Below are positions 1 to 26,750 of a stretch of DNA of 26,750 bases, piece after piece. Positions within the stretch are counted from its first letter, which is position 1. Each line of letters starts with the position of its first letter. The notes beneath the pieces are model-generated. The model was given only the letters and a program-made list of their open reading frames with translations, had not been told where the DNA came from and ran no database searches. This DNA is from a virus. Taxonomy: Duplodnaviria > Heunggongvirae > Uroviricota > Caudoviricetes. The position numbers and the translations under genes were made by a program. Location of the stretch: IMG/VR virus record IMGVR_UViG_2529293065_000012; one strand, 5' to 3'.

Positions 1-1005
1 TTAATCCCCCGTGGACACTGCGTGGACACTTACGCCACCTTTCAGCGGATTAAGGGCCACCGCATCCTGCAGGTAATCCGGTGCAAAATGCGCATATGCC
101 ATTGTTTGCTGAATGGTTGCGTGACCAAGAATCTTCTGAAGCGCAATAATGTTTCCTCCGTTCATCACAAAATGGCTGGCGAACGTATGCCGCAGCACAT
201 GTGCAGCCTGGCCTTTTGGTAAATCGGGCTTAACTCTTTTCAGCGCCAGGCAGAATTCCCGGTACTTCACCTCAAACAAGCTGCCTGTTTCTCTGGTTTT
301 GATCGCCTCACAAACTGCCTGCGAAATTGGCACTGTTCTCTTCCGGCCATTTTTGGTTTCAAGAAACGTTACACGGTTATGAACTATCTGTTCACCACGA
401 AGCTTACAAGCTTCACTCCAGCGCGCCCCTGTGCTTAAACACAAAAGCGCAACACGCCAGTAGTCGCCCTCCAGTGTATCGAGCAATAGCGCCACTTCCT
501 TCTGTGACAGGAACGCCATTTCTCGTGGAGATACATAAAGAATAGAAATTCCCCTTACTGGATGTTCTGCATCCCAAAGACCTATTTTTTTCAGCACGGT
601 AAACATTCCGGATAACCGATTCATGTACCTGTTAGCAGATGACGGTTTCAATCCTTCAGCTATCTTTTGAGAACGCCACGCGATAATTTTCAGCTTATCA
701 AGATCCACAGCCTGCATATCAGCGCCAAGCTCATTAATTATGTTGCGCAGTTGTTTTCGGTCTTCTTCCGCCTTACGCCTGTGCTGGCCGTGATACATCC
801 ACCACAACTCAAGCAAATCATTTAGCGTTCGACGATCACGGTAGCCCTGTATATATTCCCGCTTTTCAGCGTTCGCCATGATGTAGCGTTCAGTGGCCAC
901 CGCTACCGATTTTTTGTCAAATACCTTACGCACGCGCTTTCCCTTGCGTCCGTTCGGCCTGATGTCCAGCAAATAACGACCATCTTCGAGCTTCTTAATC
1001 GACAT
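1..1005 (-). CDS. int: P2-type tyrosine integrase (334 aa from the ATG at 1005)
   Basis: MSIKKLEDGRYLLDIRPNGRKGKR... parallels P2 Int MAIKKLDDGRYEVDIRPTGRNGKR. The C-terminal catalytic region HVLRHTFASHF...ILGH...YAHF is present. A GGAGG SD lies 8 nt upstream of the ATG at 1003-1005. The track start at 1020 is a TTG and less likely. Confidence 0.92.
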   Translation of the reverse strand: MSIKKLEDGRYLLDIRPNGRKGKRVRKVFDKKSVAVATERYIMANAEKREYIQGYRDRRTLNDLLELWWMYHGQHRRKAEEDRKQLRNIINELGADMQAVDLDKLKIIAWRSQKIAEGLKPSSANRYMNRLSGMFTVLKKIGLWDAEHPVRGISILYVSPREMAFLSQKEVALLLDTLEGDYWRVALLCLSTGARWSEACKLRGEQIVHNRVTFLETKNGRKRTVPISQAVCEAIKTRETGSLFEVKYREFCLALKRVKPDLPKGQAAHVLRHTFASHFVMNGGNIIALQKILGHATIQQTMAYAHFAPDYLQDAVALNPLKGGVSVHAVSTGD

Positions 1006-1101
1006 TACGAAGCCCTCCAATGAACCGCTCTACAATTTCTCCAGCCTCTTTCCAGCAATAATCAGACCAGACAAAAAGCAGGTCTAACCAGTTTTCTGGC
1101 C

Positions 1102-1422
1102 TCAGCGGGATAATTTTTGGATTGTTTCGGTTGAAACGCGATCTCCCTCCGAATTGCAGGAACCATCAAGAGAGAGAGCCGGAGAAATTTGCCCGACCTC
1201 CGGCATCGTTTCATCTGTTGATAACCAATAAGCATACTTCTTAAATTTAGGGTGTTTCGTAACCTTAAGTAAGGCACCCTCTGTTACTTGCTTCCCCCTC
1301 ACCTCATAGTTAGTTACCGTCCCATAAGGCAGCCCAACACAATCCGCAAACTCCTGGCGGGTCATACCTTCTGCTTCACGAATCAGGCGAAATTTTTCAC
1401 CCATGCTTGACAAAGATGCCAT
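1102..1422 (-). CDS. C: P2 C-type immunity repressor, HTH (106 aa from the chosen start)
   Basis: MTRQEFADCVGLPYGTVTNYEVRG and GQISPAL resemble P2 C (LSRQQLADLTGVPYGTLSYYESGR ... GQIAPAL). The gene is divergent from cox as in P2. The start was chosen at the ATG at 1422 (GGAGGA about 10 nt upstream); alternatives are 1440, 1404 and 1476. Confidence 0.8.
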   Translation of the reverse strand: MASLSSMGEKFRLIREAEGMTRQEFADCVGLPYGTVTNYEVRGKQVTEGALLKVTKHPKFKKYAYWLSTDETMPEVGQISPALSLDGSCNSEGDRVSTETIQKLSR

Positions 1423-1480
1423 ATCGGGCATATCCTCCATCGCAACATGCCACATCGGGCACAAACATAAAAACACTCAA

Positions 1481-1510
1481 ATAAGCCGATATAAGCCATT
1501 TTGAGCCATT
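1481..1510. promoter_or_regulatory. Three tandem 10-bp direct repeats in the C/cox divergent region; candidate operator of the immunity switch
   Basis: ATAAGCCGAT / ATAAGCCATT / TTGAGCCATT are contiguous at 1481-1510, between the repressor start and the cox SD (AGGGAG, 1521-1526). P2 C binds direct repeats flanking the Pe promoter. Confidence 0.45.
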
Positions 1511-1535
1511 CGAACGAATTAGGGAGATTACCACA

Positions 1536-1823
1536 ATGAGCGAATCAGAGCTTGGGGGGTTCATTCAGGTAGCACCATATCCACTTGAAGCGGTGCCATA
1601 TCAACTATTCGCCAAGATGATCGGCCGCAAGGAATCCACAGTCAGAACCATGATTGACGCAGCAAAGCTACCGACAATTGACTTTGTGAAACCAGGTTCA
1701 GTAAAGACGCGTGCATCAGAAAACTGGGTATATCTGCCAGCATTTAACGAAGGCATGCGCAAAGCGTTTTTTGAGCAACCGAAAGAACGCCGCGACGCAT
1801 GGTTGTTGTGGCTGGGACTTTAG
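1536..1823 (+). CDS. cox: Cox-like excisionase / early repressor of Pc (95 aa)
   Basis: AVPYQLFAKMIGRKESTVRTMIDAAKLPTIDF...NWVYLPAFNEGMRKAF...RRDAWLLWLGL parallels P2 Cox AIPYQEFAKLIGKSTGAVRRMIDKGKLPVIDM...YWVYLPAWNNGL...IRDGWLMWLGL. Confidence 0.88.
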   Translation: MSESELGGFIQVAPYPLEAVPYQLFAKMIGRKESTVRTMIDAAKLPTIDFVKPGSVKTRASENWVYLPAFNEGMRKAFFEQPKERRDAWLLWLGL

Positions 1824-1829
1824 TCATAA

Positions 1830-2036
1830 ATGACCAGCCATATCATCAGCGCCATTCTGACCCTTGTTTTTATTGAGATAGGCGTAATAGAGATCTATTT
1901 GTTTCGCAAGTTAACGGGACATGAAGAACGCTTTATTGAACTCAGCATTGAATATATCGCCGCTTATACCAAAGGACTTTTCCCGGCAGCTATTGGGGCG
2001 ATGTTTATAGCGTTTGTTATCTGGTTTATCGGGTGA
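1830..2036 (+). CDS. Small membrane protein, two hydrophobic helices (68 aa)
   Basis: The ORF starts 7 nt after cox. Hydrophobic segments are IISAILTLVFIEIGVIEIYLF and LFPAAIGAMFIAFVIWFIG. No family was recognised. Confidence 0.55.
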   Translation: MTSHIISAILTLVFIEIGVIEIYLFRKLTGHEERFIELSIEYIAAYTKGLFPAAIGAMFIAFVIWFIG

Positions 2037-2075
2037 GAAACCTGACAACCCACAACTACTGCAATGAGGGTAATT

Positions 2076-2183
2076 ATGTGTGGCATGGACAAATTGGACC
2101 TTATGTTAATTGTAATACTATCAATTAACTTCGGTTACCTCTTAAGCGGCGCAATTCTCATGTGCGGAGGCAAACGAAAATGA
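2076..2183 (+). CDS. Candidate 35-aa hydrophobic peptide with a basic C-terminus (MCGMDKLDLMLIVILSINFGYLLSGAILMCGGKRK)
   Basis: Not in the ORF track (under 60 aa). A GAGGG SD at 2066-2070 lies 5 nt before the ATG at 2076. The stop overlaps the next small ORF's start (ATGA at 2180-2183). An alternative in-frame ATG is at 2064. Confidence 0.4.
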   Translation: MCGMDKLDLMLIVILSINFGYLLSGAILMCGGKRK

Positions 2184-2287
2184 ACCAGCAGTCCGCAAAA
2201 CGTGAAAACAATGCGATGCGATTTAATCGCAAATATTTTGAGTTCGGCCTCTATGCCGGAATAATTAAATCTGTACAGAGTCTTTAA
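2180..2287 (+). CDS. Candidate 35-aa small protein (MNQQSAKRENNAMRFNRKYFEFGLYAGIIKSVQSL)
   Basis: A GGAGG at 2166-2170 lies 9 nt before the ATG. ATGA coupling links it to the upstream peptide. Its stop lies 1 nt before the ATG of the 2289 ORF, giving tight operon packing. Confidence 0.35.
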   Translation: MNQQSAKRENNAMRFNRKYFEFGLYAGIIKSVQSL

Positions 2288-2288
2288 C

Positions 2289-2630
2289 ATGAAACAGCAA
2301 CGTAATTCACGCTTTCGCAATGGTGCAGAACGCCACGCTAACCGTTTTGCTACCAGTGCATCACGCAGCAACATCCGCTACAGCCTGAGTGATACACACG
2401 CAACGCCGGATGGCTACCCAGTAAAACAAATCGGCGAGCATGCCTGGCTGATTGAGAAAGCTGGAATCGTGATCCACAAATGCCCACACAATCCGTTTAC
2501 CGGAAACCGCATTTTTGCTCTAAGCAGTGGCGACAATCAGTTCGGGCAGGATTTCACATTATACGAAGCACTTCGCACGGTTGATCGTCTGCTTCGCGGG
2601 CAAAGTTTTATTAAACAGGCTGATTTATAA
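2289..2630 (+). CDS. Hypothetical early protein (113 aa)
   Basis: An ORF in the early rightward operon, tightly packed with its neighbours. No family was recognised. Confidence 0.6.
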   Translation: MKQQRNSRFRNGAERHANRFATSASRSNIRYSLSDTHATPDGYPVKQIGEHAWLIEKAGIVIHKCPHNPFTGNRIFALSSGDNQFGQDFTLYEALRTVDRLLRGQSFIKQADL

Positions 2631-2640
2631 CAGGTGCTTT

Positions 2641-2928
2641 ATGACCAAAGACCATGCACAAGGTGTATTTATCCGTTTTATTGATTTTCGCGGTGAACTG
2701 TTATTACGTGCATCCGCTATTGACGGAGTGACTCCGGCGGGTAAAAACGGAGCCGACGAAGCCACTTACGTTTATCTGAACGGCACGCGACTGCTTCTGG
2801 AACTTCCGTACCAGACCGTACGAGAAATCATTAGCGAAGCTGAAAAGGCACGCCAGGCTAATGGCGATGAACCCTATATCGAAATTATTTGTATGGATTC
2901 AGAAGCTGAAATACAGAAAGCAGATTAA
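2641..2928 (+). CDS. Hypothetical early protein (95 aa, MTKDHAQGVFIRF...)
   Basis: An internal ATG at 2641 avoids overlap with the 2289 ORF; the track ORF starts at 2527. No family was recognised. Confidence 0.6.
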   Translation: MTKDHAQGVFIRFIDFRGELLLRASAIDGVTPAGKNGADEATYVYLNGTRLLLELPYQTVREIISEAEKARQANGDEPYIEIICMDSEAEIQKAD

Positions 2929-2939
2929 AGGGCGTTGTG

Positions 2940-3182
2940 ATGGGCAAAGAATATAAAACTCTCATTAACAAAGCACTTGAGCGTTTTTATTTTCGCTTAA
3001 GTGCATCAGGCGCTCATGCTGAACGTGCGGCCCGTGACTCATTGACCAGAGCAATCCGAAGTCTGTATGACGTGGCTTTTTACGCTGATGATCTGGATGC
3101 ACTTAACGAACTTTCCGAGCTGATCTGTGCCGCAGAATGCGGGGAACATATTGAACCGTATAAGCTGGGGAATATCGCATGA
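2940..3182 (+). CDS. Hypothetical early protein (80 aa)
   Basis: The ATG at 2940 follows a GTG at 2937. The stop overlaps the next small ORF (ATGA at 3179-3182). Confidence 0.6.
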   Translation: MGKEYKTLINKALERFYFRLSASGAHAERAARDSLTRAIRSLYDVAFYADDLDALNELSELICAAECGEHIEPYKLGNIA

Positions 3183-3292
3183 GTATATTTATCTCATGGC
3201 TTGTTCTGATTATTTCGGTGGCCTGCGCTATTGGGATTATGCGAATTATTCATTCAATAAAAAAGATTGAACGTTTTTTCACTGGCGAATAA
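3179..3292 (+). CDS. Candidate 37-aa single-TM peptide (MSIFISWLVLIISVACAIGIMRIIHSIKKIERFFTGE)
   Basis: Not in the track. ATGA translational coupling links it to the upstream ORF. It has a hydrophobic N-terminal helix followed by a basic tail. Confidence 0.4.
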   Translation: MSIFISWLVLIISVACAIGIMRIIHSIKKIERFFTGE

Positions 3293-3378
3293 CAGAGCAA
3301 ATAAAACCACAGATAAAATAAGAAAATGTAAAAACAATCCGCATTAGCGGAGGTATTCGCACACGCCAAGGAGGCGTA

Positions 3379-3582
3379 ATGGCAATTAAGCATTTTCCTG
3401 TCGTTCGTTTTACCTCCAGAGGGCGTGAATACGAAGTCGACGAACGCCTGATTACCACAATCGACAAACACCGTTCGGAAAAGGATGCACACCACATCTA
3501 CCTCACTGACGGCACTTACTTCTGCGCCACCAACGTGGCGCGGGTGAATCTTATCCGACAGGTACAGGAGCCACGCAGATGA
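3379..3582 (+). CDS. Hypothetical early protein (67 aa)
   Basis: A strong AAGGAGG SD lies just upstream of the ATG at 3379. The stop overlaps the next start (ATGA). Confidence 0.65.
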   Translation: MAIKHFPVVRFTSRGREYEVDERLITTIDKHRSEKDAHHIYLTDGTYFCATNVARVNLIRQVQEPRR

Positions 3583-3845
3583 CCATTCTGGACTACATCG
3601 CTACCCATCCGGGTTGTAGCGGCGGAGAAATCGCCGCAGCATTGAATACCCCAACCACAGCCATCAATGCTGAGTTACGCCGACTCTGGCGCGGCGGCTT
3701 AGTCATCAGAACAAACCGCAGCACAGGTGGTCGCGCTCGCAAAGCAGGAGGCCAAGCTTCTTACCACGTAAACCCGATGCCGTTCGGGTGTAGCAATCCA
3801 CTTACTCACATGTTTAACCAGCTACTGAAGGAAACCAGAGCATGA
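3579..3845 (+). CDS. Probable winged-helix DNA-binding protein (88 aa)
   Basis: MTILDYIATHPGCSGGEIAAALNTPTTAINAELRRLWRGGLVIR looks like a MarR/ArsR-style wHTH. It is translationally coupled on both sides. Confidence 0.55.
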   Translation: MTILDYIATHPGCSGGEIAAALNTPTTAINAELRRLWRGGLVIRTNRSTGGRARKAGGQASYHVNPMPFGCSNPLTHMFNQLLKETRA

Positions 3846-4141
3846 GCACCATCAATCACCAGAAGCTACGCGAACTGGCATTTGCCCTGCAACGAATGGC
3901 AACGCCTCAAAAATTACTGGTATTTCGCGCAATGCTCTCGCCGTCTGCTGTGCTGGCACTGCTGGATGAGCTGGAGCACGCCAGAACCACGGCTCCTGCC
4001 ATTCGCCTGACGCTCCATCATGAAATCGCTGATTTCTGCGCGACGTTGAAGGCGCCAGGCGAACCGGAAACACCGGAAGCAATACAGCAAGAGCTGCTGC
4101 AACGCATTGACAAGGTTTTTGATTTTTTTCTGAACCAGTAA
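3842..4141 (+). CDS. Hypothetical early protein, possibly ead/Ea22-like (99 aa)
   Basis: INHQKLRELA... and AVLALLDELEHAR resemble motifs I remember from ead/Ea22-like prophage proteins. The family call is tentative. Confidence 0.5.
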   Translation: MSTINHQKLRELAFALQRMATPQKLLVFRAMLSPSAVLALLDELEHARTTAPAIRLTLHHEIADFCATLKAPGEPETPEAIQQELLQRIDKVFDFFLNQ

Positions 4142-4162
4142 GAAACCAGAACATGCACACAC

Positions 4163-4284
4163 AAAAAAACCGCTTGCCATGCCGCAATCAGTCAGGTTAC
4201 ATTTCCGCTGCACCTCACAAAACGGGTGTCGGGTTTCGCAGCCTGCTGACTACACAAGCGCACAACCGCGCCAGCGGTTTTTTT
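4163..4284 (+). ncRNA. Rod-like structured element closed by a 12-nt terminal inverted repeat; candidate ncRNA or single-strand DNA signal
   Basis: AAAAAAACCGCT (4163-4174) is the exact reverse complement of AGCGGTTTTTTT (4273-4284). Nested helices are AGTCAG 4190-4195 / CTGACT 4246-4251, GCTGC 4207-4211 / GCAGC 4238-4242, and CACC 4211-4214 / GGTG 4225-4228. No credible ORF is present. Confidence 0.35.
4264..4284 (+). terminator. Intrinsic terminator-like hairpin plus T7 run
   Basis: AACCGC-GCCA-GCGGTT is followed by TTTTT. Its 3' arm and T-run are shared with the long-range pairing to 4163-4174, so the two folds are mutually exclusive. Confidence 0.5.
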
Positions 4285-4325
4285 GTGCGTACTGTATTGC
4301 CACGTTTTTTTCGCGTCAGAATTAT

Positions 4326-4401
4326 GGCGGGGCGTACGGGGCCGACTTCGGTCGGGCCGGGTTCTTGTGTAGCCGGTACTGCGAACCTCGTACGTCTCGC
4401 C
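4326..4401 (+). other. 76-nt branched structure closed by a 13-bp stem, containing a C(UUCG)G tetraloop hairpin
   Basis: GGCGGGGCGTACG (4326-4338) pairs with CGTACGTCTCGCC (4389-4401), giving 11 Watson-Crick and 2 G-U pairs. The inner hairpin is CCGAC-TTCG-GTCGG at 4342-4355. GCCACCCA follows the stem. Confidence 0.35.
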
Positions 4402-4463
4402 ACCCACAGTTTCGCAGCTCTGGATGGTGAGTTTTCACAACTTACTACACAAGGGGCCACACC

Positions 4464-4655
4464 ATGGCAAACCGCAAACCACACCGCGCTATCGCGGAGC
4501 GTCGTCACATCCAGACTGAAATCAACCGCAGACTTTCCCGCGCATCACGCGTCGCGCAAATCATGCACATCAATATGCTGCATGAGCGCAGCCACGCACT
4601 ATCAAACATTTATTCCGCCTCTGTTTTCAGCTATCTGGCGGATGATCTGCACTAG
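4464..4655 (+). CDS. Small basic protein with an arginine-rich N-terminus (63 aa)
   Basis: An AGGGG SD lies 7 nt before the ATG. The N-terminus is MANRKPHRAIAERRHIQTEINRRLSR. No family was recognised, and it could be non-coding. Confidence 0.45.
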   Translation: MANRKPHRAIAERRHIQTEINRRLSRASRVAQIMHINMLHERSHALSNIYSASVFSYLADDLH

Positions 4656-4766
4656 CTTCAACAGCTCATCCAGCAGCAAAACAAACTCCATTAATTCCTG
4701 TTCCGGGCCTTTCCTGCACCTTGCGGCGGGAGGCCTTCGCACATCTGTAACAAGAGGATTGCCGCA

Positions 4767-5132
4767 ATGATTCTCGCCAACGACTTTCTTGAATACCTGC
4801 TCAACACAGAACGTGATCTTGCCGCTCGCGTGCGTGATCGTTATGACATGTACCTGAAATCCCTGCCTGTACCGCAGCTCGCTGACGGAAAGATTGTTAT
4901 TGATGGTCGCTACATGATTGACAGCCACGAGGGAAATTACAGGCTTTACCGCATTGAAGGTGGCACCCCGTCCGTTATTGGCATTTACCAGCGCCCATCC
5001 TCTGCAATCGTCGATGTGATTGCCGACAGCATCCGCATCACACATCGCCATGCCGACACAGAAGACACCGTGCTGGAAATTCAGCGGCTGGCTACAGTCT
5101 GCCGCGACACCCTGAATGGCATGTCGAAGTAA
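4767..5132 (+). CDS. Hypothetical protein immediately upstream of A (121 aa)
   Basis: An AAGAGGA SD lies upstream. The ORF ends 6 nt before the A start. No family was recognised. Confidence 0.65.
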   Translation: MILANDFLEYLLNTERDLAARVRDRYDMYLKSLPVPQLADGKIVIDGRYMIDSHEGNYRLYRIEGGTPSVIGIYQRPSSAIVDVIADSIRITHRHADTEDTVLEIQRLATVCRDTLNGMSK

Positions 5133-5138
5133 ATCACT

Positions 5139-7946
5139 ATGACGGCAGAGTACATCAGGGACTGGCAACAACCGCGCCACGCAGTGGGGCGTGAAGGAAC
5201 GGGGATCCCCGCTCCTGAATCCGCGCTTTCCTCCTGGCTGGATGCCTACCGGGTAGAGAACGAGCGCTGCCAGGAAATGGCTGATGCGGCGTTCTCCGCA
5301 ACGCCGCTGGGCAACCTGATTAATAAAAGCCTGGACGCACAGGAAAAACAGGACAAAACCATCACACTGGCAGGAGACGCCAGAAAACAGGCACGCGGCG
5401 CGGTGGATGAAGCCATGGCTTCGCTGCGCCTGCTGCCGTCCTATCTGCGCGATCCGCTTATTCGCCCCCTCTCCTTCCTGCGCAAAAAACAGGAAGCCGA
5501 TCGTCAGAAAGGCAAAAAGAGCTGGCAGGCTGAACGCTACGCGCGCGGAAACCTGCGCAAAATATTCGAACGTCTGGAGCGCACCGATCACCGCTGGCTG
5601 ACACAGGGTTATCGCTCCCTTGCCGGACGCGAACGCCTGGATGATTTGCTTTACCTGCCGCAGCTCAACCAGCACCAGATACAGACGCTGGCCACCATGA
5701 CGGCGGCGATGTTCAGCAGCACCTTCGAAAAACTCTGCGATGGCTTTGGCGCGACCGATGGCGAACTGACCATGGATGTAACGCTGAAGGCGTATCAGAT
5801 GCTGGCCCGCATGGGGTTACACCTGCACGCCATGCCGCCACATTACGAAGCTCTGAACAAGAGCGATCCGGATACGGAACTGTTACCGGGCGCAATCCTT
5901 CGCCTGACCTGTGCGGAATGGTGGAAACGCAAACTGTGGCTGTTACGTTGCGAGTGGCGGGAAGAACAACTCCGCGCCGCCTGTCTGGTTTCCAGAAAAA
6001 CATCGCCCTATCTGAGCCAGGACGCGTTAAGCGAGTTTCGCGCACAGCGCGAGAAAACACGCGATTTCCTGAAAAGTTTCATGCTGGAAAACGAAGACGG
6101 GTTCACGATTGATCTCGAGACAGTGTATTACGCGGGAGTAAGTAACCCGGTTCACCGTAAGGCAGAAATGATGGCCACCATGAAGGGGCTGGAACTTCTG
6201 GCCGAAGCCCGTGGCGACAAAGCGGTGTTTCTGACCATCACCTGCCCGTCAAAATACCACGCCACAACAGAGAACGGTCATCCGAATCCCAAATGGAACG
6301 GGGCCACCATGCGCGACTCCAGCGATTACCTGGTTAACACGTTTTTTGCGGCGGTCCGCAAGAAACTGAACCGCGACGGCCTGCGCTGGTATGGCATCCG
6401 CACGGTGGAGCCTCACCATGACGGCACCGTGCACTGGCATATGATGGTCTTTGCTCATCCGGAAGAAATCGACACCATTGTGTCCCACACCCGCGATATT
6501 GCCATTCAGGAAGATCGTCACGAGCTGGGTGATGATATTACCCCACGCTTTAAGGCGGAGTACGTCGACGGCTCAAAAGGCACGCCAACCAGCTACATCG
6601 CCACCTACATCGGAAAGAACCTGGACAGCCGCGCCGTAGATGGCATCGACCCGAAAACGGGCAAGCCACGCGTTGACCACGAAACCGGAAAATCAATGGC
6701 CGAGAGCGTGGAACGCGCCATCGGCTGGGCGCGCCTTCACCGTGTCCGCCAGTTCCAGTTCTTTGGTATCCCCTCCCGTCAGGTGTGGCGTGAACTCCGC
6801 CGCCTTGCCAGCCAGATGGCACGCAACCCGGAAGGCCCGCAACGGCTGAAGGATGACGCAATGGATGCGGTACTCGCTGCCGCTGATGCCGGATGTTTTG
6901 CCACCTACATAGAGAAACAGGGCGGCGTACTTGTTCCACGCCAAGACTACCTGATTCGCACCGCCTACGACCTCGCAGATGAGCTGAACGATTACGGCGA
7001 ACAGAGCGTACAGATTTACGGGATCTGGTCGCCGCTCATCGGGGAGTCTTCCCGCGTATGCACGCATCCGGATAACTGGAAGCTGGTAAGACGCAAACCG
7101 GAAGCGGAAGACAGCTCCCACGAAAATGGTTTTGACCTTCAGGGCGGCCCTGCCGCCCCTTGGACTCGTGGCAATAACTGTCCCCGTGTACAGGAAACGG
7201 ACAACAACGGGACAGAACAGCCGGAAGAACGGCCAGCACCGTGGCCGCAGCTTCCTGACGGCGTTGACGTGAATGAATGGATGCGCTCACTGAAACGGCA
7301 CGAACGCCGGGCGCTGATGCGTTCGCTGCGTGACAAACAGGCAAAAAACAGCAGTGATGAAATGCAGAACTGGACACAGAGCCGCAAACAGCCACAGCCT
7401 TTGCCTGATAACCACGAGTTACTCGCTAAAGAATGGCGGGAGTCTGCTGAATCTCTCGGCCTGCATATCGGTGAACAGCAGATGCAGCACCTGTTACGGG
7501 GCGGCAGTCTGTACGTTGACGGCAGCATCATTGCACCGCAGGGATTTGAAATTGTACGCAAACCGGATACCCGCCCGGACAGCCGAATCACGCAGCTCTG
7601 GCAACGCCTGAGTCGTAATCACGGCGTAAGCAGCACGGAGATCCGCCATAACCCGGTCGCCAGCTATCTGGAACAACTAGAGGCATCAGACCCTGAAGCC
7701 GCCGCACGCCTGGCATCCACACTTCAGCAAGACCAGAACACCATGAAAACACCAGTTACCGTACTTTCTGACATGCTGCGCGCCATCCGCGACGCAGAGC
7801 ACGCACAGAGAATCAGTGAAACCACTGAACGCGCCCGCCGCAAAGCAGACCTGCTGCGGGGTGGCCTGAGCAGTGGAAACAAAAAACAGACAAAAACGGG
7901 ATTCACAAATCCCGTAAATGAGCAAAAAACGCGCCGCGATATATGA
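5139..7946 (+). CDS. A: Rolling-circle replication initiation endonuclease (P2 gpA family), 935 aa with a long C-terminal tail
   Basis: FLTITCPSKYH, VEPHHDGTVHWHMMVF (HUH-type metal motif) and YIATYIGKN (paired catalytic Tyr) parallel P2 A FITLTCPSKYH, VEPHHDGTPHWHMMLF and YIAKYISKN. The start codon is uncertain because the SD is weak. Confidence 0.9.
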   Translation: MTAEYIRDWQQPRHAVGREGTGIPAPESALSSWLDAYRVENERCQEMADAAFSATPLGNLINKSLDAQEKQDKTITLAGDARKQARGAVDEAMASLRLLPSYLRDPLIRPLSFLRKKQEADRQKGKKSWQAERYARGNLRKIFERLERTDHRWLTQGYRSLAGRERLDDLLYLPQLNQHQIQTLATMTAAMFSSTFEKLCDGFGATDGELTMDVTLKAYQMLARMGLHLHAMPPHYEALNKSDPDTELLPGAILRLTCAEWWKRKLWLLRCEWREEQLRAACLVSRKTSPYLSQDALSEFRAQREKTRDFLKSFMLENEDGFTIDLETVYYAGVSNPVHRKAEMMATMKGLELLAEARGDKAVFLTITCPSKYHATTENGHPNPKWNGATMRDSSDYLVNTFFAAVRKKLNRDGLRWYGIRTVEPHHDGTVHWHMMVFAHPEEIDTIVSHTRDIAIQEDRHELGDDITPRFKAEYVDGSKGTPTSYIATYIGKNLDSRAVDGIDPKTGKPRVDHETGKSMAESVERAIGWARLHRVRQFQFFGIPSRQVWRELRRLASQMARNPEGPQRLKDDAMDAVLAAADAGCFATYIEKQGGVLVPRQDYLIRTAYDLADELNDYGEQSVQIYGIWSPLIGESSRVCTHPDNWKLVRRKPEAEDSSHENGFDLQGGPAAPWTRGNNCPRVQETDNNGTEQPEERPAPWPQLPDGVDVNEWMRSLKRHERRALMRSLRDKQAKNSSDEMQNWTQSRKQPQPLPDNHELLAKEWRESAESLGLHIGEQQMQHLLRGGSLYVDGSIIAPQGFEIVRKPDTRPDSRITQLWQRLSRNHGVSSTEIRHNPVASYLEQLEASDPEAAARLASTLQQDQNTMKTPVTVLSDMLRAIRDAEHAQRISETTERARRKADLLRGGLSSGNKKQTKTGFTNPVNEQKTRRDI
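7892..7919. repeat. Copy 1 of a 28-bp direct repeat containing the 20-bp palindrome ACGGGATT-CACA-AATCCCGT
   Basis: The palindrome lies at 7896-7915, inside the last codons of A. It is repeated 73 bp downstream. Confidence 0.8.
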
Positions 7947-7964
7947 AGCGCGCACAAAACAGGC

Positions 7965-7992
7965 GAAAACGGGATTTAAAAATCCCGTAAAC
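7965..7992. promoter_or_regulatory. Copy 2 of the palindrome (ACGGGATT-TAAA-AATCCCGT); candidate parC / ParR operator upstream of parM
   Basis: The palindrome lies at 7969-7988, about 35 bp upstream of the parM ATG. It overlaps a -35-like TTTAAA (7975-7980) that is followed by an AT-rich -10-like region. Confidence 0.4.
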
Positions 7993-8022
7993 GATTAATT
8001 AATCAACATAAGGAAAAGCTAC

Positions 8023-8982
8023 ATGAAAATTTGTATCGACGACGGCTCCACCAACATCAAGCTGGCATGGACTGAGAACGGCGAATGCCGCAACGCCATC
8101 AGCCCGAACAGCTTCAAGTCGGAATGGTCTGCGCCGTTCGGTGTCACGCAGCCCGCGAACTACATGCTTGATGGCGTGCGCTATGGTTTTGATCCGGTCA
8201 GCGATCGCTTTGTCCAGACGACCGACACGCAATACCAGTACAGCGATGTGAATGTCATTGCCATTCATCACGCGCTGGTCAAATCAGGCATCACGCCACA
8301 GGAAGTGGATGTGGTTGTCACCCTGCCACTGAGCGAGTATTTCGACACAAACGCACAGCCGGATATGACCAACATCAACCGCAAAAAAGCGAACGTCATG
8401 CGCCCGGTGGAGTACCAGAACGGTGAGGCATTCACTATCCGTAACGTGCGGGTTATGCCTGAATCCATTCCGGCTGGCTTTAAGGCACTGGCTAACATGA
8501 GTCCGTTTGAATCCCTGCTGATTGTGGATTTAGGCGGAACCACGCTGGATGTGGCAAAGGTTCAGGGGCAACTGGCAGGTATCAGCCAGGTGTTTTGCGA
8601 TCCACACGTAGGCGTTTCTCTGATGGCCGATGCCGTACTGTCGGTGATGGCCACTAACGGTATGCGCACCAGTCACCACATCGCCAATACCATTATCGAA
8701 CATCGCCATGATGAAGCCTGGCTGCGCCAGCACATCCACAATGACGCGCATTACGCCAGCCTGATGGCGGTTATTCGTGAAAAGGAAGAAACACTGAAAC
8801 AACGCGTGATCCGCGCGCTGGCGGTTTTTTCGGGTTACGGGCGGGTGATGGTTGTCGGTGGCGGGGCGGAGATTGTGGCACCCGCTATCCGCGAAGCCTG
8901 CGGAGTTAATGCGACTTTCATCGCGGACGGGGTGCCACAGTTTGCTCTGGTTAATGGGCTGTACGCAATGGACAAGGAGTAA
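8023..8982 (+). CDS. parM: ParM/StbA actin-like plasmid segregation ATPase (319 aa)
   Basis: Colinear by eye with R1 ParM along the whole length: IDDGSTNIKL, ISPNSFK.EW, QYSDVNV.A.HHAL, RKKAN, VMPESIPAG, DSLLI.DLGGTTLD, GISK/Q, GVSL, FSGY..VMV.GGGAE, LVNG.Y. Confidence 0.9.
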   Translation: MKICIDDGSTNIKLAWTENGECRNAISPNSFKSEWSAPFGVTQPANYMLDGVRYGFDPVSDRFVQTTDTQYQYSDVNVIAIHHALVKSGITPQEVDVVVTLPLSEYFDTNAQPDMTNINRKKANVMRPVEYQNGEAFTIRNVRVMPESIPAGFKALANMSPFESLLIVDLGGTTLDVAKVQGQLAGISQVFCDPHVGVSLMADAVLSVMATNGMRTSHHIANTIIEHRHDEAWLRQHIHNDAHYASLMAVIREKEETLKQRVIRALAVFSGYGRVMVVGGGAEIVAPAIREACGVNATFIADGVPQFALVNGLYAMDKE

Positions 8983-8986
8983 ACCA

Positions 8987-9301
8987 ATGACGACATCAAC
9001 CAGACGGATAAGTTTCTATCTGAAGCCAGACGCCGTCAAGAGTGAACAAGAGGCGTGCAATTACCTCGATAGCCTGCCAGCCTCCGAACGCAGCCGCGCG
9101 CAACGCGCGGCCTTTCTGGCCGGACTGGCACTCATAAAACGCAACCCAGCATTTGCCTACTGGATGGCCGAATGGCCAGAGGATAACCTCCCCTTCAATA
9201 CCATTAGCACCAAGGAAACATACCAAGATAATCCGCCTAGCGGAATTGAATGCAATTTTTATAAAATAAAAAAGAATATTCAGACCTTATTCCCTGAATA
9301 A
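8987..9301 (+). CDS. parR: ParR/StbB-like centromere-binding adaptor (104 aa)
   Basis: RRISFYLKPD...LDSLPASERSRAQRAAFLAGLAL parallels R1 ParR RRTIAFKLNPD...LDSIPQGERSRLNRAALTAGLAL. The start was taken at the ATG at 8987, 5 nt after the parM stop, rather than the track start at 8852, which overlaps parM. Confidence 0.75.
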   Translation: MTTSTRRISFYLKPDAVKSEQEACNYLDSLPASERSRAQRAAFLAGLALIKRNPAFAYWMAEWPEDNLPFNTISTKETYQDNPPSGIECNFYKIKKNIQTLFPE

Positions 9302-9350
9302 TCTGATAATTGAATTTGAACTAATAAAACACATACCAACACATCATTCT

Positions 9351-9373
9351 GGCACCCTTGCTAACAGGGTGCC
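9351..9373. terminator. Hairpin between the convergent parR and 280-aa genes (no clear U-tract)
   Basis: GGCACCC (9351-9357) pairs with GGGTGCC (9367-9373) around a 9-nt loop. It sits between two converging stop codons. Confidence 0.35.
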
Positions 9374-9385
9374 AATGATTTCAAA

Positions 9386-10228
9386 TCATGATGAAATTGC
9401 CGAAGTTTTTTTATCGTGCTGAAGTACCGCAAATGCCATCAAAACCTCAAGAGAATAGCGGCGATAATACTTAACAAAACCATAATAAAATACTCGAGAT
9501 GCAGCAAGAAAAAACAAGAAAAGAGGACCAAAAGGTAACAATCTGATATTTATATCTATTAAGTAAGATAGAGGGGCTAGACACATAATCAACCAGACTG
9601 AGGCGAGAAAAACGAATGTAATGTTTCTACAAAAACCATATAGAGCAACATAGTTTTGTATTTTCAACTGATGATTTTTCGAATGTTCATACACATAATG
9701 ATAAGCAAGACGAAAAAGATCTCCCCTCAACCCTTTGCGTCGATACAACGTAGAAACAGAAAAATTATTTATATAGCCATTTCGTATTTGCGGCCAAAAG
9801 GCCTTAATAAGTATAGGATGTAGTGTGGTTTTATGACACTCAGCTTTATCAAGAATTGATACAGGAAACAAAAAAACTCTACGAATAAAATTAAATATCT
9901 GGAATCCTGTACCACGGCGTTTTATTTTCAGGGGGTTTTTCGGGGAAAACAGATAAGTCGAAGGATATCCAAGCTTACTGTTCATGTATTTTTCAATTAA
10001 ACAGGATGATAGAATAGATATGAAGTGACCTAAAATATATGATAGAACGATCAATGTCACATACATAAACACACTTATTATTTCTTTATATTTCAAGATG
10101 TGGTTTAGAATACTCTCGACATAACCAGGGTTAATTTCAATAGAAAACAAAAAAAGGATAAACAGGAATAATCCACCTGGAATTAGATACCCCAAAAAGT
10201 CATAAAATGAAAACGGATTCTGTGTCAC
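9386..10228 (-). CDS. Unknown polytopic membrane protein, about 4 TM helices with a central soluble region of about 120 aa (280 aa)
   Basis: A GTG start at 10228 is preceded by an AGGGGGAA SD. Hydrophobic segments are FLGYLIPGGLFLFILFLFSI, IISVFMYVTLIVLSYILGHFISIL, ITFVFLASVWLIMCLAPLSYLI and LLPFGPLFLFFLAASRVFYYGF. The region is AT-rich (19/60 G+C hand-counted at 9601-9660). No family was recognised. Confidence 0.75.
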   Translation of the reverse strand: MTQNPFSFYDFLGYLIPGGLFLFILFLFSIEINPGYVESILNHILKYKEIISVFMYVTLIVLSYILGHFISILSSCLIEKYMNSKLGYPSTYLFSPKNPLKIKRRGTGFQIFNFIRRVFLFPVSILDKAECHKTTLHPILIKAFWPQIRNGYINNFSVSTLYRRKGLRGDLFRLAYHYVYEHSKNHQLKIQNYVALYGFCRNITFVFLASVWLIMCLAPLSYLIDINIRLLPFGPLFLFFLAASRVFYYGFVKYYRRYSLEVLMAFAVLQHDKKTSAISS

Positions 10229-10267
10229 ACTTCCCCCTGTGCTACTTGTAAATTAAAGAGTCAAACA

Positions 10268-10765
10268 TTATTTGTTTTTCCGTAAAGGATTAGCTTTCCA
10301 TCTTCTTACTAACCATTCGAATTCTTGATATGTAGTATCCGAATTAATGCTTTCTCTGATTGCTTTAATTAATGGCTCGGCAATATCATATGTCTCTACA
10401 ACTGTTGTGTAAGATGTTCTTTTTATCATTTTTTCATCATAAATACCTTCACGAATACTTACAGCAACTCGCTCGTAAAAATTTAAAATATATTGAAATT
10501 TTCGACGCTCGGCCATTTCCTCATCTGTTATTGTACAACCATCACAAGGAAAAACATAAGAACGAAATGATTTGCCTGAACGATGCACTTGTTTCAGGGT
10601 ATGCAATGACTCTATATATTGCATATCTTGCCGACTCTCAAAAAGAAAGTTAGCCGTTTGAGTTTTCTTTGCGGTACGCACATTGTAGATAATGGTTCCA
10701 ATGGCAACCAAAACGCCAAGCAGAACAATAGCATTGCTGATGATTTGTAGTGTTATTGGGTTCAT
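10268..10765 (-). CDS. Unknown N-terminally anchored protein, 1 TM plus a helical domain, possibly DUF4760-like (165 aa)
   Basis: The N-terminal helix is ITLQIISNAIVLLGVLVAIGTIIYNV. The core ILNFYERVAVSIREGIYDEKMIK resembles what I remember of DUF4760, but this is unverified. It is the first gene of an AT-rich two-gene operon, 39 nt upstream of the 280-aa gene. Confidence 0.75.
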   Translation of the reverse strand: MNPITLQIISNAIVLLGVLVAIGTIIYNVRTAKKTQTANFLFESRQDMQYIESLHTLKQVHRSGKSFRSYVFPCDGCTITDEEMAERRKFQYILNFYERVAVSIREGIYDEKMIKRTSYTTVVETYDIAEPLIKAIRESINSDTTYQEFEWLVRRWKANPLRKNK

Positions 10766-10778
10766 CCTATTTCATCCA

Positions 10779-10807
10779 TAAAAAAGGCGGGGAGCAAATC
10801 CCCGCCT
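10779..10807 (-). terminator. Canonical intrinsic terminator on the minus strand, 14 nt upstream of the 165-aa gene start
   Basis: The minus strand reads AGGCGGGGA-TTTGC-TCCCCGCCT followed by TTTTTAT. This is a 9-bp GC-rich stem, a 5-nt loop and a U-run. No U-run occurs in the plus orientation. Confidence 0.7.
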
Positions 10808-10826
10808 CATTAGAGGTCAACGTAGC

Positions 10827-10862
10827 TTAGAAACCATCAAATTCATCATACATTTTTTTCAT
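10827..10862 (-). CDS. Candidate 11-codon leader ORF (MKKMYDEFDGF)
   Basis: The minus strand reads GAGGGGG-TTGAT-ATG, a strong SD with a 5-nt spacer. The stop lies 19 nt before the terminator stem. It is too short to judge from coding statistics. Confidence 0.3.
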   Translation of the reverse strand: MKKMYDEFDGF

Positions 10863-10885
10863 ATCAACCCCCTCATAGAAATCAT

Positions 10886-10902
10886 AACCACGTTTTGTGG
10901 TT
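10886..10902 (-). other. Small leader hairpin (AACCAC / GTGGTT) between the candidate promoter and the leader ORF
   Basis: A 6-bp stem with a 5-nt loop, seen directly in the sequence. Confidence 0.4.
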
Positions 10903-10914
10903 TTTGTGACGCAT

Positions 10915-10943
10915 AAACTACATCAAAGGCAAGCCACGGTCAA
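10915..10943 (-). promoter_or_regulatory. Sigma70-like promoter candidate for the cargo operon (TTGACC-17 nt-TAGTTT)
   Basis: On the minus strand the -35 TTGACC lies at 10943-10938 and the -10 TAGTTT at 10920-10915, with an exact 17-nt spacer. The predicted TSS is near 10908, about 128 nt upstream of the terminator U-run. Confidence 0.4.
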
Positions 10944-10962
10944 ATATATAGGCATGCTTACC

Positions 10963-10989
10963 TGCACAAAAGTGCACAAATTTGCACAA
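10963..10989. repeat. Three TGCACAA motifs with exact 10-bp phasing
   Basis: TGCACAA occurs at 10963-10969, 10973-10979 and 10983-10989 (minus strand TTGTGCA x3). The repeats lie between the cargo promoter candidate and the cos candidate. Confidence 0.6.
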
Positions 10990-11020
10990 TTTTTTTGAAC
11001 GACTTTTTGCCCTTCCGGCC

Positions 11021-11039
11021 CGCGTGGCGGCTGGAGCCG
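11021..11039 (+). other. Candidate cos cohesive-end core
   Basis: CGCGTGGCGGCTGGAGCCG partly matches the remembered 19-nt cohesive ends of 186 (GGCGTGGCGGGGAAAGCAT) and P2 (GGCGAGGCGGGGAAAGCAC), sharing the GCGTGGCGG core. Its position and orientation relative to Q are as in P2. Confidence 0.3.
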
Positions 11040-11059
11040 TCAAGGATCCGTGCATGCAC

Positions 11060-11083
11060 AAAAAAACGCGCTTTTTCTGCGCG
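11060..11083 (-). terminator. Minus-strand terminator-like hairpin with a T7 run downstream of Q
   Basis: The minus strand reads GCGCG-AGAAAAA-CGCGC followed by TTTTTTT. The stem is a short 5 bp, all G-C. Confidence 0.4.
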
Positions 11084-11362
11084 CAGGTGACGGGGGAACA
11101 GCCCGCGTTTCAGGGGGTAAATAGCATCCCCTGAACGATGTCGCAGCGACACAACAGAATGGCTGTATTTCTCACGCTGAGCGTGAAGAATACGTGAGGG
11201 ATTCTGATTTGATGGGGTGAAAGGTAAGGCCGTCAAAATCGCACTGAGGCGGCGAGAACATGCAGTCAACGCGGTGGGATTGCGTAAGAGTCTGACCGTC
11301 GATGGTGGCGATAAACTGGAAGGCGTCGTGAAATTATCTGACTGATACAGGAGCTGGAGAGT

Positions 11363-11387
11363 CGGGGCATAAATTTTTTATGCCCCG
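11363..11387 (-). terminator. Hairpin 26 nt downstream of the Q stop
   Basis: CGGGGCATAAA / TTTATGCCCCG form palindromic 11-nt arms. No separate U-tract follows on the minus strand. Confidence 0.4.
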
Positions 11388-11413
11388 GCGAAGCAGCAGA
11401 CAAGCGAAGCGCG

Positions 11414-12460
11414 TCAGGATGTGGGCAGGGTGTCTAACAGTGCGTAAGGGTTAAAGCGGATCACCTCTTCGCCAAGCCAGTCATTGATGTGCTTCATGGC
11501 CTCCATGACGGGCATCAGCTCGTTAATTGCGTAAACCCGCGCGGCCTTCTCCACATCACCAAACGCACTTTTTTCACCCGGCATCGCCCCCATCAGTTGC
11601 GGCGGAACGCGGTGCGCAGCCAGCACATCATCACGGGATGCCGCCTTAACATTCATGAACTCATCCTTTGCGGTGATCTGCTGGAACGGCAAAATTTGCA
11701 CCCCCTCTTTGCCCCCGTTGGGCGCATGAATGAGCACGTTTTTAAACGCACCACCACCACGCGCACCCTGTAGCGTTTCTTTCAGGGAGTCCATGCTTTC
11801 GCGGTTTACCTGCGCTGCACCGATGTAGATGATGCACCCGGCGTGGGATCCGTTGTCGTAATACAGTTTTCTGAACATGTCCGCCGAATGAGACAGGCTG
11901 GCCGAGAGTAATGCGCCGAGATATTCCGGCATGCCGTAGATTTCCTGGTTAATGTCCGGATTCATCAGGTGGCACACTTTGCCTGGGCGAAACTGAAACG
12001 CATCCTTGCCATCCTGCACATACCACCATGATTCAAGATCGCTTCCGCGTCGCATGTATTTCGCCAGGGCGTGCCGTAATTTAAGCGGTTCGCCGAGCAT
12101 ATTGCTTCGAAGCTCAAGGAATGCGTTACCGAACACAAACCAGTCCAGCGCCAGCGCCGAGAAATCCTGCCGGGAAAGCAGCGGGTGCGGGATGTAGCAA
12201 CCGAGCAATACATTGCGCTTAAAGTAAAGCGCAGACTGATGCCAGGACGTTTGCCGGGCGGCTCTTGCCAGACCGTACCAGTCCACCGGGGTTTCATACC
12301 ACCGCCCGTTATCAGCACAGTACATATTGTCCAGCAGGTCATGCCCGGTCAGGCGATAAGGACCATCAAATGTGAATGCACTGAGCGATGATTCTTTCCT
12401 GAGCGCATCAGCGAGATCAATGCGTGAACTCATGCGCACTTTTTTATTTTTTCTGCTCAT
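11414..12460 (-). CDS. Q: Portal protein (P2 gpQ family, 348 aa)
   Basis: NGRWYE, FVFGNAFLE, NPDINQEIYGMPEYLGAL, FKNVLIHAP, HRVPPQLMG and GWLGEEVIRF parallel P2 Q. The start overlaps the P stop (ATGA). Confidence 0.92.
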   Translation of the reverse strand: MSRKNKKVRMSSRIDLADALRKESSLSAFTFDGPYRLTGHDLLDNMYCADNGRWYETPVDWYGLARAARQTSWHQSALYFKRNVLLGCYIPHPLLSRQDFSALALDWFVFGNAFLELRSNMLGEPLKLRHALAKYMRRGSDLESWWYVQDGKDAFQFRPGKVCHLMNPDINQEIYGMPEYLGALLSASLSHSADMFRKLYYDNGSHAGCIIYIGAAQVNRESMDSLKETLQGARGGGAFKNVLIHAPNGGKEGVQILPFQQITAKDEFMNVKAASRDDVLAAHRVPPQLMGAMPGEKSAFGDVEKAARVYAINELMPVMEAMKHINDWLGEEVIRFNPYALLDTLPTS

Positions 12461-14211
12461 CAGAACTCCATAACCGTGAAACGCTCGTTTTCTCCTTCGC
12501 CGCCAATTGGTTCGTTAATGACAGCAAGCATGGTTGCCCACGCAAGGTCGCCGTGGCTGATCCCCCTCGCGCGGTCCGTTTCGTAAGTGATAAAGCCGCC
12601 CGGTGTTTTCACCTTACGCACGGCGTTAAAGGCCGCGACCAGCTCGCGTTCGGCGCGATCGTATTCCCACCGCCCGGCACGCATTATTTGCAGCATTTTC
12701 AGTACCAGCGACCGTTTTGATGACAGCGTGAAGGTGTACGGAATAGCGGCAGGGAAAAACCGTTTCACTATCTGATAAACAGCCTCCCCGTTCCCGCCCG
12801 TCACATCAATGCCGATGTGTTCCACGTTGTAGCGACACGTGAACTCTTCAATGACTCTGGCCTGTTCTTCAAACTCCAGCCCCTGAACGCGTCGCGTCTC
12901 CACCGTTCGAAAACGGCCACCAGGAACAGACGGAGGAACCACCACGGACACAGCGCCGCTGTCGCCGTTGCCACTGCTGCCGTTTGCGTCATACCCAATC
13001 CATACCGGACGATTCCCCATCGGGCGGGGAGCAAAAGGTTTCCAGTCTTTCCAGTCGTCGTATCCGTCAACGCCACAGCCAATCAGGATATTCAGGTTAA
13101 ATGCCGATTCCCCTTCGCGGACAAACTCACACATATAGAGATTGAGGAACTCGTCTTCGGTGTTTTCATCACGAATTTCATCAATATCGGTGTGTTTCCA
13201 GCCGTGATTAACCACATCTTCCAGCGTGACAATTTGCCGCCACGTCCGGTCAGGGCAGATAAGCCCGTTATGCAGCGTTTTCCAGTCCACAGAAAAACGC
13301 TGGCGTTTATGCGAGGCCTTTTTCTCGTTCCAGCGGTCGCCGTTCCAGTAGGCGTATGCCTCGTGCGTTTCGGTGGATGGCGTGGAGAAGTAGGTGCGCC
13401 GCAGTCCGCTGAGGGTTGCCATAGCGCCAGCCACCTTGCGCAGTTCAGCAAAGCGACTGACCCAGAAAAATTCATCAAAATAAAAATTGCCCGTATAGGA
13501 CTGTGCCGACGCAGCAGAAGTGCCGAGAAAATGCAGCTCTGCGCCGTTGGAGAGGATGATTTTATCGCCCCCTTTCAGCTCCACATCAACTTCAGCCGCG
13601 GCCTTCTGAATAATGCTTTTAAACTGGAACGCCTGACGACGCGACGCAGACAAAAAAATCTGGTTACGCTGGTAAGGTTGCGCCACATCGTCACGCAGCG
13701 CCATCAGCAGTGCTTCCTGTGCAAAATACCAGGTCGCCCCAATCTGTCGGGATTTCAGGATCATCCTGTTACGTATCCCGGCTTCCCTGCAAAGGGTCAG
13801 GGAGTCAAACCAGCCCCGCTGATGCCACTCCAGCCTGCTGATGATTTTTTCCCGCAGTGCGGCAATCTGTTCCGGCGTGAAATGATTTTTGAGTTTTTTC
13901 GCCCGGCCTTTCTTTCCTGTGGCCGTCGCATCCGGCTGGCCATCATGCAGTTTTTTAAGCTGCCGGGTCAGCAGGTCTATTTCCTTGAAGTCACCACCTG
14001 TTTTATTCTGTTTTTCAGTGAGCTGGATGAGGCGCGCATCGATGGACTGCGTGACACGCTGCACGGGTGGCGTTTCATCCCACTGGTCGCGTTTTTTCCA
14101 CGCATAAATCGTGTTCGGGTTTATTCCCATCAGACGTGATATTTCTGCGGGCGGATAACCCTGCCAGTAAAGTTGCCGCGCACGCTGGCGCACAAAAGCG
14201 TCCTGAATCAT
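12460..14211 (-). CDS. P: Terminase large (ATPase) subunit (P2 gpP family, 583 aa)
   Basis: It has an N-terminal HTH-like segment (YPPAEISRLMGINPNTIYAWKKRDQWD) and a Walker-A-like ILKSRQIGATWYFAQEA. Its position and orientation next to Q are as in P2. Confidence 0.9.
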   Translation of the reverse strand: MIQDAFVRQRARQLYWQGYPPAEISRLMGINPNTIYAWKKRDQWDETPPVQRVTQSIDARLIQLTEKQNKTGGDFKEIDLLTRQLKKLHDGQPDATATGKKGRAKKLKNHFTPEQIAALREKIISRLEWHQRGWFDSLTLCREAGIRNRMILKSRQIGATWYFAQEALLMALRDDVAQPYQRNQIFLSASRRQAFQFKSIIQKAAAEVDVELKGGDKIILSNGAELHFLGTSAASAQSYTGNFYFDEFFWVSRFAELRKVAGAMATLSGLRRTYFSTPSTETHEAYAYWNGDRWNEKKASHKRQRFSVDWKTLHNGLICPDRTWRQIVTLEDVVNHGWKHTDIDEIRDENTEDEFLNLYMCEFVREGESAFNLNILIGCGVDGYDDWKDWKPFAPRPMGNRPVWIGYDANGSSGNGDSGAVSVVVPPSVPGGRFRTVETRRVQGLEFEEQARVIEEFTCRYNVEHIGIDVTGGNGEAVYQIVKRFFPAAIPYTFTLSSKRSLVLKMLQIMRAGRWEYDRAERELVAAFNAVRKVKTPGGFITYETDRARGISHGDLAWATMLAVINEPIGGEGENERFTVMEF

Positions 14212-14365
14212 TGCTCCCCCTGAGTAATTACAGGAAGATTACCCGCGCGCGAAACCGTTCTCCTTAACCCCCTGTTCTGGCCGTTTTCTTACAACAAAAG
14301 CCCTTTGTATCAGCCTGTTACGCTTTGCCATCATGACTGAAGAACCAGTCAGAGGGGCAAAAACT

Positions 14366-15202
14366 ATGGCTAATGAAAAAAAGACATCCCGCAAAAAGTT
14401 TCGCGTGGCTGTCTCCGGATCAACTGTTGATGGCCGCGAAATCAGCCCGGTACATCTGCGTGAAGCCGCCGAGAACTTCAACCCGGATGTTTACGCTGCC
14501 CGCGTGAACGTTGAGCACTATCTCTCGCCATGCCCGTCAAGCGAATTTTCCGCAATGGGCGATGTCACCGCGCTGAGTACGGAAGATATTACGGAAGGCC
14601 CGCTGGCCGGACGTACTGCGCTGTATGCAGAAATCGAACCGACCGAGCGCATGAAGCAGCTTGTCGCTGACGGCAAGAAAATCTATTCCAGTATCGAACT
14701 GCACCCGCAGTTCTCCGTTAACGGGCGTGCCTATCTGGTCGGACTGGCGATGACCGACACCCCGGCAAGCCTGGGCACTGAGCGCCTGAAATTCACGGCA
14801 CAGCAGCGTCAGGCGGTGATGACGTTCAACAGTATCCAGGGTGAAGCACCGCTTATCTCCGAAGCCATCGAGTCTGAAATCATCGAAATGGCAGAACAAC
14901 GCCAGGAAGAAGGCACCCAGTGGTTTAACCGCGTAATGGGGATTATTGGTCGTGGCCGCAAAGCGGATGACGCCAGTTTCTCCCGTATTCAGGAAGCGGT
15001 GGAAGGCGTTGCAACGTCACAGGCCGACATTATCGACCGTTTTAATGTGCTGGAAACCCGCCATCAGCAGGACCGCCAGAAAATCACGTCACTGACCACA
15101 GAGCTGACAGCACTGAAGGAAAAACTGCGCACGCAGGACGGCGATCCGCAGAACCGCTTCACCGCAACGGGCGCAGCCTCCGACCAGCTGGCTGACTTCT
15201 GA
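14366..15202 (+). CDS. O: Capsid scaffold protein (P2 gpO family, 278 aa)
   Basis: KKFRVAVSGSTVDGREIS...NVEH...YSSIELHPQF...YLVGLAMTDTPASLGTE parallels P2 O. The start was chosen at the ATG at 14366, with an AGAGGGG SD 8 nt upstream. Confidence 0.88.
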   Translation: MANEKKTSRKKFRVAVSGSTVDGREISPVHLREAAENFNPDVYAARVNVEHYLSPCPSSEFSAMGDVTALSTEDITEGPLAGRTALYAEIEPTERMKQLVADGKKIYSSIELHPQFSVNGRAYLVGLAMTDTPASLGTERLKFTAQQRQAVMTFNSIQGEAPLISEAIESEIIEMAEQRQEEGTQWFNRVMGIIGRGRKADDASFSRIQEAVEGVATSQADIIDRFNVLETRHQQDRQKITSLTTELTALKEKLRTQDGDPQNRFTATGAASDQLADF

Positions 15203-15225
15203 TAAGACAAAGGAGCAAATTTTTT

Positions 15226-16278
15226 ATGAATCTGGTGATGTCAGATATTACCCGCAACAAGCTGGGTTGCTATATGGCGCAGCAGGCGTCGCTTAATAAT
15301 ATCCCGGTTTCCGCACTGGTATCGCGATTTACCGTAGAACCCTCGGTGCAGCAGCGTTTTGAAAACGCCTCAAAGGAAAGTACCGAATTTACGAAAAGAA
15401 TTAACGTGATCGGCGTGACCGACCAGAAAGGCGAAAAAATCCTCCTGGATACCACAGGACCGATTGCGCGCACGAATACCAGTTATGACGGCACAAAACG
15501 CCGTAACCCGAATAACGTGGTTGATCTGAAAAACCGCAAATACCAGTGCGAACAGGTGAACTACGACACGTTTATTTCGTATCCGCAGCTTGATGCCTGG
15601 TCGGCACACCCTGATTTTCAGTCCCGCATCAGCGCACAGATTGCCCGACAGGTGGCACTTGACCGCATCATGATCGGTTTCAACGGCACGTCTCACGAGG
15701 ATGAGTCCAACTTCAGCACCAACAAGCTGCTTCAGGACGTTAACGTGGGGTGGCTGGAGCACATCAGAACCGACGCCAGCGAACGCGTTATGAATGACGT
15801 GACGCTGACCTCCCGTAACATGGACAACACCGTGGCGCACGCGGGTAAGTATGCGAACGCTGATGCACTGGTACAGGACGCGCGCTCATCCCTGCTGGAT
15901 GAATGGCACAAGGAAGCTGACGACCTCGTGGTGATTATGGGGCGCAACCTGTTTAACTCGCTGCGTCTGCCCGTGCTGAACAGCATCAGCGGCCAGAATC
16001 CCAATGCGGAATTACTTGCCGGGCAGCTCATCCTGTCATCGCGCACCATTGGCGGGCTGGGCGTGTTCCTTGCGCCGTTCTTCCCGGATGCGACGATGCT
16101 GATCACCTCGTTCAACAACCTGTCGATTTACTGGCAGAAAGGTTCAATGCGTCGTCTGATGAAAGACGAACCGGAATACAACCGCATCGCCACCTACCAG
16201 TCCATCAATGACGCTTATGTCGTTGAAGACTATGGCAAGTGCGCGATGGTCACAGGCCTGAAGTTCGCCGACAGCTAA
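15226..16278 (+). CDS. N: Major capsid protein (P2 gpN family, 350 aa)
   Basis: FTVEPSVQQ, TEFTKRINV, GEKI, NKYQCEQVNYD, DRIMIGFNG, LQDVNVGWL, DDLVVIMGR and NLSIYWQ parallel P2 N. Confidence 0.92.
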   Translation: MNLVMSDITRNKLGCYMAQQASLNNIPVSALVSRFTVEPSVQQRFENASKESTEFTKRINVIGVTDQKGEKILLDTTGPIARTNTSYDGTKRRNPNNVVDLKNRKYQCEQVNYDTFISYPQLDAWSAHPDFQSRISAQIARQVALDRIMIGFNGTSHEDESNFSTNKLLQDVNVGWLEHIRTDASERVMNDVTLTSRNMDNTVAHAGKYANADALVQDARSSLLDEWHKEADDLVVIMGRNLFNSLRLPVLNSISGQNPNAELLAGQLILSSRTIGGLGVFLAPFFPDATMLITSFNNLSIYWQKGSMRRLMKDEPEYNRIATYQSINDAYVVEDYGKCAMVTGLKFADS

Positions 16279-16287
16279 TCAACTCAC

Positions 16288-16306
16288 GGCGGGCATCATG
16301 CCCGCC
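16288..16306. other. Perfect 9-bp-arm palindrome right after N
   Basis: The sequence is GGCGGGCAT-C-ATGCCCGCC with no adjacent U-tract. It may act as an RNA stability or processing hairpin. Confidence 0.4.
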
Positions 16307-16323
16307 TGTAACGGAGAGAAAAA

Positions 16324-17124
16324 ATGATTACTCCTGCACAGCAACACTGGCAGAACGTGATGGCACAGCGCGCAGGCCGGGCGAATGAAGGCGTGGACCA
16401 CGCCGCGCGTACCGCGCATGAAGAGGTGCTGTATCGTCTGCGTCTGGCACAGGCCCGGCTTAAGGGCGTACAGGCCAGAAGCGCGAAAGCCGCCATCAAA
16501 AAAGAGTTGTTGCCGGACTTTTCCGGCTGGATTGAGGGAACGCTGGAGGCTGACGGTGGGCAGCAGGATGAAGTGATTGCCACGCTGATGGTGTGGGCGA
16601 TTGACTGCGGCGATCTTCCGCTGGCGCTGCGTATTGGTGCATATGTGGTCCGTCACAACCTCATCATGCCGGATAACTTTGGCCGTACTGCTGCCACAGT
16701 GCTGACCGAAGAAATCTGCAATCCGGTACTGACGCAGGCCGGGACGGATGCCGACGCGGATTTGTCCGCCTTTATCGAACCACTGGACCCCCTCCGGGAG
16801 ATTGTCACCGACCAGGACATGCCGGACGAAGTGCGCGCCAAATTATGCAAGGCGTGTGCCTTTGCCCGTCGTGGCCTGACCGATGCAGACAGCATGGCCC
16901 TGTCACTGAAGCTGCTGCGCGAAGCGATGCACCTGAACCCGAACGCAGGTGTGAAACGCGAGATTGCAACCCTTTCCCGCGCCCTGAAGAAAGCCGATTC
17001 CGCAGCCGCACCAGAAGACGCCAGCGCACAGCAGGCGCAGGACGAAAGCAGCAAAAGTAAAAAGACAACGCGGAAGCCTGCAACACGAAAAACCACCGCG
17101 ACGCAGAAGGCGAAGCGCGGTTAA
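16324..17124 (+). CDS. M: Terminase small/endonuclease subunit (P2 gpM family, 266 aa)
   Basis: It sits between N and L as in P2. The size is similar to P2 M, with a lysine-rich C-terminal tail. Confidence 0.8.
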   Translation: MITPAQQHWQNVMAQRAGRANEGVDHAARTAHEEVLYRLRLAQARLKGVQARSAKAAIKKELLPDFSGWIEGTLEADGGQQDEVIATLMVWAIDCGDLPLALRIGAYVVRHNLIMPDNFGRTAATVLTEEICNPVLTQAGTDADADLSAFIEPLDPLREIVTDQDMPDEVRAKLCKACAFARRGLTDADSMALSLKLLREAMHLNPNAGVKREIATLSRALKKADSAAAPEDASAQQAQDESSKSKKTTRKPATRKTTATQKAKRG

Positions 17125-17140
17125 CGACTGACCCCGTCAG

Positions 17141-17211
17141 CGGGCGGCGTGCGCGGTGTTCCGGTTTGACTCCGTGACCGTTTACACCGCGCACCCACCG
17201 CCCGATTTTTT
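17141..17211 (+). terminator. Long interrupted stem (7 + 11 bp) followed by a T6 run, abutting the L ribosome-binding site
   Basis: 17141-17147 pairs with 17198-17204, and 17149-17159 pairs with 17184-17194. TTTTTT lies at 17206-17211. The SD CAGGAG at 17212-17217 follows directly. Confidence 0.55.
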
Positions 17212-17225
17212 CAGGAGTGAACCCC

Positions 17226-17720
17226 ATGAGTATGGTTGCCAGAACCAACCCCGGACCCGCAGAGGACGACATCACCGATACCGATGATGGTGATACCCGT
17301 ATTTCAGCGGGCGCATTCTGGCCGGATATTGTGCTGCGTGAGCTGCGTCTGGCGGTACGACTGCCGGGCCGTGTGACCACCTCCCGCCTGCTGCATACCG
17401 CCACCGGGGCCGTGGCACACGTTACCCGCGAGCTGGAAGCGTGGCAGCAGGAACAGCAGGCGGCTGGCCATCAGACGCTGGCCGATGTTCCGGCACCCGT
17501 AATTAACGGAGAAAGCGTCAATCTCTGGCACTGGCGCAATGCTGTTTATACCGCCACACGCGCCCTGATTCTGGAGCGTTACCGCGATGCGGACACAACG
17601 GACAAGGGCGACCGCCGGGCGGACGCACTGGATATACAGACATCGGATTTGTGGCGCGATGTGAGCTGGGCCATCTCTGACATTCTGTGCCGCCCGCGAA
17701 TCTTTGCGGAGTTGTGCTGA
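17226..17720 (+). CDS. L: Head completion/stabilisation protein (P2 gpL family, 164 aa)
   Basis: Position and size match P2 L. The ATG at 17226 has CAGGAG 8 nt upstream; the track start at 17217 is a GTG inside the SD. Confidence 0.82.
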   Translation: MSMVARTNPGPAEDDITDTDDGDTRISAGAFWPDIVLRELRLAVRLPGRVTTSRLLHTATGAVAHVTRELEAWQQEQQAAGHQTLADVPAPVINGESVNLWHWRNAVYTATRALILERYRDADTTDKGDRRADALDIQTSDLWRDVSWAISDILCRPRIFAELC

Positions 17721-17920
17721 TGAAAGTGAAGGCACTGGAAGGCGACACCGTGGATTCGCTCTGTTTCCGGTACTACGGCACGACGCAGGGCGTCACCGAA
17801 AAGGTGCTGGATGCCAACCCCGGACTCTGTCAGCAGGTAGTTCTGGACGCCGGGCAGGACGTGGAGATGCCGGAGCCGGAGAAGAAGAAACGAGAAATGA
17901 TTCAGTTGTGGGGGGGGTAG
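17720..17920 (+). CDS. X: Tail protein X, LysM-like (66 aa)
   Basis: MKVKALEGDTVDSLCFRYYGTTQGVTEKVLDANPGL parallels P2 X MKTFALQGDTLDAICVRYYGRTEGVVETVLAANPGL. The start overlaps the L stop. Confidence 0.85.
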   Translation: MKVKALEGDTVDSLCFRYYGTTQGVTEKVLDANPGLCQQVVLDAGQDVEMPEPEKKKREMIQLWGG

Positions 17921-17922
17921 TA

Positions 17923-18246
17923 GTGAGCACCATTCAAACAGGGATCACAGAGCAGGTTATTGTGTGGCTCTTTGACCACCTGCCAACGGTGTATGCAGCA
18001 GGCGCGGCGGTCAGCATTTCCGCGCTGATGAGTCTTTATGACGGACGAACGCTGGTTCAGACCGTAACGGGATCGCTGGCGTGCGGCGTTCTTGCCATGG
18101 CCGTGGCCGGGTCGTTGCGCTTCTTCGGAGTTCCTGAAGATGCCGTGACGTTTTTCGGCGCATCTATCGGTTTTATGGGCGCAGAAAAAGCACGCGACAA
18201 GATCATTGCCGCCTTTAACCGCATAACCCAAAAGGGAGATGAATAA
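17923..18246 (+). CDS. Holin, lambda S-like family (107 aa, GTG start)
   Basis: It has three hydrophobic segments and a charged C-terminus. SLYDGRTLVQTVTGSLACGVLA...GASIGFMGAEKARDKIIAAF resembles lambda S [24 protein letters not shown]...IGYIGTDSIGSLIKRFAAK. A GGGGGGG SD lies 5 nt before the GTG. Confidence 0.7.
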   Translation: MSTIQTGITEQVIVWLFDHLPTVYAAGAAVSISALMSLYDGRTLVQTVTGSLACGVLAMAVAGSLRFFGVPEDAVTFFGASIGFMGAEKARDKIIAAFNRITQKGDE

Positions 18247-18300
18247 ATCGCAGGCTTAAAGCCGGTAATCACCATAAAAATCATTCACAGAGATGACGAA

Positions 18301-18846
18301 ATGAAATCGAAAGACGAAATTTTTGATGCCGTTCTTGGCAAAGAAGGCGGCTACGTCAATCACCCGGATGACAGAGGCGGTCCGACAAAATGGGGCATCA
18401 CTGAAAAGGTGGCACGGGCGCACGGATACCGTGGCGATATGCGTGATTTAACGCGCGGACAGGCACTGGAAATCCTTGAAGCTGATTACTGGTACGGACC
18501 GCGTTTTGATCAGATAGCGAAGCTGTCCCCGGATATTGCCGCAGAACTGTGTGACACCGGAGTAAATATGGGACCGTCTGTGGCAACCAGAATGCTTCAG
18601 CGCTGGCTGAACGCATTCAATCAGGGCGGGAAACTGTATCCCGATATGGACACAGACGGACGCACTGGCCCACGCACGATTAACGCATTACGTGCATATC
18701 TGGAAAAACGCGGTCGGGGCGGCGAGATGGTGATGTTAACAGCACTGAACTGTACACAGGGTGAACGCTATCTGGAGCTGGCGGAAAAACGCGAAGCCAA
18801 CGAGTCGTTTGTCTACGGCTGGATAAAGGAACGCGTGGCAGCATGA
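18301..18846 (+). CDS. Endolysin, GH108 N-terminal domain plus PG_binding_3-type C-terminal domain (181 aa)
   Basis: VLGKEGGYVNHPDDRGGPTKWGIT is the characteristic GH108 motif. The gene lies between the holin and the spanins. Confidence 0.85.
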   Translation: MKSKDEIFDAVLGKEGGYVNHPDDRGGPTKWGITEKVARAHGYRGDMRDLTRGQALEILEADYWYGPRFDQIAKLSPDIAAELCDTGVNMGPSVATRMLQRWLNAFNQGGKLYPDMDTDGRTGPRTINALRAYLEKRGRGGEMVMLTALNCTQGERYLELAEKREANESFVYGWIKERVAA

Positions 18847-19250
18847 GGTTATGGACTTCTCTGGGCGTCGCTTTTCTTCTGATTGCCGCATGGGGAACAT
18901 CCATGCGTCTGTCGTGGTCGCTGGGCCGGGAGAACGCCAGAAACGAAGCGCAGGCCAGCACCCTGAAAAGTACCGTCGACACCCTGAATATCATCAGCGC
19001 CGGGGTACAGGATATGCAGCAGGTGCTGGCACAACTCCGCACGGAAAATCAGCAACGCAATCAGGACGGAGAGGCCAGACGTGAACAGCTACGCAACGAT
19101 ATTGCAAAAGATGAATGCGCCCACGCTTTGCCTGACGCTCGTTTTACTGACAGGTTGCGCAGGCACGCAGAACGCGCCACGGCCAGCGCCGTCAGTCCGG
19201 CTTATACCGCAGACGCTGACCATACCGGTAACGCCTCCCCCCTTCCCTGA
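18843..19250 (+). CDS. i-spanin (Rz/LysB-like, 135 aa)
   Basis: It has an N-terminal TM (LWTSLGVAFLLIAAWG) followed by a Q/R/E-rich coiled-coil-like region. The start overlaps the endolysin stop (ATGA). Confidence 0.7.
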   Translation: MRLWTSLGVAFLLIAAWGTSMRLSWSLGRENARNEAQASTLKSTVDTLNIISAGVQDMQQVLAQLRTENQQRNQDGEARREQLRNDIAKDECAHALPDARFTDRLRRHAERATASAVSPAYTADADHTGNASPLP

Positions 19251-19401
19251 CACTCCCACATGGGGAAATCTCGGTATATGGGGCGACCGCCTTCTGGATG
19301 CACTGGAAACCTGTAACGCGGATAAACGGGCCATTGAATTACTGGAACAGCGCAGGCTGCAACGACTGAACAACGAGGACAACAACCATGCTGAAAACTG
19401 A
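19111..19401 (+). CDS. o-spanin lipoprotein (Rz1/LysC-like, 96 aa), overlapping the 3' part of the i-spanin gene in another frame
   Basis: MNAPTLCLTLVLLTGCAGT carries a lipobox (LLTGC), and the mature region is proline-rich. The overlapped architecture matches P2 lysB/lysC. Confidence 0.65.
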   Translation: MNAPTLCLTLVLLTGCAGTQNAPRPAPSVRLIPQTLTIPVTPPPFPDTPTWGNLGIWGDRLLDALETCNADKRAIELLEQRRLQRLNNEDNNHAEN

Positions 19402-19855
19402 TTCCCTGCGTGAAGCCATGACCCGTTCATGCCGATGGTGTCAGGCCAACCCGGAAAAATTCACCATTTTCGTGGAGAGCGGCAACATTGAAACGACCGG
19501 AGAAACCCCATCGTTTGTTTACCGCTATCAGATGGTGATGTTTGTTATGGATTACGCCGGGGAGCTGGACGACCTCACGCTGCCGCTGCTGGCGTGGTTA
19601 TCCGAAAATCAGCCACAGTTGTTGCTCAACCCTGAGCGTAATCAGGACATCAAATTCTCCGCCGTTATCAATGACGATGACAGCGCCGATCTCCTGTTTA
19701 CGCTCCCCCTGCGGGAACGCGTTCGCATCACGCGCAGCAGTCAGGACACACCGCAGGCAGAACACCTGCCGGAGCCAAAACCCCGCCTGCCATCTTCCGA
19801 AGGCGACTGGTCGCATGTATTCCAGGATGTGACGTGGGGTGAAAGCGATGGATAA
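19388..19855 (+). CDS. R: Tail completion protein (P2 gpR family, 155 aa)
   Basis: MLKTDSLREAMT...NPEKFTIFVESG...LPLLAWLSENQP parallels P2 R MLKPDSLRRALT...NPDMLRIFVDNG...VPVLAWLRENQP. The length is the same. Confidence 0.88.
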   Translation: MLKTDSLREAMTRSCRWCQANPEKFTIFVESGNIETTGETPSFVYRYQMVMFVMDYAGELDDLTLPLLAWLSENQPQLLLNPERNQDIKFSAVINDDDSADLLFTLPLRERVRITRSSQDTPQAEHLPEPKPRLPSSEGDWSHVFQDVTWGESDG

Positions 19856-20483
19856 GGCATTCACCCGCGTGGATGAAACCTTTGAGGCCATCCGCGACAG
19901 CCTGAATCAGCAGGCCATCAATAACATCGCCAGAAAGCTGGCACAGGATTTACGCCGCGCCCAGCAGGCGCGTATCCGGTCACAGAAAGCGCCGGACGGG
20001 ACCGCGTGGACACCACGCAGACGCCGCGTAACCCGGATACAGGAGCGCATTCGCTTTATCTGGAATAACGAAGCACGCACGCTGAAAAACTGGCATCACG
20101 ACACGGGGAAATACGGGCAAACCATTACCGGGTGGGATGAGGATAAAAACAATATCCGCACGTTTTACCGGGATGACATCGACCGTTTTCTGGAAATACG
20201 CACCCGGCGCATCAACCAGGACAGCACAAAGCGCGTCCCCATGTTCGTAAAACTGCGCACCGCCCGCTACCTGAAAGCCCGTGCAGATGCTTCCGGTGTG
20301 ACGGTGGGTTACAGCGGCGTGGCCGCACGTATTGCACGCGTTCATCAGTTCGGTGAGCGCGATCAAGTTGCGCCGGGCATTTTCACCGATTACCCGGTAC
20401 GTGAGCTGCTGGGTATCAGCCAGGCAGATGAGCGCCTGATTTATAACACGGTGCTGGGCCGGATTGCGGAGGCTGTACGGTGA
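19848..20483 (+). CDS. S: Tail completion / virion morphogenesis protein (P2 gpS family, 211 aa)
   Basis: Its position between R and V matches P2. The ATG at 19848 overlaps the R stop. It is longer than P2 S. Confidence 0.75.
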   Translation: MDKAFTRVDETFEAIRDSLNQQAINNIARKLAQDLRRAQQARIRSQKAPDGTAWTPRRRRVTRIQERIRFIWNNEARTLKNWHHDTGKYGQTITGWDEDKNNIRTFYRDDIDRFLEIRTRRINQDSTKRVPMFVKLRTARYLKARADASGVTVGYSGVAARIARVHQFGERDQVAPGIFTDYPVRELLGISQADERLIYNTVLGRIAEAVR

Positions 20484-21061
20484 GCGCAGAACTCATGCGA
20501 CTGCTGAGCAACATCATTCGCACCGGGATCATCTCTGAAGTTGATGAGAAGTCCTGGCGCGTGCGCGTTCGCAGCGGCGAACTGGAAACAGGCTGGCTGC
20601 GCTGGAACACCACGCGCGCGGGAGCCTTCAATGTGTGGCTGCCGCCATCACCAGGCGAACAGGTGGTAATTGCCTGCATTGGCGGCAACCCGGAAACCGC
20701 CATGATAATTGGCAGCCTGTGGAGTGATGCCAGTCCGGCCCCCGGCAAAAGCCTGAAAGAAATCGTGGTCAGCGCGCCGGATGGCGCGGTGTTCCGCTAC
20801 GACGCAGACGCTGGCGCACTGAGCGCCAGCGGCATGAAAACAGCCACCCTGCAGGCATCCGTCAGCGTGACACTGGATACGCCCGTCGTGGAATGCACAG
20901 ACCTTCTGAGAACAGCGACGCTTGACGTCACAAAAGGGGGAAAGATGAGCGGCAATATCACGCACAGCGGCGGCGATTTCACCTCAAACGGCATCACAGT
21001 GCATACGCATAAGCACGGTGGCGTTAAAGGTGGCAGCGATTCGACAGGAGGCCCGCAGTGA
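20480..21061 (+). CDS. V: Baseplate central spike (P2 gpV family, 193 aa)
   Basis: IIRTGIISEVD, GEQVVI, PDGAVFRYD, LDTPVVECT, TKGGKMSGNITHSGGDFTSNGITVHTHKH parallel P2 V. Confidence 0.9.
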   Translation: MSAELMRLLSNIIRTGIISEVDEKSWRVRVRSGELETGWLRWNTTRAGAFNVWLPPSPGEQVVIACIGGNPETAMIIGSLWSDASPAPGKSLKEIVVSAPDGAVFRYDADAGALSASGMKTATLQASVSVTLDTPVVECTDLLRTATLDVTKGGKMSGNITHSGGDFTSNGITVHTHKHGGVKGGSDSTGGPQ

Positions 21062-21408
21062 CAACCCGCTACACAGGAATGAATCCGGACGGGACGGGAA
21101 ACCTGAACGATACGGAGCACCTGAAACAGTCAGTCAGGGACATCCTGACCACCCCGCTGGCAAGCCGGGTTATGCGACGGGAATATGGCAGCCTTGTGCC
21201 TGATTTAATTGACGAACCCATGAATAACACCACGCGTCTGCAATGCATGAGTGCTGCCGTGATTGCGCTGACACGATGGGAACCCCGCATTGCCCTGGAC
21301 GCCATCGACGTTGTCTGGAAGGCAGGAGGCCGCGCCGGGGTGACGCTGTCGGGCACTGTCATGCAGACCATGCAGAATGTTGAATTAACCATCACGCTAA
21401 GGGAGTAA
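21058..21408 (+). CDS. W: Baseplate wedge protein (gpW / gp25-like, 116 aa)
   Basis: Position and size match P2 W. It contains the SVRDILTTPLASRVMRREYGS motif typical of the GPW/gp25 family. Confidence 0.85.
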   Translation: MTTRYTGMNPDGTGNLNDTEHLKQSVRDILTTPLASRVMRREYGSLVPDLIDEPMNNTTRLQCMSAAVIALTRWEPRIALDAIDVVWKAGGRAGVTLSGTVMQTMQNVELTITLRE

Positions 21409-21411
21409 ATC

Positions 21412-22308
21412 ATGCCTGCTGTTGACCTTTCCCAGTTACCGGAACCCGCCATCATCGCGGAGCCTGATTTTGAGGCAATTCTGGCTGACACAAAGGCCAT
21501 GATGATTGCGTCCTATCCTGCCGAACAGCGTGAAGCCGTCTCCGCCGCGCTGGAGCTGGAATCGGAACCCCTGAACGTTATCGCTCAAACCATGTCTTTT
21601 CGTGAAATGCTGTTACGCCAGCGGGTCAATGAGGGTGCACGCGCCTGCATGCTAAGCCACAGCGCTGGGACAGACCTGGACAACCTCGCGGGCAATATGA
21701 ACACAAAGCGCCTGGTTATCACTCCGGCAACGGATACCACCGACGCAGTGATGGAAAGTGACACCTCGCTGAGACTACGGGCGCAACGGGCATATGACGG
21801 TCTGAGTGTTGCTGGCCCGTCAGGTGCATACGAGTATTTTGCACGCAGCGCCAGCGGTCTGGTACGCGATGCGCGGGCCATCAGCCCGTCTCCGGCCAAC
21901 GTGACGGTTTCCATCCTGTCCACTGAGGGCGACGGCACAGCAACGGGGGCGTTGCTTAATACCGTTCGCGCCGTTCTGAATGCAGAGGATACCCGCCCGG
22001 TGGCCGACCGCCTGACCGTACAGAGTGCCAGAATCGTGACATGGCGGCTGAATGCAAAACTGTACTTTTACCCCGGCCCGGAATCCGAACCTATTCTGGC
22101 CGCGGCAGAATCGTCGTTCAGGAAGTGGCTGTCTGAGCAGGGGCTTATCGGTCAGGACGTGGCGTTGTCAGCCATTGCTGCCGCACTGCATGTGCACGGT
22201 GTGCAACGCGTGGAGATAATCGAACCCACACAAAATATGGCCATCAGCGACATACAGGCGGCGCGCTGTGAGTCATTCACCATCAGCGAAGGTGGGCGTA
22301 ATGAGTAA
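21412..22308 (+). CDS. J: Baseplate protein J (298 aa)
   Basis: Position and size match P2 J. Confidence 0.82.
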   Translation: MPAVDLSQLPEPAIIAEPDFEAILADTKAMMIASYPAEQREAVSAALELESEPLNVIAQTMSFREMLLRQRVNEGARACMLSHSAGTDLDNLAGNMNTKRLVITPATDTTDAVMESDTSLRLRAQRAYDGLSVAGPSGAYEYFARSASGLVRDARAISPSPANVTVSILSTEGDGTATGALLNTVRAVLNAEDTRPVADRLTVQSARIVTWRLNAKLYFYPGPESEPILAAAESSFRKWLSEQGLIGQDVALSAIAAALHVHGVQRVEIIEPTQNMAISDIQAARCESFTISEGGRNE

Positions 22309-22831
22309 TTCACTGTTACCGCCATCAGCCAGCAATTTCATGCGTTGTGCCGAAGCTGTCGGAACGCGCATTACAGACATTCCGGTAGACCTCAACACAC
22401 TGTGGTCGCCGGACACCTGCCCGGTGCATCTGCTGCCTTATCTCGCCTGGGCATTTTCCGTTGACCGCTGGGATCGCAACTGGCCGGAAGAGACAAAGCG
22501 ACAGGTGATTCGTGATGCATGGCTGATACACCGACACAAAGGGACCATCAGCGCACTGCGCCGGGCCATTGAGCCGCTGGGATACCTCATTCGTGTGTCT
22601 GAGTGGTGGGAGTTCGGCGGAGAACCGGGAACATTTACCGTTGAAGTCGGCACGCTGGAGAGTGGCGTGACGGAGGAAATGTATCTGGAAATGGAGCGGT
22701 TGATTGCTGATGCCCGCCCGGTCAGCCGCCACATGACAGGGCTGAATATCATTCAGGAGATCCCGGGGGATATTTTCGCGGCGGCAGCAACTTACGACGG
22801 TGAAGTCATTACCATTTATCCGGACGATTAA
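22301..22831 (+). CDS. I: Baseplate/tail protein I (176 aa)
   Basis: The ATG at 22301 overlaps the J 3' end. The 176-aa length equals P2 I. Confidence 0.82.
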   Translation: MSNSLLPPSASNFMRCAEAVGTRITDIPVDLNTLWSPDTCPVHLLPYLAWAFSVDRWDRNWPEETKRQVIRDAWLIHRHKGTISALRRAIEPLGYLIRVSEWWEFGGEPGTFTVEVGTLESGVTEEMYLEMERLIADARPVSRHMTGLNIIQEIPGDIFAAAATYDGEVITIYPDD

Positions 22832-22833
22832 GC

Positions 22834-25140
22834 ATGAGTACCACAACACGAAAATTTAAAACCATTATCACTGATACTGGTGCCAAAAAATTAGCTCAGG
22901 CAGCCGCGCCAGGTGGTAATCCTGTCCGCCTGACTCACATGGCCGTGGGCGACGGTGGCGGCACGTTGCCCACACCAGACAGTAAGCAGACCCGTCTGGT
23001 GCATGAGGTGTGGCGACATACTGTTAATCGCGTCATCCTGGACGCAACACATCAGAACCGCATTATTGCGGAGCTGGTTATTCCTCCTGAAACGGGCGGA
23101 TTCTGGATCCGGGAAATTGGTGTATTTGATGAGCACGGCGATTTAATCGCGGTGGGCAATACTGCCGAAAGTTACAAACCAACCGTTGCCGAAGGGTCCG
23201 GACGTGCACAAACATTTCGCACCATTCTGACCGTATCCAGCACTGCCACCGTGGCGCTTACCGTGGATAACACCATGGTGATGGCCACAGTGGATTACGT
23301 GGATGACAAACTGAAAGAGCATGAACAGTCACGACGTCACCCGGATGCCTCGCTGACCGCAAAAGGCTTTGTTCAACTCAGTAGCGCCACTAACAGCGAT
23401 TCTGAAACGCTGGCTGCAACGCCGAAAGCGGTTAAGGCCGCGTATGACCTGGCTAACGGAAAATATACCGCTCAGGACGCCACGACGGCACGAAAAGGGA
23501 TAGTCCAGCTCAGCAGTGCAACCAACAGCACGTCTGAAACGCTGGCTGCGACACCAAAAGCGGTTAAGGCGGTAATGGATGAAACGAACAAGAAAGCGCC
23601 CTTAAATAGTCCTGCACTGACCGGAACGCCAACAACGCCAACTGCGCCAAAAGGTACTAATAATACTCAGATCGCAAGTACGGCTTATGTGATGGCCGCG
23701 ATTGCCGCCCTTGTAGACTCGTCGCCTGACGCACTGAATACGCTGAACGAGTTAGCGGCGGCGCTGGGCAACGACCCGAATTTTGCGACCACCATGACTA
23801 ACGCGCTTGCGGGTAAGCAACCGAAAGATGCCACCCTGACGGCGCTGGCCGGGCTTGCTACTGCGGCAGACAGGTTTCCGTATTTTACGGGGAATGATGT
23901 CGCCAGCCTGGCAACCCTGACAAAAGTCGGGCGGGATATTCTTGCGAAATCGACCGTTGCTGCCGTTATCGAATACCTCGGTTTGCAGGAAACGGTAAAT
24001 AAGGCTTCTGGCGCATTACAGAAAAACCAGAACGGCGCAGATATTCCCGATAAAAAACTATTCCTGCGTAATATCGGCACAACAAATTCAACAACCATGT
24101 CTTTTAGTGGTGGTGCTGGATGGTTCAAACTGGCAACTGTAACAATGCCACAAGCCAGTTCCGTGGTTTACATAAGCCTGATTGGTGGCGCAGGGTATAA
24201 CGTTGGCTCCTCGCATCAAGCAGGCATCTCTGAGCTGGTTCTGCGTGCCGGAAATGGGAATCCAAAAGGTATTACTGGTGCATTATGGCGACGGACCTCG
24301 GTTGGATTTACTCATTTTGCATGGGTGAATACATCCGGTGATACCTATGACATTTATGTAGAAATAGGTAATTACGCCACAGGTGTTAATATTCAGTGGG
24401 ATTATACCAGTAACGCCAGCGTAACGATTCATACATCACCAACTTATACAGCGAATAAACCAACAGGCCTGACAGATGGAACTGTATATGTAATTTACAG
24501 TTCGCACATTAAACCGACTGCTGCTGAGGTTGGGGCGTTGTCATTATCTGGCGGTCAATTGAATGGTGCACTGGGCATCGGAACATCCAGTGTTCTTGGC
24601 GGTAACTCGATTGTTTTGGGGGATAATGATACTGGTTTCAAACAGAACGGCGATGGCCTTCTTGATGTTTATGCTAATAGTCAGCATGTATTCCGTTTCC
24701 AGAATGGCGTGGCTATTGCTTTAAAAAACATTCAGGCCGGAGATGGTAAAAAACTCTCGCTATCAAGCTCCAACAACTCCACAAAGAATGCAAGGTTTAA
24801 TTTATGGGGTAATTCATCCCGCCCCGTAGTTGCAGAACTTGGTGATGATTCAGGTTGGCATTTTTATAGTCAAAGAAATACAGATAATTCAGTATTGTTC
24901 TCCGTTAACGGTCAGATAAACCCCAACAACTGGAGTAACTTTGATTCTCGTTATGTGAGAGATGTCCGACTTGGTACACGTGTTGTTCAGACTATGCAAA
25001 AAGGCGTGATGTATGAGAAATCAGGTCATGCAATTACGGGGCTTGGCATTATTGGCGCTGTTGATGGCGATGATCCGGCTGTATTCAGACCAATACAAAA
25101 ATACATCAATGGCACATGGTATAACGTCGCACAGGTATAA
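22834..25140 (+). CDS. H: Tail fibre protein (P2 gpH / Mu S-like, 768 aa); the N-terminal part is constant and the C-terminal part lies inside the invertible segment
   Basis: The N-terminus FKTIITDTGAKKLAQA...THMAVGDGGG is typical of P2 H. It carries tail-fibre repeat motifs and EYLGL at the recombination site. The C-terminus ..QKYINGTWYNV is shared with the inverted alternative ORF. Confidence 0.9.
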   Translation: MSTTTRKFKTIITDTGAKKLAQAAAPGGNPVRLTHMAVGDGGGTLPTPDSKQTRLVHEVWRHTVNRVILDATHQNRIIAELVIPPETGGFWIREIGVFDEHGDLIAVGNTAESYKPTVAEGSGRAQTFRTILTVSSTATVALTVDNTMVMATVDYVDDKLKEHEQSRRHPDASLTAKGFVQLSSATNSDSETLAATPKAVKAAYDLANGKYTAQDATTARKGIVQLSSATNSTSETLAATPKAVKAVMDETNKKAPLNSPALTGTPTTPTAPKGTNNTQIASTAYVMAAIAALVDSSPDALNTLNELAAALGNDPNFATTMTNALAGKQPKDATLTALAGLATAADRFPYFTGNDVASLATLTKVGRDILAKSTVAAVIEYLGLQETVNKASGALQKNQNGADIPDKKLFLRNIGTTNSTTMSFSGGAGWFKLATVTMPQASSVVYISLIGGAGYNVGSSHQAGISELVLRAGNGNPKGITGALWRRTSVGFTHFAWVNTSGDTYDIYVEIGNYATGVNIQWDYTSNASVTIHTSPTYTANKPTGLTDGTVYVIYSSHIKPTAAEVGALSLSGGQLNGALGIGTSSVLGGNSIVLGDNDTGFKQNGDGLLDVYANSQHVFRFQNGVAIALKNIQAGDGKKLSLSSSNNSTKNARFNLWGNSSRPVVAELGDDSGWHFYSQRNTDNSVLFSVNGQINPNNWSNFDSRYVRDVRLGTRVVQTMQKGVMYEKSGHAITGLGIIGAVDGDDPAVFRPIQKYINGTWYNVAQV
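23365..23448 (+). repeat. Intragenic tail-fibre repeat, copy 1 (GFVQLSSATNSDSETLAATPKAVKAAYD)
   Basis: An 84-nt unit repeated at 23497-23580, encoding the phage tail-fibre repeat motif. Confidence 0.8.
23497..23580 (+). repeat. Intragenic tail-fibre repeat, copy 2 (GIVQLSSATNSTSETLAATPKAVKAVMD)
   Basis: It lies 132 nt after copy 1, with a near-identical central ETLAATPKAVKA coding block. Confidence 0.8.
23966..23991. promoter_or_regulatory. Left crossover site for a Gin/Cin/Hin-family DNA invertase (gix/cix-like 26-mer) inside H
   Basis: TTATCGAATACCTCGGTTTGCAGGAA matches the remembered Mu gix sequence TTATCCAAAACCTCGGTTTACAGGAA at 22 of 26 positions, by eye. Confidence 0.7.
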
Positions 25141-25143
25141 TTT

Positions 25144-25671
25144 ATGCAGCATTTAAAAAATATTACTGCAGGTAATCCCAAAACTATCGAACAGTATCAA
25201 CTTACAAAAGAATTTGATGTTATCTGGTTATGGTCCGAAGACGGAAAAAACTGGTATGAGGAAGTGAAAAACTTTCAGCCAGACACAATAAAGATTGTTT
25301 ACGATGCAAATAATATTATTGTCGCCATCACCAAAGATGCCTCCACGCTTAACCCTGAAGGTTATAGCGTCGTTGAGGTTCCAGATATTACAGCCAACCG
25401 CCGCGCTGATGATTCCGGTAAGTGGATGTTTAGGGACGGAGCTGTGGTTAAACGGATTTATACGGCAGACGAGCAACAACAACAGGCCGAATCACAAAAG
25501 GCCGCGTTGCTTTCTGAAGCTGAAAGCGTTATTCAGCCACTGGAACGCGCTGTCAGGCTGAATATGGCGACGGATGAGGAGCGTACACGACTGGAGTCAT
25601 GGGAACGCTACAGCGTTCTGGTCAACCGTGTGGATACAGCAAAGCCCGAATGGCCACAAAAGCCTGAATAA
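25144..25671 (+). CDS. G: Tail fibre assembly chaperone (P2 gpG / Mu U-like, 175 aa)
   Basis: It follows H by 3 nt. The N-terminus is near-identical to the inverted paralogue at 25700-26233. Confidence 0.85.
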
Positions 25672-25676
25672 AAATT

Positions 25677-25696
25677 AAGGCCCGCTATCGGGCCTT
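25677..25696. terminator. Hairpin between the two convergent tail-fibre assembly genes
   Basis: The sequence is AAGGCCCG-CTAT-CGGGCCTT, an 8-bp stem. It is flanked by an A-rich 5' side. Confidence 0.55.
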
Positions 25697-25699
25697 GTC

Positions 25700-26233
25700 T
25701 CATTCAGGTTGTTCGGGAAATATTACTGGCAGGCTGGAGGTGTCTGTAGATTCGACTTTCTGCGCATAGAGCATCCACTCGGTTAATTTTTGTTTATTCT
25801 CGTCGGAAATGATGCCCAGCCGTAGCTGTGAGTCCCATAGCTGTGTTTTATCCCTGACGAGCTGTAGCAGGCTTTGCTTTTCATTTTCCGCTTGTTGCCT
25901 CTGCTCTTCCTCGGTATAAGTTCGCTTTATCACTACGCCATCTTTGAACATCCAGTTGCCGGAAATATCAGCGCGTCGGTTTGCCGTAATATTGGGTAAC
26001 TCAACCACACTCATTCCCTCTGGATTAATCAGGGATACATCTTTCTCAATACAGCAAATAACACCCTCCTGGTTATATGCCACTTTTAACGTGTCAGGCT
26101 GGAAATTTTTCTGTTCCTCATACCAGTTCTTACCTTCTTCCGACCATAACCAGACAACATCAAATTCTTTTGTAAGTTGATACTGTTCGATAGTTTTGGG
26201 ATTTCCTGCTTTAATATTTTTTAAATGCTGCAT
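25700..26233 (-). CDS. Alternative tail fibre assembly chaperone in inverted orientation (U'-like, 177 aa)
   Basis: [40 protein letters not shown] compares with [40 protein letters not shown] in the plus-strand copy. The start was taken at the ATG at 26233, with the same TAATATGCAGCAT junction as in H-G. Confidence 0.85.
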   Translation of the reverse strand: MQHLKNIKAGNPKTIEQYQLTKEFDVVWLWSEEGKNWYEEQKNFQPDTLKVAYNQEGVICCIEKDVSLINPEGMSVVELPNITANRRADISGNWMFKDGVVIKRTYTEEEQRQQAENEKQSLLQLVRDKTQLWDSQLRLGIISDENKQKLTEWMLYAQKVESTDTSSLPVIFPEQPE

Positions 26234-26234
26234 A

Positions 26235-26750
26235 TTAAGCACGTCCTACATTGTACCAATGACCATTAATATATTTCTGAACAGGAGCGTAGACAGGCCA
26301 TTCTCTCGAATCATCAAAGTTGCCACCTGTCAGAACGTATCCGGCTGGAACCGTTCCGCCATCACCACCCCAGACAATCCCACTCTGGTTAGCACCCATG
26401 CGAACGTCACGAACATAGCGTGAGTCAAAATTACCATAATTGCCGGGAATAATTTGCGAGCCGCAAAGCCAATTCCCGTTATTATCCATGTACGCCTGAC
26501 CATCGGTGCCATTGTCTGTCCTTGAGTTATTAATCATGTAGATGCCAAATTCCCTATTCCCCAGTCCACCAATCATAAATTTGCGGTCAGCATGGTCCTG
26601 ACGTAGCAATGCCTGGGCGCTATCAGTTTTAACTATATTTCTCCCAAAGATAGCGTTGTTATCGCGCATCTGAATCCACATACCATTACTGCTGTTAATA
26701 GCAAAACGGTTTGCAAATATATCCCCTGTAACATCAAGACCATGCCCCAT
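26235..26750 (-). CDS. Alternative tail-fibre C-terminal (variable) segment, inverted orientation; 5' end beyond the window
   Basis: It ends ...NFDSRYVRDVRMG...VQKYINGHWYNVGRA, paralleling the H C-terminus NFDSRYVRDVRLG...IQKYINGTWYNVAQV. The ORF is open to the window edge. Confidence 0.8.
   Translation of the reverse strand: MGHGLDVTGDIFANRFAINSSNGMWIQMRDNNAIFGRNIVKTDSAQALLRQDHADRKFMIGGLGNREFGIYMINNSRTDNGTDGQAYMDNNGNWLCGSQIIPGNYGNFDSRYVRDVRMGANQSGIVWGGDGGTVPAGYVLTGGNFDDSREWPVYAPVQKYINGHWYNVGRA

What the first reader, a model, noticed from the sequence alone, without database searches (positions are those of the whole stretch)
4142..4463. About 320 bp of ORF-poor, densely structured sequence in the early operon upstream of gene A
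The only long ORF here (205 aa, 4153-4770) has a non-protein-like sequence. The DNA instead shows three kinds of structure:
- **Rod-like element (4163-4284).** It is 122 nt long and closed by an exact 12-nt inverted repeat (AAAAAAACCGCT / AGCGGTTTTTTT) with at least three nested helices. Its 3' arm is also part of a local terminator hairpin (4264-4284), so two mutually exclusive folds exist.
- **Second T-run.** A T7 run lies at 4305-4311.
- **Branched structure (4326-4401).** It is 76 nt long, closed by a 13-bp stem, and contains a C(UUCG)G tetraloop hairpin.

Possible roles, in no order:
- one or more phage ncRNAs
- a terminator/antiterminator switch controlling entry into A
- a single-strand initiation (ssi/sso-type) signal for lagging-strand priming, since gpA-type replication is rolling-circle
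Basis: seen in the sequence. Interest (0 to 1): 0.62.

Follow-up and report, generated by a model that had tools for sequence, protein, structure and literature searches.

The report
P4-type IsrK/C4 antisense-RNA immunity module
The structured stretch is a well-known phage regulatory cassette, a small decoy RNA (IsrK/SeqA) followed by an antisense RNA (C4/CI) that blocks the ribosome site of an anti-repressor-like gene; here it sits in a P2-like prophage just before the replication gene, so it is real but ordinary.

Summary
They are two curated RNA families. Rfam finds an IsrK/SeqA-like sRNA at 4210-4284 (61.9 bits, threshold 50) and a C4/CI-like antisense RNA at 4320-4407 (83.2 bits, threshold 45). 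P4 itself, P88-like phages and lambdoid phages carry the same pair in the same order.

The C4 single-stranded segments b' (4364-4372) and a' (4379-4385) are exactly complementary to two sets of sites:
- a1/b1 inside IsrK (4235-4241, 4250-4258)
- a2/b2 downstream (4411-4417, 4445-4453), where b2 overlaps the Shine-Dalgarno of an epsilon-like "derepression" gene (ATG 4464)

Across 119 non-identical modules these three sites change together.

The "non-protein-like" 205-aa ORF is the counterpart of P4 eta (Pfam Phage_ASH). Its frame stays open through the RNAs in 103 of 115 modules.

The "rod" is mostly promoter DNA plus the IsrK terminator. Its inner helices show no covariation, and its outer inverted repeat is conserved but unexplained. 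The T7 run is not conserved. The ssi idea has no support.

Verdict: already known kind, low interest. The module is unannotated in GenBank/RefSeq yet occurs in about 21% of complete E. coli genomes.

The parts
4153..4770 (+). eta-like open reading frame (205 codons, Pfam Phage_ASH type). It runs through the promoter, IsrK, C4, a2/b2 and, in the +1 frame, the epsilon-like gene. Its TGA overlaps the ATG of the next ORF (ATGA at 4767-4770).
   Evidence: Pfam Phage_ASH 25.0 bits, residues 16-109. Same frame as P4 eta/kil. Open in all P88-like relatives. Open in 103/115 modules against 3 and 1 for the other frames. P4 eta function is described in PMC10111431.
4157..4177 (.). Left arm of the 21-nt inverted repeat (19/21). 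It contains the A7 run (4163-4169) that lies directly upstream of the -35 hexamer. Its role is unexplained; it may be a UP-element-like A-tract.
   Evidence: It is conserved and invariant in 23 P88-like modules and absent from lambdoid and P4 homologues.
4174..4203 (+). Sigma-70-like promoter of the IsrK-like RNA (TTGCCA, 18 nt spacer, TACATT). The inferred start is about 4210.
   Evidence: Scan. Every homologue has a promoter-like pair of hexamers at the same distance from IsrK model position 1. In P88-like modules the hexamers and spacing are kept while the spacer sequence varies.
4210..4284 (+). IsrK / P4 SeqA-like small RNA: hairpin 1 (4210-4229); hairpin 2 (4230-4245) with site a1 (4235-4241) in its loop; site b1 (4250-4258) in the linker; intrinsic terminator (4264-4284).
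   Evidence: Rfam RF01394, 61.9 bits, GA 50, full length. Terminator scan. Compensatory changes in hairpin 1 and in the terminator across 88 sequences. a1/b1 coordinates.
4270..4290 (.). Right arm of the 21-nt inverted repeat. It is the 3' half of the IsrK terminator plus its T-run and GTGCGT.
4285..4319 (+). 35-nt spacer that contains the T7 run (4305-4311). No stable structure; not a terminator.
   Evidence: Fold -4.3 kcal/mol, z = +0.69. The T-run is T5 in 15 of 23 P88-like modules, and the overlapping promoter-like site is not kept.
4320..4407 (+). C4 / P4 CI-like antisense RNA. The mature form is inferred as about 4326-4404. Parts: 17-bp closing stem, UUCG hairpin (4342-4355), hairpin carrying loop b' (4364-4372), junction a' (4379-4385), and a 3' ACC tail like an RNase P substrate.
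   Evidence: Rfam RF01695, 83.2 bits, GA 45, full length. z = -4.46. 99.7% of cells paired and 12 of 27 pairs with compensatory change in 82 sequences.
4411..4417 (+). Target site a2 (TTCGCAG), complementary to a'.
   Evidence: Present downstream in 98% of 119 modules against 6% with a mismatched C4.
4445..4456 (+). Target site b2 (CTACACAAG, 4445-4453), overlapping the Shine-Dalgarno AAGGGG (4451-4456) of the epsilon-like gene.
   Evidence: In the window the 9-mer occurs only at 4250 and 4445, and its complement only at 4364; 0.1 per strand is expected by chance.
4464..4655 (+). Epsilon-like 'derepression protein' gene, the first gene under C4 control. Here it is 63 aa, cut short by a TAG; relatives have 76 aa.
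   Evidence: Pfam PF25738, 30.7 bits, cut-off 27. 29% identity to P4 epsilon, E = 4e-9, using the 76-aa allele. Alleles compared.
4767..7946 (+). Downstream genes whose expression the module probably gates: orf121 (4767-5132) and replication gene A (5139-7946).
   Evidence: ORFs. Phage_GPA 434.7 bits. Polarity onto these genes is inferred from P1/P4, not shown here.

Best explanation
The interval is the regulatory core of a P4/P1-type antisense-RNA immunity (anti-repressor control) module, carried here by a P88-like member of the P2 family.

**How it most likely works**
1. An internal sigma-70 promoter (4174-4203) starts transcription at about 4210.
2. Most transcripts stop at the intrinsic terminator at 4284. 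This gives a roughly 75-nt IsrK/SeqA-like RNA that displays sites a1 and b1.
3. Read-through transcripts contain the C4/CI-like element. It is excised to a stable RNA of about 79 nt (about 4326-4404). Excision by RNase P at its tRNA-like stem is inferred by analogy with P1 and P4.
4. C4 pairs through b' and a' with a2 and b2. Because b2 covers the Shine-Dalgarno of the epsilon-like gene (ATG 4464), that gene is not translated. The untranslated RNA is then prone to premature termination, which keeps orf121 and gene A silent from this promoter.
5. IsrK carries the same target sequences as a2/b2. It therefore competes for C4, in cis or in trans, and so relieves the block, as shown experimentally for Gifsy-1 IsrK.
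6. Transcripts that come from the early promoter upstream are translated through the whole module in the eta-like frame (4153-4770). As in P4, this should suppress both the IsrK terminator and C4 action and pass ribosomes on to orf121 through the ATGA overlap.

**Shown here:** family membership, structures with covariation, three-site complementarity and its co-variation, overlap of b2 with the ribosome site, and conservation of the open frame.

**Inferred from homologues:** RNase P processing, polarity onto gene A, the decoy role of IsrK, and translation of the eta-like frame.
For: - **Rfam hits.** Full-length matches well above gathering scores for C4 (83.2 against 45) and isrK (61.9 against 50).
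- **Same pair elsewhere.** The same pair occurs in the same order in P88, Shae_phiSM, six lambdoid phages and P4. In P4 the matches fall on the known CI RNA and on the seqA leader.
- **C4 structure.** 99.7% of cells are paired. 12 of 27 pairs show compensatory changes. The covariation score is 0.435 against 0.06-0.08 for slid controls.
- **IsrK structure.** 8 of 13 predicted pairs show compensatory changes.
- **Exact complementarity in the window.**
  - b' 4364-4372 matches b1 4250-4258 and b2 4445-4453.
  - a' 4379-4385 matches a1 4235-4241 and a2 4411-4417.
- **Three-site co-variation.** In 119 non-identical modules with 73 different (a',b') combinations:
  - the complement of a' is found upstream in 98% and downstream in 98%;
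  - the complement of b' is found in 79% and 82%;
  - all four sites are found in 70%;
  - with a mismatched C4 the figures are 3-10% for single sites and 0% for all four.
  Three near-identical P88-like phages carry three different, internally consistent specificities.
- **Regulated gene.** It is homologous to P4 epsilon.
- **Promoter.** A promoter-like site is kept at a constant distance from IsrK position 1 in all homologues.
- **Open frame.** The eta-like frame is open in 103/115 modules against 3 and 1 for the other frames. It has 0 stops inside 24 distinct epsilon-like genes, against 1-5 in the other frame. It ends in ATGA on at least four different downstream contexts.
- **Literature.**
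  - IsrK and C4 are the same as seqA and CI RNA of P4, with similar systems in P1, P7, N15 and lambdoid prophages (PMC3632133).
  - IsrK in trans activates translation of the downstream anti-repressor more than 100-fold (PMC4825925).
  - P4 eta has an internal constitutive promoter, and its translation prevents termination (PMC10111431).
Against: - No expression data exist for this prophage. The transcription start, RNA ends and processing are all inferred.
- The -10 hexamer is weak (TACATT), and the promoter call is only a consensus match.
- The minimum-energy fold of the whole 271-nt read-through RNA pairs a1/b1 with a'/b' in cis and leaves a2/b2 free. The balance between cis and trans pairing, and therefore the sign of IsrK's effect, cannot be settled by computation.
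- Published mechanisms differ between homologues: translational repression in P1, termination in P4, activation by IsrK in Gifsy-1.
- The epsilon-like gene in this window is truncated (63 aa against 76 aa), so the output of the module may be defective in this particular prophage.
- Openness of the eta frame inside the epsilon-like gene is only weakly significant on its own (P about 0.1-0.35 per sequence under synonymous resampling).
Confidence: 0.85

Rival explanations
1. A 122-nt rod-like RNA (4163-4284) is closed by the A7CCGCT/AGCGGT7 helix and competes with the local terminator hairpin. It acts as an antiterminator switch, possibly specific to transcripts that arrive from the early promoter, and decides whether RNA polymerase reaches gene A.
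For: - The inverted repeat is real, extends to 19/21 over 21 nt, and is the longest in the window.
- The rod fold has z = -4.07.
- Both arms are conserved in all 23 distinct P88-like modules, even where flanking sequence and the promoter spacer differ.
- Early-promoter transcripts must somehow pass the IsrK terminator to express gene A.
Against: - The left arm lies upstream of the -35 hexamer, so it is absent from transcripts made by the IsrK promoter.
- Both arms are invariant, so there is no covariation either way.
- The inner 'nested' helices (promoter spacer with the IsrK linker) are no better in real pairs than in mismatched pairs: -11.25 against -10.78 kcal/mol.
- The repeat is absent from lambdoid and P4 homologues, which have the same terminator problem.
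- The left arm has the same sense as the terminator's own 5' arm, which is only 3 nt from its partner and should win kinetically (inference).
- The left arm lies 10 nt inside the eta-like ORF, so ribosomes would unwind it.
- The A7 run sits where a UP-element proximal subsite would be. That explanation rests on my own knowledge and was not tested.
Confidence: 0.08
2. The conservation reflects a protein, not RNAs. The 205-aa ORF would encode a functional 'Ash family' / transcriptional-repressor-like protein, as many database annotations imply.
For: - Pfam Phage_ASH gives 25.0 bits here and 43-57 bits in lambdoid 'Rha' CDSs over the same DNA.
- PHROG 'transcriptional repressor/regulator' families match at E = 4e-15.
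- The frame is open in 103/115 modules.
Against: - Substitutions are compensatory in RNA helices.
- The hypervariable segments are exactly the a/b pairing sites and change in concert at three places. A protein constraint does not predict this.
- G-U pairs are frequent.
- In P4 the ORF annotated 'cI gene product' covers the CI RNA, and the immunity factor is known to be the RNA (PMC3632133 and PMC10111431).
- In P88-like phages the 3' half of the ORF overlaps a bona fide Pfam-matching gene in another frame.
- Translation of the frame is likely to matter, but as ribosome transit rather than through the product.
Confidence: 0.04
3. The hairpins are a single-strand initiation (ssi/sso-type) priming signal used on displaced single-stranded DNA during gpA-driven rolling-circle replication.
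For: - The + strand folds well as DNA too: C4 region z = -4.03, rod z = -2.07.
- Gene A lies 700 nt downstream.
Against: - The same elements occur in lambdoid phages and in P4, which do not replicate through gpA.
- The helices keep pairing through G-U, which fits RNA, and they are strand-specific: the minus strand of the C4 region gives z = -1.91.
- The loops co-vary with mRNA target sites at a ribosome-binding site.
- Nothing in the data calls for a DNA-level function.
Confidence: 0.02

Closest known systems
Satellite phage P4 immunity region: PLE promoter, seqA leader, CI RNA, seqC, nested genes eta/kil, then epsilon and alpha
   Same: - Same order of parts: constitutive promoter inside an eta-type ORF, IsrK/seqA element with terminator, C4/CI RNA, and downstream target next to the ribosome site of the first gene.
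- Rfam hits on P4 itself: isrK at 8692-8615 and C4 at 8507-8420.
- An epsilon homologue and then a replication gene follow.
- The open frame running through the RNAs is the same frame as P4 eta.
   Different: - The host element is a P2-like helper-type phage (Cox, gpA, P88-like), not a satellite.
- The IsrK-C4 spacer is 35 nt instead of 107 nt.
- The first controlled gene is the epsilon homologue itself, 57 nt after C4, not kil.
- The eta-like frame is out of frame with that gene, overlaps it in +1, and ends in ATGA on the next ORF.
- The replication gene is gpA, not the alpha primase.
- A 21-nt inverted repeat flanks the IsrK unit.
immI operon of phages P1 and P7 (c4 antisense RNA, icd, ant), and the related N15 anti-immunity system
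   Same: - C4-family RNA with a' and b' segments.
- a1/b1 sites upstream and a2/b2 downstream overlapping the ribosome site of the first gene.
- The output is an anti-repressor-type function.
- Specificity alleles differ only in the a/b sequences.
- The family is Rfam RF01695, named after P1/P7 c4. Barquist et al. link P1, P7, N15 and P4. The P1 details come from my own knowledge of Citron & Schuster 1990 and Biere et al. 1992.
   Different: - P1 and P7 were not fetched or compared here.
- The regulated proteins (Icd, Ant) are unrelated to the epsilon-like protein.
- In Rfam the P1-type upstream element is the separate family c4-a1b1 (RF03163). It matches the window only weakly: 19.9 bits against GA 46.7. 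The IsrK model fits well.
Salmonella Gifsy-1 isrK-orf45-anrP locus (IsrK sRNA plus STnc1160)
   Same: - IsrK with its own promoter and a leaky terminator.
- A processed stable RNA downstream.
- An ORF (orf45) whose first AUG (A107 of the transcript) falls, by my estimate from the lambdoid spacing, at the conserved AUG at the 5' edge of the C4 element. Its translation is coupled to the downstream anti-repressor gene.
- IsrK in trans switches translation on (PMC4825925).
- The lambdoid homologues fetched here have the same layout.
   Different: - Gifsy-1 is a lambdoid prophage.
- The regulated gene is a Rha/AnrP-type anti-repressor, in frame with the upstream ORF in the lambdoid relatives, rather than an epsilon-like gene out of frame.
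- No AntQ-type output is evident here.

Membership tests
C4 antisense RNA (Rfam RF01695; P1/P7 c4, P4 CI RNA) | Covariance-model score at or above the curated gathering score, over the full length of the model | tested here: met
   83.2 bits against GA 45, model positions 1-87 of 87, 4320-4407 + strand.
C4 antisense RNA (Rfam RF01695; P1/P7 c4, P4 CI RNA) | Long closing stem enclosing two hairpins, supported by compensatory changes | tested here: met
   In 82 distinct sequences, 99.7% of cells are paired and 12/27 pairs have both-side changes. Slid controls give 31-47% paired. Helix 3 is invariant because my search pattern required it.
C4 antisense RNA (Rfam RF01695; P1/P7 c4, P4 CI RNA) | Single-stranded a' and b' complementary to a2/b2 just downstream, overlapping the ribosome-binding site of the first regulated gene | tested here: met
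   b' 4364-4372 matches b2 4445-4453, which overlaps the SD at 4451-4456; the ATG is at 4464. a' 4379-4385 matches a2 4411-4417. These sites co-vary in 119 modules.
C4 antisense RNA (Rfam RF01695; P1/P7 c4, P4 CI RNA) | A second copy of the targets (a1/b1, seqA) upstream of the RNA on the same transcript | tested here: met
   a1 at 4235-4241 and b1 at 4250-4258. The upstream complement of a' is found in 98% of modules and that of b' in 79%.
C4 antisense RNA (Rfam RF01695; P1/P7 c4, P4 CI RNA) | Maturation from a longer transcript by RNase P (5' end) and 3' trimming | not testable with these tools
   Only consistent with the sequence: an invariant G7-C82 pair followed by a purine and an invariant CC (columns 83-85 of alignment A1), like a tRNA acceptor end.
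IsrK / P4 seqA leader (Rfam RF01394) | Covariance-model score at or above the gathering score, full length | tested here: met
   61.9 bits against GA 50, model positions 1-77 of 77, 4210-4284.
IsrK / P4 seqA leader (Rfam RF01394) | Two 5' hairpins plus a Rho-independent terminator, with its own promoter immediately upstream | tested here: met
   Terminator at 4264-4284 and promoter-like site at 4174-4203. Hairpin 1 shows AU/UA and CG/GC swaps in 30-33 of 88 sequences. A promoter is kept in all homologues. The transcription start itself was not measured.
IsrK / P4 seqA leader (Rfam RF01394) | Located directly upstream of a C4-type RNA | tested here: met
   An IsrK-like element was found upstream of C4 in 115 of 119 modules, with spacers of 21-110 nt and 35 nt here.
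IsrK / P4 seqA leader (Rfam RF01394) | Hfq binding; trans-activation of downstream translation | not testable with these tools
   Shown only for Gifsy-1 IsrK (PMC4825925).
P4 eta-type read-through ORF (Pfam PF10554 Phage_ASH) | Open frame that starts upstream of the internal promoter and runs through seqA and CI in the frame of the conserved AUG at the 5' edge of CI | tested here: met
   The ORF 4153-4770 contains the ATG at 4324 in frame. It is the same frame as the P4 214-codon ORF ending at kil's stop. It is open in 103/115 modules.
P4 eta-type read-through ORF (Pfam PF10554 Phage_ASH) | Pfam score at or above the gathering cut-off | tested here: not met
   25.0 bits against a cut-off of 26, E = 2.8e-5. 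Lambdoid counterparts score 43-57 bits. This is a near miss, so membership rests on synteny and frame.
P4 eta-type read-through ORF (Pfam PF10554 Phage_ASH) | In frame with the first C4-controlled gene (nested genes, as eta/kil) | tested here: not met
   The epsilon-like gene is in the -1/+2 relative frame. The ORF overlaps it and stops at ATGA on orf121.
P4 eta-type read-through ORF (Pfam PF10554 Phage_ASH) | Is translated, and that translation prevents termination | not testable with these tools
   Known for P4 (PMC10111431) and for orf45 of Gifsy-1. Here there is only evolutionary evidence.
Single-strand initiation (ssi/sso) signal | Structure needed on single-stranded DNA, independent of transcription, linked to a rolling-circle replicon | tested here: inconclusive
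   The DNA folds are unremarkable on the minus strand. The same element occurs in non-gpA replicons. G-U-dependent helices argue for RNA. No functional assay is possible with these tools.
Terminator/antiterminator attenuator | Mutually exclusive helices, both conserved and covarying | tested here: not met
   The outer helix is invariant, so it is uninformative. The inner helices show no own-versus-cross advantage. The left arm lies outside the IsrK transcript.

The most novel reading that the evidence does not exclude
In P88-type P2-family phages the P4 eta/kil 'nested gene' design has been re-framed. The eta-like ORF overlaps the epsilon-like gene in the +1 frame and is ATGA-coupled to orf121. 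This would give two mutually exclusive routes through one RNA.

- **Early-promoter transcripts.** They are translated in the eta frame, override the IsrK terminator and C4, and deliver ribosomes to orf121 and gene A.
- **Internal-promoter transcripts.** They make the epsilon-like anti-repressor only when IsrK titrates C4.

This would give an otherwise non-inducible P2-type prophage an RNA-gated induction or cross-derepression switch. The 21-nt inverted repeat around the IsrK unit might then serve as a promoter-of-origin sensor.
Probability: 0.25. Interest if true: 0.45.

Novelty: already known. Interest (0 to 1): 0.15.

Why it matters
It mainly matters for annotation.

- The cassette occurs in 1153 of 5426 complete E. 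coli genomes.
- GenBank and RefSeq records leave it blank, or label it 'hypothetical protein', 'ash family' or 'transcriptional regulator', or as an N-terminal extension of Rha anti-repressors.
- Recognising it as IsrK + C4 explains an apparently non-coding gap in the early operon of P88-like prophages.
- It predicts that an epsilon-like anti-repressor, and probably replication gene A, are under antisense-RNA control. The specificity alleles are highly variable: 17 (a',b') combinations in 25 P88-like modules.
- It adds no new principle. The mechanism has been known from P1/P7 and P4 since the 1990s.

Tried and rejected
- **First collection scan.** My pattern had the wrong loop length and did not even fit the window. 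The 35 hits were not used.
- **P4 primary papers.** PMC176756, the J Bacteriol 1999 DOI and PMC94026 are not held. One literature search returned only irrelevant abstract books. The P4 eta mechanism is therefore cited from PMC10111431, and the P1 details rest on my own knowledge.
- **Covariation in the inner helices of the 'rod'.** I first thought I saw compensatory changes between the promoter spacer and the IsrK linker by eye. The own-versus-cross duplex test showed no difference, -11.25 against -10.78 kcal/mol. Rejected.
- **Extension of the inverted repeat beyond the core in divergent members (L069, L160, L084, L152).** Partial and ambiguous, with no clear compensatory change.
- **Second promoter-like site (TTGCCA, 17 nt, AATTAT, 4297-4325).** It would start inside the C4 stem, and none of the 23 P88-like modules matched it in a rough check. 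By eye, the first hexamer is TCGCCA in many of them. Rejected.
- **T7 run as a second terminator.** It has no hairpin and is not conserved. Rejected.
- **Anti-satellite cross-immunity.** I asked whether the helper's C4 shares specificity with P4-like satellites. No (a',b') pair is shared between the epsilon-type and kil-type classes in this sample. No support.
- **Synonymous-codon resampling for selection on the eta frame inside the epsilon-like gene.** Only weak, P = 0.1-0.35 per sequence. The codon pool was biased and the script stopped at a truncated sequence.
- **tRNA/tmRNA scan.** Nothing found.
Full report
**Observation**

- The exact 12-nt inverted repeat is at 4163-4174 / 4273-4284.
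- A terminator-like hairpin with a T-run lies at 4264-4284.
- A T7 run lies at 4305-4311.
- A branched structure at 4326-4401 contains a C(UUCG)G hairpin.

The folds are stronger than chance.
- The 122-nt 'rod' folds at -44.3 kcal/mol (z = -4.07).
- 4320-4407 folds at -47.7 kcal/mol (z = -4.46).
- No shuffle out of 200 did as well in either case.
- The inverted repeat extends to 21 nt with 19/21 complementary (4157-4177 / 4270-4290). It is the longest inverted repeat within 150 nt in the whole window.

The one small error is that the closing stem of the branched element is 16-17 bp rather than 13.

**Identity**

A scan of the whole window against Rfam at curated thresholds gives exactly two hits, and both fall inside the finding.
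- C4 antisense RNA (RF01695): 4320-4407, 83.2 bits against a threshold of 45.
- isrK (RF01394): 4210-4284, 61.9 bits against 50.

Both matches are full length and on the + strand. A permissive scan adds only a sub-threshold match to 'c4-a1b1, a1/b1 targets of C4 antisense RNA' (RF03163, 19.9 bits) at 4197-4249.

The window is a P88-like (Xuanwuvirus, Peduoviridae) P2-family prophage.
- It is 97-98% identical to such phages over 3800-4800.
- It carries Cox, a gpA replication gene at 5139-7946 and an HTH repressor.

The same IsrK + C4 pair, in the same order, is found by Rfam in P88, Citrobacter phage Shae_phiSM, six lambdoid or Stx phages and P4 itself. In P4 the C4 match (8507-8420) is the classical CI immunity RNA, and the isrK match (8692-8615) is the seqA leader made from PLE.

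Barquist et al. state this equivalence explicitly. [quoted passage not shown]

**Anatomy and pairing scheme**

In the window, two single-stranded segments of C4 each have exact complements at two places.

| C4 segment | Sequence | Coordinates | Complement 1 | Complement 2 |
|---|---|---|---|---|
| loop b' | CTTGTGTAG | 4364-4372 | b1 4250-4258, linker of IsrK | b2 4445-4453 |
| junction a' | CTGCGAA | 4379-4385 | a1 4235-4241, loop of IsrK hairpin 2 | a2 4411-4417 |

- The 9-mer CTACACAAG occurs nowhere else in 26.7 kb. About 0.1 per strand is expected by chance.
- b2 overlaps the Shine-Dalgarno AAGGGG (4451-4456) of the ORF that starts at 4464.
- That ORF matches Pfam 'Derepression protein family' (30.7 bits, cut-off 27).
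- Its 76-aa allele is 29% identical to P4 epsilon, the protein that derepresses the P2 helper (E = 4e-9).

**Comparative test**

A pattern scan of viral contigs gave 119 non-identical modules with 85 different C4 sequences.
- **C4 structure.** On 82 of these, 99.7% of helix cells are standard pairs. 12 of 27 pairs show compensatory changes. The covariation score is 0.435 against 0.06-0.08 when partners are slid.
- **IsrK presence.** An IsrK-like element lies upstream of C4 in 115 of 119 modules.
- **IsrK structure.** Hairpin 1 and the terminator covary.
- **Three-site co-variation.** This is the decisive result. There are 73 different (a',b') combinations.
  - The complement of a' is present upstream in 98% of modules and downstream in 98%.
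  - The complement of b' is present in 79% and 82%.
  - All four sites are present in 70%.
  - When C4 is taken from another module the figures are 3-10% for single sites and 0% for all four.
- **Close relatives.** The window, P88 and Shae_phiSM are about 87% identical through this region, yet they carry three different and internally consistent specificities.

This pattern is the hallmark of an immunity-specificity determinant.

**The 205-aa ORF**

It is in fact the counterpart of P4 eta.
- **Database match.** It matches Pfam Phage_ASH just under the cut-off (25.0 against 26 bits).
- **Where the domain falls.** In lambdoid 'Rha' CDSs the Phage_ASH 'domain' falls exactly on the IsrK-C4 DNA.
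- **P4 counterpart.** In P4 a 214-codon ORF in frame with kil runs through PLE, seqA and CI.
- **Openness through the RNAs.** The frame of the conserved AUG at the 5' edge of C4 is open from the IsrK start to b2 in 103 of 115 modules. The other two frames are open in 3 and 1.
- **Openness in P88-like phages.**
  - The frame stays open through the epsilon-like gene in the +1 frame. It has 0 stops in 24 distinct sequences, against 1-5 stops in the other frame.
  - It usually ends in an ATGA overlap with whatever gene comes next, in at least four different sequence contexts.
  - On its own the overlap result is weak (P = 0.1-0.35 by synonymous resampling).
- **Published function.**
  - In P4, the constitutive promoter lies inside eta.
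  - Its transcript terminates because of the CI and seqA interactions.
  - Full-length eta is translated only from the upstream late promoter, and that translation prevents termination (PMC10111431).
  - In Gifsy-1, orf45 is translated and is needed for translation of the anti-repressor. By my estimate from the spacing, its first AUG falls at the same conserved AUG.

An open frame here therefore does not refute the RNAs. RNAs and translation coexist by design.

**The 'rod', the T-run and the ssi idea**

*The rod*
- The left 47 nt of the rod (4163-4209) are promoter DNA.
  - TTGCCA, 18 nt, TACATT lies at 4174-4203.
  - The hexamers and spacing are kept in all 23 distinct P88-like modules while the spacer varies.
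  - An equivalent promoter sits at the same distance from IsrK position 1 in lambdoid phages and P4.
- The left arm is therefore absent from the IsrK transcript.
- Both arms are invariant, so they give no information on pairing.
- The inner helices are no better in real pairs than in mismatched pairs.
- The A7 run sits where a UP-element proximal subsite would be. That is my own knowledge and was not tested.
- The conserved CCGC, and the extension of the repeat to 19/21, remain unexplained.

*The T-run*
- The T7 run has no hairpin (z = +0.69).
- It is T5 in 15 of 23 relatives.

*The ssi idea*
- 362 of 2214 helix cells are G-U pairs (my sum).
- The minus strand folds poorly.
- The element occurs in replicons that lack gpA.

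**Mechanism**

The steps below separate what was shown here from what is inferred.
1. The internal promoter makes IsrK, which ends at the 4284 terminator. *Structure shown; start and termination inferred.*
2. Read-through RNA yields C4, probably through RNase P cleavage before G4326. *Inferred from an invariant acceptor-like stem followed by a purine and CC, and from P1/P4 knowledge.*
3. C4 pairs with a2/b2 and occludes the epsilon-like ribosome site. *Complementarity, co-variation and overlap shown; repression inferred.*
4. The untranslated RNA terminates early, so orf121 and gene A stay off from this promoter. *Inferred from P1/P4.*
5. IsrK, which carries the same sites, competes for C4.
   - Gifsy-1 IsrK activates translation more than 100-fold in trans.
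   - The minimum-energy fold of the 271-nt read-through RNA pairs a1/b1 with a'/b' in cis.
6. Early-promoter transcripts are translated in the eta-like frame and so escape both the terminator and C4. *Inferred from P4 and from frame conservation.*

**Novelty and verdict**

The RNAs, their pairing logic and the eta-type read-through ORF are all described for P1/P7, P4, N15 and Gifsy-1, and Rfam recognises this copy outright. The finding is real but already known.

Points specific to P88-like phages:
- The host is a helper-type P2-family phage.
- The first controlled gene is the epsilon homologue itself.
- The eta-like frame is out of frame with that gene and is ATGA-coupled to the next ORF.
- A conserved inverted repeat flanks the IsrK unit.

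I found no paper describing these points.

Public records do not annotate the RNAs, although the module occurs in 1153 of 5426 complete E. coli genomes. In this window, and in E. coli IHE3034, the epsilon-like gene is truncated to 63 aa.

Noticed in passing
window 4653-4655: The epsilon-like gene ends at a TAG after 63 codons. Close relatives read GAG there and continue to 76 codons. The G-to-T change is a nonsense mutation in the epsilon frame but synonymous (ACG to ACT) in the overlapping eta-like frame. RefSeq annotates the same 63-aa allele in E. coli IHE3034.
   Followed up: partly
L006:1141-2292, L005:1146-2297, L009:1340-2203, L010:8168-8584: Pfam Phage_ASH and several PHROG 'transcriptional repressor/regulator' families are in effect translations of the IsrK-C4 DNA. 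Many lambdoid 'Rha/antirepressor' CDSs are annotated with long N-terminal extensions that run through the two RNAs. The P4 reference record still carries a 'cI gene product' CDS over the CI RNA.
   Followed up: partly
window 4767-4770 and the equivalent sites in L057, L069, L103, L132, L160: The eta-like frame stops at a TGA that overlaps the ATG of the next gene (ATGA), even where the next gene is different. In L069 and L160 its own ATG also sits in an ATGA with the preceding ORF. This suggests translational coupling in and out of the frame.
   Followed up: partly
window 4157-4177 / 4270-4290: A 21-nt inverted repeat (19/21) brackets the whole IsrK transcription unit: promoter, sRNA and terminator. 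It is conserved in P88-like modules only. No explanation tested so far accounts for the conserved CCGC and the extension beyond the A/T runs.
   Followed up: partly
25 epsilon-type modules among L001-L165: a' and b' reassort independently. There are 7 a' and 13 b' variants in 17 combinations. For example, a' CTGCGAA occurs with five different b'. This suggests recombination or separate diversification of the two pairing sites. No (a',b') pair is shared with P4-like (kil-type) modules.
   Followed up: partly
L069, L086, L122, L152: Four viral contigs carry two IsrK-C4 modules each, 0.9-8.4 kb apart. In L069 and L152 they are of different classes (one epsilon-type, one other). They could be adjacent or nested elements such as a prophage plus a satellite.
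   Followed up: no
window 8023-8982 and downstream: According to the annotation of the 98%-identical phage record, the ORFs after gene A are a ParM-like plasmid segregation protein and a partitioning/stability protein. This is unusual cargo for an integrated P2-like prophage (ORF).
   Followed up: no
window 4210-4480: The minimum-energy fold of the complete read-through RNA does not contain the C4 cloverleaf. Instead a1/b1 pair with a'/b' in cis and the a2/b2/SD region is left open (-104.2 kcal/mol, z = -3.05). This resembles the alternative conformers reported for Gifsy-1.
   Followed up: no

What the first reader, a model, noticed from the sequence alone, without database searches (positions are those of the whole stretch)
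7892..9301. R1-type ParM/ParR actin-like partition module with paired palindromes in an integrase-bearing P2-like prophage
- **Similarity:** the 319-aa protein is colinear with plasmid R1 ParM through all the actin-fold motifs I can recall. The downstream 104-aa protein shares the ParR N-terminal ribbon-helix-helix region (SERSRAQRAAFLAGLAL against GERSRLNRAALTAGLAL).
- **Why it is odd:** P2-type phages integrate through Int and are not known to need a segrosome. The element may be able to persist as an episome (phage-plasmid behaviour), may use actin-like filaments to position replicating or packaging DNA, or may carry the module as an exclusion or addiction function.
- **Upstream palindromes:** two copies of a 20-bp palindrome (ACGGGATT-N4-AATCCCGT at 7896-7915 and 7969-7988) lie 73 bp apart. 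The second overlaps a promoter-like sequence for parM and the first lies inside the last codons of A.
- **Contrast with R1:** this architecture differs from the R1 parC iteron array and is a candidate novel centromere/operator.
Basis: partly seen in the sequence, partly recalled or inferred. Interest (0 to 1): 0.7.

Follow-up and report, generated by a model that had tools for sequence, protein, structure and literature searches.

The report
ParMR partition cassette in P88-like prophage
A P2-like (phage P88-type) E. coli prophage carries an intact plasmid-style actin (ParM/ParR) DNA-segregation cassette with a probable two-palindrome centromere; it is real and conserved, but its presence was already annotated and published, and its role in an integrating phage is untested.

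Summary
parM (8023-8982) is 47% identical to R1 ParM over its full length. parR (8987-9301) is a Plasmid_stab_B ribbon-helix-helix adaptor with the R1-like C-terminal tail. Two ACGGGATT-N4-AATCCCGT palindromes (7896-7915, 7969-7988) lie 73 bp apart and occur nowhere else in the window.

The window is a phage P88-like (Xuanwuvirus) prophage. The same module is found in 1303 of 5426 complete E. coli genomes, 1441 of 1443 copies chromosomal. RefSeq already names it ParM, and Rousset et al. [quoted passage not shown] Its presence and the episome idea are therefore not new.

What I add:
- The cassette is a core module, not hotspot cargo. Phage ParMs form one clade across Escherichia, Plesiomonas, Hafnia, Serratia and Enterobacter, always downstream of gpA, and are under strong purifying selection (parM pN/pS 0.07).
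- A YGGG-N10-CCCR pair at about -128/-56 from parM is kept in three lineages, including Hafnia, where an extra ORF separates it from gpA. This supports a parC unlike R1's 11-bp iterons.

The parM promoter claim is not supported. Stable plasmid life is unlikely: there is no plasmid replicon, integrase is kept, and the copies are integrated. It most likely acts on extrachromosomal phage circles.

The parts
5139..7946 (+). gpA replication endonuclease (935 aa). It is the upstream neighbour on the same strand, and its last 17 codons contain palindrome 1. Residues ~792-935 are specific to the P88 lineage.
   Evidence: Pfam Phage_GPA 2.4e-130. All 14 phage records with >=84% gpA identity carry parMR; the next-best gpA is 42% identical and covers residues 9-791 only.
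7880..7921 (.). Repeat unit 1 of the candidate centromere (parC). It is A-rich and contains the 20-bp palindrome ACGGGATT-CACA-AATCCCGT (7896-7915); the conserved core is CGGG-N10-CCCG.
   Evidence: A YGGG-N10-CCCR motif sits at -126 from parM here, -132 in Plesiomonas and -129 in Hafnia.
7953..7994 (.). Repeat unit 2 of the candidate parC, with palindrome ACGGGATT-TAAA-AATCCCGT (7969-7988). It is 73 bp from unit 1 and lies nearest to parM, so it is a possible operator.
   Evidence: The motif sits at -53 here, -60 in Plesiomonas and -56 in Hafnia.
7993..8014 (+). Conserved ATTAATCAA box (inside the GATTAATTAATC palindrome, 7993-8004) followed by the AAGGA ribosome-binding site (8010-8014). It may be the -10 region of a weak promoter; this is unproven.
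   Evidence: ATTAAT-AA is invariant in the E. coli/Plesiomonas/Hafnia alignment. No consensus promoter was called.
8023..8982 (+). parM, an actin-like ATPase (319 aa).
   Evidence: All 84 relatives examined are intact at 319 codons; pN/pS 0.07.
8987..9301 (+). parR, a ribbon-helix-helix adaptor (104 aa). Its parts are the N-terminal ribbon TRRISFYLKP, a variable linker, and a C-terminal tail KKNIQTLFPE that aligns with the R1 ParR tail KKNAMKLIN.
   Evidence: pN/pS is 0.14-0.15 for the RHH domain, 0.6-0.7 for the linker and 0.07-0.28 for the tail.
9352..9374 (.). Inverted repeat GGCACCCT-N7-AGGGTGCC between parR and the convergent hotspot genes. It may mark the end of the operon.
   Evidence: Read from the sequence; arms seen (I16, D18). 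It was not called as a terminator.

Best explanation
This is a complete, selectively maintained type II (ParMRC, R1-family) DNA-segregation cassette. It is a core, vertically inherited module of the P88-like branch of P2-like phages and sits at the end of the early (replication) gene block just after gpA.

Inferred mechanism:
- ParR dimers bind through their N-terminal beta-ribbon to the two CGGG-N10-CCCG palindromes. Each 20-bp palindrome fits a dimer-of-dimers. The sites are 73 bp apart, about seven helical turns, in DNA with phased A-tracts.
- The ParR C-terminal tail then captures the ends of ATP-ParM filaments.
- Filament growth between two ParR-parC complexes pushes two DNA molecules apart.
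- The parM-proximal site probably also lets ParR autoregulate.

Inferred role: more than 99% of copies are integrated and the phage has no plasmid replicon. The substrate must therefore be the extrachromosomal circular phage genome after infection or induction. From established knowledge, P2-type replication produces monomeric circles. The likely role is positioning or dispersal of replicating circles, by analogy with AlpAC of prophage CGP3, and possibly short-term inheritance of unintegrated copies.

Shown: gene identity, conservation, selection, motif conservation and genomic context. Inferred: DNA binding, filament function and biological role.
For: - Family assignment.
- Catalytic and nucleotide-binding motifs of ParM are intact.
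- The ParR C-terminal K/R-x-N-[AI]-x-x-L-F-P motif, with an invariant Asn, aligns with the R1 ParR tail.
- All 84 parM copies are intact with pN/pS 0.07. 82 of 83 parR copies are full length (102-104 aa), with constraint on the RHH domain and tail but not the linker.
- The module is present in 1303 of 5426 E. coli genomes. The lineage's gpA 3' half is found in 1355 genomes (>=80% coverage), so the cassette is rarely lost.
- ParMs from P2-like prophages of five genera form one clade, and all lie between gpA and portal on the gpA strand.
- The YGGG-N10-CCCR pair keeps its position and 72-73 bp spacing in three lineages whose ParMs are 62-63% identical. Each locus has 0-1 other matches.
- The Serratia/Enterobacter subclade has a different ParR ribbon (NRKISFYL) and a different conserved upstream palindrome.
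- No + strand terminator lies between gpA and parM.
- Precedent: AlpAC (PMC4446434).
Against: - Nothing has been tested for binding, filaments or phenotype.
- Within E. coli, the palindrome arms are no more conserved than synonymous sites (pi 0.05-0.095 against pS 0.073).
- Many natural variants carry one-sided changes that break the symmetry, and these do not track the two ParR alleles.
- Two sites is far fewer than the ten iterons of R1.
- No promoter was detected, so expression timing is unknown.
- The E. coli ParR is shortened in the region that in other ParRs follows the RHH domain.
- A lytic cycle of well under an hour gives no obvious need for segregation.
Confidence: 0.55

Rival explanations
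1. Facultative phage-plasmid. The cassette lets P88-like phages persist for many generations as a low-copy episome, as an alternative to integration. This is the speculation of both Rousset et al. and the first reader.
For: - A 34,461-bp circular 'plasmid' record (NZ_CP148288.1) is a whole P88-like genome. A 100% identical 10-kb early region (parR to int) is integrated in another strain.
- P88 and that record also carry a Hok/Gef gene, so two R1-like stability loci occur together.
- The suggestion has been published.
Against: - 1441 of 1443 E. coli places are chromosomal.
- In PLSDB only one record is a complete phage-sized circle and one a 26.8-kb partial; the other five are 228 kb-1.4 Mb replicons.
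- An integrase-bearing P2-like phage without parMR (pENTAS02, 32.6 kb) is also filed as a plasmid. Such records therefore do not depend on parMR.
- A genuine P2-like phage-plasmid (Arsenophonus paPv10) has RepA plus an AAA family ATPase (presumably ParA-like) and no annotated integrase, which P88-like phages do not.
- No replicon other than the rolling-circle gpA is annotated.
Confidence: 0.15
2. The palindromes are not a centromere. They are RNA hairpins or terminators (on the minus strand each is followed by a T-run), or sites used by gpA or replication. ParR would bind elsewhere or nowhere.
For: - Palindrome 1 scores as an intrinsic terminator on the minus strand.
- The hairpins fold at about -11 kcal/mol, with z-scores of -3 to -4.3.
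- Palindrome 1 lies inside gpA.
- There is no extra within-species conservation.
Against: - In Plesiomonas and Hafnia only the outer GGG/CCC bases and the spacing are kept. The first copy in each does not fold better than shuffles (z -0.09 and -0.40); the second copies fold weakly better (z -2.26 and -1.45).
- Natural variants show one-sided, non-compensatory changes.
- No minus-strand gene lies upstream that would need termination inside the parM leader.
- In Hafnia the pair is separated from gpA by an extra ORF.
- Rfam finds nothing.
Confidence: 0.15
3. The cassette is host- or competition-directed cargo. Candidates are incompatibility against ParMRC plasmids, interference with other phages or satellites, or action on the chromosomal prophage locus. 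In this view it does not move the phage's own free DNA.
For: - It lies at the edge of the gpA-to-portal region that Rousset et al. define as a defence hotspot.
- parR shows allelic replacement, with recombination breakpoints inside the gene.
Against: - Unlike hotspot cargo, it is fixed in the lineage and co-phyletic with P2-like phages across genera. The truly variable cargo starts after parR.
- There are no PADLOC hits.
- The upstream repeats share nothing with R1 iterons, so centromere incompatibility with IncF plasmids is not expected.
Confidence: 0.1

Closest known systems
R1/NR1 parA (ParM-ParR-parC; StbA-StbB) type II plasmid partition system
   Same: - Same gene order: repeats, then parM, then parR.
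- ParM is 47% identical and colinear with R1 ParM.
- ParR shares the RHH N-terminus (40% over 68 aa) and the C-terminal tail motif.
   Different: - It sits in an integrating P2-like phage downstream of gpA.
- The candidate centromere is two 20-bp palindromes 73 bp apart, not ten 11-bp direct iterons flanking a promoter.
- ParR is shorter (104 aa against 116 aa), with a divergent middle region.
- The ParMs form a separate phage clade.
AlpA-AlpC-alpS of Corynebacterium glutamicum prophage CGP3 (Donovan et al. 2015, PMC4446434)
   Same: It is an integrated prophage with an actin-like protein plus a co-transcribed adaptor that binds upstream of its own operon. According to the paper's abstract, the system acts on excised circular phage DNA and is needed for efficient replication.
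   Different: - The host is Gram-positive and the prophage is large and cryptic.
- Sequence relatedness to the present ParM/ParR was not tested here.
- The present proteins are bona fide R1-family members.
ParMR of phage-plasmids, e.g. the StbA-type partition of P1-like phage D6
   Same: The ParM is phage-borne and 48% identical.
   Different: D6 is an extrachromosomal phage-plasmid with its own replicon. The present element integrates and has none.
pSK41 ParR / Arc-type RHH operators
   Same: From established knowledge, RHH dimers bind adjacent half-sites about one helical turn apart as a dimer-of-dimers. The 20-bp palindromes have that geometry.
   Different: pSK41 parC is a tandem array of 20-bp repeats. 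Here there are only two separated sites, and binding is untested.

Membership tests
Type II (ParMRC) partition systems | Actin-fold ATPase ParM with phosphate-1, phosphate-2 and adenosine motifs | tested here: met
   Pfam StbA_N 8.6e-82 and ParM C-terminal domain 6.3e-69. R1 ParM structures, E 1.4e-92. 47% identity with DDGSTNIK, PESIPAG, DLGGTTLD and GGGAE conserved.
Type II (ParMRC) partition systems | Small ribbon-helix-helix adaptor ParR encoded directly downstream of parM | tested here: met
   Pfam Plasmid_stab_B 2.7e-29. pB171 ParR 2jd3, E 0.006. 40% identity to R1-type ParR N-terminus. The gene starts 5 nt after the parM stop.
Type II (ParMRC) partition systems | ParR C-terminal peptide that binds ParM | tested here: met
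   Tested at sequence level only. The tail KKNIQTLFPE aligns with R1 KKNAMKLIN, and the Asn is invariant in 9 ParRs. The tail is under purifying selection. Binding was not tested.
Type II (ParMRC) partition systems | Cis-acting centromere of repeated ParR sites immediately upstream of parM | tested here: inconclusive
   Two palindromes in 42-nt repeats are positionally conserved in three lineages. There is no extra within-species constraint and no binding data.
R1 parC type specifically | Ten 11-bp direct iterons in two clusters flanking the parA promoter | tested here: not met
   The R1-type plasmid shows 11-bp iterons with spacings 11/94/11. The window has no such array.
Type II (ParMRC) partition systems | ParR-repressed promoter within parC | tested here: inconclusive
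   No sigma-70 consensus match was found between gpA and parM. There is only a conserved ATTAATCAA box 10-13 nt after site 2.
Type II (ParMRC) partition systems | Stabilises an unstable replicon; ParM forms dynamically unstable filaments | not testable with these tools
   This needs plasmid-loss assays, polymerisation assays and microscopy.
Phage-plasmids | Autonomous plasmid replicon (Rep/ori) in the phage genome | tested here: not met
   No Rep other than the rolling-circle gpA is annotated in P88 or the 34.5-kb record. By contrast, Arsenophonus paPv10 has RepA and an AAA family ATPase (presumably ParA-like).
Phage-plasmids | Resides extrachromosomally in lysogens | tested here: not met
   1441 of 1443 places in complete E. 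coli genomes are chromosomal. Integrase is present.
AlpAC-type prophage actin systems | Early induction on excision and requirement for efficient phage DNA replication | not testable with these tools
   Only the gene position at the end of the early block, on the same strand as gpA, is known.

The most novel reading that the evidence does not exclude
An R1-family actin segrosome has been a fixed, co-evolving part of one branch of integrating P2-like phages across Enterobacterales. It works on the phage's own free circular genomes: either it organises rolling-circle replication and packaging templates in the cell, or it gives a short plasmid-like phase before integration or after excision. It would use a minimal two-palindrome centromere rather than an iteron array. 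That would make it the first ParMRC shown to serve a virus life cycle in Gram-negative bacteria, and a very small natural parC.
Probability: 0.3. Interest if true: 0.6.

Novelty: new member of a known kind. Interest (0 to 1): 0.35.

Why it matters
About a quarter of sequenced E. coli strains, including O157:H7, O145, O111, UTI89 and ST131 strains, carry this cassette in a chromosomal prophage. It is under strong purifying selection, yet nobody has shown what a plasmid segregation machine does for a phage that integrates.

Knowing the answer would say whether P2-like phages have a hidden extrachromosomal phase, or use cytoskeletal positioning during replication. It would also supply a compact two-site centromere for studying how few ParR sites can cap a ParM filament.

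The value lies in the open function. The existence of the genes is already on record.

Tried and rejected
- **Covariation of ParR alleles with palindrome variants.** There are two main parR alleles (P88-type TPEARKSGQR, window-type PASERSRAQR). They show no association with palindrome variants.
- **Within-species footprinting.** Diversity in the palindrome arms equals the synonymous level, so this gives no information at this depth.
- **Promoter search.** No consensus promoter lies upstream of parM.
- **Known RNA families.** None in 7700-9500.
- **Defence-system models.** PADLOC gives no hit for ParM or ParR.
- **Wider surveys.**
  - The genome-contig scan with ParM returned only 3 near-identical loci.
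  - The IMG/VR scan with the Hafnia ParM found nothing.
  - More distant lineages had to be reached through the protein search and contig look-ups.
  - ParMs at or below 50% identity on chromosomes turned out to be in an ICE (Dickeya) or an integrated plasmid (Mangrovibacter), not in phages.
- **The 34.5-kb 'plasmid' as evidence for an episome.** Its assembly is not in the E. coli genome collection, so I could not check for an integrated copy in the same strain. A parMR-less P2-like phage is also filed as a plasmid, so I did not count this record as support.
- **P2-like phages with a close gpA but no parMR.** None exist in the phage collection.
- **Literature.** The P88 paper, the phiSM paper and two recent P2-diversity papers say nothing on function.

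Full report
**1. What is in the sequence**

- The region holds two co-oriented genes just downstream of the P2-type replication gene A (5139-7946, 935 aa, Pfam Phage_GPA 2.4e-130).
- parM (8023-8982, 319 aa):
  - It matches Pfam StbA_N (8.6e-82) and the ParM C-terminal domain (6.3e-69).
  - It matches the solved R1 ParM structures (1mwk, E 1.4e-92, residues 2-316).
  - A plasmid ParM that matches the PDB R1 ParM sequence over its full length (E 2.7e-213) aligns with it at 47% identity over 318 residues with two gaps. The nucleotide-binding motifs are intact.
- parR (8987-9301, 104 aa):
  - It matches Pfam Plasmid_stab_B (2.7e-29) and weakly matches the pB171 ParR structure (E 0.006).
  - It is 40% identical to R1-type ParR over the N-terminal 68 residues.
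- The two palindromes (7896-7915 and 7969-7988):
  - They are the only matches in the window even with two mismatches allowed. No shuffle out of 100 gave two matches.
  - They lie within a 42-nt direct repeat with 73-bp spacing.
- The window as a whole is a P2-like prophage with integrase, C-type repressor, Cox, portal, terminase and a P2-type capsid protein.
The exception is the promoter: a consensus scan finds none between gene A and parM.

**2. What the element is**

- The region is 95-98% identical to phage P88 and its relatives (genus Xuanwuvirus, family Peduoviridae), including Citrobacter phage phiSM.
- In those records the genes are already annotated as 'plasmid segregation protein ParM' and 'partition protein'.
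- The module occurs in 1303 of 5426 complete E. coli genomes. 1441 of 1443 places are chromosomal, and it always lies next to a 'replication endonuclease'.
- I found no functional study. The P88 and phiSM papers and two recent P2-diversity papers are silent or list it only as a 'fitness factor'.

**3. It is a core module, not hotspot cargo**

- All 14 phage records whose gpA is at least 84% identical carry parMR. The next-best gpA is only 42% identical and lacks the C-terminal ~145 residues.
- In E. coli genomes the 3' half of this gpA type is found in 1355 genomes (at least 80% coverage), against 1272-1303 genomes for parMR.
- DNA similarity among relatives breaks down only inside or after parR. 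That is where the true variable region up to the portal gene begins.
- ParM relatives of 54-63% identity from Plesiomonas, Hafnia, Serratia and Enterobacter all lie between gpA and portal in P2-like prophages, on the gpA strand.
- ParMs at or below 50% identity that sit on chromosomes are in an ICE or an integrated plasmid.
- In a neighbour-joining tree the phage ParMs form one clade, apart from R1-type and other plasmid ParMs (no bootstrap).

**4. Selection**

- All 84 parM copies examined are intact at 319 codons, with pN/pS 0.07.
- 82 of 83 parR copies are full length (102-104 aa).
- In parR, pN/pS is 0.14-0.15 for the ribbon-helix-helix domain, 0.6-0.7 for the linker and 0.07-0.28 for the C-terminal tail.
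- The tail (KKNIQTLFPE) aligns with the R1 ParR tail (KKNAMKLIN), with an invariant Asn across nine ParRs.
- This is the pattern expected of a working adaptor with a DNA-binding head, a flexible linker and a ParM-binding tail.

**5. The palindromes**

- Within E. coli they are no more conserved than synonymous sites (pi 0.05-0.095 against pS 0.073).
- Variants carry one-sided changes that do not track the two parR alleles.
- Across lineages the picture is clearer:
  - A YGGG-N10-CCCR motif lies at -126 and -53 from parM in E. coli, -132 and -60 in Plesiomonas, and -129 and -56 in Hafnia.
  - Each 13-27 kb locus has 0-1 other matches (alignment).
- In Hafnia a 167-aa ORF separates gpA from the pair, so the sites go with parM and not with gene A.
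- Only the outer GGG/CCC bases and the spacing are kept. The first copies in Plesiomonas and Hafnia do not fold better than shuffled sequence, whereas the E. coli hairpins reach about -11 kcal/mol. This argues for a DNA site rather than an RNA hairpin or terminator.
- The Serratia/Enterobacter subclade has a different ParR ribbon (NRKISFYL instead of TRRISFYL). In the same place it has a different conserved element: a ~66-bp palindrome plus TTTAAACGGC.
- In IMG/VR, 74 of 79 loci with an exact palindrome have parM adjacent. Three are cut by contig ends, and two lie on contigs with no gpA or ParM match.
- An R1-type plasmid instead shows the classical 11-bp iterons in two clusters. The 'different from R1 parC' claim therefore holds.

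**6. How it most likely works**

- Each 20-bp palindrome has two half-sites about one helical turn apart. This is the geometry used by ribbon-helix-helix dimers-of-dimers (established knowledge for Arc and pSK41 ParR; inference here).
- The two sites are 73 bp apart, roughly seven helical turns, in DNA with A-tracts at about 10-11 bp multiples (read).
- I infer a small ParR-parC complex that captures ParM filament ends through the ParR tail and pushes two DNA molecules apart.
- The parM-proximal site is a possible operator.
- No + strand terminator lies between gene A and parM. In every lineage the genes follow the early replication genes on the same strand, so expression with the early genes on infection or induction is likely.

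**7. Which DNA is moved, and why**

- Stable plasmid life is unlikely:
  - The copies are integrated and integrase is kept.
  - No plasmid replicon is annotated.
- One 34,461-bp circular 'plasmid' record is a whole P88-like genome. A 100% identical early region (parR to int, 10 kb) is integrated in another strain.
- That record is weak evidence, because the integrase-bearing, parMR-less P2-like phage pENTAS02 is also filed as a plasmid.
- A genuine P2-like phage-plasmid from Arsenophonus has RepA plus an AAA family ATPase (presumably ParA-like) and no annotated integrase.
- The best-supported reading is action on free circular phage genomes. From established knowledge, P2-type replication yields monomeric circles.
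- The role would be comparable to AlpAC of prophage CGP3, which links excised phage DNA to actin-like filaments and is needed for efficient replication (PMC4446434).
- A short plasmid-like phase before integration or after excision remains possible.

**8. Verdict**

- This is a real, conserved and probably functional ParMRC cassette.
- Its presence and the plasmid speculation are already known.
- The two-palindrome centromere proposal and the evidence that the cassette is a clade-defining core module are modest additions that need experiments.
- Interest is moderate to low: 0.35.

Noticed in passing
window 4210-4407 (+): Rfam gathering-level hits to isrK (4210-4284, 62 bits) and C4 antisense RNA (4320-4407, 83 bits). 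They lie within or next to the Ash-family ORF 4153-4770. This is a P1/P7-type antisense control element in the early region of a P2-like phage.
   Followed up: no
L291 7929-8069 (P88 record 34928-35068); L208 1291-1431: P88 and the 34.5-kb circular record carry a Hok/Gef family gene near the ogr end. These phages therefore combine homologues of both classical R1 stability loci, parMRC and hok. That end of the genome lies outside the window.
   Followed up: partly
window 9386-10765 (-): The variable cargo between parR and portal consists of a 280-aa protein and a DUF4760 protein, convergent with parMR. The 280-aa protein has only a weak N-terminal PADLOC Csx27 hit (4e-5). Function is unknown; this is the position of the published P2 defence hotspot.
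   Followed up: partly
window 9041, 9132, 9183 (inside parR): DNA similarity to different relatives stops at discrete points inside parR. This gives two main ParR alleles and several linker variants on an otherwise conserved parM, suggesting recombination breakpoints within the gene.
   Followed up: partly
window 7512-7946 (gpA residues ~792-935): The C-terminal ~145 residues of gpA have no counterpart in gpA of other P2-like phages in the phage collection. gpA length also varies among parMR-bearing lineages, from 785 to 935 aa.
   Followed up: no
window 7993-8004: The perfect palindrome GATTAATTAATC lies between site 2 and the ribosome-binding site. Some relatives have GGTTAATTAACC, a change on both arms; others have a one-sided change. 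The ATTAATCAA core is conserved in Plesiomonas and Hafnia.
   Followed up: partly
one IMG/VR locus among L002-L081 (upstream list): One relative has a single hybrid palindrome. This is consistent with a deletion by recombination between the two 42-nt repeats, which also alters the gpA C-terminus.
   Followed up: no
L292 (Arsenophonus nasoniae paPv10, 33.8 kb): This is a P2-like phage genome with no annotated integrase; at that end of the genome it carries RepA and an AAA family ATPase. It appears to be a genuine P2-like phage-plasmid. Several similar 33-36 kb Arsenophonus records exist.
   Followed up: partly
L083 (NZ_JBQPOM010000071.1): A record titled Vagococcus sp. WN89Y (a Gram-positive genus) holds a 226-kb contig with a 97% identical E. 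coli-type ParM. This is probably contamination or mislabelling of the assembly.
   Followed up: no

Follow-up and report, generated by a model that had tools for sequence, protein, structure and literature searches.

Genes and boundaries of the interval

The window, i.e., the whole 26,750-nt stretch of DNA analysed here, is a P88-like (Xuanwuvirus) prophage of E. coli from the P2 family; the initial annotation had likened it to P2 proper. Its features are collected in Table 1. Between gpA on the left and genes Q and P on the right lie, as had been described, four genes in two convergent modules, to which a fifth, previously unannotated gene (a micro-ORF) is to be added. The flanking order is also correct, except that the position of cos, presumably between the cargo and Q, is drawn from synteny alone: the P2/P4 19-nt cos sequence was not found in 10963-11413 with up to 5 mismatches allowed. 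The GC hairpin at which parR and the four-TM gene converge is likely to be a bidirectional terminator.

Table 1. Features of the interval and its flanks (positions in the window)
Feature	Positions	Strand	Remarks
gpA	5139-7946		left flank; PF05840
Candidate parC centromere/promoter region	7900-7994		two 22-nt direct repeats, 7900-7921 and 7973-7994
parM	8023-8982	+	actin-like partition ATPase, 319 aa; P88-like backbone
parR/StbB	8987-9301	+	adaptor, 104 aa; Pfam Plasmid_stab_B 3e-29; phrog_2515
Variable slot	9185-10962		no nucleotide homology to P88; left edge inside parR linker
GC hairpin	9351-9373		GGCACCCT-TGCTAAC-AGGGTGCC, read from sequence; between convergent parR and four-TM genes
Four-TM inner-membrane protein	9386-10228	-	280 aa, GTG start; phrog_12528, 1e-68
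DUF4760 protein	10268-10765	-	165 aa; Pfam PF15956 1e-34; phrog_2284
Conserved box	10770-10779	-	AUGGAUGAAA, right after U-tract; from alignments
Intrinsic terminator	10780-10808	-	10-bp GC stem, 5-nt loop, U-tract; between micro-ORF and DUF4760
GACCUC element	10813-10818	-	anti-SD-like; complementary to micro-ORF Shine-Dalgarno
Stop-codon stem-loop	10823-10836	-	UUYUAA loop with last sense codon and stop of micro-ORF
Micro-ORF	10827-10862	-	11 codons and stop, MKKMYDEFDGF*; not previously annotated
Shine-Dalgarno of micro-ORF	10868-10874	-	GAGGGGG, strong
Leader 5' stem-loop	10886-10902	-	AACCAC-AAAAC-GUGGUU; structure scan
Sigma-70-type promoter	10915-10943	-	TTGACC, 17 nt, TAGTTT; carried by the cassette
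Cos-proximal backbone	10963-11413		conserved; 96% identity to P88
TGCACAA repeats	10963-10995 and 11052-11063		within cos-proximal backbone
Hairpin (inverted repeat)	11363-11387		cos-proximal backbone, downstream of Q
Portal Q	11414-12460		right flank
Terminase P	12460-14211		right flank

The plus-strand genes had been called an R1-like parM/parR pair, and this is borne out. ParM matches the Pfam families StbA_N (9e-82) and ParM C-terminal (6e-69), phrog_691 (partition protein) and, over its full length, the R1 ParM structures 1MWK/1MWM (E 1e-92); ParR is of the StbB/ParR family and matches pB171 StbB (2JD3, E 0.006). The candidate parC repeats, just two copies lying upstream of parM on either side of the gpA stop codon, share exact AAATCCCGTAAA cores (7907-7918 and 7980-7991). 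What did not hold is the assignment of this pair to the accessory cargo, since it is constant in the lineage and confidently annotated with a non-defence function. It is present in about 1,454 of the ~1,464 flank-bearing E. coli records, as against 289 with the cargo; ParM is 97-99% identical in P88 and relatives; and in the parR allele a divergent, AT-rich linker joins a conserved N-terminal domain to the conserved C-terminal tip NIQTLFPE. The pair is shown to be a ParMRC-type partition cassette of the P88-like backbone. The arrangement is not new, because partition systems in P2-like phages, putatively present in about a quarter of them, were already remarked by Rousset 2022 (PMC9122126). 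In view of the chromosomal location of the prophage, the role of parM/parR may be plasmid-like maintenance, as suggested for P2-like partition systems (PMC9122126), or that of positioning phage DNA while it replicates, which AlpC was shown to do (AlpAC, prophage CGP3; PMC4446434).

The island was said to extend over 7947-11413, which is too wide. Nucleotide homology to phage P88 (blastn) is confined to 7801-9184 and 10963-11600 and thus takes in parM and two thirds of parR; the real variable slot is about 9185-10962, from parR to the cos-proximal backbone. A part of the content is indeed swappable among close relatives, where the same slot holds an AAA ATPase with an S8 peptidase, HTH with PIN, or DUF3800, while parM/parR stays. 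The interval does fall, as proposed, between gpA and gpQ, where Rousset 2022 (PMC9122126) documented a variable hotspot in P2-like phages; its exact gene set is already listed in Table S5A of that work, and the arrangement is absent from the tested-system tables S2A/S2B. Many validated anti-phage systems reside in this hotspot (PMC9122126; PMC13586616). The interval comprises two unrelated things, a partition cassette of the backbone and an accessory cassette in the hotspot.

The micro-ORF and the leader of the cargo

The minus-strand module is indeed AT-rich (GC 0.32-0.39 over 9200-10900, about 0.55 in the flanks) and has a promoter and a structured leader of its own, as had been noticed. Judging by the sequence, its architecture is that of a single transcription unit: promoter, 5' hairpin, micro-ORF, terminator, DUF4760 and the four-TM gene. 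The last two genes are 39 nt apart, and in this gap we see no terminator and no convincing promoter; at two loci (L061 and L100) DUF4760 has a terminator of its own.

The micro-ORF is a genuine gene: it occurs in 82 of 86 loci, its codon positions carry a coding signature (for DEFDGF in 37 unique leaders, positions 1 and 2 are invariant, 12/12, and third positions variable, 6/6), and DEFDGF is kept even where DUF4760 identity falls to 38-44%. Among 10,428 small ORFs in all loci, only 2 others bear the motif. The micro-ORF with DUF4760 is found in Enterobacterales, Pasteurellaceae, Pseudomonas, Acinetobacter and Alteromonas phages and Rhodovulum, with peptide variants in the distant taxa; the end residue varies (F, V, I, L, Y, G, N), with no proline seen. 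The conserved unit is the micro-ORF and DUF4760; the two-gene membrane operon of the initial annotation is not a conserved pair, as DUF4760 and the four-TM gene occur together in E. coli P88-like prophages only and are separate in all other settings. The four-TM gene is thus an addition of local extent, its pairing with DUF4760 being confined to one E. coli lineage.

The promoter (TTGACY / TAnTTT) is conserved across the aligned 17 loci and lies within the variable segment, 20 nt short of its right edge. Other loci have a 5' stem-loop of differing sequence at this position, so that by inspection the structure is kept and the sequence is not. For the stop-codon stem-loop, 85% of cells are paired (119/140) versus 16-41% in slid registers, with an outer pair that is CG in 15, UA in 9 and AU in 3 cases; RNAalifold picks it up too. 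The GACCUC element is conserved in closer relatives only, and its pairing is seen by inspection alone. A hairpin with a U-run is present in 49/49 unique enterobacterial-type leaders, with many differing compensated stems. Folding of 13 diverse leaders, with the micro-ORF free and with it masked by a ribosome, gives this hairpin a probability of 0.94-1.00 in both cases and yields no antiterminator alternative; such thermodynamic folding does not reach kinetic or factor-dependent antitermination. The weak ribosome-binding site of DUF4760 probably lies in the box that follows, the corresponding box in Pseudomonas phage D14E being CAUGGAGAG. In Pasteurellaceae the micro-ORF stop overlaps the DUF4760 start (TAATG), and the terminator, where present, is upstream of both ORFs.

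The cargo proteins and their possible role

The DUF4760 family comprises 2,659 clusters. In the protein, an N-terminal TM helix (residues 8-26) precedes an all-alpha domain, which is probably cytoplasmic by hydropathy, flanking charges and the positive-inside rule; its AF2 model (pLDDT 92) has an EP-domain-like fold. The central loop of the four-TM protein is large and basic (net +13 by hydropathy and charge), and the AF2 model of this protein (pLDDT 71) gave no informative fold match. Its gene, here a rare allele, is under purifying selection (omega 0.25), and its homologues in other prophages, 43-46% identical, stand alone. The earlier remark that the cargo does not resemble known defence proteins agrees with PADLOC, which assigned the minus-strand genes to no defence family and had no model matching DUF4760; a defence function would follow from location only. 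Dozens of P2-like phages carry DUF4760 at the cos-proximal hotspot; in Acinetobacter and Alteromonas phages its neighbour is the integrase, and in Pseudomonas phage D14E it is cI. These positions suggest an accessory cassette of the lysogen type. The gene is also found at seemingly ordinary chromosomal sites of several genera, in housekeeping neighbourhoods where we noticed no defence neighbours.

Our best guess, a tentative one, is that the cargo is a membrane effector guarded by a peptide, of the toxin-antitoxin or abortive-infection type. The cassette would be transcribed from its own sigma-70 promoter into an RNA whose 5' end is protected by a hairpin; the micro-ORF, with its strong ribosome-binding site, would yield the 11-residue acidic peptide, and the strong terminator would let read-through transcripts alone reach DUF4760 with its weak ribosome-binding site and, here, the four-TM gene. 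The two products would form a two-component module with the peptide in large excess, as suggested by the strong micro-ORF Shine-Dalgarno and the terminator between the ORFs in all the unique leaders. The peptide may hold the membrane-anchored DUF4760 inactive in the manner of an antitoxin, possibly by occupying a basic cavity of its EP-like helical domain. Since short peptides are short-lived, takeover by a superinfecting phage, loss of the element or any halt of host-driven expression would release DUF4760, which would then disturb the inner membrane, in this phage perhaps along with the four-TM protein; the prophage would gain from the resulting exclusion, abortive infection or post-segregational killing. 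We know of no precedent for an 11-residue antitoxin, and the ordinary chromosomal sites and the absent PADLOC model count against a toxin or abortive-infection reading.

It is possible, if rather doubtful, that the micro-ORF is only a cis-acting arrest peptide, functionless when free: ...DEFDGF would stall the ribosome at the stop codon on a signal (translation stress, a small molecule), the stall would govern terminator read-through or downstream initiation, and DUF4760 would be an inducible membrane protein. Precedents exist in TnaC and the antibiotic-sensing leader peptides. The order of leader ORF, intrinsic terminator and gene agrees with it, as do the anti-SD-like element just 3' of the micro-ORF, the conservation peaking in the last six residues and stop codon, and the covarying stem with the stop codon in its loop; the conserved C-terminus before the stop codon and this hairpin are features that an arrest peptide would show as well, which counts against the guarding reading. 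However, the 13 folded leaders show no alternative pairing and masking leaves the terminator unchanged, the stop codon is about 21 nt from the hairpin, beyond a ribosome footprint, and the end residue is variable. The motif is kept even in the Pasteurellaceae layout. This layout and the indifference of the terminator to masking are why we presume that the peptide is a partner, beyond an attenuator leader.

We consider it unlikely that DUF4760 and/or the four-TM protein serve constitutively in superinfection exclusion, blocking phage DNA entry at the inner membrane as HK97 gp15 and P22 SieA do, the leader just keeping expression low with no toxin logic. Both proteins are small and of the inner membrane, both genes occur alone at lysogen-expressed positions in many temperate phages, and exclusion genes such as old and tin reside in the hotspot (PMC9122126). 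The predicted cytoplasmic bulk of DUF4760, however, fits a periplasmic entry block poorly, the family-wide micro-ORF is left unexplained, and DUF4760 is present at non-prophage sites too.

Still less probable is a cargo with no anti-phage role, i.e., neutral or host-adaptive genes (membrane homeostasis, lysogenic conversion) in a recombination-prone slot. The lack of a defence-family match and the housekeeping neighbourhoods are in its favour, and the hotspot also carries non-defence cargo (partition systems, cytolethal distending toxin; Rousset 2022, PMC9122126); yet the family persists in many temperate phages at moron positions, the leader is so elaborate and conserved as to suggest a function under selection and tight dosage control, the four-TM gene is under selection, and unknown genes at P4 hotspots have high validation rates (PMC13586616).

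P2 itself is not known to carry parMR. All four genes do lie between gpA and gpQ, and the Rousset pipeline counts StbA and Plasmid_stab_B as hotspot content (PMC9122126), but a single island of four genes including parMR is largely refuted and very improbable given the constancy of parMR beside a changing cargo, its homology to P88 and the record counts.

Comparison with known systems

With ParMRC (type II) of plasmid R1 the cassette shares ParM homology, a StbB/ParR-family parR, the parM-parR order and upstream repeats; in contrast to R1, it is part of an integrated P2-family prophage (1,727 of 1,729 matching places are chromosomal) and its centromere is a candidate. The position is that of the P2-like gpA-gpQ hotspot (the old/tin slot) and the cargo likewise differs among related prophages, whereas in the present lineage the variable part is parR-to-cos only, and the cargo, not recognised by PADLOC, is none of the validated or named systems.

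Csx27, the membrane protein of type VI-B CRISPR-Cas, has four TM helices, as does the four-TM protein. It was the sole PADLOC match, a weak one (E 4e-5, 22 bits) to the first TM hairpin; spanning residues 6-79 only, the match may reflect TM composition, and we saw no cas genes in 5000-14500 of the window. The DUF4760 model is matched well by the plant EDS1/PAD4/SAG101 EP domains only, at non-significant Foldseek E of 0.18-2.3 and with no detectable sequence similarity; the likeness is one of predicted fold alone, DUF4760 having a TM anchor instead of the lipase-like domain and no TIR gene nearby.

Leaders such as trpL, TnaC and the antibiotic-responsive ones likewise have a short ORF within a structured 5' region, just ahead of an intrinsic terminator. 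Unlike them, the present leader shows no antiterminator alternative on folding, its peptide is conserved across orders, and in some lineages the micro-ORF follows the terminator and overlaps the main gene.

Compared with type III ToxIN and the antitoxin-first type II operons, the upstream product here is an 11-residue peptide instead of a repeat RNA or folded protein, and the downstream one, of putative toxicity, is membrane-anchored and helical without nuclease or kinase features. The likeness would lie in a small upstream product in excess and in a downstream product limited by an intrinsic terminator or translational coupling, both within a small, self-contained, mobile, phage-borne cassette.

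Extent of the variable slot

The window region has counterparts in P88-like phages (genus Xuanwuvirus, family Peduoviridae) and in many E. coli chromosomes, the best match being E. coli O111:H8 strain 9662 (98.7% across 7947-11413). The initial annotation described the sequence accurately, since both the dip in GC content (0.32-0.39 over 9200-10900 vs about 0.55 in both flanks) and the ORF and domain matches fit its gene layout and its AT-rich minus-strand part. Its placement of the interval between gpA and gpQ is borne out as well; gpA, portal Q and terminase P were all identified by ORF and domain searches. The Pfam GPA domain of gpA spans only residues 179-498 of 935; no domain was called in the long C-terminal part of the protein.

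The proposed cargo island, 7947-11413, was drawn too wide. Content does differ among collinear prophages for 9185-10962, but parM and parR are constant: the order gpA-parM-parR-cargo-Q is fixed in relatives and only the cargo changes, so these two genes do not belong to the variable content. Homology to phage P88 extends from gpA across parM as far as 9184 and starts again from 10963. About 1,454-1,464 complete E. coli records have matching flanks, and the DUF4760 cassette is present in only 289 E. coli genomes, as is the four-TM gene (the 280-aa membrane ORF). The pair parM/parR is backbone of the P88-like phages, not cargo. For this abundant branch of P2-family prophages, the swappable slot is the stretch from parR to cos, and the partition genes are best masked when P88-like prophages are mined for defence systems.

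At this slot P88 carries a ClpX-zinc-finger gene and small ORFs. Between parR and Q, other E. coli prophages (L102-L105) carry an AAA ATPase with an S8 peptidase, a DUF3800 pseudogene, HTH and PIN genes, or ClpX-zf with an XF1762-family gene. In three strains (database matches H23-H25) the slot is occupied by an IS421 element.

ParM is a full-length homologue of the R1 ParM structures (E 1e-92, residues 2-316 of 319) and carries the Pfam StbA_N and ParM C-terminal domains. The adaptor gene parR lies directly downstream; its product matches PF10784 Plasmid_stab_B (3e-29) and the StbB structure 2JD3 (E 0.006). A comparison of two alleles identifies the window parR as a second allele, distinguished by an AT-rich linker of its own but alike in its N-terminal domain and in its C-terminal tip NI[QR][TA]LFPE; this argues that the left recombination joint falls inside parR. 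Its 3' end (9185-9301) is AT-rich and diverged from the P88 allele, with the last residues NIQTLFPE retained. Cargo and a foreign parR tail seem to have come in as one piece. A repeat and pattern search returned two 22-nt repeats within 7900-7994, whose 12-nt cores (7907, 7980) are exact; there are only two copies, and we consider them a candidate parC.

Beyond the right cargo boundary, in the backbone, TGCACAA direct repeats occur at 10963-10995 (three consecutive) and 11052-11063 (one). Proteins may bind at these repeats, near cos; Kluyvera locus L009 has a similar motif. The P2/P4 cohesive-end 19-mer GGCGAGGCGGGGAAAGCAC was not found in 10963-11413 with up to 5 mismatches allowed, and the cos of the P88-like lineage must, to judge from this search, differ from that of P2/P4. 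A perfect 11-bp inverted repeat (CGGGGCATAAA / TTTATGCCCCG) at 11363-11387, directly downstream of portal gene Q, is likely the terminator of the late P-Q transcript.

The cargo transcription unit and its two genes

Features of the gpA-to-terminase region, in window positions
Feature	Position	Strand	Remark
gpA	5139-7946	+	935 aa, PF05840
parM	8023-8982	+	ORF and domain matches
parR	8987-9301	+	ORF and domain matches
Hairpin after the four-TM gene	9351-9373		
Four-TM membrane ORF	9386-10228	-	280 aa
DUF4760 ORF	10268-10765	-	165 aa, domain match
AUGGAUGAAA box		-	between intrinsic terminator and DUF4760
Intrinsic terminator	10808-10780	-	
SD and micro-ORF	10874-10827	-	
5' hairpin of leader	10902-10886	-	
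Promoter	10943-10915	-	TTGACC-17-TAGTTT
Portal Q	11414-12460	-	
Terminase P	12460-14211	-	

The window cargo is one transcription unit, and no terminator or convincing promoter was seen in the 39-nt spacer between DUF4760 and the four-TM gene. The two-gene membrane operon of the initial annotation is not, however, a conserved pair. An obligate partnership of the two genes was rejected on 28 loci of other species and 61 viral contigs, among which DUF4760 adjoins a four-TM homologue only in the E. coli P88-like prophages (L036-L044). In P2-like phages of Pectobacterium, Xenorhabdus, Kluyvera, Dryocola and others, DUF4760 occupies this cos-proximal site by itself; in the P88-like phages L061 and L062 and in Citrobacter phage phiSM it is likewise solitary and cos-proximal, with a terminator of its own. 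The four-TM gene is independent of DUF4760: homologues (43-46% identical) are solitary in a lambdoid prophage near lexA/dinF and beside the integrase of Klebsiella phage P7641.

Along the window the four-TM gene appears as a sharp mosaic patch. Its allele here is rare, with at least 99% identity in only 2 of the 289 genomes and about 89.7% nucleotide identity in the other 287; the adjacent DUF4760 cassette is at least 99% identical in 271 of the 289. Between the four-TM alleles, dS is 0.30 and divergence is maximal in the central cytoplasmic loop (peak 9866-9965); omega is 0.25, and therefore dN/dS gives no sign of diversifying selection between them.

The micro-ORF and terminator upstream of DUF4760

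Whatever the genomic context, nucleotide similarity among DUF4760 loci reaches about 100-110 nt upstream of the start codon. In the window, the alignment places there a micro-ORF of 11 codons (MKKMYDEFDGF, then stop) behind a strong SD. Across 37 unique leaders (15 distinct 21-mers), the codons of DEFDGF are invariant at 12/12 first and second positions and vary at 6/6 third positions, a codon pattern that marks selection at the level of the peptide. Other Enterobacterales have DEFEWV, DEYDWF or EEFDGF. More distant variants are NEGWDGF in Pasteurellaceae (where the stop overlaps the DUF4760 ATG), EEYEGI in Pseudomonas phage D14E, NEGWDF in Acinetobacter phage BUCTT20, DGWDDI in Alteromonas phage P24 and NEGWGG in Rhodovulum. 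With a motif defined post hoc, a motif-bearing ORF is present at most 230 nt upstream of DUF4760 in 82 of 86 loci; among the 10,428 small ORFs of all the loci, just 2 others bear it. The exceptions are L038, a viral contig whose leader is destroyed by an insertion, with foreign DNA (4740-5000) in place of promoter and micro-ORF as far as the terminator loop and DUF4760 left without a leader; L017, where the micro-ORF stop codon is lost and the peptide extended; L087, with a longer peptide ending in DENDGF; and L092 (MKDVIGGF).

A GC hairpin with a U-run lies between the micro-ORF and DUF4760 in all 49 unique leaders of the enterobacterial type (49/49), in many different, fully compensated stems. 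As these hairpins vary in sequence as well as in length, MAFFT/RNAalifold gave a poor consensus for the leader, and per-sequence folding and stop-anchored counts were used instead. A second, 4-bp stem (10823-10836, minus strand) holds the last sense codon and the stop of the micro-ORF inside a 6-nt UUYUAA loop. It is paired in 119 of 140 cells vs 23-57 in slid registers, and covaries with synonymous micro-ORF sites (outer pair CG 15, UA 9, AU 3). An Rfam search of 7800-11600 (E up to 1) gave only a chance-level SorX match, on the terminator.

A leader ORF followed by an intrinsic terminator, as in the window, is also the layout of a ribosome-mediated attenuator. Such an attenuator, however, has a mutually exclusive antiterminator that depends on ribosome position, and none was apparent in constrained folding of 13 diverse leaders under all masking schemes. 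Terminator probability stayed at 0.94-1.00 with an unmasked micro-ORF and equally with a ribosome masking its start, its stop or its full length; classical attenuation is thus unsupported, and we consider it the less likely account of the DUF4760 leader. In Pasteurellaceae-type loci, moreover, the micro-ORF is placed after the terminator. The indifference of the terminator to masking, together with this layout, speaks for a terminator that sets a fixed dose and for a peptide in the role of a partner. The Pasteurellaceae-type leader is organised differently from the enterobacterial one: in L025, L093 and L094 a conserved GATTAGTGACAGTAATC-like hairpin and then a terminator lie about 60-150 nt upstream of the micro-ORF. 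The micro-ORF may instead work by an arrest-peptide mechanism.

DUF4760 is then half of a conserved two-gene unit, the micro-ORF half of which is missing from all annotations inspected; it would be an example of a functional micro-gene concealed in a 5' leader.

The proteins, their possible function and known systems

A single TM helix (residues 8-26) lies at the N terminus of DUF4760, with basic residues after it, for which reason the helical domain beyond is probably cytoplasmic. With 2,659 clusters (50% identity, E 1e-3 or better) the family is large, and it is widespread in temperate phages of Proteobacteria; most of the best 150 members listed are 150-200 aa long. The AF2 model has high confidence (pLDDT 92). 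Foldseek TM-scores rise to 0.48-0.59 for EDS1-family chains alone and stay at or below 0.31 for all others. For the EDS1-family matches the E values (0.18-2.3) are not significant. The DUF4760 profile had no match among PDB sequences at E up to 10, and a Pfam scan of the protein gave DUF4760 alone, with no EP-domain signal. The modelled likeness to the EDS1 EP domain would be a resemblance at the fold level only. Kinship with the 1TM protein of Rst_2TM_1TM_TIR, the validated 2TM+1TM+TIR defence system of phage AC1 (Rousset et al. 2022), was rejected (hhalign probability 0.3%).

Hydropathy and charge predict that the four-TM protein has its two termini in the cytoplasm, together with a basic loop of 100 residues. 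Its model is of moderate quality (pLDDT 71) with no informative fold match, and its profile found among PDB sequences only a spurious growth-hormone match. The impression that the cargo resembles no defence family held up: PADLOC-DB 2.0 has no match for ParM, ParR or DUF4760 and only a weak, partial Csx27 match for the four-TM protein, and PADLOC, NCBIfam and Pfam together name no family beyond ParM/ParR and DUF4760. The cargo may have no defence role, or may consist of simple exclusion genes.

The reading we prefer is that of a peptide and its partner. A strong SD on the micro-ORF is followed by a terminator, or by a TAATG overlap, before DUF4760, an architecture like that of toxin-antitoxin loci; DUF4760 genes lie at the hotspot, or beside cI or an integrase. 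From this architecture, the genomic position and the usual cargo of the hotspot (PMC9122126; PMC13586616), we infer that the micro-ORF peptide would be made in excess over DUF4760 and would restrain a membrane-acting DUF4760, the outcome being toxin-antitoxin or abortive-infection behaviour to the benefit of the prophage.

A bolder version, and one we think improbable, would make DUF4760 a relative, bacterial and anchored in the membrane, of the EP domain found in the plant EDS1 family. As an immune effector or sensor carried by phages, it would be gated by a genetically coupled micropeptide (9-21 residues) with the consensus E-(G)-aromatic-[DE]-[GW]-hydrophobic running up to the stop codon. 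If it were true, the EP domain and micropeptide would form a new two-component defence or addiction module, and a domain regarded, to our knowledge, as plant-specific would have in DUF4760 its first counterpart among prokaryotes. TIR and NLR-like proteins linked plant immunity to bacterial genes earlier; common ancestry of the EP-like fold would tie phage-borne genes of bacteria to a signalling domain of plant immunity. We believe that the value of the locus is in the micropeptide-DUF4760 unit, which has no prior annotation, and in the EP-like fold; no description of either was found in the literature searched, from which DUF4760 is nearly absent (the sole mention is unrelated).

The locus as such is real and already catalogued: the gpA-gpQ locus of P2-like phages was defined as a hotspot by Rousset et al. 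2022 (PMC9122126), who report a putative partition system in about a quarter of these phages. The window shares with that hotspot the placement between gpA and gpQ and the turnover of cargo, here limited to 9185-10962; its arrangement is not among the tested systems in the tables of that study. Should no further reading hold, the locus is an ordinary hotspot arrangement of this catalogued kind. DUF4760 differs from the EDS1 family: there the EP domain is fused to an N-terminal lipase-like domain, whereas DUF4760 consists of a TM helix and a helical domain only; and the family acts with TIR-derived nucleotides, whereas no homologue of the AC1 TIR protein occurs in the flanks of any DUF4760 locus. 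As in the ParMRC type II partition system of plasmid R1, a full-length ParM is followed directly by a ParR gene; R1 parC has ten iterons, and the candidate parC upstream of the window parM has two 22-nt repeats. Toxin-antitoxin and abortive-infection modules place an over-produced upstream product before an adjacent downstream one, and at the level of architecture the window does the same.

Follow-up and report, generated by a model that had tools for sequence, protein, structure and literature searches.

A DUF4760 gene with a conserved leader and a Csx27-related membrane protein gene as possibly independent modules at the gpA-gpQ hotspot in a P2-like prophage

Do two membrane protein genes that lie side by side in an AT-rich islet of a P2-like prophage form one phage defence system, or are they two modules that have come to share a place? 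The question is raised by a stretch of viral DNA of 26,750 nucleotides (Caudoviricetes, IMG/VR record IMGVR_UViG_2529293065_000012; in its full length referred to as the window), in which the initial annotation had seen a two-gene operon, perhaps of recent horizontal origin, and a candidate for a novel membrane-acting defence or exclusion system. The two co-oriented open reading frames on the minus strand are present as claimed, one for a protein of 165 aa with one transmembrane (TM) segment (gene A, 10268-10765) and one for a protein of 280 aa with four such segments (gene B, 9386-10228), and they are separated by 39 nt (10229-10267). The claimed AT-richness was also evident, with a GC content of 0.32-0.39 across the islet (0.32-0.37 over positions 9200-10800) as compared to 0.51-0.61 in the flanks. 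The islet and its flanking genes are:

9300..10900, no strand assigned: AT-rich cargo islet (composition profile, flanking genes and the hotspot definition of PMC9122126)
8023-8982: flanking gene for ParM
Ending at 9301: flanking gene for a Plasmid_stab_B-like protein
11414-12460: flanking gene for the portal protein

On one side, the islet is bordered by replication gene A, ParM and Plasmid_stab_B and on the other side by portal and terminase genes, and its site corresponds to the gpA-gpQ hotspot of P2-like E. coli prophages as defined by Rousset et al. (2022, PMC9122126). In this hotspot, old, tin and three more systems have been validated as anti-phage, and genes that do not serve defence are also among the cargo (Rousset et al. 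2022, PMC9122126). The view of genes A and B as horizontally acquired cargo, in a hotspot with validated anti-phage systems, is supported. The 19-mer of P2 cos found no match in the window, even when up to three mismatches were allowed, and no cas genes are present in the window. Neither gene matched a characterized defence system in PADLOC (PADLOC-DB v2) or NCBIfam, the only signal being a weak match of gene B to Csx27.

The description of the cassette as novel did not hold, because the identical pair of genes is already listed as system #3 in Table S5B of Rousset et al. (2022, Cell Host Microbe, PMC9122126), where the entry reads 'DUF4760; 1 TM in protein 1, 4 TM in protein 2' and the system is counted in 1102 of 18,150 P2 hotspot loci. 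It is catalogued only and does not appear in the tables of cloned systems (PMC9122126). Protein 1 of system #3 equals the gene A product except for one residue, protein 2 is an 87%-identical allele of the window's gene B, and the locus is the same, gpA to gpQ. Among 5426 complete E. coli genomes, 289 carry the cassette, with the gene B allele of the window being rare (two of the 289). Present in about 6% of the hotspot loci and in 5% of complete E. coli genomes, with ST131 and O157 strains among the carriers, the cassette belongs to the commonest cargoes of the P2 hotspot.

The two genes were then considered one by one, starting with gene A:

10268..10765, minus strand: gene A, 165-aa DUF4760 protein, ATG start (open reading frame and Pfam)

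The assignment of gene A to DUF4760, raised as a possibility by the initial annotation, proved correct. Residues 12-156 align with positions 2-141 of the 141 positions of PF15956 (E = 1.1e-34, 120.1 bits with a cut-off of 25, Pfam HMM), and the RefSeq annotation of the gene is likewise DUF4760. Hydropathy agrees with the single N-terminal TM segment seen before and places it at about residues 4-27; the remainder is predicted to form an all-helical domain, on the cytoplasmic side according to the positive-inside rule. Searches of PADLOC and NCBIfam with gene A were without any match, profile searches of PDB sequences with genes A and B returned chance-level matches only, and our literature search did not retrieve a functional study of DUF4760. 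By two methods, the DUF4760 model came structurally closest to the EP domain (PF18117) of the plant proteins EDS1, PAD4 and SAG101. In Foldseek, EP-bearing chains accounted for 11 of the top 15 matches, with probabilities of 0.75-0.99, TM scores of 0.51-0.59 and E-values of 0.2-1.7 that are not significant; the alignment takes in the TM helix, and that it falls on the EP part is deduced from the all-helical nature of the query.

DUF4760 is best described as a predicted single-pass inner-membrane protein, the helical domain of which may adopt an EP-domain-like fold. While both domains are all-helical, sequence identity is 6-11%, Pfam did not match gene A with PF18117 at E <= 1, and no EDS1-family chain occurred in the gene A profile search of PDB sequences. 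The EP domains of EDS1, PAD4 and SAG101 are fused to a lipase-like part, and the proteins form heterodimers that bind nucleotides made by TIR proteins; in DUF4760, both the lipase-like part and a heterodimer partner are missing, and a TM anchor takes their place. The window does not contain a TIR gene, and we did not find a paper linking the EDS1 EP domain to bacteria via Foldseek. If the similarity in fold reflected homology, the plant EDS1 family would gain its first relative outside plants. Two other candidate relatives from Rousset et al., a 1-TM protein belonging to the AC1 TIR system and the 1-TM effector of the RT-nitrilase system, were discarded, as hhalign probabilities stayed below 1% for either of them, leaving a link from TIR to EP-like proteins unsupported.

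Gene B and its immediate surroundings comprise:

9386..10228, minus strand: gene B, 280-aa protein with four TM helices, GTG start (phrog_12528)
10229..10267, minus strand: spacer between genes A and B, 39 nt, carrying the Shine-Dalgarno sequence AGGGGGAA of gene B and no terminator (sequence)
9351..9373, minus strand: hairpin GGCACCCT-guuagca-AGGGUGCC without U-run, 13 nt past the gene B stop codon (sequence)

Here, too, the earlier reading of the protein was accurate. A strong Shine-Dalgarno sequence, AGGGGGAA, directly precedes the GTG, hydropathy indicates four TM helices (approximately residues 10-30, 50-78, 198-218 and 226-248) with which the helices of the AF2 model (pLDDT 72) agree, and the central 120 residues, described as basic and aromatic, contain 19 K/R and 21 F/W/Y. 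The protein from the window is unmatched in Pfam and NCBIfam and hits the PADLOC model for Csx27 with its N-terminal 74 residues only (E = 4e-5, 22 bits, below the curated cut-off). Its family is large (1120 clusters at 50% identity, E <= 1e-3), and 32 of 44 diverse members match PADLOC Csx27 with a best E-value of 1.3e-8, some family members spanning positions 4-190 of the 206 in the model, while 6 of the 44 match NCBIfam CAS_Csx27; every one of these matches falls below the curated cut-offs. Judged by sequence, the gene B family is thus a remote homologue of Csx27 and not Csx27 proper, and gene B would bring this membrane protein family into prophages. Over the 44 diverse homologues, 19 residues are invariant, including D10, E79, H177, H186, R201, K253 and E261, which is more suggestive of a dedicated site for binding or catalysis than of a simple pore. 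The hairpin past the stop codon is likely to mark the 3' end of the transcript or to stabilize it, and standalone gene B homologues possess a comparable hairpin (containing GGGTGCAGCC) directly 3' of their stop codons.

In order to assess the linkage between the genes, profile HMMs for both families were run over 96 loci. Genes A and B occur as a pair solely in the near-identical cassette, i.e., in locus L001, whose host is an E. coli ST131 strain, and in the viral contigs L031-L037, the host of which is unstated. Outside this cassette, gene B was not encoded beside DUF4760 in any of 21 loci from other species, nor was DUF4760 encoded beside gene B in any of 59 gene B loci, such that the proposed two-gene system finds no co-occurrence in other genomes to build on, an outcome that the initial annotation had itself named as refuting its proposal. 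Linkage is confined to one E. coli prophage lineage, and elsewhere each family stands alone. In Xenorhabdus, Kluyvera and Dryocola, solitary DUF4760 genes reside in this P2 hotspot as well; others form single-gene chromosomal islets of low GC content, many of the standalone copies being followed by a terminator-like hairpin (e.g., L010, L012, L014, L015 and L017). Solitary gene B homologues belong to lambdoid prophages, where they are located directly upstream of the integrase gene in 46 of 59 gene-B-only viral loci as well as in reference loci L002 and L006, with varying genes on their own upstream side. A 60%-identical gene B fragment in the same hotspot (P0004) is cut by the end of its contig and is uninformative with respect to linkage.

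The two genes also differ in their divergence. Between the window and the ST131-type cassette, identity amounts to 100% for the leader, 99.0% for gene A (dS 0.039), 92% for the spacer and 89.3% for gene B (dS 0.28), corresponding to an approximately sevenfold jump in dS at the junction. Among the 289 E. coli genomes, gene A reaches at least 99% identity in 275, whereas gene B does so in two only. Both genes are under purifying selection (dN/dS = 0.27 for gene B). We consider the chances to be about even that the islet arose from two single-gene modules, each mobile by itself, that met in the gpA-gpQ hotspot, and that it is not an obligate two-component system. If so, each gene should be cloned separately, with the native leader kept.

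Several observations speak against independence. Each of the 289 E. coli genomes with gene A also has gene B, two gene B alleles that differ by about 10% adjoin one and the same gene A, which selection for keeping B beside A could explain, and neither a terminator nor a convincing promoter was found between the genes. Together with the spacing of just 39 nt, which in the absence of a terminator makes co-transcription likely, with the presence of the pair in 1102 P2 hotspot loci and with the fact that both products are inner-membrane proteins, they would fit a genuine two-component membrane system, in which the 4-TM protein acts as effector and DUF4760 as sensor or regulator, or with these roles exchanged, both being needed for exclusion or abortive infection. 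Such a system is unlikely in our view, given the complete lack of co-occurrence in the 21 and 59 loci outside the cassette, the solitary life of each family elsewhere with a 3' hairpin of its own and the rise in dS between the genes; moreover, common descent alone can account for linkage within a single prophage lineage.

Membrane protein genes close to the integrase of lambdoid phages are often conversion genes. The location of the gene B homologues, next to integrases and thus at the usual site of conversion genes, therefore raises the possibility of a role other than defence, be it lysogenic conversion or modification of the envelope, or, as a post-segregational killer beside ParM/StbB, maintenance of the prophage in plasmid form. 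The 19 invariant residues would agree with this, as would the E. coli cassette always adjoining the ParM/Plasmid_stab_B partition module and the non-defence genes among the hotspot cargo (PMC9122126). However, the partition module is present in a quarter of P2-like phages, whatever their cargo (PMC9122126), DUF4760 genes of other genera occur in P2 hotspots and chromosomal islets devoid of partition genes, and neither Gtr nor acyltransferase nor any other enzyme family was detected for A and B. Overall, we regard a role of this kind as improbable.

The initial annotation had overlooked a constant companion of DUF4760, namely an upstream open reading frame of 11 codons followed by a terminator. 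Upstream of gene A, the leader is composed as follows:

10915..10943, minus strand: candidate promoter, TTGACC (10943-10938), 17-nt spacer, TAGTTT (10920-10915), read from the sequence and below the scan threshold
GTCACA (10910-10905), 18-nt spacer, TATGAT (10886-10881), minus strand: alternative candidate promoter (consensus scan)
10886..10902, minus strand: hairpin AACCAC-AAAAC-GTGGTT, 5' of the mini-ORF Shine-Dalgarno sequence, paired in the minimum free energy (MFE) structure
10827..10862, minus strand: mini-ORF MKKMYDEFDGF*, 11 codons, with the strong Shine-Dalgarno sequence GAGGGGG, not annotated in RefSeq
10778..10826, minus strand: leader past the mini-ORF stop, with the anti-Shine-Dalgarno-like box GUUGACCUC, then the terminator hairpin, then a U-run (terminator scan and fold)
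10808-10784, minus strand: intrinsic terminator GAGGCGGGGA-uuugc-UCCCCGCCUU, 10 pairs, seven of them G-C (terminator scan)
10762..10779, minus strand: 5-codon open reading frame MDEIG*, starting where the U-run ends and overlapping the gene A ATG with its TGA (ATGA) (sequence)

The promoter consensus scan gave weak matches only, and sites were no commoner than in shuffled sequences. The mini-ORF precedes DUF4760 in 20 of 20 full-length loci from several genera and ends on D-E-[F/Y]-[D/E]-[G/W]-[F/L/C]; in one of the 20 (L018), loss of the stop codon extends the reading frame by four codons. Codon usage in the 17 unique tails varies between GAC (6) and GAT (11) for Asp and between GAA (8) and GAG (9) for Glu, and this synonymous turnover indicates that it is the peptide that is conserved and not the DNA. 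The MFE structure of the leader (-39 kcal/mol, z = -3.3 versus shuffles) contains the strong terminator, 19 nt 5' of the gene A start codon, and pairs the Shine-Dalgarno region with the GUUGACCUC box. This helix was judged by per-sequence folds, which predict it in 9 of 17 loci, because column-wise covariation on alignment A4 was spoilt by misaligned Shine-Dalgarno registers. RNAalifold yielded a small hairpin that encloses the mini-ORF stop codon and exhibits two-sided changes, and the terminator hairpin is kept with changed sequence in L016, L023, L024, L098, L107 and L118. Other palindromes take the place of the hairpin 5' of the mini-ORF in seven DUF4760 loci (L010, L012, L014, L015, L016, L021 and L023). 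No Rfam family came near its gathering score for the leader. The overlap of MDEIG* with the gene A start could serve translational coupling; the ATGGA...ATGA layout recurs in L012 and L013, and L010 has TTGA, its DUF4760 gene starting with TTG in place of ATG. The general layout resembles that of an attenuator, with a short open reading frame and an intrinsic terminator upstream of DUF4760 that are conserved among relatives. Among the points that speak against attenuation, the distant loci L025-L027 have the hairpin without a U-run, and a clear antiterminator was not found in the leader.

DEFDGF mini-ORFs are also encountered elsewhere in phages. Some of them contain tandem motifs and others lack a downstream gene, and the latter suggest that the peptide may act in trans. 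The functional pair could then consist of the peptide and DUF4760, the former being an antitoxin-like neutralizer or regulator or a mimic of acidic-aromatic tails such as the SSB tip, the tail DDDIPF of which we take to be comparable. Terminated transcripts would supply an abundant, short-lived acidic peptide, and its loss upon shut-off of translation would set DUF4760 free. The conservation of the peptide rather than its codons, its linkage to DUF4760 in all 20 loci and the order of upstream gene, terminator and downstream gene, which leads to a surplus of the first product, are in line with this idea. On the other hand, the same peptide is encoded ahead of unrelated genes, i.e., for a 175-aa protein (no match in Pfam and PHROGs), a Mre11-like and a primase-like protein, and is therefore not specific to DUF4760; in T4-like phages, DEFDGF peptides are likewise encoded ahead of genes for replication and recombination. 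The helix at the Shine-Dalgarno sequence, the stop codon hairpin and the terminator all fit regulation in cis, and we assign a low probability to a trans-acting pair. A functional study of DEFDGF was not found in the literature. More speculative still is the thought that DUF4760 is the phage or bacterial counterpart of the plant EP domain, a receptor module tethered to the membrane within an immune pathway, with a phage micro-peptide family ending in DEFDGF-COOH controlling its expression or activity; within this far-reaching scenario, the micro-peptides may be an undescribed, widespread family of ribosome-arrest leaders or acidic-aromatic tail mimics.

For the originally proposed membrane-acting defence or exclusion system, neither the novelty nor the two-gene unit is supported. 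With two membrane proteins encoded in hotspot cargo and no match to a characterized system, phage exclusion or abortive infection at the membrane is still the most natural guess and the likely function, with the leader as a putative gate; the defence role is inferred from location and architecture. Returning to the composite islet as our preferred reading, the first module would comprise, in this order, promoter, short hairpin, MKKMYDEFDGF reading frame, anti-Shine-Dalgarno-like box, terminator, 5-codon coupling frame and DUF4760. The second module would be the 4-TM protein of the Csx27 superfamily, elsewhere a solitary accessory gene beside lambdoid integrases. In the cassette, it appears to have taken the place of the 3' terminator of the first module and would thereby share a transcript with it. 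During lysogeny, transcription would mostly end at the leader terminator so that mainly peptide is made. When the coupling of translation and transcription on the leader shifts, for example upon infection, read-through would lead to both membrane proteins, each of which might on its own block entry of a superinfecting phage or collapse the membrane.

Among established proteins of this kind, SieB of P22 and lambda, Imm of T4, RexB of lambda and KwaA of Kiwa are also small inner-membrane proteins and prophage cargo. RexB and KwaA have four TM helices each. SieB is cargo of the very same P2 hotspot (Rousset table, PMC9122126). Sequence kinship with SieB, RexB or Kiwa was not detected, as neither A nor B matches the Pfam model for SieB or the PADLOC models for RexB and Kiwa. 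System #3 itself is treated as a single system by Rousset et al., whose account describes neither the leader mini-ORF nor a link to Csx27, and neither an EP-like fold nor independence of the two genes. With Csx27, an accessory membrane protein of type VI-B1 CRISPR-Cas13b, gene B shares four predicted TM helices and the N-terminal motif region. It differs in its length, which exceeds that of Csx27 by about 75 residues, in the conserved basic loop of about 120 aa that connects TM2 to TM3, and in its prophage setting, with neither cas13b nor a CRISPR array nearby. Makarova and co-workers are said to have recognized a wider 4-TM 'Csx27 family' in 2019. A channel for single-stranded DNA has been proposed for Csx27, as relayed in PMC7642515.

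The leader resembles leader-peptide attenuators (pyrL/pyrBI, trpL, erm/cat) in having a short open reading frame with its own Shine-Dalgarno sequence, an intrinsic terminator directly 5' of the regulated gene, here DUF4760, and a predicted RNA pairing of the Shine-Dalgarno sequence. It departs from them in that a run of regulatory codons and a recognizable antiterminator are missing, that the mini-ORF stops 18 nt 5' of the hairpin, that the acidic-aromatic chemistry of the tail is conserved in place of the codon run, and that the DEFDGF motif recurs in many unrelated phage loci. DEFDGF mini-ORF and terminator together could represent a new regulatory device or peptide class common to many phage accessory genes.

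The window is a P2-like prophage with integrase, early region, replication, partition, portal, terminase, capsid and tail genes, and its islet, flanked by the partition genes on one side and the portal gene on the other, lies in the gpA-gpQ hotspot of P2-like phages that is the home of old and tin (Rousset et al. 2022, PMC9122126). At 32-39% GC the islet is AT-rich relative to its surroundings (51-61% GC), as the initial annotation had noticed, and the two minus-strand ORFs were placed there at exactly the right coordinates; the initial observation holds. The relevant features are:

5139-7946, replication gene A (not gene A of the cassette)
8023-8982, plus strand, ParM/StbA gene
ending at 9301, plus strand, Plasmid_stab_B-like gene
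9386-10228, minus strand, gene B, 280 aa, GTG start with AGGGGGAA just before it, 39 nt downstream of gene A
10268-10765, minus strand, gene A (DUF4760), 165 aa, ATG start
from the end of the terminator's U-run, minus strand, 5-codon ORF whose TGA overlaps the gene A ATG; three other loci are similar
10808-10784, minus strand, strong intrinsic terminator, 10 pairs and then a U-run, 19 nt before the gene A start codon
10862-10827, minus strand, mini-ORF encoding MKKMYDEFDGF, 11 codons, strong Shine-Dalgarno sequence, upstream of the terminator
11414-12460, portal gene
12460-14211, terminase gene

The ParM/StbA and Plasmid_stab_B partition module (8023-9301, plus strand) directly adjoins the cargo. 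It is system #1 of Rousset et al. (2022, PMC9122126), found in 4592 loci or about a quarter of P2-like phages, and the E. coli DUF4760 cassette is always listed with it. On the other side, the interval between cargo and portal (10863-11413) measures 551 bp and carries more terminator-like hairpins (11084-11066 and 10987-10972); in an ST131-type prophage (L001:7566-8827) it spans about 1.26 kb and includes a further annotated ORF, of 174 aa, that runs the opposite way. No match to the P2 cos 19-mer occurs within the window.

The co-occurrence of genes A and B was followed with profiles built for both families, with which all six frames of the fetched loci were scanned (22 DUF4760 loci from one-genome-per-species contigs and 66 gene-B loci from viral contigs). 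The pair was found only in a near-identical cassette, namely in L001 (E. coli ST131 host) and in seven viral contigs with unstated hosts (L031-L037), the gene B of which is 86-87% identical to that of the window. Gene B is present in none of the 21 other DUF4760 loci, with flanks of at least 8 kb, and DUF4760 in none of the 59 other gene-B loci, where gene B is at most 47% identical; the two-gene system proposed initially is not borne out in these loci. In Xenorhabdus, Kluyvera and Dryocola, DUF4760 is solitary in this very P2 hotspot; it also stands alone in other phage regions and as a lone low-GC gene amid housekeeping genes. A terminator-like hairpin of its own follows DUF4760 in many of the solitary copies that we read (e.g., L010, L012, L014, L015, and L017). 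Gene-B homologues, in turn, are solitary in lambdoid prophages, with their own 3' hairpin and varying upstream genes, and an integrase gene lies directly downstream in 46 loci (among the 59 gene-B-only viral loci and the reference loci L002 and L006). In two Rahnella genomes (L016:8522-8600 and L021:8523-8600), the standalone DUF4760 islets end beside a tRNA-gene-like sequence (…GGTTCGAACCCTC…), which suggests insertion at a tRNA-associated site.

Divergence between the window and the common ST131-type cassette (L001)
Leader: 100% identity
Gene A: 99.0% identity; dS 0.039; dN/dS 0.07
Spacer: 92% identity
Gene B: 89.3% identity; dS 0.28; dN/dS 0.27

When the cassette (9386-10862) is compared with L001 and with the 289 E. 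coli genomes carrying it, divergence breaks sharply at the junction of the two genes: identity to the window reaches at least 99% in 275 of the 289 for gene A and in only 2 for its gene-B allele. Because of this contrast in identity, genes A and B must have had different histories even within the cassette. They are two membrane-protein genes of different origin, both under purifying selection. In E. coli, gene A is always accompanied by gene B, with no terminator in between, so we keep a true two-component system in consideration at a low level of credence; the linkage is weighed as common descent in one prophage lineage, and the absence of the pair from the sampled loci outside the cassette speaks against such a system. 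A stack of two single-gene modules describes the cassette better.

Where the initial annotation took gene B as the partner of DUF4760, the constant companion, which it had missed, lies upstream: the mini-ORF and terminator precede DUF4760 in all 20 full-length loci from other genera. Variants of the peptide, which is without RefSeq annotation, include MKKLFDEFDGF, MMKKAHDEFDGF, MEAMFDEYDWF, MIKFIRDEFEGF, and MKRMDEFEGC; one locus has lost the stop codon, so that its ORF is extended. Several features speak for a function. Among 17 distinct tails, synonymous codons are used about evenly (Asp GAC 6 and GAT 11, Glu GAA 8 and GAG 9) and replacements are conservative (F/Y, D/E): selection acts on the chemistry of the peptide. 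The hairpin is kept with differing sequences (e.g., GGCGGAGA/TCTCCGCC, GGTGAGTC/GACTCACC, GATCGGAGG/CCTCCGATT), and the leader fold is more stable than shuffled sequences (-39 kcal/mol, z = -3.3). In the predicted fold, a conserved ACCUC box immediately before the terminator forms a helix with the Shine-Dalgarno region, and this helix is predicted in 9 of 17 loci. RNAalifold additionally placed a small hairpin around the mini-ORF stop codon (10827-10845; columns 89-102 of A4, the alignment of DUF4760 leaders), in which bases right after the stop change together with third-codon positions (GAT/GAC, GGT/GGC), with two-sided changes at two pairs in 5 of 15 sequences. No Rfam family matches the leader. 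On the evidence of this conservation, the conserved unit is mini-ORF, terminator and DUF4760; gene B sits where the 3' terminator of the module would be and should therefore share the leader's control.

DEFDGF peptides are not confined to DUF4760. Scanning viral contigs for the back-translated DEFDGF-stop motif showed such mini-ORFs to be widespread in phage contigs, with at least 80 loci (e.g., L105:1474-1494, L103:8058-8078, L115:10723-10743, and L156:3236-3256). In the 80 loci fetched among the matches listed (L097-L176), DUF4760 follows in 23, while about 15, from lambdoid and Stx-type phages, combine MKKKRMNDEFDGF and stop with a hairpin and an unannotated 175-aa protein that has no Pfam or PHROG match. 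Other loci among the matches listed have MKDEFDGF, stop and terminator with no evident gene behind, or tandem forms (MKDEFEWCDEFDGF and MLDEFEGFDEFDGF, each followed by a stop). T4-like contigs (160-350 kb) have short DEFDGF-ending ORFs just upstream of the genes for a primase-like protein and for an Mre11-like phosphoesterase; upstream of a 5'-3' exonuclease gene the ORF is longer (63 aa) and shares the C-terminal tail. One reading of the peptide is a portable leader that acts in cis, via arrest or attenuation; the other is an acidic-aromatic C-terminal peptide that acts in trans, reminiscent of tails like DDDIPF at the SSB tip. A peptide acting in trans as a pair with DUF4760 is a reading that we consider improbable.

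Protein A does belong to DUF4760 (PF15956, E = 1.1e-34), as the initial annotation had suggested, and hydropathy agrees with the single N-terminal transmembrane segment assigned to it. Its confident AlphaFold2 model (pLDDT 92.3) shows a helical bundle and a long N-terminal helix, the membrane anchor, which extends into the cytoplasm. Independently, EDS1 chains filled 11 of the 15 top places in Foldseek (probability 0.75-0.99, TM 0.51-0.59) at non-significant E-values of 0.2-1.7; since protein A is all-helical, the match probably falls in the helical EP domain, a domain reported to lack significant structural homologues beyond the EDS1 family (PMC6377607). We report a fold resemblance, not homology, because no sequence-level support was found, no TIR gene lies near the cassette and no relation to the transmembrane proteins of the phage AC1 TIR system emerged. 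The sole domain fusion seen among the DUF4760 matches listed is P0229 (287 aa, ENA metagenome), which joins DUF4760 to PF06541, a membrane domain of putative type IV ABC-transporter proteins.

Hydropathy gives protein B the four transmembrane segments seen initially, with a central loop of about 120 residues that is basic and rich in aromatics; its AlphaFold2 model is mediocre (pLDDT 72) and the fold search gave nothing informative. Its family is large, comprising 1120 clusters at 50% identity (E <= 1e-3). Of 44 diverse members, 32 match the PADLOC Csx27 model (best 1.3e-8, several near full model length), 10 the VI-B-associated 'tm_4' model and 6 NCBIfam CAS_Csx27, which fits the 'expansive 4-TM Csx27 family' credited to Makarova et al. 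2019 in PMC7642515. A few members weakly match the PADLOC candidate PDC-M48A. Alignment A3 of these 44 sequences, only 26-49% identical, contains 19 invariant residues (P5, F6, D10, F11, G13, P17, Y64, G67, S74, E79, P89, P122, H177, H186, Y193, G198, R201, K253, and E261), which favours a specific site over a simple hydrophobic pore.

Genes A and B, which are probably on one transcript, are preceded by the conserved leader ORF and its terminator and lie in a hotspot whose anti-phage cargo has been validated. In the lysogen, most transcription would stop at the leader terminator; changed ribosome behaviour on the mini-ORF might then allow RNA polymerase to read through, upon which DUF4760 and the Csx27-like protein would be inserted into the inner membrane, each independently excluding or aborting superinfecting phage by pore formation, a block of DNA entry or signalling as candidate modes of action. 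To this picture as a whole, leader-attenuated and with each protein acting alone, we lend belief and doubt in about equal measure. A role outside defence, in conversion or prophage maintenance, seems unlikely to us.

The cassette is present in 289 of 5426 complete E. coli genomes, ST131 and O157:H7 strains among them. Its genes are abundant yet uncharacterised and offer two leads worth testing. A literature search found no functional work on DUF4760, and the cassette proteins are absent from the tables of cloned systems, validated and negative alike, of Rousset et al. (PMC9122126). To judge from the literature searched, the conservation of the DEFDGF leader, the independence of A and B, the link between gene B and Csx27 and the EP-like fold of DUF4760 are new. 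The pair itself is not, and its initial reading as a novel two-gene system was only partly right: it is system #3, 'DUF4760', in Table S5B of Rousset et al. (PMC9122126), listed for 1102 of 18,150 loci with '1 TM in protein 1, 4 TM in protein 2'. Protein 1 of that system differs by one residue from protein A of the window, and protein 2 is an 87%-identical allele of protein B.

Follow-up and report, generated by a model that had tools for sequence, protein, structure and literature searches.

Results

A cargo cassette in the cos-proximal hotspot of a P2-like prophage

The window, that is the whole stretch of 26,750 nucleotides that was analysed (IMG/VR record IMGVR_UViG_2529293065_000012), is a P2-like prophage (Peduoviridae, Xuanwuvirus/P88-type). 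The genes around the locus under study are the following:

5139-7946, plus strand: gpA replication protein gene
8023-9301, plus strand: ParM/StbB partition genes
10228-9386, minus strand: gene of a 280-aa multi-TM protein (PHROG 12528, of unknown function), with a weakly Csx27-like N-terminus
10765-10268, minus strand: DUF4760 gene, 165 aa, with an N-terminal TM helix followed by a helical domain
12460-11414, minus strand: portal gene
14211-12460, minus strand: terminase gene

When P88 and its relatives were compared with the window (megablast against phage genomes), homology of the backbone, read from the portal gene towards the cargo, ended at about 10963. The promoter at 10943 and everything downstream of it therefore belong to the cargo cassette, and P88 itself has other genes at this position. 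The cassette sits in the cos-proximal region between gpA and gpQ, which is a hotspot of defence genes and diversity in P2-like phages (Rousset et al. 2022, PMC9122126). The order "DUF4760 + StbA + Plasmid_stab_B …" appears in many entries of the supplementary table of that study, and DUF4760 is absent from the systems that its main text calls validated. Among 5,426 complete E. coli genomes, 299 contained the leader of the window, and many of these belong to ST131.

The 165-aa protein matched Pfam PF15956 (DUF4760) over positions 2-141 of the 141 of the profile, with an E-value of 1e-34 and 120 bits (cut-off 25). It belongs to PHROG 2284, of unknown function, and had no match among the PADLOC and NCBIfam profiles. 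The DUF4760 family comprises 2,568 clusters at 50% identity. In the AF2 model (pLDDT 92.5) the protein of the window is an all-alpha TM protein, for which Foldseek returned the EP domain of plant EDS1, PAD4 and SAG101 with weak E-values (0.2-0.5) and 7-11% sequence identity. Unlike these three proteins, DUF4760 is membrane-anchored and has no lipase-like domain, and no heterodimer is known for it. A kinship with the validated TIR + TM system of the P2-like phage AC1 was considered and excluded, the 1-TM protein of that system being unrelated (hhalign probability 0.1). The 280-aa protein accompanied DUF4760 in 22 of 211 loci and was confined to the P88-type cassette variant of E. coli.

Anatomy of the leader

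The sequence-only reading had described a promoter, a hairpin, a Shine-Dalgarno sequence (SD), a mini-ORF, a terminator and a 14-nt gap upstream of the DUF4760 gene. Each of these elements was recovered on the minus strand, and further elements were added:

10943-10938, minus strand: -35 hexamer TTGACC, kept in homologous leaders as TTGAC(T/C), with its spacing to the -10
Between the two hexamers, minus strand: spacer of 17 nt
10920-10915, minus strand: weak -10 hexamer TAGTTT (3/6 consensus matches)
10917-10933, minus strand: candidate operator, a degenerate dyad copy CTTGCC-tttga-TGTAGT with 4 mismatches
10902-10886, minus strand: 5' stem-loop AACCAC-aaaac-GTGGTT, found by an independent scan and by fold prediction
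10874-10868, minus strand: SD GAGGGGG, with a 5-nt spacer to the start of the micro-ORF
10862 (ATG) to 10829-10827 (TAA), minus strand: conserved micro-ORF of 11 codons, MKKMYDEFDGF, and its stop
10823-10836, minus strand: stop-codon hairpin UGGUU-UCUA-AGCUA, with the stop in the loop (clade-specific)
10812-10820, minus strand: anti-SD segment UUGACCUCU, which could form a helix with the SD region 10864-10872 (clade-specific)
10808-10780, minus strand: intrinsic terminator GAGGCGGGGA-UUUGC-UCCCCGCCUU (stem 10808-10784) with a U-run to 10780
10779-10766, minus strand: gap of 14 nt between the terminator and the DUF4760 ATG

A consensus scan missed the TTGACC-17-TAGTTT promoter because its -10 matches the consensus at only 3 of 6 positions. 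The scan proposed GTCACA-18-TATGAT (10910-10881) instead, which was dropped since it is not conserved among homologues. TTGAC(C/T)-17-TA(G/A)TTT was the only candidate promoter with a conserved position among the homologous leaders. In many homologous promoters the spacer and the -10 are overlapped by a dyad, ATTACC-N5-GGTAAT, and the -10 of the homologues, TAATTT, lies within its right half. Such a dyad, with two mismatches at most and mostly perfect, was present in 28 of the 51 distinct class-A upstream regions, non-P2 backgrounds included.

The terminator stem of the window has 10 pairs, 7 of them G-C, and was the strongest of 16 terminator-like sites in a scan of 7 kb. The transcript is predicted to fold (z = -2.2 against shuffles) into the 5' hairpin, the terminator and, between these two, a long-range helix that joins the SD region to the segment UUGACCUC past the stop. 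Pairing of the SD with the anti-SD segment would enclose the micro-ORF.

The proposal that the membrane gene or genes are transcribed through the terminator also held. A promoter inside the gap was dismissed, as there are 14 nt only, and the TTGACC at 10820-10815 has no -10 partner. In the terminator-bearing leaders that were inspected, the DUF4760 start likewise followed close behind the T-run, so that there is no room for a promoter after it and DUF4760 needs readthrough of the terminator.

The order of promoter, SD, peptide gene, terminator and DUF4760 is conserved. Since the same order of elements recurs in dozens of diverged loci, the arrangement far exceeds chance.

The micro-ORF is conserved as a coding sequence

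The pattern was revealed by the first four diverged copies, in which …(F/Y)DEFDGF-stop was held via synonymous changes and the terminator stems varied compensatorily. The micro-ORF reads MKKRYDEFDGF in an E. coli plasmid copy, MNKAFDEFDGF in a second P2-like E. coli prophage (73% nucleotide identity), and MKKVFDEFDGF in Citrobacter phage Shae_phiSM. A degenerate DNA pattern for (F/Y)DEFDGF-stop matched 73 viral contigs and 29 species genomes, and for about 50 of these matches a DUF4760 ORF began 40-72 nt past the micro-ORF stop.

Because such a scan presupposes the peptide, a second sample was fetched solely via homology to the DUF4760 protein. It contained 153 DUF4760 loci, which gave 112 distinct upstream regions. 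At 70% identity the DUF4760 proteins of this sample form 34 clusters, and at 50% they form 11; those from Pseudomonas, Acinetobacter and Alteromonas phages were 26-37% identical, with unrelated DNA. An SD-preceded micro-ORF starting with ATG or GTG and having an acidic-aromatic C-terminus was present in 108 of the 112 regions, with a length of 7-21 codons. The endings included DEFDGF, DEYDGF, DEYDWF, DEFEGF, DEYEGV, EEYEGI, DEFEWV, DENDG[FY], DDYDGI, [NSMQ]EGWDG[FY] and EGWDG, with xxIGG[LF] in one sub-clade. Of the four other regions, one had an IS insertion and one had lost the stop codon; the third had a variant ending, NEGWDF, and in the fourth the DUF4760 match was partial and weak. The motif expressions were drafted post hoc, with the data in view; nonetheless, the same test found no micro-ORF in the controls (0 of 112), for which each region was reverse-complemented or dinucleotide-shuffled 20 times.

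The coding character of the micro-ORF was also visible in its codons. The six conserved codons, which adjoin the stop codon, and the stop itself varied only synonymously among 35 class-A versions with distinct nucleotide sequences: GAT and GAC were used in a ratio of 23:12, GAA and GAG of 19:16, all four glycine codons occurred, and the stop was TAA or TGA. In the same set the codon two places before the motif took 15 forms. Of 94 distinct micro-ORF loci, 93 had an SD-like motif 4-14 nt 5' of the start codon. This pattern indicates that the micro-ORF is under purifying selection on the peptide and not on the RNA. What the sequence-only reading had missed is that the mini-ORF encodes a conserved peptide and, as a micro-gene, is the partner that accompanies DUF4760 family-wide. 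At this locus no CDS annotation of the micro-ORF was found in the public records inspected. There was no natural fusion of the peptide to DUF4760 among the N-terminally extended homologues, and a literature search found no published work on the micropeptide or on the function of DUF4760.

The position of the terminator is kept while its sequence changes

Between the micro-ORF and DUF4760, a hairpin followed by a T-run was detected in 74 of 94 distinct loci, a count in which a few terminator calls of the GW clade fall in coding sequence and are likely false. At least eight unrelated stem sequences were found across clades (GGCGGGG, ACGGGGCC, AGGAGGCC, GCGGAGC, ATCGGAGG, GGCGCT, CTACCCGCC and AACCACTC), which suggests that selection is on the position of the terminator, not on its sequence. 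In most clades the stem begins 13-23 nt past the micro-ORF stop, and in some up to about 50 nt. The deep EGWDG(F) super-clade is without an inter-ORF terminator; its two ORFs overlap or abut via TAATG, TAGTG or ATGGCTGA. Overlapping ORFs are the usual arrangement of interacting partners.

The covariation analysis of homologous leaders that had been proposed as a check was carried out, and compensatory changes were seen in three structures. The class-A terminator was 92.9% paired, with double changes from G-C to A-U. Within the P2-type clade the 5' hairpin kept its position while its sequence differed (GACTAC/GTAGTC, TTCAC/GTGAA and CCAC/GTGG). The stop-codon hairpin was 87% paired over 28 leaders, and two of its pairs had double changes in 7-8 sequences (CGGCU/AGCCG versus UGGUU/AAUCA). 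As to the SD:anti-SD helix, it was present in the MFE fold, was 74.5% paired in class-A leaders, and in P2-type loci its duplex energy ranged from -10 to -18 kcal/mol. It was absent in other clades, and was discarded as a family-wide trait since it is confined to one clade.

These structures bear on the proposal that the active product is the roughly 128-nt terminated RNA itself, as an sRNA or a ToxI-like RNA antitoxin, in which case the ORF would be incidental. The RNA is compactly folded (5' hairpin, long-range helix and terminator, with the z-score given above), its structural elements covary in the P2-type clade, and a terminator between a small product and an effector is ToxIN-like. However, there were no tandem direct repeats in 10780-10943, and a permissive Rfam 15 scan of 10600-11100 returned nothing at gathering score, the best match being SorX with 19.3 bits against the 46.6 required. 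Between clades, moreover, the RNA sequence and most of the structures vary and become unrelated, whereas the encoded C-terminus is kept with purely synonymous variation, and DUF4760 is not a ToxN/AbiQ-type RNase. We therefore consider a function at the RNA level highly improbable, and the sRNA or RNA antitoxin suggested earlier found no support. The sole repeat array seen was TGCACAA x3, upstream of the promoter.

The resemblance to ToxIN and AbiQ that had been pointed out is thus one of architecture. As in ToxIN, AbiQ and CptIN, the effector gene of the cassette comes last, behind promoter, small product and intrinsic terminator, and the whole lies on mobile elements in a context of phage defence; the terminator, as proposed here for the cassette, biases the ratio towards the upstream product. 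The RNA antitoxin with its tandem repeats has no counterpart. The upstream product of those systems consists of 36-nt RNA repeats, whereas that of the cassette is a predicted peptide of 11 aa. Their effector is an endoribonuclease, whereas the putative effector of the cassette is the membrane-anchored, all-helical DUF4760 protein.

Copies of the micro-ORF without DUF4760

Intact orphan copies, with promoter, ORF and terminator, were found on the E. coli plasmid pGPT24-02-C and in three Xenorhabdus species. Only convergent genes lie downstream of them, and the differences between copies are synonymous. These orphans may be recent remnants left after replacement of the cargo.

Repeats of the motif within a single peptide were a second feature. 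It is doubled (NEGWNGF…MEGWDGF) in the peptide of locus L257, directly upstream of a DUF4760, and repeated in L012, L031 and L050 as well; the repeat-bearing peptides other than that of L257 include LDEFEGFDEFDGF and, with four repeats, one from a T4-like contig.

The same C-terminal motif also ends micro-ORFs of lytic or otherwise unrelated Enterobacterales phages without DUF4760. It was found, unannotated, just 5' of gene 47 in Karamvirus CC31/PG7, in Kuravirus NJ01, and in Proteus lambdoid phages directly after Q and the late terminator. Several of these phages have a micro-ORF that runs into the start of a further small ORF, which lies in the +1 frame. Because of this overlap the reading of the lytic-phage micro-ORFs is ambiguous, and a role in cis is possible in these phages. 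Taken as sequence patterns, the orphan copies, the repeats within peptides and the motifs of lytic phages are indications of an action in trans.

Such copies could also be read as an independent micro-gene, whose peptide would act in trans on another target of host or phage, for instance as a mimic of acidic tails ending in Phe. DUF4760 would then be linked functionally and not bound directly, and the terminator would end the micro-gene and insulate DUF4760. In favour of this reading are a plasmid and phages, both lytic and temperate, that have the motif but no DUF4760, and also the tails of known proteins. The C-terminus of E. coli SSB is DDDIPF, the tail of T7 gp2.5 is …EEADEDGDF, and T7 gp4 ends in …NDTDF. 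Like the SSB and gp2.5 (…DEDGDF) tails, the micropeptides have a cluster of Asp and Glu, often a Gly, an aromatic or hydrophobic residue at the C-terminus, and a free carboxylate. Unlike these tails of large DNA-binding proteins, the motif makes up nearly the whole gene product of the micro-ORF, and the likeness to the SSB tail is a compositional resemblance only. The near-obligatory linkage to DUF4760 (108/112) and the overlap of the two ORFs in the deep clade suggest a dedicated partnership instead, and we judge an independent micro-gene to be distinctly unlikely.

A possible regulation in cis

In another alternative, the leader would sense translation in cis: the nascent …DEFDGF, or the position of the ribosome, would set readthrough of the terminator (in the overlapping clade, initiation of DUF4760), and DUF4760 would be induced once translation is perturbed, for example by infection. 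Regulatory nascent peptides such as TnaC, SpeFL, the Erm leaders and MAGDIS typically have conserved residues right before the stop, and those of the micro-ORF abut its stop in the same way. The conserved hairpin whose loop contains the stop codon, and the lytic-phage micro-ORFs that overlap the starts of other ORFs, speak for such a role.

The window also offers a trp-like geometry (1:2, 2:3 and 3:4), as the segment UUGACCUC has two alternative partners. It pairs with the SD region at about -12 kcal/mol, and in the nascent RNA it could pair with the 5' arm of the terminator at -8.3 kcal/mol, versus about -20 for the terminator. However, this 2:3 pairing was not conserved. Over 28 leaders no conserved antiterminator was found: in the nascent RNA the 5' arm paired at -1.5 to -8 kcal/mol, which on average did not differ from shuffles (mean z of about 0). 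Given this weak, shuffle-like pairing, we regard the terminator as constitutive and leaky.

Other findings weigh against a cis leader in the same direction. The SD:anti-SD helix is limited to one clade. A terminating ribosome covers roughly 10 nt past the stop, and the terminator stem, at 13-23 nt (to about 50), lies outside this cover. The deepest clade is without the terminator, and the orphan copies are without anything downstream to regulate. Finally, tandem repeats of the motif, and the difference between EGWDG* and EGWDGF* endings, shift the register of the peptide relative to the peptidyl-transferase centre. On balance a translation-sensing leader appears unlikely. In the overlapping clade, a ribosome stalled on the leader would cover the DUF4760 start.

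As in the trp, his, leu and pheA attenuators, a short SD-preceded ORF is followed by an intrinsic terminator right upstream of the structural gene, and the window leader has one segment with two alternative partners. Unlike in the trp, his and leu attenuators, MKKMYDEFDGF has no run of regulatory codons, the downstream gene encodes the DUF4760 membrane protein, and a conserved antiterminator is missing while the peptide sequence itself is conserved in the DUF4760 cassettes. In addition, the architecture of the cassette persists in one clade that has no terminator and in orphans that have no downstream gene. The suggestion of a ribosome-mediated attenuator, made from the layout of the window, thus went unsupported on three counts: the codon run, the antiterminator (z of about 0), and the terminator-less deepest clade. 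With TnaC, SpeFL, ErmCL and the eukaryotic MAGDIS uORF the cassette shares a very short upstream ORF with conserved residues directly before the stop. It differs from them in that no rut-like site or masked-SD target was found, the hairpin lies past the ribosome footprint, and the DUF4760-type micro-ORFs include tandem motif repeats and free-standing copies.

Discussion

The region is best explained as the first half of a prophage cargo cassette that is complete in itself. Within it, we give about an even chance to a micropeptide that acts in trans as the partner of DUF4760, with a leaky terminator keeping the mRNA of the peptide in excess.

In this trans-acting partner model, a sigma-70-type promoter would be followed by a stabilising 5' stem-loop, a strong SD, the micropeptide gene, the terminator and DUF4760. 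Most transcripts would end at the terminator, and the resulting RNA, about 128 nt long and abundant, would be translated into the peptide. A minority would read through, so that little DUF4760 is made. The terminator would be a constitutive setter of the ratio, as in ToxIN, and not a switch. In the deep clade, a high ratio of peptide to DUF4760 could be reached through overlapping translation. In P2-type loci the SD:anti-SD helix would reduce translation of the finished short RNA, which is hard to square with an abundant peptide.

The peptide would act in trans; most likely it would bind the cytoplasmic helical domain of DUF4760 directly, as its ligand or antidote. Being short, it would presumably be labile, and a shut-off of host expression upon infection could free DUF4760; lability of the peptide would thereby couple DUF4760 activity to ongoing host expression. 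On this model the motif-bearing lytic phages would be using a mimic of the peptide against DUF4760. The layout matches that of protein toxin-antitoxin loci, with the small partner first, adjacent or overlapping genes, and a location in a prophage hotspot. SpoIISA-SpoIISB is an example of a small-protein antidote to a membrane toxin. In both, the product of one gene is anchored in the membrane and has a cytoplasmic domain, and that of its adjacent or overlapping neighbour is small and acidic. The cassette differs in that the sequences are unrelated, the partner has 7-21 aa, far below known protein antitoxins, and its role as an antidote is hypothetical.

A more specific version, which we advance tentatively and think rather improbable in its entirety, is a new two-component module of prophage defence or addiction. 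A labile micropeptide of 7-21 residues, recognised via its free acidic-aromatic C-terminus, would restrain a membrane-anchored effector whose soluble part shares the EP fold with plant immune proteins of the EDS1 family; the terminator would keep the peptide in excess, and when infection stops host gene expression the effector would be released. The copies in lytic phages (Karamvirus, Kuravirus and others) would then be counter-defence mimics of the peptide.

The co-occurrence of a conserved micropeptide, a terminator and DUF4760 in prophages across Proteobacteria suggests an undescribed two-part phage cargo system. Gene callers overlook the micropeptide gene because of its shortness, none of the annotations inspected includes it, and DUF4760 is common in the cargo hotspots of prophages. 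The micro-gene recasts a "hypothetical membrane protein" as a candidate module of peptide plus effector, with a built-in expression ratio. The phage micro-ORFs that carry the motif form a possible catalogue of anti-defence genes, which may mimic the peptide. If the EP-like fold of DUF4760 reflects homology, it would provide a further tie between phage-borne systems and eukaryotic immune domains.

Copies without DUF4760, and interrupted, decayed or variant copies

The promoter, micro-ORF and terminator of the cassette were also found intact in orphan copies, that is, with no DUF4760 gene detected near them within the fetched DNA. These copies (L-numbers denote homologous loci) were:

L004, plasmid NZ_OZ282456, locus 2990-3125: promoter, micro-ORF and terminator
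L064/L101, L093 and L098/L107, Xenorhabdus: promoter, micro-ORF and terminator

Downstream of the orphan copies lie convergent genes only, and in X. stockiae these look, from their sequences, like a HigB/HigA-type pair.

Micro-ORFs ending in DEFDGF-stop, again without DUF4760, occur as well in lytic phages or in temperate ones that are unrelated:

L009/L033/L048: Proteus-type lambdoid
L011/L067/L266: Kuravirus NJ01
L019: T4-like
L016/L265: Karamvirus CC31

In several of the phages lacking DUF4760, a second ATG is located 4 nt after the micro-ORF start; in the +1 frame, it opens a longer, though still small, ORF (MTN[LS]M…). The CC31 micro-ORF has an overlap with the 3' end of CC31p053; a hairpin comes next, and after it gene 47.

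Other loci have been interrupted, or are decayed or variant. An IS4-family element was found inside the terminator, in its loop or 3' arm (the IS directly following …GAGGCGGGGATTTGCTCCC), at L003 (E. coli MSI001, where the element is annotated as IS421), L059 and L114. This insertion, recurrent on several contigs, parts the promoter and micro-ORF from DUF4760. Decayed or variant copies of the cassette are also represented by L213, where loss of the micro-ORF stop gives a 4-residue extension (…DEFDGFYIMK), by L106 (Trabulsiella guamensis), where the micro-ORF is retained but a deletion has left the terminator region joined directly to mid-DUF4760 sequence, and by L054 and L061, where the micro-ORF has no start codon and the terminator is eroded.

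Repeats and dyad at the cassette promoter

Inspection of the DNA around the cassette promoter revealed two kinds of repeated motif in the window:

10963-10989: three copies of TGCACAA (TTGTGCA on the minus strand), spaced exactly 10 bp apart and close to the promoter on its upstream side
11055-11061: a fourth TGCACAA, 72 bp away
10917-10933: a degenerate copy, with 4 mismatches, of the dyad ATTACC-N5-GGTAAT

The TGCACAA array is kept across P2-like backbones, including those of Xenorhabdus, and adjoins the presumed cos region (~11010-11045). It is probably a protein-binding array, serving packaging or regulation.

At many distinct loci, for example L055, L007, L047 and L079, and also in non-P2 prophages, the dyad is perfect and overlaps both the spacer of the cassette promoter and its -10. 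It looks like an operator, yet the cassette encodes no DNA-binding protein.

Partition module, 280-aa protein and DUF4760 N-terminus

The following features were located as well:

8023-9301, plus strand: ParM/StbB partition module (StbA_N, Plasmid_stab_B), inside the prophage and beside the cargo
9351-9373: G+C-rich hairpin GGCACCCT…AGGGTGCC, between the convergent ends of stbB and the 280-aa gene
9386-10228, minus strand: gene of the 280-aa multi-TM protein (PHROG 12528, function unknown)

The presence of the partition module is consistent with the report of a putative partition system in about a quarter of P2-like phages (PMC9122126). No T-run follows the hairpin on the minus strand, and it may be the terminator of the plus-strand partition operon.

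Among DUF4760 loci, the 280-aa protein is confined to those whose DUF4760 is of the E. coli P88 type. Its N-terminal 75 residues weakly match Csx27 (PADLOC, E = 4e-5), the type VI-B CRISPR-associated membrane protein.

In the deep DUF4760 clade (loci L188, L190, L257 and L249, sequences P0138 and P0174), the protein itself carries an N-terminal motif, LGE[ST][YW]GFW or AYGFW, just before the TM helix. This motif resembles the …EGWDGF of the peptide encoded upstream, a likeness that may be a coincidence or the sign of a shared binding mode.

Follow-up and report, generated by a model that had tools for sequence, protein, structure and literature searches.

The end of a P2-like prophage contig from Escherichia coli P0302308.10 contains, with a probability of roughly 0.78, most of the invertible host-range cassette of an N15-like plasmid prophage, misjoined by assembly to the tail-fibre gene H of the P2-like prophage. 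The window, i.e. the whole stretch of 26 750 nt that was analysed, comes from contig 34 (APYZ01000034.1) of assembly GCA_000358875.1. We propose that positions 23966–26750 make up most of a 3.25-kb cassette bounded by two 26-bp sites in inverted orientation, at whose central TC a serine invertase of the Gin/Cin/Pin group would swap strands. One site is within the fibre gene at the constant/variable junction, and the other precedes the invertase gene by ~64 nt. With every inversion, the constant part and its promoter would be followed in frame by one or the other fibre C-terminus together with its cognate chaperone, and a shared hairpin would end transcription. We infer that the cassette governs fibre expression and changes host range. 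Its owner would be an N15-like linear plasmid prophage in the same strain rather than the P2-like prophage. The contig would join the cassette to the 5′ part of P2 H across ~0.6 kb of similar sequence, with the switch at 23530–23547, and a fork from the P2 prophage's own inverting segment probably promoted the misjoin.

Gene organization

Two alternative fibre C-termini (Hv and Hv′), each followed by its own chaperone, are arranged convergently (Table 1). The inverted second chaperone and the inverted alternative fibre C-terminus that a preliminary description of this DNA had placed downstream of H-G are both present, as judged by open reading frames and Caudo_TAP matches. The common N- and C-terminal blocks claimed for these pairs were confirmed only in part. 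The chaperones are 58% identical overall, and an inverted repeat of 90% identity covers their first 150 nt (25143–25292/26085–26234); the fibre ends match only over their last ~90 aa, at 39% identity. The hairpin between the chaperones is likely a shared terminator, and D108 has annotated terminators at the equivalent place. The Hv′ frame stays open to the contig end (window-equivalent 26810); ~460 nt at its 5′ end fall beyond the window, comprising 60 nt on the contig and ~400 nt that are missing. Full-length Hv′ (318–325 aa) occurs in L017, L018, L008 and P0001/P0002, and in L018 and L027 Hv′ continues the reading frame of the constant region. Both fibre fusions are in frame, at 768 aa in the window and as a 503-aa partial in L018.

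Table 1. Features of the cassette and its flank in the window, positions 22834–26750.
Feature	Position	Strand	Basis
Fibre ORF, 768 aa	22834–25140	+	annotated 'tail fibre protein'
P2-like prophage H, true 5′ part	22834–23530	+	Pfam Phage_tail_fib N-terminal domain, first fibre repeat
Allele-switch interval, P2 prophage to plasmid (hybrid/chimera junction)	23531–23546	.	three-way comparison of window, L035 and L018
stf constant-region end assigned to N15-like plasmid prophage, in frame with P2 H 5′ part	23547–23965	+	identity to L018
gix-type crossover site, 26 bp	23966–23991	+	12-2-12 layout, central TC at site positions 13–14
Variable fibre C-terminus Hv, expressed position	23992–25140	+	ORF; 100% identity to L017 and L018
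Tail-fibre assembly chaperone cognate to Hv, 175 aa	25144–25671	+	Caudo_TAP, E = 2.8e-37; phrog_136
GC-rich hairpin between convergent chaperones	25677–25696	.	terminator-like match on minus strand
Inverted second chaperone cognate to Hv′, 177 aa	25700–26233	-	Caudo_TAP, E = 8.5e-36
Silent alternative fibre C-terminus Hv′, 3′ two-thirds	26235–26750	-	open frame to contig end

Crossover sites and invertases

The gix/cix-like site reported earlier inside H was located (TTATCGAATACC-TC-GGTTTGCAGGAA). It encodes I-E-Y-L-G-L-Q-E, at the EYLGL constant/variable junction; the constant region contributes its outer half, and its inner half is part of the segment. The site is unique in the window (0.00 matches expected by chance in shuffles). 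It differs at 3/26 positions from the D108 site adjoining gin (TTATCTAAAACCTCGGTTTACAGGAA), has the same central TC as the D108 sites, and differs at 6/26 positions from the P1 site annotated cixR. P2 H carries an orphan copy with two mismatches, so the 26-bp site alone is not diagnostic of a switch. Multiple-inversion systems, such as p15B Min and the three-site P2-like locus of EPEC, have at least three sites and more than two fibre ends. Such a system was rejected here: compared with four reference sites, every other 26-mer in the window had more than 7 mismatches, and with a 6-mismatch limit L017 and L018 each showed two flanking sites and no third.

Neither the partner site nor an invertase was found in the window or in contig APYZ01000034, which stops 60 nt past the window, 110 nt into a 131-nt exact repeat common to the plasmid module and the P2 prophage's own module. 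Both had been expected just past 26750. They do lie there, beyond the missing ~0.4 kb, in L017 and L018, whose copies are 100.000% identical to the window segment over 2836 nt, but the contig itself ends too early to reach them. In these copies the partner site (TTCTCAAAAACC-TC-GGTTT(A/G)CAGGAA), with the same core, lies on the opposite strand 3249 bp away (site pair 118–143/3368–3393 in L017), followed by a small serine recombinase (a 184-aa Resolvase+HTH_7 protein), SopB and SopA. Projected from these sequences, the partner site of the window cassette is predicted at ~27216–27241, and the start codon of the invertase would follow after another 64 nt.

The plasmid-type invertase (L017 3458–4012, L018 3846–4400; PF00239 and PF02796; N-terminal motif GYARVST) is 56% identical to Gin and Cin, and database sources label its cluster as 'Pin-like' or 'e14 prophage' recombinase. 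The P2 prophage's own invertase is intact (195 aa) and 85.6% identical to Gin. Over the candidate Fis-enhancer region (gene nt 19–90, equivalent to the recombinational enhancer annotated in P1), the P2-own gene is identical to D108 gin at 72/72 positions and the plasmid gene to gin at 46/72.

Evidence for inversion

Four joints were seen, namely constant|Hv (window), constant|Hv′ (L018 and L027), invertase|Hv (L017 and L018), where the same Hv sequence is silent and next to the invertase, and invertase|Hv′ (L017). In these joints, which come from assemblies rather than reads, an inner-half G/A difference at 23985 moves together with the segment end, and the half-site differences are reassorted somewhere between positions 9 and 20 of the site. 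With all four joints present and the exchange falling between these positions, the switch inverts. L017 and L040 each carry the invertase flank at both ends of their segment. When the module of the P2-like prophage in IHE3034 was flipped in silico, collinear matches were found in 104 complete genomes, the best reaching 99.6% identity in one aligned piece. For P2-like prophages, inversion has also been measured experimentally in EPEC cultures (PMC4272514). The classification as a Gin/Cin-type invertible tail-fibre segment was right in kind.

Ownership of the cassette

Up to 23530, the window shows 3 mismatches in 11.2 kb to the same prophage in sibling isolate.12 (L035). Allele phasing of the window against L035 and L018, both from sample P0302308.12, gave P2-type alleles at 7/7 distinguishing sites up to 23530 and plasmid-type alleles at 30/30 sites between 23547 and 23964, the window being equal to L018 at every position from 23531 to the crossover site. 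The "H" gene is therefore a P2::plasmid hybrid. The plasmid alleles were confirmed in the independent N15-like contigs L048 and L054; the constant part of L018 has 0 mismatches to L048, and L018 is collinear with L054 over 6.5 kb (99.1%). The flank of L017 and L018 matches pZ1323HEC0355-3, a 45.9-kb plasmid, at 97.8% identity; this plasmid encodes a protelomerase and lambda-like J, Lom and Stf. The identical 184-aa invertase recurs in J-Lom-Stf-TAP-TAP′-invertase-SopBA-TelK contexts, and TelK domains were found in L046, L048 and L055. In close relatives, the same DNA is preceded by a lambda-type stf and followed by invertase, sopB, sopA and protelomerase. From ~23547 the window most likely represents side-tail-fibre DNA from an N15-like plasmid prophage resident in the same strain, an assignment made from sequence and, as regards N15, via these relatives; a look-up of the 184-aa invertase did not have P0302308.10 among its listed samples.

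The P2-like prophage has a module of its own. In the siblings L035 and L028 (isolate.2), the order runs unbroken through gpI, H (721 aa), TAP175, TAP177, a 247-aa fragment, the 195-aa invertase and gpU. In the window's assembly this module is found at the start of contig 35 (L040), the next contig after 34, and the 247-aa fragment is annotated in P0302308.10. Its segment is only 86–90% identical to that of the window where the two can be aligned, and it has a different Hv. The assumption that the window segment is continuous with the P2-like prophage, sharing its alleles and leading into invertase and gpU as in the siblings, consequently had to be abandoned. In L028, an 11-site plasmid-type patch lies inside the P2-type Hc, for which consensus mixing and gene conversion are both candidate explanations.

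The allele switch falls within only 16 nt of three-way identity, outside the longer exact repeats (146 nt at 23755–23900). This location is less typical of a k-mer misjoin and would fit consensus mixing by an overlap assembler or real recombination.

Alternative explanations

We consider the join of P2 H to plasmid sequence most likely an assembly artefact. An actual hybrid in P0302308.10, formed by recombination between P2 H and plasmid stf via a circular-form cointegrate or gene conversion, is unlikely, even though the two genes share ~0.6 kb at ~93–96% similarity with exact runs of up to 146 nt, and tail-fibre genes are notoriously mosaic. The switch within a short stretch of identity is possible for a recombination junction, and the patchy plasmid-type alleles of sibling.2 could reflect gene conversion. 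However, the P2-own segment is still in the same assembly, devoid of any constant-region joint, and the contig ends in a repeat common to both modules, as expected of tangled repeats. A single crossover of the chromosome with a linear N15-type plasmid yields a broken chromosome, which speaks against that route. Moreover, the hybrid 768-aa protein was found on this contig only and in no other genome among about 15 billion proteins. It is correspondingly doubtful that, in one isolate of a clonal series, a P2-like myovirus prophage captured the complete invertible cassette of a co-resident N15-like siphovirus plasmid prophage; if true, this would be cassette exchange between unrelated prophages caught in the act.

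It is very improbable that the P2-like prophage itself owns the segment as a Mu-G-like module continuous with H, with the partner site and invertase next on the chromosome. Such a layout (H-G-G′-Hv′-site-invertase-gpU) does exist in the close P2-like relatives P88, IHE3034, SCU-111, C311 and RM14723, and the 26-mers of SCU-111 and FDN-11 are identical to that of the window, yet the plasmid-type alleles at all 30 sites from 23547, the different segment held by two siblings and contig 35, and the occurrence of the identical segment flanked by invertase-sopB-sopA elsewhere argue against it. Least credible is a fossil segment, whose inverted paralogues would be relics that no longer invert. Decay does occur among relatives, with invertases that are truncated (FDN-11), reduced to a 64-aa fragment (504239) or frameshifted (Z0117EC0098), and P2 retains its orphan site. 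Against this, sibling isolates carry the identical segment in opposite orientations (one in the window, the other in L018 and L027), both invertase-side joints coexist within one assembly (L017), and the invertases of 184 and 195 aa are intact. The misjoined plasmid cassette remains our preferred reading.

Comparison with known systems

The likeness to the Mu G and P1 C segments, and its absence from P2 itself, was confirmed: P2 has H, G, a terminator, fun(Z) and FI. As in the G segment of Mu and D108 with Gin, a 26-bp site with central TC lies in the fibre gene at the constant/variable junction, the layout is Sv-U/U′-Sv′ with terminators between convergent chaperones, and the invertase sits just outside the far site. 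The host elements differ, being a transposable myovirus there and an N15-like plasmid prophage and a P2-like prophage here; the plasmid invertase is only 56% identical to Gin, and the variable ends are different mosaics. The C segment of P1 with Cin resembles the cassette in architecture, in chaperone family (P1 U and U′ are 85–87% identical at the DNA level to the chaperone pair of the window) and in having the enhancer inside the invertase gene. By contrast, its cix sites have TT at the centre and differ in the inner half (TTATCCAATACCTTGGTTTAAGAGAA), the segment measures 4.2 kb, and cin is oriented towards the segment, not outward as is the invertase gene here. In P2-like prophages (phage P88; IHE3034, UTI89 and EPEC E2348/69), the gene order is that given above, the 26-mer is the same or 1 nt off, and both orientations occur among near-identical members. 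The module on contig 35 is of this kind, but the window cassette is at best 86–90% identical to it where alignable and has another Hv. The P segment of e14 with Pin follows a similar logic, in which an stf of a lambdoid tail is given alternative C-termini, a likeness drawn from database source names only.

Significance

Switches of the tail-fibre tip by Gin, Cin and Pin have been textbook knowledge since Mu and P1. The switch in the window is biologically ordinary, of a kind long known and also measured in P2-like prophages. A full-text literature search turned up no account of a switch of this type from N15-like plasmid prophages, and many database records contain one. With two related cassettes tangled by short-read assembly, the 768-aa 'tail fibre protein' annotated in this record probably does not exist as a protein. 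In draft genomes, contig ends, stand-alone ~3-kb contigs and contigs flanked on both sides by invertase sequence can serve as signatures of active inversion. On our preferred reading, a single strain would hold two related inverting cassettes, one in its P2-like prophage and one in its N15-like plasmid prophage.

Results

The gene annotation of the window is that of a P2-like prophage, running from integrase, repressor and cox through gpA, ParM with a StbB-like protein and two cargo genes to portal Q, terminase P, capsid and lysis genes, baseplate genes V, W, J and I, and the fibre region. The Phage_GPA domain of gpA spans residues 179-498 only, with a long C-terminal extension outside it, and the adjacent ParM (StbA_N + ParM_N) and Plasmid_stab_B pair also occurs in the relatives IHE3034 and FDN-11. 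The cargo genes, located where P2 has tin and old, may constitute an accessory or defence island. They encode a 280-aa protein without a Pfam family (phrog_12528) and a DUF4760 protein (phrog_2284); a PADLOC scan of both returned nothing but a weak Csx27 match (4e-5) on the 280-aa protein.

Features of the window and of the fibre switch (window coordinates)
Feature	Position	Details
gpA	5139-7946	935 aa
ParM and Plasmid_stab_B protein	8023-9301	beside replication gene A
Cargo genes	9386-10228 (-), 10268-10765 (-)	between replication/partition genes and portal Q
Fibre ORF	22834-25140	768 aa; Phage_tail_fib N-terminal domain, Phage_fiber_2 repeats
96-nt direct repeat	23343-23438, 23475-23570	76% identical; encodes the pair of Phage_fiber_2 repeats in the constant part of the fibre
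Crossover site (26-mer)	23966-23991	TTATCGAATACC-TC-GGTTTGCAGGAA; codes for IEYLGLQE
Chaperone inverted repeat	25143-25292, 26085-26234	150 nt, 90%
Chaperone	25144-25671	Caudo_TAP
GC-rich hairpin	25677-25696	
Second chaperone, inverted	25700-26233	Caudo_TAP
Fibre C-terminus, inverted	26235-26750	frame open to window end
Partner site	27216-27241	window-equivalent, on the molecule supplying the segment
Plasmid half-site, outer constant side		TTATCGAATACC
Plasmid half-site, inner Hv side		GGTTTGCAGGAA
Plasmid half-site, outer invertase side		TTCTCAAAAACC
Plasmid half-site, inner Hv' side		GGTTTACAGGAA

The 26-bp site, inverted chaperone and inverted fibre end named in the preliminary description are all present. 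The N- and C-terminal blocks that it assigned to the paralogues are clear at the 5' end of the chaperones (58% identical overall, with the inverted repeat in their first 150 nt), whereas the two fibre ends match at 39% identity and only over the C-terminal ~90 residues. The 26-mer occurs once in the window (0.00 chance matches expected). Of its 26 positions, 3 differ from the inverted repeat beside gin in D108, which shares its central TC, and 6 from the P1 site annotated cixR, which has a TT core. A multi-site shufflon was rejected, as a third site was absent from the window (26-mers with up to 7 mismatches) and from the plasmid-module contigs L017 and L018 (6-mismatch limit).

Phage P2 was said not to have this architecture, and its genome indeed contains neither inverted paralogues nor an invertase. 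Gene H of P2 nevertheless carries an orphan gix-like site (TTATCGAATATCTCGGTTTACAGGAA, L012 2667-2692; 2 mismatches to the window site), with no partner site, inverted paralogues or invertase accompanying it, so that the site alone proves nothing. The orphan resembles a remnant of cassette exchange, or a docking point for it; a literature search on it returned nothing useful.

A partner site and a serine invertase had been predicted just past nt 26750. The source contig, APYZ01000034.1 of E. coli P0302308.10, stops 60 nt beyond that position, so the prediction is not readable in this record. Exact-protein look-up of the two chaperones led to L017 (another strain) and L018 (APZB01000145, sibling isolate P0302308.12), which show 100.000% identity to the window over the 2836 nt between 23975 and the end of its contig and continue through the segment into the partner site, a 184-aa Resolvase+HTH_7 protein, SopB and SopA. 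The predicted elements thus exist in identical copies, but the enzyme is the plasmid's, Pin-like according to database sources, and not a Gin-like enzyme of the prophage. Its start codon lies 64 nt past the partner site, the gene points away from the segment, and the segment measures 3249 bp between cores. The invertase-SopBA flank is 97.8% identical to plasmid pZ1323HEC0355-3 (45.9 kb), whose protelomerase and lambda-type J, Lom and Stf genes mark it as a linear plasmid prophage of the N15-like type. Many contigs have this invertase in the order J-Lom-Stf-TAP-TAP'-invertase-SopBA-TelK (TAP, chaperone); L018 is collinear with one of them (L054; 99.1% over 6.5 kb) and matches another (L048) with 0 mismatches in its constant part. 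Sample P0302308.10, the source of the window, was absent among the ten matches listed for the plasmid invertase, and a literature search for N15-like elements with an invertase yielded nothing useful.

All four joints expected of an inverting segment were found. With Hv and Hv' denoting the expressed and silent fibre ends, the constant region is joined to Hv in the window and to Hv' in L018 and L027 (isolate P0302308.4), while the invertase flank is joined to Hv in L017 and L018 and to Hv' in L017. The four half-site combinations place the exchange between site positions 9 and 20, an interval that fits staggered cleavage at the TC core, the mode established for Gin and Hin. The identical segment is thus oriented oppositely among sibling isolates. 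Both invertase-side joints occur within one assembly in L017 and also in L040 (APYZ01000035.1, the contig following that of the window), and the assemblies contain in-frame fibre fusions in both orientations. L008 and L009, from other E. coli assemblies, are stand-alone ~3.2-kb contigs bounded by crossover sites, their segment 98.6% identical to that of the window, and many further fibre-end matches lie on ~3-kb contigs. Stand-alone contigs of this size ending at sites apparently offer an easy way to search draft genomes for inverting segments. No record in the phage collection or among complete E. coli genomes had this fibre-end pair at >92% identity, so a flipped copy of the exact segment could not be sought there; a protein search with the Hv' fragment retrieved full-length Hv', with matches on short contigs only.

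The P2-like prophage has a module of its own. A gpI look-up recovered it in two siblings, L028 (APZE01000037.1, isolate.2) and L035 (APZB01000058 121496-142026; isolate.12, the same sample as L018), which differ from the window up to 23530 at just 3 of 11,230 positions. Their H protein has 721 aa and the downstream module differs from that of the window: TAP175, TAP177, a 247-aa fibre fragment and a 195-aa invertase, then gpU, T, E, tube and sheath. The annotation of P0302308.10 includes the 247-aa fragment too, at the very start of L040. Positions 1-1074 of this contig are the reverse complement of 4096-5169 (99.3%), which places the invertase flank at both ends of the P2-own segment; an intact invertase and tail genes follow. 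The doubled flank within L040 1-5169 is an assembly signature of both orientations in the sequenced culture.

Discussion

The alleles of the window point to two sources. Compared with the sibling P2-like constant region and the constant end of the plasmid stf gene, it is P2-type at 7/7 distinguishing sites from 23481 to 23530 and plasmid-type at 30/30 from 23547 to 23964, a clean split that makes the 768-aa "H" a hybrid. No other contig in the collection encodes this protein. We judge from the sequence that the join at 23530-23547 is most likely an assembly chimera (probability about 0.8); the main alternative, genuine recombination in isolate.10, is unlikely. The apparent "P2 H with invertible segment" is a hybrid of plasmid and P2-like modules, and probably artefactual.

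Homology to N15-like stf genes begins in the first 96-nt repeat copy (~23361), and the hybrid junction sits within the second. The contig of the window stops 110 nt into a 131-nt exact repeat common to plasmid Hv' and P2-own Hv; an IS element there was ruled out by collinearity of the last bases with L008, L017 and L018. In L028, an 11-site plasmid-type patch (window-equivalent 23610-23670) interrupts an otherwise P2-type constant region, which suggests collapsed repeats with a mixed consensus or else gene conversion from one prophage to the other.

Six P2-like relatives share the order H-G-G'-Hv' (G and G', the matching chaperones), inverted site, Gin-like recombinase and gpU. The recombinase is intact (195-199 aa) in P88, IHE3034, SCU-111, C311 and RM14723, and ~85% identical to Gin in the four compared, P88, IHE3034, SCU-111 and RM14723; the sixth relative, FDN-11, has a truncated one. 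In silico inversion of the IHE3034 segment at the core dinucleotides gives an in-frame fibre gene of 661 aa, and 104 complete E. coli genomes contain a collinear match to the flipped arrangement, with identity of up to 99.6% in one aligned piece. In EPEC, inversion in P2-like prophages has been measured experimentally (PMC4272514), and systems of this kind were thus known before. Decayed or lost switches (L005 18706-19122, L002 9462-9656, L003 5356-5950, L031 10534-13954) were also seen: a truncated invertase in the FDN-11 P2-like prophage, a 64-aa invertase fragment in a lambdoid prophage, a frameshifted invertase in a Mu-like prophage, and a P2-like prophage reduced to H-TAP-gpU, without second cassette or invertase.

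Flipping would depend on Fis and an enhancer; in the enhancer-equivalent region, the P2-own invertase gene matches gin at 72/72 positions and the plasmid gene at 46/72. Transcription would start at an upstream late promoter and stop at the hairpin, and the two fibre ends may confer different host ranges. In the 1153-nt contig L026 (APZG01000062.1, P0302308.4), Hv is followed by a G'-type chaperone, not G, either through an assembly path or through a recombinant formed across the chaperones' inverted repeat. Should this order be genuine, fibre ends could acquire a non-cognate chaperone by homologous inversion.

On sequence evidence, the switch is genuine, active and of a long-known kind, another case in an N15-like plasmid prophage, next to a second switch in this strain's P2-like prophage. 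Its significance is mainly a lesson for assembly and annotation, with a small chance of a real hybrid between the fibre modules of the two prophages.
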